Counted from the first letter of the stretch, positions 1 to 22,896 are shown. The stretch is DNA of 22,896 nucleotides from a bacterium (GCA_041497675.1 JBGQGY010000051.1:1-22896); one strand, 5' to 3'. A program made the numbers and translations. The notes: generated from the sequence alone by a model not told the origin.

Positions 1-120
1 GACAGTGACTCGTCGAGCAGTCCAAGAGGGAGTGAACATGTGCCATGAGATCTGCGGAGAAGATGTCGAAGAGCCAGGTTGGTTGAGCTAGTTCACTGGG
101 GAGTCGTTGGGGGAACAGAT

Positions 121-161
121 GCTGTGCGGCACGCTCGGACGCGCCGAGCGCGCCGCACAGC
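121..161 (-). terminator. GC-rich hairpin just after the stop of the 166-756 gene; possible terminator or mRNA 3' stabiliser
   Basis: GCTGTGCGGCACGCTCGG (121-138) pairs with CCGAGCGCGCCGCACAGC (144-161). The single A/C mismatch is a G-U pair on the minus-strand RNA, giving an 18-bp stem with a 5-nt loop. The U-tract is weak. Confidence 0.6.
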
Positions 162-165
162 TAGC

Positions 166-756
166 CTATTTGTTCGCGAGAACGTCTAGCCCGTCGGCGC
201 ATGGTCGGCTTACCGTGTAGCTCGCCTTGTCTTCCCCGGGCATTCTGTCCCAGCCGCCTTTTTCAATGTAGGCCGCTCTCTCCCAGGAACTCGTCGCCTT
301 CAACTCTTTGAGTCTCTGCTCAAGGTTCGGGGCCCTCATGAACTGGGCCACGCAGATCGCGGCCCGCGTCGCCAAGACCGCATCGTCGCTCCTCTGCCGC
401 GTCGTGCCAGCGGTTGTCCAACCACCCCATGCAAAGCCGACGATCATTGCGATGGTTGCCCCAAACAAGAGGGCCCACACTCCAAACTTCAGCTTCCCTG
501 CAGTTTCGGGTTGCATTGGCCCGCGCTTGGCCAGAACTCGGAGACCCCACAGAAGTCCCAGGGCTCCCACGGAGGCCACGACGATCGAGCCGGCGTTGAA
601 ACCGGCGACGCCCGGGTACATCCACCCGGCAAGCAACGCGCCGATCACTCCAACGACGAGATCCCCGAAGAGGCCGTAGGGGCCCGCTCCCCGCACTCTC
701 GTCGCCAGATAACCTGCGACAATCCCGACGAAAATCGACACCCAGAAAATACTCAT
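166..756 (-). CDS. GlsB/YeaQ/YmgE (transglycosylase-associated) membrane protein fused to a C-terminal membrane-anchored domain with two Cys
   Basis: The N-terminal IFVGIVAGYLA...YGLFGDLVVGVIGALLAGW...SIVVASVGALGLLW matches the GlsB/YeaQ/YmgE pattern. Start moved to ATG 756 because of RBS GAGGTG 6 nt upstream (196 aa). Confidence 0.8.
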   Translation of the reverse strand: MSIFWVSIFVGIVAGYLATRVRGAGPYGLFGDLVVGVIGALLAGWMYPGVAGFNAGSIVVASVGALGLLWGLRVLAKRGPMQPETAGKLKFGVWALLFGATIAMIVGFAWGGWTTAGTTRQRSDDAVLATRAAICVAQFMRAPNLEQRLKELKATSSWERAAYIEKGGWDRMPGEDKASYTVSRPCADGLDVLANK

Positions 757-995
757 GTTGAACACCTCATGAATGGCATCTATCCATATGAAAACTAACA
801 CGGCCATGGTTTGCCGTCTGTTCAAGATTGCTCACTCTTCGATTTGGACGTCGACTTCTAGGGGTTTGCCTTAAGACTCAGCGCGCTTAGTGCATTGCTC
901 TTCGACAGTCGTGCCCACCCCCGCAGACGACTTGCAACGGCTACAATGAGTGCAGGGCGATCTTCAAGTGTCGGGCCTTACGAGGTGGGTGCAAC

Positions 996-1343
996 GTGGC
1001 CGTGATCACAGCCAGAATCAAGGTGCACGACGTGCACGACAGGCGAACGCCGGAGAGCCGGACAAGAGGACGCGCAGGGATCACGCCCCTGCGCTGCGTC
1101 TTTCCCGGCTGTGCGCGTCAGTTGGAGTTCGCTCCGGTCGAAGGCGTAGCCTTGAGCGTGGGGCTCGGCGGCGTGATGCGGCGCAGTATCTGCCCGGACC
1201 ACCCCCCGGTCGGCGCGTGCTCACGGTGCGGCATCATGGCGGGCCCACAGTACATGGTGAAGGTACTCCCGAACGGGCGCTGCCCGGAGTGCGCTGGGAC
1301 TGCACGAGCGGTCAGTCGTCGACGGCGGGCGTTGGGGACTTGA
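996..1343 (+). CDS. Small Cys/His-rich putative double zinc-finger protein
   Basis: GTG start with GAGGTG RBS. Eight regularly paired ligands C-x4-C-x26-C-x2-H-x5-C-x2-C-x17-C-x2-C. The 3' end overlaps the convergent regulator by 32 nt. Confidence 0.6.
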   Translation: MAVITARIKVHDVHDRRTPESRTRGRAGITPLRCVFPGCARQLEFAPVEGVALSVGLGGVMRRSICPDHPPVGACSRCGIMAGPQYMVKVLPNGRCPECAGTARAVSRRRRALGT

Positions 1344-2619
1344 GATCGGCGACGAGGGAGCGCAACTCCTCCGAAGCGGATGCTGATTCCTTCGTCATCC
1401 CCAGCCGGTCAAACCCCGCCACCGCGTCTCGCAGCAGCGTGACGGCCCGCCTTCGCTGTTTCTGGTCGCGGAGGATTCGGGCCATCGTGACCTGGGCGAC
1501 CGCTCTACGCGCCTGATCGCCGGATGTCCTCGCATCCTTGATCGCCTGATGGGCAACTGAGGCTGCCTCGTCGGGCCGACCCATTGTTAGCAGCACCGCT
1601 GCAATCTCGTCACGCGTCGCGCTGCAACCCCGCAGGTCGGCTTGGCGTTCCCTGATGCGAAGCGCCTTCTGAAGAACCGCGAGCGCTTCGGCGTAGAGAC
1701 CCTGCTCGCGCCGGACACGTCCAAGGTTCGTCAGCACCCGCCCTATCTCCGCAAGATCTTCAGCCTGCTCGAAGACCTCGTATGCGCGGCTGAGAAGATC
1801 CACGGCCTGGTCCAGACGCCCCGCGGCCCATTCGATCAGGCCCAGACCCGTCAGCGCGCGACCGTGAAGCGTCGGCATTTCCAACCGCTCGGCGAAGTAC
1901 TGCGCCCGCCGGTAGGCGCGCTGCGCGCGATTGACCTCGTTCATTCGCAGCCGCGCCGCGCCGAGTGAAAGGAGCGCCCAGACACCTTCTTCGGTGCGGA
2001 TGGACTTGGCACGCCGCATGAGATCGATCGCATGCTCAAGCGTCACGACCGCCCTCTGGAATGCCCCCCGCCGCTCCTCCACGATGCCCTTGACACACAA
2101 CGCCAGGCCAAGCGCACTCTCGAGTTGGTTTCGGCGGGCTCGCCCGGCGGCGTCCTGGGCCAGTCTCGCCGCTTCATCCAGCCTGTTCGCCGCCATGGCG
2201 GCGCGAGCGCGAGTGAGTGTTGTGCGAACCCGCAACTCAGCCGGCATATCCGGCAGCATGGCCTCGGCCGTTTCGGAAAACCGGACGGCTTCGGCGCCCT
2301 GGCTGATGGGATCCATATCCCAGGCAAGTTGAATGAGATTGAAGGCGGTCTCGAGACGCAGCTCCGCGGTGTCGAACAAGAGCGAGGCCACCGACACGCG
2401 GGCCCGCCGGGACAAGGCGACCGTCGTCTCAACCGACGGATAAGAATTGCCGCTCTCAAGCAGGCTGACAAAACTCTTGCCGAGGTCGGGCGCCGCCAGG
2501 GCTTCTTGGGTCAGGCCGGCCCGCCCGCGCGCCGCTTTCAAACGCGAACCAAACTTGACGAGCCAGTCCGGCCGACTCGAAGATATCGAAGATACCGCTG
2601 CAAGGGAGGGTTTAGCCAT
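1312..2619 (-). CDS. HTH-XRE + TPR transcriptional regulator, RRNPP (NprR/PlcR)-like peptide receptor architecture
   Basis: N-terminal XRE HTH (FGSRLKAARGRAGLTQEALA...KSFVSLLESGNSYPSVET) followed by tandem TPR-like helical repeats (ALLSLGAARLR, ALTGLGLIEW, VLTNLGRVRR...EALAVLQKAL). An in-frame stop 15 nt upstream fixes ATG 2619 as the earliest start. Confidence 0.9.
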   Translation of the reverse strand: MAKPSLAAVSSISSSRPDWLVKFGSRLKAARGRAGLTQEALAAPDLGKSFVSLLESGNSYPSVETTVALSRRARVSVASLLFDTAELRLETAFNLIQLAWDMDPISQGAEAVRFSETAEAMLPDMPAELRVRTTLTRARAAMAANRLDEAARLAQDAAGRARRNQLESALGLALCVKGIVEERRGAFQRAVVTLEHAIDLMRRAKSIRTEEGVWALLSLGAARLRMNEVNRAQRAYRRAQYFAERLEMPTLHGRALTGLGLIEWAAGRLDQAVDLLSRAYEVFEQAEDLAEIGRVLTNLGRVRREQGLYAEALAVLQKALRIRERQADLRGCSATRDEIAAVLLTMGRPDEAASVAHQAIKDARTSGDQARRAVAQVTMARILRDQKQRRRAVTLLRDAVAGFDRLGMTKESASASEELRSLVADLKSPTPAVDD

Positions 2620-2628
2620 AGTGAATAA

Positions 2629-2658
2629 ACTTTAGCATCGCGACTGCGCCCAACGCAA
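2629..2658 (-). promoter_or_regulatory. Putative sigma70 promoter of the regulator, giving a near-leaderless mRNA
   Basis: Minus strand reads TTGCGT-18nt-TAAAGT with an extended -10 TG (TGCTAAAGT), 9 nt before the ATG. No Shine-Dalgarno sequence. Confidence 0.45.
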
Positions 2659-2738
2659 GCCCAACGGAGCCCCCCAAAGGACTTGTCACGGCGCGCAGTT
2701 GGCTACCCTCCCCCACAGCTAGACGTTACCTCTGAAGC

Positions 2739-2873
2739 CTAGCCACCCCCGGGCGCGTCAATATCGGTGGTCTGCCATTGCACCCGGGTGGTCGTGTCCG
2801 TCACGAGCGGTGAAACCAGAATCAACGAGATGGCGGCGATGACCGCCATGGCAAAGCATAGAGCCTTTTTCAT
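2739..2873 (-). CDS. 44-aa secreted propeptide, candidate quorum-sensing pheromone precursor
   Basis: Read manually, not in the ORF track: strong RBS GGAGGAGGAG, then ATG AAA AAG... MKKALCFAMAVIAAISLILVSPLVTDTTTRVQWQTTDIDAPGGG*. Basic n-region, hydrophobic h-region and polar C-terminal tail; co-oriented 119 nt upstream of the HTH-TPR gene. Confidence 0.85.
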   Translation of the reverse strand: MKKALCFAMAVIAAISLILVSPLVTDTTTRVQWQTTDIDAPGGG

Positions 2874-2953
2874 AGAACTCTCCTCCTCCGGCAAAGGCGG
2901 TTTTTGGGGGCTCCATTGTGCTCGGTTCGATGTTTACAATTGGTGATCCTTTA

Positions 2954-2994
2954 TATTGTTGTCACGCAGAACAATACTATTTGGTACAACCAAA
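2954..2994. promoter_or_regulatory. Two adjacent AT-rich palindromes, candidate operator sites upstream of the propeptide gene
   Basis: TATTGTT-N9-AACAATA (2954-2976) and TTTGGT-ACA-ACCAAA (2980-2994), inside the most AT-rich stretch of the window. Confidence 0.5.
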
Positions 2995-3057
2995 CTTTGT
3001 ATACGGGAGAAAGCGTAGAGAAACGGGCGTGGGAAAAAAACAGTATCTATGCGGAGC

Positions 3058-4299
3058 TTACAGGGTTCCTATCGCCAGCAGTGCCGCGGCGGCGTCAAGG
3101 ACGCCGTAGCCCAGATCGAAATCCCAACCGTTGCCCTCAAGATCTCTTGCGGTTCGCTGCAACAGCCCCTTCACTTGCGCCGGTTTGAGCCTGGTCGTCG
3201 ACACCCGCTGCCGGAGGGCGGCCGCCGCGCCCGCGGCAACCGGTGAGGCCGCGGACGTCCCAGTGTCCACGGGATAGACGCCCGATCCCCTGAAGTGACT
3301 GAACCCTGCCAGGTCGGGCTTGCGTCGCGTCAGCCCGCCCGGCCCCTGCGACGAATAGCCGAGCCGGCGGTCGGTCACCGTGACGGCCGCAACGGTCACC
3401 ACATCGGGATGCGAGTTGGCGCCGTGGATGCTGGCTCCCGGCCCGACATCCTTGGTCCCGCATTGTCGTGAAGGGCAGTCGGCCCCGCAGTTGCCCGCGG
3501 CGAAGAACACGTCCGCACCGGCCGCCACGATCGACCCCACGACCTGATTGAATGGATGATGCGGGTTAGCGCTGTAGTTCTCGGGCGACCCGATGGGCGC
3601 ATCTTGCGCCCGGTCGTAGATCCCCCAACTATTGTTGACGACCAGCGGCCCCGCGTCGCGTTCGAGCACCTGCAGTAAATCGGCGTAGGCCGCGATCGCG
3701 TCCGACAGGAGCGCCGTCCAGGTTTCCGCGCGCGACCGGAGGAGAGCATAGTCGAGGATGCGGGCATCGGGGGCGGCGATCCGCACATCGTACGCCACCA
3801 TCGTGCCGTGCGTCGGCGGCGCCGACCCGGGCCGGTAGTCGCGGTTCGGCGACCACCCGCCGGAGACGGGAATTTGCCGGCCATCGATGCCGGTATCGAC
3901 GATCGCGACGCGCACCTCGCGACCTGTCAGACCGGCGGCCCGCAGCGCGGGAACGCCAAGCCGGTCGGCGACATCCGTGTCGCTCCCCACGGCATCGGGG
4001 CCGCAATAGGGCTCGGGGAAGGCGGCAATTTCAGGATCGGCGTACACGCCGACGACGTCGGCCGGTCTATCACGCAGAAGACGCGCGGTCACATCTTCAT
4101 CATCGCATTCGCCGCGGACGCAATACGACGTTGGGCCGGCCGACCGGTAGTCGAATCCCACCGCACCGGGCCGGTCTTTGGGGACTCCCAGACGGCTAGA
4201 GATCCGTACGGGGTGGTAGGTGTCGTCGAACCGAAGACCGGCGACGCGCACGGCTTCGAGCACGGCGCCGCTCCGGATCACGATGATGCGACGTAGCAT
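3058..4299 (-). CDS. Subtilisin-like serine peptidase (S8) with N-terminal prodomain and no signal peptide
   Basis: Catalytic motifs VAIVDTGID, HGTMVA, oxyanion FAAGN and GTSAASP; C-terminal GYG. RBS GGGGAGGG is spaced correctly for ATG 4299 rather than ATG 4305. Confidence 0.93.
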   Translation of the reverse strand: MLRRIIVIRSGAVLEAVRVAGLRFDDTYHPVRISSRLGVPKDRPGAVGFDYRSAGPTSYCVRGECDDEDVTARLLRDRPADVVGVYADPEIAAFPEPYCGPDAVGSDTDVADRLGVPALRAAGLTGREVRVAIVDTGIDGRQIPVSGGWSPNRDYRPGSAPPTHGTMVAYDVRIAAPDARILDYALLRSRAETWTALLSDAIAAYADLLQVLERDAGPLVVNNSWGIYDRAQDAPIGSPENYSANPHHPFNQVVGSIVAAGADVFFAAGNCGADCPSRQCGTKDVGPGASIHGANSHPDVVTVAAVTVTDRRLGYSSQGPGGLTRRKPDLAGFSHFRGSGVYPVDTGTSAASPVAAGAAAALRQRVSTTRLKPAQVKGLLQRTARDLEGNGWDFDLGYGVLDAAAALLAIGTL

Positions 4300-4331
4300 G
4301 CGCATCCCTCCCCGCGCCGAGAATGATGCGG

Positions 4332-4583
4332 TTAGGACATCGGTGCCTGCCGGACGTCCGCAAAGAACTGGACGCCCGGAATGGCTTCGGCCCTCCTGCG
4401 CGCTTCGGGCGTGGCTTCGCCTCGGACCACGTGCCGCCCGCGACCCGGGTCGATCAGCAAGGGCCCGTAGCTATCGTCTAAGCGGACGCCGGTTCCGGCG
4501 AACAGCGTGGCGACGGCCGTCATGTCGAGACGCGCGCCGGGCCGGTCCACCTGGATGATGAAGAGCCGGGGCTGGTCCGCTAC
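4332..4583 (-). CDS. Small protein paralogous to the prodomain of the adjacent S8 protease (possible inhibitor or chaperone); start uncertain
   Basis: GVRLDDSYGPLLI...VVRGE...FFADVRQAP aligns by eye with the protease's GLRFDDTYHPVRI...CVRGE...VYADPEIAA. It fills the gap between DinB and S8. The nearest ATG is 4523; a strong RBS precedes GTA at 4583. Confidence 0.7.
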   Translation of the reverse strand, partial: VADQPRLFIIQVDRPGARLDMTAVATLFAGTGVRLDDSYGPLLIDPGRGRHVVRGEATPEARRRAEAIPGVQFFADVRQAPMS

Positions 4584-5110
4584 GCGGGCTCCTCCCTCCG
4601 CGTGAACGCAAACCCGGAGTAATCGAGGTTTTGGGCCGCCACGCCGAGTTGTCGCAACATCGCCATCGCCTGCGCGCGATGATGCACCTCGTGCATGGCC
4701 ATCTGCATGAACAAGTCGCTCTTCAGGCCGTTGACAACCACCACCTTGCCTTGCGGCGTGGTGGGCATCGTCATCCGGTACTCGATGGCAGTATCCCAGT
4801 CCTTGATACCGGCCAGCAAGCCGCGAGTGCGCGGCGCTTGTTCGGTCCAGAGCGTTTCCAGGTCGCGAAACGCGGGCAGACGGTCTTCGCTGATCGGCCA
4901 CTGATCGCGCGGTGGCAGGGGCGTGGCGGGCTGCTGGATGCGCCGCCCATAGAGCCACTCCGCGCGGGCAATGTCAACCACGGTCGCCCGCAGCGTGCCG
5001 AGCCCAAAAGGGAATTTCTGCGTGTACTGATCTTGGCTGAGCGGTCGGATCCAGTCGAAGAGCTTCTGGCGGGCCTGCGTCAACATATCATACACGTGAG
5101 CGAAATCCAC
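4580..5110 (-). CDS. DinB/YfiT-family protein
   Basis: RBS AGGAGGTG + GTG 5110. DinB pattern GTLRATVVDIARAEWLY...HEVHHRAQAMAMLRQLG; 176 aa. Confidence 0.88.
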   Translation of the reverse strand: MDFAHVYDMLTQARQKLFDWIRPLSQDQYTQKFPFGLGTLRATVVDIARAEWLYGRRIQQPATPLPPRDQWPISEDRLPAFRDLETLWTEQAPRTRGLLAGIKDWDTAIEYRMTMPTTPQGKVVVVNGLKSDLFMQMAMHEVHHRAQAMAMLRQLGVAAQNLDYSGFAFTRREEPA

Positions 5111-5200
5111 CGGCCACCTCCTGAGCGAATAGGCGGGACGGTGGCTTATTCGATCTTGCCGGAGGATTTGCCTCCCGCCCCTTGAAGGGGGTTGTCGCGC

Positions 5201-5665
5201 ATGAAGCGGACCATGACAATCCTGATACTCGCGGCGCTCGCCTCGGGGATTCTCGTCCTCGCTCCGGAGCCGTCGCATGGCGCGCCGCAGCCTGCGCCGC
5301 AGGTCGCGCAGGCGCAGGCCGATGTCAGGGCGCAACTCCGAACGGCCATTCATCACGCGGGGTTTGCGGCGGAGGGAGATTCGCTCGGCTACGTGCGCCT
5401 GCACCTCGGCCACGCCCTCAACTGCATTGAAGGCCCCGCCGGCAAGAACTTCGACCGGGCGTGGGGCAACGTGTGCCAGGGGCAGGGTAACGGCATCTTG
5501 ACCGACCTGCGTTCGGCGCCGGGTGGCGCTACCTATCGCACCGTCATCGAACACGCCGACACGCTTGCCGCGGCGGGGGTCGCGAGCCGCGATGTCGCGG
5601 AGATCAAGACGGTCGCCAAAGCGGTCGGTGCACTCCTGGCCGTCATCGCGGACGGCGTCAAGTAA
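5201..5665 (+). CDS. Secreted hypothetical protein
   Basis: RBS AAGGGGG; signal peptide MKRTMTILILAALASGILVLA; His/Cys motif HHAGFA...HLGHALNCIEG...GNVCQGQGNG. Confidence 0.8.
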   Translation: MKRTMTILILAALASGILVLAPEPSHGAPQPAPQVAQAQADVRAQLRTAIHHAGFAAEGDSLGYVRLHLGHALNCIEGPAGKNFDRAWGNVCQGQGNGILTDLRSAPGGATYRTVIEHADTLAAAGVASRDVAEIKTVAKAVGALLAVIADGVK

Positions 5666-5680
5666 GCAGACGGCCCTCGT

Positions 5681-7456
5681 ATGTCCCCCACCTTTCGCCG
5701 CGATGCCGCCGCCGGCGCGCTGGCCGGTCTGATCGGCGGGCTCGTCTTCTTGTGGGCCCAGCAATCCCAGGGGATGCGTGCCGCGGTCGGTGGGGTGGCC
5801 GGCGTCACGTCGCTCGGCGCGGGCACCGCCCTGGATCTGGCGACCGCGGCGCTGATCGGCGCTACCTTCGGCCTAATCTTCCGCTATCAGCCGCAGGGCT
5901 ACGCGCCGACCATCAGCAGCGGCGTCCTGTATGGCCTCGTCTGGTGGATCATCGGCCCGCTGACAGTGGTGCCCGCCGTCCTGGGCCGAGGACCGACCTG
6001 GTCGGTCAAGGACGCCAACGCCGCGCTCCCGAGTCTGATCGGGCACGTGCTGTTCGGTGCCCTCACGGGTCTGTGCTATCACGTGCTGATCGGTCTGTAC
6101 CTGCGGCGCCGCCCACAGGTCGCGGCCGCTGCGGCGCCGGCAGACTCGCCCGTCACACGGGTGGTGATTCTCGGCGGGGGCTTTGGAGGCGTCAGCACGG
6201 CCCAACGCCTCGAGCAGATCTTTGCGCGCGACCCCACGGTGGACATCACCCTGGTCAGCCAGAGCAACTACCTGCTGTTCACACCGATGCTCGCCGAGGT
6301 GGCCAGCAGTGGACTGGAGCCGCAGCATATCAGCGCGCCTGTTCGCGCGGCGCTTCTCCGCACGCGGTTTCGACGGGCGGAGGTCGAGGCGATCGACGTC
6401 GCCGCGCAAACCGTGCTGCTGCGCGGCGGCCCCGCGGCCCCGGCCGAAACGATATCCTACGACCACCTGGCGCTGGCGCTCGGGTCGGTGCCGAACTACT
6501 ATGGTCTGCCCGGGCTCGAGGCGCACTCGTTCACGCTCAAGACCCTTCAGGACGCCACCCTGCTGCGCAACCACGTGATCGCGCTGCTGGAGCAGGCCGA
6601 CGTCGAGCCAGACGCGGACGAGCGCCGGCGCATGCTGTCGTTTGTCGTCGCCGGCGGCGGTTTTGCCGGCACGGAAATGATCGCTGAGTTGTTCGACCTG
6701 GTGCACGGCGTGCGCCACTTTTATCCCAACATTCACGCCGGCGACCCTCGCTTCGCGTTGGTGCATTCGGGCACCCGCATCCTGCCCGAGATCGGCCCCG
6801 AACTCGCCGCGTATGCGCTGAGAAAACTCGAGGCGCGCGGGATCGAGTTCCTGCTCGAGGCCCGCGTGGCTGGCGCAACCGCCGACGCCGTGTTGCTGGC
6901 CGATGGTCGGCAGATCGCGACCCGCACGCTGGTGTGGACCGCGGGCAACCAGCCGCACCCGCTCCTTCGGACGTTGCCGTGCGAACGCAACCGCGCCGGC
7001 GCCATCATCACCGAGAGCACGCTGCAGATCAAGGGCTTTGCCAACGCCTGGGCGGTCGGTGACTGCGCCGAGATTCCCGACCTGCTCAATGCCGGGAAGA
7101 CGCTTCCGCCGACCGCGCAGCATGCGCTGCGCGAAGGCCGGGCGGTCGCGGACAATATTGCTGCCATGAGACGCGGCCGTCGTCCCTCACCATTTCGGTT
7201 CCGCACCATCGGCACGCTGGTCGCGCTGGGGCACCGCACGGCCGTCGCCGAGATCCGCGGCTTCAAGTTCTCGGGCCTGCTCGCCTGGATCATGTGGCGC
7301 ACCGTCTACCTGAGTAAACTCCCCGGTCTGGAAAAACAGGTGCGCGTGGCCCTGGACTGGACGATCGACCTGTTCTTCCCGCGCGACATCGCGTTGACGA
7401 TATCCACCCCCACCCTGGGACAGACGCTCGGCGGCCGGCGCGAGGACGACACATGA
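5681..7456 (+). CDS. Type II NADH dehydrogenase (NDH-2 family FAD oxidoreductase) with fused N-terminal multi-TM domain
   Basis: Two Rossmann motifs VVILGGGFGG and VVAGGGFAGTE, LFTPMLAEVA, WAVGDCA, PPTAQHA and C-terminal GLLAWIMWRTVYL. About 140 hydrophobic N-terminal residues. Confidence 0.92.
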   Translation: MSPTFRRDAAAGALAGLIGGLVFLWAQQSQGMRAAVGGVAGVTSLGAGTALDLATAALIGATFGLIFRYQPQGYAPTISSGVLYGLVWWIIGPLTVVPAVLGRGPTWSVKDANAALPSLIGHVLFGALTGLCYHVLIGLYLRRRPQVAAAAAPADSPVTRVVILGGGFGGVSTAQRLEQIFARDPTVDITLVSQSNYLLFTPMLAEVASSGLEPQHISAPVRAALLRTRFRRAEVEAIDVAAQTVLLRGGPAAPAETISYDHLALALGSVPNYYGLPGLEAHSFTLKTLQDATLLRNHVIALLEQADVEPDADERRRMLSFVVAGGGFAGTEMIAELFDLVHGVRHFYPNIHAGDPRFALVHSGTRILPEIGPELAAYALRKLEARGIEFLLEARVAGATADAVLLADGRQIATRTLVWTAGNQPHPLLRTLPCERNRAGAIITESTLQIKGFANAWAVGDCAEIPDLLNAGKTLPPTAQHALREGRAVADNIAAMRRGRRPSPFRFRTIGTLVALGHRTAVAEIRGFKFSGLLAWIMWRTVYLSKLPGLEKQVRVALDWTIDLFFPRDIALTISTPTLGQTLGGRREDDT

Positions 7457-8853
7457 CGTGGCGGGGCTTCGTTCGCGATGGCCTGTTGCCGGGCGCACTC
7501 GCGGGTCTGACCGGTGGGATCGTCTCGGGTCTCGCATTGTCCCGGGTTGGCGCGCTGCCGGCGACGGCGTCGCTGGTGCACTCGGATTCGGCCGTCGTCG
7601 ACTTCGTGTTCCACGCCGCGGTCGCCACGATCATCGGCGGTGGCTTTGGGATTCTGGTGTCGCACCAGCACACGCGTGCAGGCGAAACGCTGTTCTGGGG
7701 ATTGACCTACGGCGCGCTGTGGTGGTTCATCGGACCGCTCACGCTCATGCCGCTGCTGCTGGCCGGATTTCTAGCCTGGGACCTGCACTCGGCCCAGGAA
7801 GCGTTTGCGGGCCTGCTGGGCTACCTGGTCTACGGCGCGACGGCCGGTCTCGCGCTGGCGGCGCTGCGCTCGCAGCGCCGCGCGTTGTCGCTGCGAGTCT
7901 ACGGTGGCGCGGTCGTGCGGGGCGCGCTGGCCGGCCTGATCGCCGGGTGGCTCCTGGTCAGCACGACGGGCGTGCCGGTTTCGTGGTCCAGCGGGCTTCT
8001 GGTCGGGATCATCTTTGCGCTGCTCTATCCGATTCCGCACGACGGCGCCGGGCCGGGTCTGATCCGCGGCACCGTCTTGGGGTTTGTCTCTTGGGTTGCC
8101 GGCCCCCTCTCGCTGACGCCGCTGCTGGCCGGGGGCCGGCTGGCCTGGTCGGTCGACGATGCCCGCACGGCATTCGCGGCGCTGCTGGGATTGTTGCTGC
8201 TCGGGGCGTTGTGCGCCGTGTGGTATCGGTGGTTGGATGGGTTGGTCCGGTTGCTCTTCGCCGAGGTTCGGCGGAGCTACGAGCAGGAGGGCGCGGGCAT
8301 CGAGGGTCTTCGCGCCGTCGGGCGTGGCGCGCTGGCCGGTCTGGTCGGGGGCATCCTCTTTACCCTGGTGATCATGAGAATCGGCGGCCTCGGCGCCGTC
8401 GGGCAGATCATCGGGTCGACCTCGATGGGCTCGGGTCTATTCGTGCAGTTCGTCGTCTCGGAAACCATCGGCGTCACCTACGGCCTGCTGTTCCGGCGGC
8501 AGAGCTACGACGTCGGGTCGGGGCTGGGATGGGGGTTGGCGTACGGCTTCTTCTGGTGGGTCCTGGGACCGCTCACCCTGACGCCACTGCTGCTGGGCGG
8601 GCGGCCACAGTGGACCGTGGAGTCCGCGGCCGCACTCTTCCCGTATCTGATAGGCCACCTCGCCTATGGGGCCGCGCTGGGTATCGTCTTTCACCTGCTC
8701 GAGGCTCGGCAGAACCCGTGGTGGATCCCCCGGACGCACGCGGAGGCGGCCCGCGTGGCGCGCCATCGCGAGCAGCTGCTCACGTCGGCGCCGGCGCTGT
8801 GGGCGTTGATCGTGATGATCGCGCTGGTGATCCCGGTGCTGCTCGGGCTCTAG
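7453..8853 (+). CDS. Polytopic membrane protein made of three repeats of the domain fused to the upstream NDH-2
   Basis: ATGA overlap with the upstream stop. Three repeats of GALAGLxxG...W(F/V)xGPL(T/S)LxPLLxxG..xW. Confidence 0.85.
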   Translation: MTWRGFVRDGLLPGALAGLTGGIVSGLALSRVGALPATASLVHSDSAVVDFVFHAAVATIIGGGFGILVSHQHTRAGETLFWGLTYGALWWFIGPLTLMPLLLAGFLAWDLHSAQEAFAGLLGYLVYGATAGLALAALRSQRRALSLRVYGGAVVRGALAGLIAGWLLVSTTGVPVSWSSGLLVGIIFALLYPIPHDGAGPGLIRGTVLGFVSWVAGPLSLTPLLAGGRLAWSVDDARTAFAALLGLLLLGALCAVWYRWLDGLVRLLFAEVRRSYEQEGAGIEGLRAVGRGALAGLVGGILFTLVIMRIGGLGAVGQIIGSTSMGSGLFVQFVVSETIGVTYGLLFRRQSYDVGSGLGWGLAYGFFWWVLGPLTLTPLLLGGRPQWTVESAAALFPYLIGHLAYGAALGIVFHLLEARQNPWWIPRTHAEAARVARHREQLLTSAPALWALIVMIALVIPVLLGL

Positions 8854-8856
8854 AGG

Positions 8857-9480
8857 CTACGCCGTCCGCGGGAAGCGCTGCTCGCCGGCGGGAATCGCGA
8901 CGGGCAGATGGTTCTCTTCCGGCGCCAGCGGGCAGTCCCACCGCACATGATAGGCGCACGATGGATTGTAGGCGTAGTTGAAATCGACGACCACGCGGGT
9001 CCCCTCTCCTCCCAGATCGGCGCCCTTGATCGTGTCGAGGAGGTAGCGGCCACCCTGATACGTGGTCTCCGCGCTTGTCAGATCCTTGAACGGGAGGAAG
9101 ACACCACCGCCATACCCCATGATCCAGAACAATGACAGCGAGACTCCGCGGCCGACGATGGAAAAGAGCACGCGGCCGACGCGGCGCAGCCGCATGATGC
9201 CATCGTCCCGGAGGTGGACCTCGATGACACCGGGTTCGACCGCGGCGTCCACGGGCAGCGTGAAACGTAGCGATGGATCGTAGCGGAAGTACGGAAGCCC
9301 GGTGAACGCTGCCCGCTGCTCAGGCCCAAGCGCAGACTGCGGGTGCGCGCGGAAGAGATCGTCACGGGCGCGGCGGAACTCCAGACAGGCGGTCTCCGGA
9401 TGGGACCGACCTGCGCGCACGCCCGCGTACATCTCAAAGACCCTGCGCCGGTAGTCCCACACGTCGAGACGATCGTTCAA
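8857..9480 (-). CDS. DUF1684 family protein
   Basis: Motifs RDDLFRAHPQS, FLPFKDLTS.ETTYQGGRYL, VDFNYAYNPSCAY...CPLAPEENHL. TTG start abuts the upstream stop, with RBS GAGGAG. Confidence 0.9.
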   Translation of the reverse strand: MNDRLDVWDYRRRVFEMYAGVRAGRSHPETACLEFRRARDDLFRAHPQSALGPEQRAAFTGLPYFRYDPSLRFTLPVDAAVEPGVIEVHLRDDGIMRLRRVGRVLFSIVGRGVSLSLFWIMGYGGGVFLPFKDLTSAETTYQGGRYLLDTIKGADLGGEGTRVVVDFNYAYNPSCAYHVRWDCPLAPEENHLPVAIPAGEQRFPRTA

Positions 9481-9999
9481 TCAGTTCTCCTCGAGCAGTT
9501 GCCTGATGACCCGGTCGGTCTCATCGTAGGCGCCTTCACCGAAGTGCTGGTAGCGGATGATGCCCTTCTTATCCACCAGATAGAGCGACGGCCAGTAGGT
9601 GTTGTTGTACGCGCGCCAGATGCGGAAGTCGTTGTCCATGACCACCGCGTACTTGATCCCGAGTTTGGCAATGGAGGTCCGCACGTATGGTTCCGACCGC
9701 TCGTAGCTGAACTCCGGCGCGTGAACGCCAACGATCACCAGGCCGCGATCGACGTACTTCGTGTGCCACTTCTTGAGATCGGGCATGACGTTGCGGCAGT
9801 TGATACAGCCCGCGGTCCACATTTCTACCGCAACCACTTTCCCTCGGAGATCGGCGAGCGTGAGCGCCCTCCCGCCGGTGTTGAACCACGGCCCCCCACC
9901 CACCAAATCGGGCGCCTTTCGAAACGCCGCCTCTACACCGTTGGATGCCGCCAGACCGGCGAAGACGAGCAACAGCACTGCCAGACCGATCGCGCGCAT
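9481..9999 (-). CDS. Exported thioredoxin-like redoxin (DipZ C-terminal / TlpA-like)
   Basis: Signal peptide; WTAGCINC active site, IVGVHAPEF, YWPSLYLVDKKG and HFGEGAY. Confidence 0.92.
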   Translation of the reverse strand: MRAIGLAVLLLVFAGLAASNGVEAAFRKAPDLVGGGPWFNTGGRALTLADLRGKVVAVEMWTAGCINCRNVMPDLKKWHTKYVDRGLVIVGVHAPEFSYERSEPYVRTSIAKLGIKYAVVMDNDFRIWRAYNNTYWPSLYLVDKKGIIRYQHFGEGAYDETDRVIRQLLEEN

Positions 10000-10005
10000 G
10001 ATCCC

Positions 10006-10011
10006 AGTCTA
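10006..10011 (-). promoter_or_regulatory. -10 box for leaderless redoxin transcript
   Basis: TAGACT 6 nt before ATG 9999; no SD sequence. Confidence 0.5.
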
Positions 10012-10047
10012 CCTGCGCATTGTTGCGATTGCATTAAGCCGAGGGCG

Positions 10048-10524
10048 TCAGGAGGAGGCCAGCGGACCCGTCAGCCAGGCGACCCGGGCACTCGTCGCCC
10101 GGATCAGATCGCGCGGGTCCATCCAGAGTTGCAGACCCCGCTCACCTGCGCTCACGCTGATGCGCTCGTGATCCAGCGCCGACGCGTCGATGAACGTCGG
10201 CCACGGCCGCCGCGTGGCCACGGGTGAGACGGCGCCTTTAACATATCCAACCAGACGCATCAAATCGCCCGCTTCGACCAGGTCGACCCGGTGGGCGCCC
10301 GCGACGCGGGCCAGGGTGCGAAGGTGCAGTTCCTGGTCGCCCGGCACGCAGGCCAGCAGCACGCGGCCGTCGTCGGTGCGTAGAACCAGGGTCTTGAAGA
10401 CCCGCTCAGGCGTAATCCCCAGACGCTCCGCGGCTTCGGCCGCGGTGAAGGTTTCGGCCTCGAACTCGAGCAGTTCGAACGGGATGGAGTGCCGTTCAAG
10501 CGCCGCAGTGGCTCGGGTGCGCAT
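10048..10524 (-). CDS. ybaK: YbaK/EbsC-family aminoacyl-tRNA deacylase
   Basis: VFKTLV, GYVKGAVSP and VSAGERG motifs; 158 aa. Confidence 0.9.
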   Translation of the reverse strand: MRTRATAALERHSIPFELLEFEAETFTAAEAAERLGITPERVFKTLVLRTDDGRVLLACVPGDQELHLRTLARVAGAHRVDLVEAGDLMRLVGYVKGAVSPVATRRPWPTFIDASALDHERISVSAGERGLQLWMDPRDLIRATSARVAWLTGPLASS

Positions 10525-10570
10525 CGCCGCGAACTTCCTCCACCTGCCGGTGCTCTTCCTGCCGACGCGC

Positions 10571-10576
10571 TATACT
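10571..10576 (+). promoter_or_regulatory. -10 box for leaderless helicase transcript
   Basis: TATACT 7 nt before ATG 10584; no SD sequence. Confidence 0.55.
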
Positions 10577-10583
10577 GCGACTC

Positions 10584-12593
10584 ATGACCCGACCCGCGCC
10601 GGCGGCCTCGTTGCATCCAGGGCTGGGGCCCATCCTCATCGAGGTCGGCGAAGTACCCTCGGCCCCGCTGGTCCCTGCACGATTCCAGCGCGAGGCCCTG
10701 GCCGCAGTGGCCTCGGGTGACGTGCTCGTCGTGGCGCCGACGGGCAGCGGCAAGACATGGATCGCGGAGGAGGCCATCGGCGGGCTGCTCGACCGCGGTC
10801 AGAGCGTCTGGTACACGACTCCGCTCAAAGCGCTCTCGAATCAGAAGTTTCGACAGTTCCAGCGTCGTTTCGGTGACGAGCGCGTCGGGCTGTTGACCGG
10901 CGAACGCCGCATCAATCACGTCGCACCGTTGGTCGTCGGCACGACTGAGATCTTGAGGAACATCCTCTACGGCGGTAGCCATGCCCCGGCGCTGGTCGTC
11001 CTCGACGAGGCCCACTACCTTGGCGACCAGGAGCGTGGCACGGCGTGGGAAGAGGCCATCATGCTCGCCCCGCCGCACACGCGGCTGCTGCTGCTCTCCG
11101 CCTCCATCCCCAATGCGGATGAACTCGCCGGCTGGCTCAACGAGGTTCGCGGCCGCCCCCCACGCGTGGTGACTGAAAGTGAGCGGCCGGTGCCGCTGCG
11201 AATCTTGATGACGGACGGTCGCGGTCATCTGCTGCCGCCGGCGCTGGGCGGCCGGGTCCGCGCGGCGCCGCGCCGGCACGGATGGCTGGTCGAGCTGCAG
11301 CGGCAACTGGACGCCGGACACCTGTTGCCGGCGATCCTCTTCTTCCCTTCGAGAAAAGAGTGCGACGTCGCGGCGCGCGAGCTGTCGGTGCTCAGAGCTC
11401 CGGGCGCCGAGGATCGCGCGCGGGCCCTGGGTGTCTGGGAAACCGAATATCCCACGTTGATGGGCCATCGCTTTCGACATACGTTGATTCAGTGTGGCGT
11501 GGCGCCGCACCACGCCGGGCACCTCATGGCCTGGCGGCTCGCGGTCGAGGATCTTCTGGCGCGAGGGTTGGTCCGCGCGGTGGCCGCGACGACCACGCTG
11601 GCCAGCGGGCTCGACGTCCCGGCGCGTACCGTCGCGTTGAGCACCCTGGTGCGCAACAGCCCTCACGGGCCGGTCGCGCTCTCGTCGACCGAGTTCCAGC
11701 AGATGGCGGGGCGCGCCGGCCGGCGGGGCCGCGACCGTATCGGCATCGTCGTGGTGCCGGCCTCGAGCCGCGAAGAAGCATCGTTGGGTCTGGCCATGGC
11801 AGATGCAGAGCCGGAGCCCGTGATCTCCGCGTTTCGGCCGTCCTACACGCAGGTGCTCAACCTGCTGGCGCGGCGCGCGCTGGACGACGCGCTCGCCGAA
11901 CTCCGCCGCTCGCTGGCCGCGTATCAAGGCCATCTGGGCGGACGCCCCCGGCTACCGCGCAGGCTGCCTGAGGGCGCCGTGGCGGACGCCGCGCGTGATG
12001 CACGCGATGCCCTGGACGCCGCGTTTCTGCTGCGCGCCGCCGTGTTGCAGACGCTTGGGTATCTCGACCGCTCGGCGCAGCTCACGACCGAAGGCCGGTG
12101 GGCCATGCGGCTGCGCCATCCGCGCCTGTTGATCCTCGCAGAGTTGGTGCGGCGCCGCCAGGTACCTGCGACGGGGCCGCGGCTCGCGGCGGCGGCCGCG
12201 GCGCTTGGGACCGAGCGGCCGCCACGGGCAGGAGGCACCAAGGCGCGGGTTGGGACAATCGCCCATATCGTGGAAGACGTCAACGCGTTGGAACGACAGC
12301 TTGGCGTCGACCCGGATTCGCTCAGCGGCGAGTTCCGCACCGAGTGGGACCGCGGCCGTCGTCAACCCGTCCCATCACCTGCCGAGCGCCGCGCGGGCGC
12401 CGCCGAAGCGTGGGCCCGTGGGGCCGAGTGGCTGCAGCTGGTCCGGGAGACCGATTCCGAGGAAGGTGACCTGCAGCGGACGGTTCTCCAGGCGGCGGAG
12501 ATCCTGATGCAACTCGAGGGGCTGCCGATGCCGGACCTGCGCTTGATGGCCCACAAGGCACGCGAGACCTTGTTGCGCGCGCCGATCGTGTGA
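10584..12593 (+). CDS. Ski2/HelY-like DEAH-box SF2 RNA helicase
   Basis: APTGSGKT, TTPLKALSNQKF, TTEILRN, DEAH, LSAS, HHAG and QMAGRAGRRG, plus a DSHCT-like C-terminus (EEGDLQR). Confidence 0.93.
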   Translation: MTRPAPAASLHPGLGPILIEVGEVPSAPLVPARFQREALAAVASGDVLVVAPTGSGKTWIAEEAIGGLLDRGQSVWYTTPLKALSNQKFRQFQRRFGDERVGLLTGERRINHVAPLVVGTTEILRNILYGGSHAPALVVLDEAHYLGDQERGTAWEEAIMLAPPHTRLLLLSASIPNADELAGWLNEVRGRPPRVVTESERPVPLRILMTDGRGHLLPPALGGRVRAAPRRHGWLVELQRQLDAGHLLPAILFFPSRKECDVAARELSVLRAPGAEDRARALGVWETEYPTLMGHRFRHTLIQCGVAPHHAGHLMAWRLAVEDLLARGLVRAVAATTTLASGLDVPARTVALSTLVRNSPHGPVALSSTEFQQMAGRAGRRGRDRIGIVVVPASSREEASLGLAMADAEPEPVISAFRPSYTQVLNLLARRALDDALAELRRSLAAYQGHLGGRPRLPRRLPEGAVADAARDARDALDAAFLLRAAVLQTLGYLDRSAQLTTEGRWAMRLRHPRLLILAELVRRRQVPATGPRLAAAAAALGTERPPRAGGTKARVGTIAHIVEDVNALERQLGVDPDSLSGEFRTEWDRGRRQPVPSPAERRAGAAEAWARGAEWLQLVRETDSEEGDLQRTVLQAAEILMQLEGLPMPDLRLMAHKARETLLRAPIV

Positions 12594-12607
12594 GTGGGCG
12601 TCGGCCG

Positions 12608-12637
12608 TTGACCATCCGTTCGCCCGCATGCTAGGCT
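12608..12637 (+). promoter_or_regulatory. Putative sigma70 promoter of the racemase-ABC operon
   Basis: TTGACC-18nt-TAGGCT with extended -10 TG; RBS GGGGAGG at 12667-12673. Confidence 0.6.
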
Positions 12638-12681
12638 GCGTGTGCGTTTGACCTCGGCTCGTCACTGGGGAGGCGATACTC

Positions 12682-13437
12682 GTGCGGGGCCTGTACCTGA
12701 TCCCTGGCTGGATGTCGGGAACCGAATGGGGGGCGGCTGAGCTCAATCGCCGACGCGCCGCGGTTCAGCGGATCGCGGGTCCCGACTGGGCGATGGACGC
12801 CTGGGAAGTGCCGGACGGGCCCACGTCGATTGAATCCGCCTACGAAGAGTATCGCTCGGTGCCCGGCGCCGTCGAGCGGCTTGTCGAGGCCGAGCGGGCC
12901 GGATTCAACGGCGCGATCCTCGGATGTTTCGGCGATCCCGGGATCGAGGCCGCGCGCGAGATGGTCAGTATCCCCGTCATCGGACCAGGCGAGGCGGCCA
13001 TGCTCGTGGCGGCGTCGCTGGGACACCGCTTCGCCATCGTCACGGTCCTTGACTCCGTCAACTATCTCCTTGAGCGGTTGGCCTGGCAGGTCGGCGTGGA
13101 TCGCAAGCTCGCGTGCGTGCGCGCCATCGGCGTCCCCGTCCTCGAACTGGGTCGCGATCCGAATGAGACTTTCCAACGCATGGTCCGCGAGAGCGAAGCC
13201 GCCCGCGATCGTGACCGGGCCGACGTCATCATCATGGGCTGCATGACGATGGCCTTCCAGGACAAGCACCGCGACCTGACGCGGGTGCTCGGCATCCCCG
13301 TCGTCAATCCCGTCTATGCGGCCGTGAAGCTCATGCAGCTCTTCTGCGATCTCGGCCTCAGTCACAGCCGCCGGGCCTACCCGGTGCCGCCCAAAGTGGC
13401 CAAAGCGGCCGCGGGCGGTGCGCGTGGTGCACACTGA
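12682..13437 (+). CDS. Asp/Glu/hydantoin racemase family protein
   Basis: GPTSIES, catalytic Cys motifs GCFGDPG and IIMGCMTM, IPVVNPV. Confidence 0.9.
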   Translation: MRGLYLIPGWMSGTEWGAAELNRRRAAVQRIAGPDWAMDAWEVPDGPTSIESAYEEYRSVPGAVERLVEAERAGFNGAILGCFGDPGIEAAREMVSIPVIGPGEAAMLVAASLGHRFAIVTVLDSVNYLLERLAWQVGVDRKLACVRAIGVPVLELGRDPNETFQRMVRESEAARDRDRADVIIMGCMTMAFQDKHRDLTRVLGIPVVNPVYAAVKLMQLFCDLGLSHSRRAYPVPPKVAKAAAGGARGAH

Positions 13438-13532
13438 CCTGCCCCGCGCGCGTGCCTGCAGGAACCAGCGCTCAATAAATGAAGGAAACACGCACACGCG
13501 ACTCAAGATGCACGCCGAAAGGGGATAGCACC

Positions 13533-15116
13533 ATGCGAGTACGTGTTGCGATAGTCTTGCTGCTCGGTCTCGCGTTGATCGCGGGGTTTCGGGCCCCGGC
13601 ATCGGGTGGGCCGGCGCCGGGCGGGGGGATCGTCTTCCCCATTGTCGGCGATCCGACGTTCAACCCATGGCACCCGCGGCATTTTGTGGAGTCGATCTTC
13701 GTCACGCGGGTTCTCTTCAACGGGTTAACCAAGTGGGGAAAAGACTCCAAGTGGGTAGGAGACCTGGCCGAGCGCTGGGAAGTCTCGCCGGACGGGCTGA
13801 CGTGGACCTTCTACCTGCGCAAGGGCGTGAAGTGGCACGACGGACGCGACTTCACCTCTGATGACGTGAAGTTCACCTACGACATCGTGCTCAACCCGCG
13901 GCTGGGCGCAACGGGAAGGGCGAACTTCGGCTCTATGAAGGAAGTCAAAGTCGTAGACGCCAACACCGTGCAGTTCCTCCTCTCCACGCCGCAGGCCAGC
14001 ATCGTGGCGGTCGTGGGCGTCAACGCCGGCATCCTCCCCCGGCACGCGTTTGCCGGCGTCGCCCCGGAAAACTACTGGACGCACGACGCTTTCAACAAAC
14101 GCAACCCGATCGGCACAGGCGCGTACAAGATGAAGGAATACGTGTCGGGGTCTTACGTGACGCTGGAAAAGCATCCCAGCTATTTCGGCGGGGCTCCGTC
14201 GATTGACACGGTCACGTTCAAGGTGCTTCCCGACGTCAACGCGCAGATCGCGCAGTTCCTCGCCGGCGACCTGAACGTCATCTTCATCGACAACCCGACG
14301 CTGGTGAAGGCCGTACAGGGGCGGCCGAATATCAAGGTCGACACGCTGCCGCAGAACAACTTCTACTACATCGCCCCCAACCATCGCAACAAGTTGTTTC
14401 AGGACCGCCGCGTGCGCCAGGCCATCATGTACTCTCTGGATCGCCCGGCGATGATCAAGGGCTTCCTTGAAGGCTTCGCGACTCCCGCCAGCGGCCCGCT
14501 CACGCCGGTGCTCAAGAACTACTTCAATCCCAACGTGAAGACGTACGAGTTTGACCGCGCCAAGGCGCGCCAGTTGCTGGCCGAGGCCGGCTGGCAGCCC
14601 GGATCCGACGGCGTCCTGGTCAAGGACGGGCAGCGGTTCCAATTCACCCTCACGTATCCCACGGTGCAGTACTTCGAACCGCTGGCCGCGCTGATACAGC
14701 AGTACCTGCGTGCCGTGGGTATGGAGACGACCCTCGACGGGGTGGATTTCAACACCTTCATCTCGCAGCGCTACCTCCCGCGGCGGTACGATGCGACGAT
14801 CGTCTGGTGGATCATGCCCGAAGACCCCGACTTCTTCAACTACGCGCACAGCAGCGCCGCGGAGCGCGGATTCAACGTGCCAATGTACAGCAATAAGGAG
14901 GCGGACGCGCTGCTCGAGGCCGGGCGCAAGGCGCAGACCGTCGCCGAGCGGGAGCGTATCTACAAGAAGTTCCAGGAACTCGCCGCGGAAGACCTGCCAT
15001 ATCTGTATCTCTGGTGGCCGAACGAGATCCGCGCCTGGAACACACGGGTCAAGGGCATCCCGCCCATTCACCTGCGGGCCGCGTTCCAGTGGATCAACGA
15101 GTGGAAGCTGGAGTAG
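13533..15116 (+). CDS. ABC transporter substrate-binding protein, family 5 (peptide/nickel)
   Basis: RBS AAAGGGGG + ATG 13533; signal peptide; DLAERWEVSPDGLTWTFYLRKGVKWHDG, PIGTGAYK and DRRVRQAI. Confidence 0.95.
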   Translation: MRVRVAIVLLLGLALIAGFRAPASGGPAPGGGIVFPIVGDPTFNPWHPRHFVESIFVTRVLFNGLTKWGKDSKWVGDLAERWEVSPDGLTWTFYLRKGVKWHDGRDFTSDDVKFTYDIVLNPRLGATGRANFGSMKEVKVVDANTVQFLLSTPQASIVAVVGVNAGILPRHAFAGVAPENYWTHDAFNKRNPIGTGAYKMKEYVSGSYVTLEKHPSYFGGAPSIDTVTFKVLPDVNAQIAQFLAGDLNVIFIDNPTLVKAVQGRPNIKVDTLPQNNFYYIAPNHRNKLFQDRRVRQAIMYSLDRPAMIKGFLEGFATPASGPLTPVLKNYFNPNVKTYEFDRAKARQLLAEAGWQPGSDGVLVKDGQRFQFTLTYPTVQYFEPLAALIQQYLRAVGMETTLDGVDFNTFISQRYLPRRYDATIVWWIMPEDPDFFNYAHSSAAERGFNVPMYSNKEADALLEAGRKAQTVAERERIYKKFQELAAEDLPYLYLWWPNEIRAWNTRVKGIPPIHLRAAFQWINEWKLE

Positions 15117-15127
15117 CCTGCTGAGGG

Positions 15128-15169
15128 TCTGCTTCCGCGGGTCCTAAACGACGGACCTGCGGAAGCAGA
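15128..15169 (+). other. Intercistronic stem-loop after the binding-protein gene
   Basis: TCTGCTTCCGCGGGTCC-TAAACGAC-GGACCTGCGGAAGCAGA: 17-bp stem with one G-U pair and no U-tract. Typical stabiliser or attenuator in ABC operons. Confidence 0.75.
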
Positions 15170-15177
15170 ATGCAGCC

Positions 15178-16125
15178 GTGGGACGCTACCTGCTGGAGCG
15201 CGCCGCCCAGGCGTTGGTCGTACTACTCGTCGTCTCCACGCTGACGTTCGTCATGGTGACGCTGGCCCCCGGGGGGCCGGAGATCATGATGACGATGGAG
15301 TCGACGCCGGATCAGCGCGAGGCGCTTGCGCGCCAGTTGGGTCTGGACCAGCCGCTGCTCGTGCGCTACGTGAAGTGGATGGGCTCCGCCGTGCGCGCGG
15401 ACTTTGGCCGATCTTTCGGCGACCGGCGGAAGGTCAACGAGGTCATTCGGGAGCGGCTGCCCAATACGCTGCTCCTCGCCGGCACGGCGCTGACGCTCTC
15501 GCTCTTGATTGGGATACCGGCCGGAATCATCTCTGCGACCCGGCGCCACTCGAGCGCGGACCACGTCGTCACGTTCGTCTCGTTCATCGGCGTATCCATC
15601 CCCGTCTTCTGGTTTGCCATCCTGCTCATCTTGCTGTTCACGGTGCATCTGCACTGGCTCCCGGCCTCTGGGATGGCCACCCCCGGAACGTCGTTCTTGT
15701 TGGCCGACCGCGTGACGCACCTGGTGCTCCCGGCTGTGGTCCTGGCTACGGCCACCCTGCCGAACCTGGTGCGCTTCATGCGCTCGGCGCTGATCGAGGA
15801 GATCGGGCAGGACTACGTGCGCACCGCGCGCGCCAAAGGGCTGCCGGGTCGGCAGGTGCTGTCGCGTCACGCGATTCGCAACGCGTTGATCCCGGTGGTC
15901 ACGGTGCTGGGCATCTTGATTCCCCGGTCGGTAGGCGGCGCCGTCATCACCGAAACGATCTTTGGCTGGCCCGGCATGGGTCAACTGGCTGTTGGGGCAA
16001 CGATCGGGCGTGACTTCCCGCTGATCATGGGGCTCACGGTCGTCGTCGCCATCGTCGTCATTTTGTGCAACCTGCTGGTCGACCTGGCGTACGGCTGGTT
16101 GGATCCCCGTATTACCTACACCTAA
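15178..16125 (+). CDS. ABC peptide transporter permease (OppB/DppB-like)
   Basis: LGLDQPLLVRY, ERLPNT, EAA-type DYVRTARAKGL and ETIFGWPGMG. Confidence 0.95.
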   Translation: MGRYLLERAAQALVVLLVVSTLTFVMVTLAPGGPEIMMTMESTPDQREALARQLGLDQPLLVRYVKWMGSAVRADFGRSFGDRRKVNEVIRERLPNTLLLAGTALTLSLLIGIPAGIISATRRHSSADHVVTFVSFIGVSIPVFWFAILLILLFTVHLHWLPASGMATPGTSFLLADRVTHLVLPAVVLATATLPNLVRFMRSALIEEIGQDYVRTARAKGLPGRQVLSRHAIRNALIPVVTVLGILIPRSVGGAVITETIFGWPGMGQLAVGATIGRDFPLIMGLTVVVAIVVILCNLLVDLAYGWLDPRITYT

Positions 16126-16155
16126 CAGCATGGGCAACGGCGCAAGGCGCACTCG

Positions 16156-17043
16156 ATGGACATAGCCGCGTCTACAACAGTAGCCCAGGTCCCCGCGCCG
16201 CCCCGAACGTTGTGGACGATCGCGGTCCGCCGGCTGCGGCGCAACGTCCCGGCGTTGATCGGCCTGGGCTATCTCATTGCCGTGCACCTGCTGGCAGTCT
16301 TCGGTCCCTGGCTGCTCCCCTGGGATCCCTTCGCCGCCGACCCGCTCACTCGGCTGGCCGGGAGCACCGCGCTGCACCCGCTGGGCACCGATGAGATCGG
16401 CCGCGACGTGCTGGCGCGGCTGATGCTCGGCGCGCGCGTGTCGCTCAGCGTCGGGCTCGTGGCGATGATCATCTCGGTGTCGCTTGGGGTCACGGTGGGC
16501 GCGCTGGCGGGCTATTTTGGCCGGCGCCCTGAGGCAGTCCTGATGCGTTTCACCGACGCGATGTTGGCCCTGCCCACGTTGTTTGTCATCCTGGCGGCGC
16601 TGGCCGTGTTTGGCGGCGGGCCGGCGACCTCGACCATTGTGATCGGCCTGACGACCTGGATGCCGGTGGCGCGTGTCGTCCGCGGCGAATACCTCCGGTG
16701 GCGCGTGACCGAGTTTGTGGACGCGGCGCGCGTCATCGGATCGAACGACCTGCGCATCATGCTCCGGCACATCCTGCCCCAGGTGGCACCGTCCATCATT
16801 GTGGCCGCCACGTTGAATGTCGCGTTTGCGATCCTGACCGAATCCGCGATCTCGTACCTGGGCCTGGGCATCCGCCCGCCGCTGCCGTCGTGGGGCAACA
16901 TGCTGCAAAACGCGCAAATCTATATCTGGTCGGCCCCGAGCCTGGCCGTCTATCCCGGGGCGATGATCCTGCTGACGGTGCTGGCGTACAACTTCGTGGG
17001 CGACGGACTCCGCGATGCACTCGATCCGCGTTTGAAAATCTGA
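16156..17043 (+). CDS. ABC peptide transporter permease (OppC/DppC-like)
   Basis: HPLGTDEIGRD, EFVDAARVIG, RHILP, PSWGNML and GDGLRDALDP. Confidence 0.95.
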   Translation: MDIAASTTVAQVPAPPRTLWTIAVRRLRRNVPALIGLGYLIAVHLLAVFGPWLLPWDPFAADPLTRLAGSTALHPLGTDEIGRDVLARLMLGARVSLSVGLVAMIISVSLGVTVGALAGYFGRRPEAVLMRFTDAMLALPTLFVILAALAVFGGGPATSTIVIGLTTWMPVARVVRGEYLRWRVTEFVDAARVIGSNDLRIMLRHILPQVAPSIIVAATLNVAFAILTESAISYLGLGIRPPLPSWGNMLQNAQIYIWSAPSLAVYPGAMILLTVLAYNFVGDGLRDALDPRLKI

Positions 17044-17119
17044 TTTACAGAAGGGAACGCCCGTTCATCACGAATTGTTCTGATGACCCCTGGTACGGCC
17101 ACTGAAGGAGGTTCTGCCG

Positions 17120-18889
17120 ATGAGTTCGGTCAGCACGTGGCGCAACACCGCTGATGAGCAGACCCTAATCGACGAGGTCAACCTCGACGAACCCTGGGCG
17201 CTCATTGAAACATACACCGGCCTCGTACGCGAATCCGGGACGAAGCCCGAACGGCGGTCGTTCGACTACCTGAGCAAACGCCTGAAGAAGTGCGGCGTCC
17301 CCCACACCGTGCACACCCCGACGCTGTTCATCAGCGTCCCGCGGAAGGCGCGTCTCGAGGTCGTAGCGCCGGAGCCGAAGACGCTGACGGCCAAGACGCC
17401 GGCGATGTCACTCTCGACCGGCGGCCGGTGGATGCGGGGCGAGGTCGTCTACCTGCAGACCGGGCAGATGGGCGAGATCCGCGGGTTGTTCGAGGGTGTC
17501 GGGGAAATCACACAAGACCTCACCGGGAAGATCGTGCTCACCGAAGGCTACGCGTCCCCCGGCAAGGTGTTTGATTTTATCAAACAGGGCGCCGATGCCG
17601 CGATCTTCATCAGCCCCGGCGAGCGCATCCACGAAGGCATTTGCACGACCATCTGGGGGTCACCCGATCTCGACTCGTGGGAGCGCAAGCCGACCATCCC
17701 GGTGGTGTCGGTCAGTAAGACCGAAGGCACGTGGCTGCGTGATCTGGCCAAGCAGGGAAAGGTCAAGGTCCGCCTGTCGACCAAACTCGACGAGGGATGG
17801 GTGCAGTGCCCGGTCTGCGTCGCGGAGATTCGCGGCGCGCAGGTGCCTGAGGAGTTTGTCCTGCTGCACGGGCACGTGGACGGCTGGCATCAGGGCGTCG
17901 GCGACAACGCGACCGGCGACGGCACCATGCTCGAAGTCGCGCGTATCCTCTGGAAACATCGCGACAAGCTGTCGCGCACCGTGCGCATCGCCTGGTGGCC
18001 CGGTCACTCGACGGGCCGTTACGCGGGATCGGTCTGGTACGCGGACACCTTCGGTCTGGACATCGACGCCAACTGTGTGGCCCATATCAACTGCGACTCG
18101 CCCGGCTGCCGGTGGGCAACGGTCTACGAGGATGTCTTCTGGATGAGCGAGGCCGAGGGTATCGGCAAGGCCGTCATCAAGGATGTCACCGGACAAGAGG
18201 CGAGCGGCGGCCGCCCCCTGCGCGCGGGCGACAAATCGTTCAGCAACATCGGCGTCTCGACGTTCTACATGTTGTCGTCGACGATGCCGAAGCCGCAGCT
18301 CAAGGAGAAAGGCTACTATCCCGTGGGCGGCTGCGGCGCCAACATCGCCTGGCACACTGAAGACGACACCATTGAGATCGCCGATCGTGTCAATCTGTTG
18401 CGAGATATCAAGGTGTATTTGGTCGCAACTTACCGCACCGCGAACGCGGTGTTTCATCCACTGGACTTTACCGCCCTGGCCGACGAGATTCACCGCACGC
18501 TGCAGACCTATCAGAACGCCACCGGGGGCGAGTTCGATCTCGGTGAACCCATCGCCGAGTCGTTGTCGCTGCGCGCCGATCTCGAACGCTGGTACCTCGA
18601 CCGCGCGCACCTGTTGGGCAAGTCGGTGTCCGATCCGGCGGTCCGGGCGGCGAACAAGACGCTGCGGAGACTGTCGCGGATCCTGGTCAAGATCAACTAC
18701 ACGCGCGCGGGCCGTTTCCGGCACGACCGCGCGGTCGACGTCCCACCGCTGCCAGATCTCGCGCCCGCGAAGACCTGGAAGAACTTGCAGAAAGACGGCG
18801 ATGTCTACCACCTCACCCTGAATCATCTCGTCCGCGGGCGCAACCGCGTGACCGCCTCGCTGCGCGACGCTCGGGCGTTGCTGGCCTAA
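17120..18889 (+). CDS. M28-family zinc peptidase/amidohydrolase with PA domain, cytoplasmic
   Basis: RBS AAGGAGG; HGHVDGW, GVGDNATG, HINCDSPG and WHTEDDT; no signal peptide. Confidence 0.85.
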   Translation: MSSVSTWRNTADEQTLIDEVNLDEPWALIETYTGLVRESGTKPERRSFDYLSKRLKKCGVPHTVHTPTLFISVPRKARLEVVAPEPKTLTAKTPAMSLSTGGRWMRGEVVYLQTGQMGEIRGLFEGVGEITQDLTGKIVLTEGYASPGKVFDFIKQGADAAIFISPGERIHEGICTTIWGSPDLDSWERKPTIPVVSVSKTEGTWLRDLAKQGKVKVRLSTKLDEGWVQCPVCVAEIRGAQVPEEFVLLHGHVDGWHQGVGDNATGDGTMLEVARILWKHRDKLSRTVRIAWWPGHSTGRYAGSVWYADTFGLDIDANCVAHINCDSPGCRWATVYEDVFWMSEAEGIGKAVIKDVTGQEASGGRPLRAGDKSFSNIGVSTFYMLSSTMPKPQLKEKGYYPVGGCGANIAWHTEDDTIEIADRVNLLRDIKVYLVATYRTANAVFHPLDFTALADEIHRTLQTYQNATGGEFDLGEPIAESLSLRADLERWYLDRAHLLGKSVSDPAVRAANKTLRRLSRILVKINYTRAGRFRHDRAVDVPPLPDLAPAKTWKNLQKDGDVYHLTLNHLVRGRNRVTASLRDARALLA

Positions 18890-18898
18890 GGGGGGAGA

Positions 18899-19948
18899 AT
18901 GAACGCGCTGGTGATCCACAAACATGGTGGACCCGAGGTCCTCACGGTCGAGCACGTCCCCACACCCGCTCCCGCGACGGGAGAAGTCCTCGTCAGGGTC
19001 CGGGCATGCGCGCTCAACGGTAAAGACATCTGGGCGCGTACCGGTCCGCCGGGGGGGCGGCCGACGTTCCCGTGGAAACCGCGCGCGTTTCCGTTCATCG
19101 GCGGTGGAGACGCGGCCGGCACCGTCGAGACCGTTGGGCCGGGCGTCGATGACTGGAACCCTGGCGACCGCGTCCTGATCAATCCGATCCTGTCGTGTGG
19201 CCGGTGCGAGTTCTGCCTAGCCGGCGAGCAGACCATGTGTGTGGACTACCGAATCTTCGGCGACCACACGCAGGGAGGATTCGCCGAGTATGTCGTCGCG
19301 CCGGCGGGAAACCTGATGCGGGTACCGGACGGTGTGCCGTTTGAGAAGGCGGCGATCCCCGCGGCCTACTGTACGGCGTGGCGCATGATGATCACGGCGG
19401 GCGGCCTGCGCGCCGGAGAGGACGTCCTGGTGGTCGGGGCATCCGGCGGTGTCGGGACGGCGGCGATCGTGATTGCCCGGATGGCGGGAGCCCGGCGTAT
19501 CTTCGCCGTCGTCGGCGGCGCCGAGAAGGCGAAGAAAGCCGAGGCGATCGGAGCCATCGCAATCGACCACCGCGACCATCCGGCGTTCAGCGAGCGTGTG
19601 CTCGATGCGACCGGTGGCGCCGGCGTCCACCTCGCGGCCGATCCGGTCGGCGCACCGACCTGGCAGCAGACGATCCGCAGCCTGCGGCGGGGTGGGCGCA
19701 TGACGATCTGTGGCGCAGCGGGAGGCGAGCGGCCCGACTTCGATATCCGCGAAGTCTACCAACGGCATCGGCGCATTATTGGCGCCCCGATGGGCAACGT
19801 CGGCGATTTGCGGGCGGTGATGGACTCGATCTTCTCCGGAGCGATCGATCCGGTCATCCATGCGGTGATGCGCCTCGCGGACGTCCGCGAGGCGCATCAC
19901 AATATGGAGCATCGTCTGCATTTCGGCAAAGTCGTGTTGGTTCCGTAG
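18899..19948 (+). CDS. MDR-superfamily zinc-binding dehydrogenase / quinone oxidoreductase
   Basis: GGPEVL, structural Zn CGRCEFC...C, GASGGVG and terminal FGKVVL. Confidence 0.92.
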   Translation: MNALVIHKHGGPEVLTVEHVPTPAPATGEVLVRVRACALNGKDIWARTGPPGGRPTFPWKPRAFPFIGGGDAAGTVETVGPGVDDWNPGDRVLINPILSCGRCEFCLAGEQTMCVDYRIFGDHTQGGFAEYVVAPAGNLMRVPDGVPFEKAAIPAAYCTAWRMMITAGGLRAGEDVLVVGASGGVGTAAIVIARMAGARRIFAVVGGAEKAKKAEAIGAIAIDHRDHPAFSERVLDATGGAGVHLAADPVGAPTWQQTIRSLRRGGRMTICGAAGGERPDFDIREVYQRHRRIIGAPMGNVGDLRAVMDSIFSGAIDPVIHAVMRLADVREAHHNMEHRLHFGKVVLVP

Positions 19949-19959
19949 AAACCTGCGGG

Positions 19960-19988
19960 TTGACAACGTCGCAGCCATCTTGGACGAT
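19960..19988 (+). promoter_or_regulatory. Putative sigma70 promoter, leaderless, for the 19995 gene
   Basis: Perfect TTGACA-17nt-GACGAT, 6 nt before GTG 19995. Confidence 0.5.
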
Positions 19989-19994
19989 AAGAAC

Positions 19995-20795
19995 GTGCCC
20001 AAAGCGACCACGGTGACGGAAATTGAAATCCGGGTGTTTGATCGCCCCCGGCCGTTCATCTTTCGTGGGCGTTCGCTGCGGGCGTTGTTGACGGCGCTGC
20101 GGCGCGAAGCCGATCGTGCCGGCCCGCACACGGCGCGTATCGTCACCCTCCTCGACGCGCTGGCAAAGGAAGGTTGGCGCTATGCGGGTCTCAAGGGCGA
20201 GATTCTCACGTTGGTCCACGCGCAGTCACAAGGCAGGACGCAGACCGAGACGTTTCTCACCGAGCGATTCGGCCCCGATCTGCTGAATCGCATCACCGTG
20301 CGCGAACGCCCCAACGGACCCTCACCCAAGCCACCGCGGCTCCCGAAAGCCGACGACGAACTCAGCCGCGAACTGCGCCGCCTCATCGGCGCCGAGCACC
20401 ACAAGAAGGACCTCTATCTCGGTCATCCCACCGAAGAACTCTCGGAACTCTTGCTGGACATGAGCTTTCTGGCGCAGGAGGCGATGGACAGTCCCGACGT
20501 GTCGCGGCTGGTCGATCGCCTTCGCGCCGAGCACGATGAGGACACACAGTACCGTGATCTGCACAGCCGGTATCTCTCGCTGACCGAGCGGACGGGGATG
20601 GGCCATCCCGCGGCCGAGGAAGCGTACTGGGACCTGTTCTCGTACACCTCGCACAAGCTGTCCCGCCTGGTCCCGGCGCTGCGGCAGTTTCTGGAAAAGC
20701 GCGGGTTCAATGATCTCTGCGAGCACGAGGCCACCGCGTTCCTGACCTCGGCGCTGTCACTCGCGCTGTCCACCATCGAGTCCGACGACCGCTGA
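19995..20795 (+). CDS. Hypothetical protein
   Basis: Long ORF with GC3-biased codons filling the gap between two clear genes; family not recognised. Start GTG 19995 (alternative TTG 19980). Confidence 0.75.
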   Translation: MPKATTVTEIEIRVFDRPRPFIFRGRSLRALLTALRREADRAGPHTARIVTLLDALAKEGWRYAGLKGEILTLVHAQSQGRTQTETFLTERFGPDLLNRITVRERPNGPSPKPPRLPKADDELSRELRRLIGAEHHKKDLYLGHPTEELSELLLDMSFLAQEAMDSPDVSRLVDRLRAEHDEDTQYRDLHSRYLSLTERTGMGHPAAEEAYWDLFSYTSHKLSRLVPALRQFLEKRGFNDLCEHEATAFLTSALSLALSTIESDDR

Positions 20796-20796
20796 A

Positions 20797-22239
20797 TTGT
20801 CCCTCGACCAATACCTGGAGCGCCTTGAGGCGTTCCAGGTCGACCTCAATCGAGAAATGTTCAACCAGGGGGCCGGGCTCGTCTACGACGAAGCCCGGAT
20901 GGCCACGGTGTCGGCCGACATCGAACGGCTGGCGACCGATGCGCTCCAAACCTTCCCCACCACCGCCTTCCCCCGACCGTTGCTCTGGGACACGCTGCTG
21001 AACAGCCGTGCCTCGGACTATACACGGCTGCGCAACGAGATCCATCGTTTGCGCGCGGAGGCCGTCACGGTGACGGTCGACGGCGAGACGGTGAACCTCT
21101 CAAACTGGCGGCTCTTCGTACGCAGACACCTGCGAGAAGGCGAGAAGCGCCGCCGCGCGTTCGATGGTTTGATGGAGGCCGCCGCCGTATTGACCCCGGT
21201 GTTGGAGGAACGGTTTGCGCTGAGCCGCACATTGTACGGTCAGTACGGCATCACGCCGCTGGACGTGTACCTGGAAGACGAAGAGATCTCGCTGCCGCGT
21301 CTCAAAGCGCTGATCACGACGACCGCCCATGCCGCGCGCGCGCCGTTTCGTGAGGCCGCCGACGGGTACGCCCGCGAACTGTTGGGAAAGCCCCTCGAGT
21401 ACTTCGACGACATGTACGTGTTCGCGGGATCGATCTACGAACCGTTCGACAATCACTTCGCCACGATCGATTTCGATAAATCCCTCAACGCCACGTACCG
21501 GCGCCTGGGTTTCGACCTTTCCCGCATCTCGATCGACGGTGAACCCCGGCCTGCCAAGCATGTGTCGCCATCGTGTTGGCCGATCCAGGTGCCCCAAGAC
21601 GTCAGGGTCATGTACCAGCGGACGAGCCCCTCCTATGACTACACGGGATACTGTCACGAGATGGGGCACGCAGTCCACTTCGCGTCGATTGACGCGGCGC
21701 GACCATACCACGAGCGCTATCTCGTCACCGACGGCGTCGCGGAAATCTTCAGTACGCTGTTTGAGACACTGGGGACGGACCCGCGTTTTCTCGCGGAGGA
21801 GATCGGCATGCCGGCGGATATCATCGCCGGGATCAGTGCACGAGAACGTTTTATGGAGTGGTCATTCCTGGTGTTCTACGGCGCCAACTCACTGTTCAAG
21901 GTCTTGTTCTGGGAAGACGGCCTCTCGGTCGCCGCAGGGGATGCGGTCTTCGCCACCCTGTACGCCGACCTCGTCGGTCAGATGATCCCGGGCCGCTACT
22001 GGCAAACGCACCACGTCACCGGCATGTATGACATCTACGCGCCTAGTTATCTGTTGGCCAAGATCAGAATGGAGGAGCTGAAGGTCCGGTTGCGCGCCGA
22101 GTTCGGCGAAGCTTGGTGGCGGAATCTGAAGGCCGGCGCCTATCTAAAAGATACGCTGATGGGACCCGGACGGGCCATCGATCCCGCGCCGTTCTCCCGG
22201 TTGGACGAAGGGCCGTACCTGCGCAGCGTTGGGCTCTAG
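20797..22239 (+). CDS. Gluzincin metallopeptidase (M3/M32-like)
   Basis: HEMGHAVH zinc motif with downstream third ligand DGVAEIF; PIQVPQDV and YAPSYLLA. Confidence 0.8.
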   Translation: MSLDQYLERLEAFQVDLNREMFNQGAGLVYDEARMATVSADIERLATDALQTFPTTAFPRPLLWDTLLNSRASDYTRLRNEIHRLRAEAVTVTVDGETVNLSNWRLFVRRHLREGEKRRRAFDGLMEAAAVLTPVLEERFALSRTLYGQYGITPLDVYLEDEEISLPRLKALITTTAHAARAPFREAADGYARELLGKPLEYFDDMYVFAGSIYEPFDNHFATIDFDKSLNATYRRLGFDLSRISIDGEPRPAKHVSPSCWPIQVPQDVRVMYQRTSPSYDYTGYCHEMGHAVHFASIDAARPYHERYLVTDGVAEIFSTLFETLGTDPRFLAEEIGMPADIIAGISARERFMEWSFLVFYGANSLFKVLFWEDGLSVAAGDAVFATLYADLVGQMIPGRYWQTHHVTGMYDIYAPSYLLAKIRMEELKVRLRAEFGEAWWRNLKAGAYLKDTLMGPGRAIDPAPFSRLDEGPYLRSVGL

Positions 22240-22895
22240 CGTTGCTCCGGCTGCCGGAGCGTCCGGAGCAGTTCGCCGACGATCACCTGCAACGCCGCCG
22301 CAATCGGCACTGCGAGCAACGCGCCGATGATCCCCATCAGATTGGCGCCCACCATGATCGCGACAAGGGTCAAGAGCGGAGACAGCCCCACCGCCTGCTT
22401 CATCACCCGCGGAACGAGTACGTTCCCTTCCGTCTGCTGAATCACGGTGAAGAAGATGATCACCGCGACGATCCGCCAGGCCGGTCCGATGAACAATGCC
22501 ACGAGCACCGCGGGGATCGCGCCGAGTACGGGCCCGATCATCGGGATCAGTTCGGTCACCCCGGCGACGACACCCAATAGAAACGGATAGGGTAGTCCGA
22601 GGATCCAGGTTCCGAGACCGGCGGCGATGCCGATGACCAGCCCCAGGAAAAGCTGTCCACGCAACCATCCCCCGAACTTGAGCCCGATGTGCTGGAGCAC
22701 ACTCTCGAGCTGCCTGTGACGCGCGCGTGGAAAGAGATCGAGGAACCCCTGCTTGATGGCGGGGCCTTCAAGCAACATGTAAAAGCTCAGGATCAGCACG
22801 GTGATACCGGAGACGACGCCGCCGAAGACACGAAACGCGACGCCGGTCGCCGTCCCCAGATACGAGGTTAGGCGGCCGGCCTCATCAGGAAGTCG
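22236..22895 (-). CDS. AI-2E family transporter (5'-truncated by window edge)
   Basis: WLRGQL, ELIPMIGP, QQTEGNVLVPRVM and GALLAVPIAA; frame is open to the window end. Confidence 0.93.
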   Translation of the reverse strand, partial: RLPDEAGRLTSYLGTATGVAFRVFGGVVSGITVLILSFYMLLEGPAIKQGFLDLFPRARHRQLESVLQHIGLKFGGWLRGQLFLGLVIGIAAGLGTWILGLPYPFLLGVVAGVTELIPMIGPVLGAIPAVLVALFIGPAWRIVAVIIFFTVIQQTEGNVLVPRVMKQAVGLSPLLTLVAIMVGANLMGIIGALLAVPIAAALQVIVGELLRTLRQPEQR

Positions 22896-22896
22896 A

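Follow-up and report, generated by a model that had tools for sequence, protein, structure and literature searches.

The question raised by this locus is whether a small open reading frame lying directly upstream of a helix-turn-helix regulator, in a bacterium outside the Bacillota, could encode the propeptide of an intracellularly sensed pheromone. RRNPP systems are described in Bacillota, their plasmids and phages, and their cassettes hold a propeptide gene of 10-100 aa adjoining the receptor gene. Export of the propeptide relies on a Sec signal peptide or on PptAB, and proteases release a short, usually C-terminal, mature peptide, which is re-imported by the oligopeptide permease, binds in the TPR groove of the receptor and switches its activity. 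In the DNA-binding subfamilies PlcR, NprR, Rgg, PrgX and AimR, the receptor additionally carries an N-terminal XRE-type HTH. A preliminary description had proposed such a pair within the stretch of 22,896 nucleotides analysed here, which is referred to as the window (GCA_041497675.1, JBGQGY010000051.1:1-22896), and had suggested a host outside typical low-GC Bacillota. The latter suggestion was borne out, since the host belongs to the phylum Candidatus Sysuimicrobiota (formerly CSP1-3), with relatives named Candidatus Fervidifonticultor, Geohabitans and CSP1-3, and thus falls beyond the described RRNPP host range (Bacillota or their mobile elements). The host genome encodes BamA and LpxC, which indicate an outer membrane, and the host is probably diderm. 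Therefore, a cell-to-cell signal would have to cross an outer membrane twice.

The two genes lie on the same strand, with 119 nt between the peptide stop and the receptor start (Table 1). The ORF listing gave the upstream gene as an entry at 2739-2894 on the minus strand with a TTG start and 51 aa, the 44-aa product beginning at an internal ATG at 2873-2871. In this pre-peptide, MKK is followed by 17 hydrophobic residues and a linker that varies, and TDIDAPGGG forms the conserved tail. All related peptide genes listed have a GGAGG-type ribosome-binding site at the equivalent position. Both the sequence and Pfam confirm the arrangement initially noticed, namely a 44-aa ORF with a strong ribosome-binding site, co-oriented upstream of an XRE-HTH/TPR gene.

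Table 1. Features of the peptide-receptor cassette, in positions of the window
Feature	Position	Strand	Basis or remark
HTH-TPR regulator, 435 aa	1312..2619	-	Pfam, homologues, AF2 model, fold matches
Pre-peptide gene, 44 aa	2739..2873	-	ORF and sequence, homologues, pN/pS, profile matches
Shine-Dalgarno GGAGGAGGAG	2880..2889	-	6 nt 5' of peptide ATG
20-mer AGGATCACCAATTGTAAACA (consensus AGGAwTAGCAATTGTAGAC)	2931..2950	-	Upstream alignment; ~60 nt 5' of peptide ATG
Inverted repeat 1, 5' arm CAATGGAGCCCCC...	2902..2922	-	In peptide 5' UTR; pair I1
Inverted repeat 1, 3' arm GGGGGGCTCCGTTG...	2658..2678	-	Abuts receptor -35-like hexamer
Helix 2, 5' arm, with SD-like GGGGGAGGG	2699..2736	-	Just 3' of peptide stop; inverted repeats I3, I7
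Helix 2, 3' arm ATGGCTAAACCCTCCC...	2585..2619	-	Receptor start codon and its first 32 nt
Receptor promoter-like element	2629..2658	-	TTGCGT, 18 nt, (TGC)TAAAGT, 9 nt to ATG; columns TTGC and TGGTAA conserved

Same-strand homologues of the peptide, 42-48 aa long, were found upstream of receptor homologues at 54 loci (46 distinct peptides), the family peptide being present at 19 of 45 loci from genomes and 35 of 44 from metagenomes. At 11 of 12 loci, the window's own counted, a same-strand ORF of 42-46 aa with a GGAGG-type ribosome-binding site ends 103-137 nt before the receptor start. A profile built from 11 peptides had, at E <= 1e-8, 19 matches spread over 16 of the 94 genomes searched, with all 16 in the window's family, and in the window's 57-row clade of the receptor tree 41 of the 52 rows with enough upstream DNA have the peptide. 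The pN/pS ratio ranged from 0.07 to 0.76, staying below 1 in all 14 informative pairs of peptide genes, with a 15th pair lacking synonymous change, and indels among these genes keep the frame. Judged from its sequence record, the small ORF is a real, conserved gene under purifying selection, and its proposed association with the receptor extends to the homologues of the latter. Searches of Pfam and NCBIfam with the 44-aa peptide returned no match, and a feature search among protein clusters gave unnamed clusters as best matches (0.83-0.85), with a PapR cluster at rank 10 and at a score of 0.80 that is below the meaningful level. The public protein collection holds 29 clusters of the peptide family, those with a name being called 'hypothetical protein'; the small gene is thus not hidden everywhere.

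The order of peptide gene followed by receptor gene, pointed out in the preliminary description, proved constant in every locus with a peptide. One locus (L028) has a peptide gene without an adjoining receptor, and a receptor clade nested among the peptide-linked receptors has no adjacent peptide. Additionally, no small signal-like ORF was found adjoining the receptors of the sister clade, which comes from other families, at 16 loci (both strands, 500 nt on each side), with a filter that asked for a ribosome-binding site of at least 4 of 5 and a hydrophobic N-terminus and that peptides of another kind could escape. The cassette is a self-contained two-gene unit kept within one family of the phylum.

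Within the peptide, conservation is concentrated at the C-terminus. Mean identity among related peptides was 0.79 in the tail, 0.56 in the linker and 0.75 in the N-terminal part, and in 56 of the 61 related pairs compared, the last nine residues (TDIDAPGGG in the window) surpassed the linker in conservation. Linker length differed in 31 of the 61 pairs. The sequence TDIDAPGGG stays constant as receptor identity drops from 96% to 73%, and in one relative (L021/L072) the peptide contains the 8-mer APELPGEN twice in tandem. A conserved tail, a variable linker and a tandem 8-mer fit the pattern of a C-terminal mature fragment, as had been suggested at the outset. The window's own genome carries two cassettes, with the tails TDIDAPGGG and SGPGEGPDGG, and two cassettes also occur in another genome (G043). 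Across the family, an N-terminal K/R leads into a hydrophobic stretch of about 17 residues, which is followed by P, S, T or G; most peptides lack an AXA-type cleavage site, with Pro or other poor residues at the expected signal-peptidase position. This N-terminus looks like a signal sequence and could instead act as a signal anchor, 17 hydrophobic residues being long enough for a membrane.

Regarding the receptor, the Pfam matches were TPR_12 (E 2.6e-23) and TPR_MalT (3e-12) for the TPR region and HTH_31 (E 5.9e-5, 23.7 bits against a curated cut-off of 27) and HTH_3 (1.4e-3) for the N-terminus, with PF01381 or PF13560 in receptor homologues. The AF2 model (pLDDT 93) shows a five-helix XRE-type HTH at about residues 18-81, followed by 18 TPR-like helices forming about nine repeats (residues 84-427). 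The N-terminus is not hydrophobic in sequence, and the regulator is read as cytoplasmic. RRNPP_detector, as its criterion is worded in the survey text (PMC10075063), looks for cytoplasmic receptors that are 250-500 aa long and contain a peptide-binding domain of the TPR type; the window receptor has 435 aa and TPR matches. A small gene, the 44-aa ORF, adjoins it, and an XRE-type HTH is present in the five-helix model, with its HTH_31 match below the cut-off.

Structural comparison of the receptor model by VIA-align gave Z scores of 26.9 for RapI (331 residues), 24.6 for Rap phi105 with its peptide, 24.2 for NprR-NprX (325 residues), 19.4 for PlcR-PapR (280 residues) and 18.7 for AimR; the PlcR and AimR alignments begin at model residues 20-21, so that the PlcR match includes the HTH. 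Foldseek matches include RapJ-PhrC and RapF, and a profile search gave RapF at E 4e-10. However, the best structural match overall was eukaryotic LGN/Pins (Z 30.6, 316 residues, rmsd 4.0; Foldseek E 6e-11), and the fold match to RRNPP receptors is therefore not specific. The APPBP2, OGT and MalT structures score as high as RRNPP receptors, and PDB sequence matches are headed by designed and kinesin-light-chain TPRs. Since unrelated TPR proteins score as high, homology to RRNPP receptors cannot be told apart from the general similarity among TPR proteins. The RNPP_C model (PF18768) found no match in the genome at E <= 0.01 and was silent in a Bacillus control too. A complex prediction combining the TPR part (residues 84-435) with the full 44-aa pre-peptide, run without controls, scored 0.09 and 0.02 against a mark of 0.32, which speaks neither for nor against binding. 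Of the RRNPP-like cassette initially proposed, the linked conserved gene and the HTH-TPR architecture stood, but the receptor homology did not rise above generic TPR similarity.

The closest likenesses are to PlcR-PapR and NprR-NprX of the Bacillus cereus group, which also combine an N-terminal XRE-type HTH with a C-terminal TPR superhelix, adjoin a gene of 40-50 codons encoding a basic/hydrophobic N-terminus, a variable linker and a conserved C-terminal block, and occur as several cassettes with different tails per genome. In contrast to those systems, the window host encodes BamA and LpxC and is not a monoderm member of the Bacillota, the peptide gene precedes the receptor gene, there is no link at the level of sequence family (only generic TPR models match the window receptor), and the tail is acidic, rich in Gly/Pro and ends in GG, with a non-canonical cleavage site. 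Moreover, covarying RNA or DNA elements couple the genes here, and peptide binding and signalling are only proposed. Rap-Phr, from Bacillus, phages and plasmids, resembles the window pair in that Rap is among the top RRNPP structural matches and in a propeptide with a C-terminal mature part; however, Rap has no HTH, acts on proteins and shows a receptor-then-peptide order, often with overlap, whereas here the receptor has an HTH and the peptide gene lies 103-147 nt ahead of it. RRNPPA propeptides with duplicated cores figure in the text of a published account (PMC11343458) and are comparable to the tandem 8-mer found here. Going by the titles of the structure entries, the LGN/Pins TPR superhelices accommodate extended peptides in their inner groove, but they lack an HTH and any gene-neighbour logic, and their biology is unrelated.

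Considering these data, we give an even chance to an RRNPP-like pair, in which the small gene would encode an exported propeptide and the regulator would be its cytoplasmic receptor, with export, processing, re-import and binding all belonging to the inferred part. The alternative that survives best, unlikely though still to be reckoned with, is that the HTH-TPR protein merely regulates the transcription of a neighbouring gene for a small envelope protein, secreted or anchored in the membrane. The peptide would then act in the membrane or periplasm and never meet the receptor, and the TPR region would sense something else. The 17-residue hydrophobic segment, mostly without a canonical AXA site, is consistent with an N-in/C-out signal anchor, a diderm host is probable, receptor clades without the peptide exist and such TPR folds bind many types of ligand. 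However, across the 54 loci the peptide gene travels with the receptor alone, the best-conserved part of its product is not a folded domain but a short acidic tail at the C-terminus, the tandem 8-mer of one member is hard to square with an anchored protein, and two cassettes with distinct tails coexist in one genome.

The gene neighbourhood bears on a further explanation. Among 11 annotated neighbourhoods, no flanking gene was common to the loci, and no conserved processing enzyme, exporter, immunity, modification or target gene was found. An S8 peptidase encoded at 3058-4305 was considered as a dedicated processing enzyme and rejected, as no homologue of it adjoins the cassette in any of the 15 further neighbourhoods that were compared. 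Upstream of this peptidase, a 63-aa ORF has only a 13-residue stretch in common with it (E 0.008). An Opp-like gene set lies in the window at 13479-17043, and the window's own genome (3.97 Mb) yields 113 SBP_bac_5 matches, so that a capacity for peptide import exists; adjacency of Opp was discarded as evidence, Opp-type genes flanking only 2 of the 11 annotated loci, and such flanking may be due to chance because there are about 100 such genes per genome. PADLOC returned generic TPR, HTH and control-protein models only. The small precursor-like gene with a conserved Gly/Pro-rich core, together with a weak NCBIfam match of the receptor TPR region to HaaT, a RiPP-associated TPR protein (E 3.5e-8, 32 bits, far below the cut-off of 1125 bits), could suggest a RiPP or bacteriocin precursor with the HTH-TPR protein as pathway regulator. 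This is very unlikely, given that the 11 neighbourhoods hold no conserved modification enzyme, dedicated exporter or immunity gene and that the N-terminus has the look of a Sec signal or anchor and not of a RiPP leader.

The DNA around the two genes contains additional conserved elements. The 20-mer upstream of the peptide gene is a candidate promoter or operator, and with up to 4 mismatches it has only two matches in the 3.97-Mb genome, each upstream of one of the two peptide genes. The promoter-like element preceding the receptor would yield a leaderless or near-leaderless mRNA; no Shine-Dalgarno sequence lies 5' of the receptor ATG (TTATTCACTATG). Transcription is predicted to start some 10-20 nt past the 20-mer for the peptide gene and, for the receptor gene, at its ATG or no more than 4 nt from it. 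A strict sigma-70 consensus scan of 2400-3200 gave 0 promoter-like sites, the receptor element failing it as well; in the same interval, one terminator-like site was found, within the receptor gene, where shuffled sequences gave 0.9 on average, and Rfam gave no match at E <= 1. Contigs from three metatranscriptome runs span parts of the receptor gene, with DNA carry-over possible. In one run, whose RNA label is a guess, a 148-nt contig covers the peptide ORF at a word depth of 194 and another covers the intergenic region and the 5' half of the receptor gene at 19.5; such contigs cannot show level, ends or strand, stretches that none of them covers carry no information, and they were set aside as evidence.

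Inverted repeat 1 (21 nt and 86% complementary in the window) brackets the peptide ORF, and homologous arms with at least 8 contiguous pairs and compensatory variants occur at 14 of 17 loci. The repeat may be an operator pair or an RNA helix. The corresponding 5'-3' fold-back around the ORF does not appear when the window's transcript is folded to minimum free energy, and within group 1 helix 1 showed no cognate advantage (-24.9 versus -24.4 kcal/mol). Helix 2, on the other hand, joins the segment following the peptide stop to the receptor start at -40.3 kcal/mol and is in the minimum-free-energy fold. It was found at -36 to -48 kcal/mol in 13 of 13 group-1 loci and was missing, despite the peptide, in 4 of 4 group-2 loci (-12 to -18 kcal/mol). 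Cognate arms averaged -41.4 and non-cognate arms -34.0 kcal/mol, 7 of 17 pairs were changed on both sides, and 79.6% of cells were paired, a level that 1 shuffle in 500 attained (shuffles, 74.4 +/- 1.6). When the 5' UTR was folded as a duplex with the entire intergenic region over long windows, this GC-rich DNA allowed no discrimination, and z-scores were mostly above -2. Two covarying complementary RNA or DNA elements tie the peptide and receptor genes together.

Helix 2 invites the reading of the small ORF as a cis-acting leader, in which its translation governs receptor synthesis through the helix and the peptide product is functionless. The helix indeed joins the segment past the stop to the receptor start codon, covaries and is in the minimum-free-energy fold. 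Such a leader is nevertheless highly improbable, because the amino-acid sequence is under purifying selection with a conserved tail, group-2 loci have the peptide without helix 2 (4/4), the helix core starts about 20 nt past the stop, largely outside the reach of a terminating ribosome, and the peptide gene at L028 persists without a neighbouring receptor. The mRNAs of hok/sok-type type I toxins are inhibited by folding back over a long range and are accompanied by an antisense RNA encoded in cis, and in these mRNAs a small hydrophobic ORF is likewise flanked by complementary 5' and 3' segments. Least probable of all is a toxin-like membrane peptide of hok/ldr style, with an mRNA held inert by 5'-3' fold-back and a regulator either incidental or controlling, for although the protein is small with one hydrophobic helix and a covarying inverted repeat brackets the ORF in a manner reminiscent of the hok fold-back, the strong exposed Shine-Dalgarno and the conserved acidic Gly/Pro polar tail are atypical of such toxins, Rfam is silent over 2400-3200 (E <= 1), the fold-back lies outside the minimum-free-energy fold, and the strict, obligatory linkage to one family of regulators is left unexplained.

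Under the preferred reading of a propeptide and its receptor, the pre-peptide would be inserted or exported via Sec by means of its N-terminal K/R and 17-residue hydrophobic segment, and some peptidase would free the conserved C-terminal block, which is acidic, rich in Gly/Pro and about 9-11 residues long, (T)TDIDAPGGG in the window. The fragment would then be taken up by an Opp/Dpp-type importer and bind the concave TPR face, altering receptor binding at the cassette's own promoter region. Such a scheme would follow that of PlcR-PapR, NprR-NprX and AimR-AimP. The receptor would be synthesised from its own leaderless transcript, and in a read-through transcript from the peptide promoter its start codon would be locked in helix 2; it is therefore proposed that peptide induction does not raise receptor synthesis. 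More tentatively, and at somewhat less than an even chance, the pair may represent RRNPP-type signalling in LPS-containing diderm Sysuimicrobiota, perhaps of independent origin from HTH-TPR regulators in one family, with orthogonal tails, orphan receptors and an RNA wiring of its own, in which one helix would keep read-through transcripts from being translated into receptor and a 5'-3' bracket would enclose the peptide ORF.

A large RRNPP survey, by the scope given in its text, covered only Firmicutes and viruses (PMC10075063). A literature search returned no RRNPP report for Armatimonadota and, in the Actinomycetota literature, none outside Bacillota, and two published descriptions of CSP1-3/Sysuimicrobiota make no mention of quorum in their main text. 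The short cassette and the plain predicted ligand of 8-11 residues make the proposal testable with synthetic peptide and recombinant protein, and therefore without cultivation, and the covarying helix hiding the receptor start codon constitutes a separate, testable regulatory feature. The cassette would also offer a first handle on regulation in a widespread uncultured phylum of soil, sediment and hot springs, for which chemoautotrophic enrichments have been described (PMC11604079). A conserved propeptide and HTH-TPR cassette in an outer-membrane phylum would widen the known range of intracellular peptide sensing and prompt one to ask by what route peptides of this kind pass the outer membrane; if the proposal is true, intracellular sensing of peptide pheromones is not a Gram-positive speciality.

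The small open reading frame that the preliminary description had placed on the minus strand, with its ribosome-binding site (RBS) and a co-oriented HTH-TPR gene, was recovered to the base, and several lines of comparison indicated that it is a genuine gene. Among the closest receptor homologues of related genomes (12 loci, the window's own included), a same-strand ORF of 42–46 aa with a GGAGG-type RBS, ending 103–137 nt before the receptor start, was present in 11. A profile of these 11 peptides (A1), searched over 94 genomes of the phylum, gave 19 matches at E <= 1e-8, spread over 16 genomes, every one of them in the window's family; six weaker matches, located inside long open frames, do not represent the peptide gene. 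Both tallies include the unpublished genomes G019 and G010, and no conclusion rests on either. The window's own genome carries a second cassette of peptide and receptor genes, on contig C28, whose peptide has the tail SGPGEGPDGG. At distant receptors (38–41% identity, three other genera), divergent peptides of the same build, missed by A1, were found at 4/4 loci. With a filter of RBS, hydrophobic N-terminus and position, 19 of 45 loci of species-representative genomes and 35 of 44 metagenome loci proved to carry the family peptide; of the nine metagenome misses, four have less than 260 nt of upstream DNA. In total, 54 loci encode 46 distinct peptides of 42–48 aa. The pN/pS ratio was below 1 (0.07–0.76) in all 14 informative peptide-gene pairs, a fifteenth pair showing two non-synonymous and no synonymous changes, and every indel was in frame and within the linker. 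The family corresponds to 29 clusters in a public protein collection, gene callers having found the gene in places, and the named clusters read 'hypothetical protein', apart from one stray chaperone label. Taken as a whole, the cassette is almost certainly a real functional pair. In the RNA-labelled run X15, a 148-nt contig lay exactly over the peptide ORF (window 2739-2883, word depth 194), with a net in-frame change of 3 nt within the linker, and another covered the intergenic region and the receptor 5' half at depth 19.5, although such contigs cannot rank expression.

Within the window, the S8 peptidase gene, the small ORF and the receptor gene form a row of three, all on the minus strand. 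The receptor ATG, separated by 119 nt from the peptide stop codon, is preceded by TTATTCACT, in which no Shine-Dalgarno sequence was found, and the receptor's HTH_31 match (5.9e-5) falls under Pfam's cut-off. The S8 peptidase, directly upstream of the cassette, lacks an evident N-terminal signal sequence, and neither it nor the 63-aa ORF before it is conserved beside the cassette in the relatives' neighbourhoods compared. The 1-kb bin 2001-3000 has 60.6% GC versus 67–68% in the adjoining bins, and the palindromes of the AT-rich stretch are not kept in the relatives aligned.

Features of the cassette and its surroundings in the window
Feature	Position	Strand	Remarks
Partial AI-2E family transporter gene	22236-22895	-	PF01594, E 2e-51; at window end; no cassette link seen
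SBP_bac_5, OppB-like and OppC-like genes, then M28 peptidase	13479-18889		
63-aa ORF	4335-4523	-	short GxRxDDxYxP stretch in common with S8 peptidase N-terminus, E 0.008
S8 peptidase gene	3058-4305	-	Pfam Peptidase_S8, E 2.4e-24
AT-rich stretch	2900-3057		between S8 gene and peptide promoter region; holds TTTGGT-TGT-ACCAAA and TATTGTT-N9-AACAATA
Conserved 20-mer	2931-2950	-	consensus AGGAwTAGCAATTGTAGAC, ~60 nt before peptide ATG
Inverted repeat 1, arms bracketing peptide ORF	2902-2922 + 2658-2678	-	21 nt, 86% complementary
Shine-Dalgarno GGAGGAGGAG	2889-2880	-	6 nt before peptide ATG
Small ORF (peptide gene)	2739-2873	-	encodes MKKALCFAMAVIAAISLILVSPLVTDTTTRVQWQTTDIDAPGGG
Promoter-like element	in helix 2 loop	-	conserved TTGCC, 17-18 nt, TGnTAAAnT; ends 9-10 nt before receptor ATG
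Receptor gene, 435 aa	1312-2619	-	TPR_12 E 2.6e-23; TPR_MalT 3e-12

In a quick maximum-likelihood receptor tree of 90 rows (89 different), the window falls in a clade of 57 rows (support 96), in which the peptide is present in 41 rows and absent from 11, the upstream DNA of the other 5 being too short to tell. Nine of the 11 peptide-less rows are paralogue groups nested among peptide-linked receptors; such paralogues accompany a complete cassette in six genomes and are possibly orphan receptors. Members of the peptide-less paralogue clade are the loci L013-L018, L053, L055, L059, L061, L062, L067 and L070. Where their upstream DNA was readable, four of five loci were divergent from TrpR/YerC-like and HisZ-like genes (names read from translations alone), the fifth adjoining an unrelated gene. 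Of the other two peptide-less rows, one is L144, the nearest metagenome relative of the Candidatus Geohabitans locus L021 (= L072), where the peptide ORF was seemingly deleted. The other comes from genome G016, which holds, on contig C39, the orthologous receptor (L005) with no upstream peptide gene, and, on contig C29, an intact peptide gene without receptor (L028, tail AGGDPPDGG) adjoining a putative IS110-like transposase, a call made from reading the ORF alone; this looks like a rearranged cassette. The sister clade, 32 rows that come from other families of the phylum, has no such peptide, and two filter matches there proved to be unrelated 72-aa two-helix proteins. Peptide tail types track receptor subclades, which fits co-diversification and, equally, plain vertical descent. 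Since no conserved flanking genes were detected by BLASTP against 15 other neighbourhoods and by Pfam in 11 of them, the two genes behave as a module of their own. Several peptidases occur near the cassette, no single one being conserved: at L042 and L044, from two genera of group 2 (the cassette loci form two groups), the peptide gene is preceded by a divergent gamma-glutamyltranspeptidase gene and the receptor gene is followed by one for aldehyde dehydrogenase, and a third genus has an M28 peptidase within two or three genes downstream of the receptor.

The AF2 model of the receptor, built on 52 homologues (mean pLDDT 93, pTM 0.82), comprises five helices at residues 18-81, followed by another 18 that span 84-427. 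Foldseek against the PDB ranked LGN/Pins at the top (E ~6e-11), then RapJ-PhrC, RapF, phage Rap and PlcR-PapR-DNA. A search independent of Foldseek returned both non-RRNPP proteins (Z of 30.6 for LGN, 30.2 for Pins, 25.6 for APPBP2, 25.0 for OGT and 21.8 for MalT domain III) and RRNPP proteins (26.9 for RapI, 24.6 for Rap phi105 with peptide, 24.2 for NprR-NprX, 19.4 for PlcR-PapR and 18.7 for AimR), the PlcR-PapR alignment spanning model residues 20-302, HTH included. Based on these helices and fold matches, the predicted architecture is the same as that of PlcR, NprR and AimR. When PDB sequences were searched with a profile, the leading matches were designed TPRs and kinesin light chain, with RapF at 4e-10. 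Pfam RNPP_C had no match in the window's own genome; the Bacillus control was also without a match, so this model discriminates poorly. The RRNPP-like interpretation of the preliminary description held in part: a conserved pair of genes is supported, whereas descent shared with PlcR, NprR and AimR is indistinguishable from generic TPR similarity.

Several cis elements link the two genes. Allowing up to 4 mismatches, the 20-mer has two sites in the 3.97-Mb genome, each before a peptide gene, and no further copies anywhere in it. Inverted repeat 1 places a GGAGCCCCC-type arm in the 5' UTR and a GGGGGCTCC-type arm ~45 nt before the receptor ATG; 14 of 17 loci have arms with at least 8 contiguous pairs at the corresponding position, with variant pairs including CGTGAGAGCCCTC/GAGGGCTCTCACG and GTGGCGGGTCCCC/GGGGACCCGCCAT, and in 11/17 loci at most 8 of 200 shuffles equalled it. 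It showed no cognate advantage within group 1, and its helix is absent from the window's minimum-free-energy fold; a 5'-3' helix in the RNA and a pair of operator sites are both possible identities for it. In helix 2, the 15–40 nt after the peptide stop codon, which hold an SD-like GGAGGAGGG, pair with the receptor start codon and its first 20–30 nt, at -36 to -48 kcal/mol in 13/13 group-1 loci and -12 to -18 in 4/4 group-2 loci. The RNAalifold consensus contains this helix, as do both the minimum-free-energy and the centroid fold of the window's transcript. Cognate arms averaged -41.4 kcal/mol versus -34.0 for non-cognate ones, the cognate arm ranking first in 5 of 13 loci and among the top two in 10 of them. 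In a plain MAFFT alignment, 79.6% of cells pair versus 74.4 +/- 1.6 in shuffles (reached by 1/500) and 44–56% in slid controls; the covariation score was 0.229 versus 0.164 (reached by 3/500 shuffles), both sides changing in 7 of 17 pairs. Because of helix 2 and the promoter-like element in its loop, which fails a strict sigma-70 scan, it is proposed that the receptor would be made from its own leaderless mRNA, and that read-through from the peptide promoter would give an RNA with the receptor start hidden. The alternatives are translational coupling and an RNase III site.

Descriptions of RRNPP systems come from Bacillota and their mobile elements. The present host is not a member of Bacillota, in line with the surmise of the preliminary description that it lies outside typical low-GC Bacillota: the named relatives (Candidatus Fervidifonticultor species, Candidatus Geohabitans, Candidatus Calidihabitans and 'Armatimonadetes bacterium CSP1-3') are placed in the phylum Candidatus Sysuimicrobiota, with Fervidifonticultor in the family Humicultoraceae, and many MAGs are labelled Armatimonadota at NCBI. 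A single match each to Omp85/BamA (E 1e-37) and LpxC (E 2e-81) in the window's own genome (98.6% complete) points to a probable diderm with LPS. In the open literature, pairing RRNPP with Armatimonadota or Actinomycetota gave no report of such systems beyond Bacillota; the matching passages of PMC9765709 and PMC12700828 mention no other phyla, and the word 'quorum' is absent from the main texts of PMC11962464 and PMC11604079. The family of oligopeptide/dipeptide-binding proteins, SBP_bac_5, has 113 matches in the 3.97-Mb genome, and a passage of PMC11962464 describes copy-number gains of peptide/nickel and oligopeptide transport genes in the phylum.

The peptides share one build, with 1–3 basic residues, ~17 hydrophobic ones, helix-breaking P/S/T/G with a variable linker, and a conserved C-terminal block. 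The last twelve positions approximate W/V-Q-V/T-A-D-G/P-D-x-P-G/D/E-G-G in group 1 (31 distinct peptides), and the same stretch x-A-D/G-G-x-P-G-E-N-G-G in group 2 (15 peptides). Over 61 pairs of related but distinct peptides, compared region by region, mean identity was 0.75 in the first 20 residues, 0.56 in the linker and 0.79 in the last 9; the tail was more conserved than the linker in 56 pairs and less in 3, and linker length differed in 31. In the window's subclade, the tail TDIDAPGGG stays constant as receptor identity drops from 96% to 73% and linker residues are gained and lost. The peptide of L021/L072 ends in a tandem 8-mer, APELPGEN-AIQ-APELPGEN; its gene lies ~106–250 nt upstream of the receptor, and the repeat would duplicate the presumed mature unit. 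Conserved tail, variable linker and tandem 8-mer form the pattern expected of a propeptide with a C-terminal mature part, which they suggest, short of proof. At the site where signal peptidase I requires small residues, many peptides carry Pro or a bulky one, and the hydrophobic segment is long enough to be a membrane anchor. The main rival, a regulator that does no more than control a small envelope protein, is considered rather unlikely. Readings of the small gene as a leader ORF, a RiPP precursor or a type I toxin are each highly improbable. The RRNPP-like reading, with the tail, once exported and processed, as the receptor's proposed ligand, is given an even chance.
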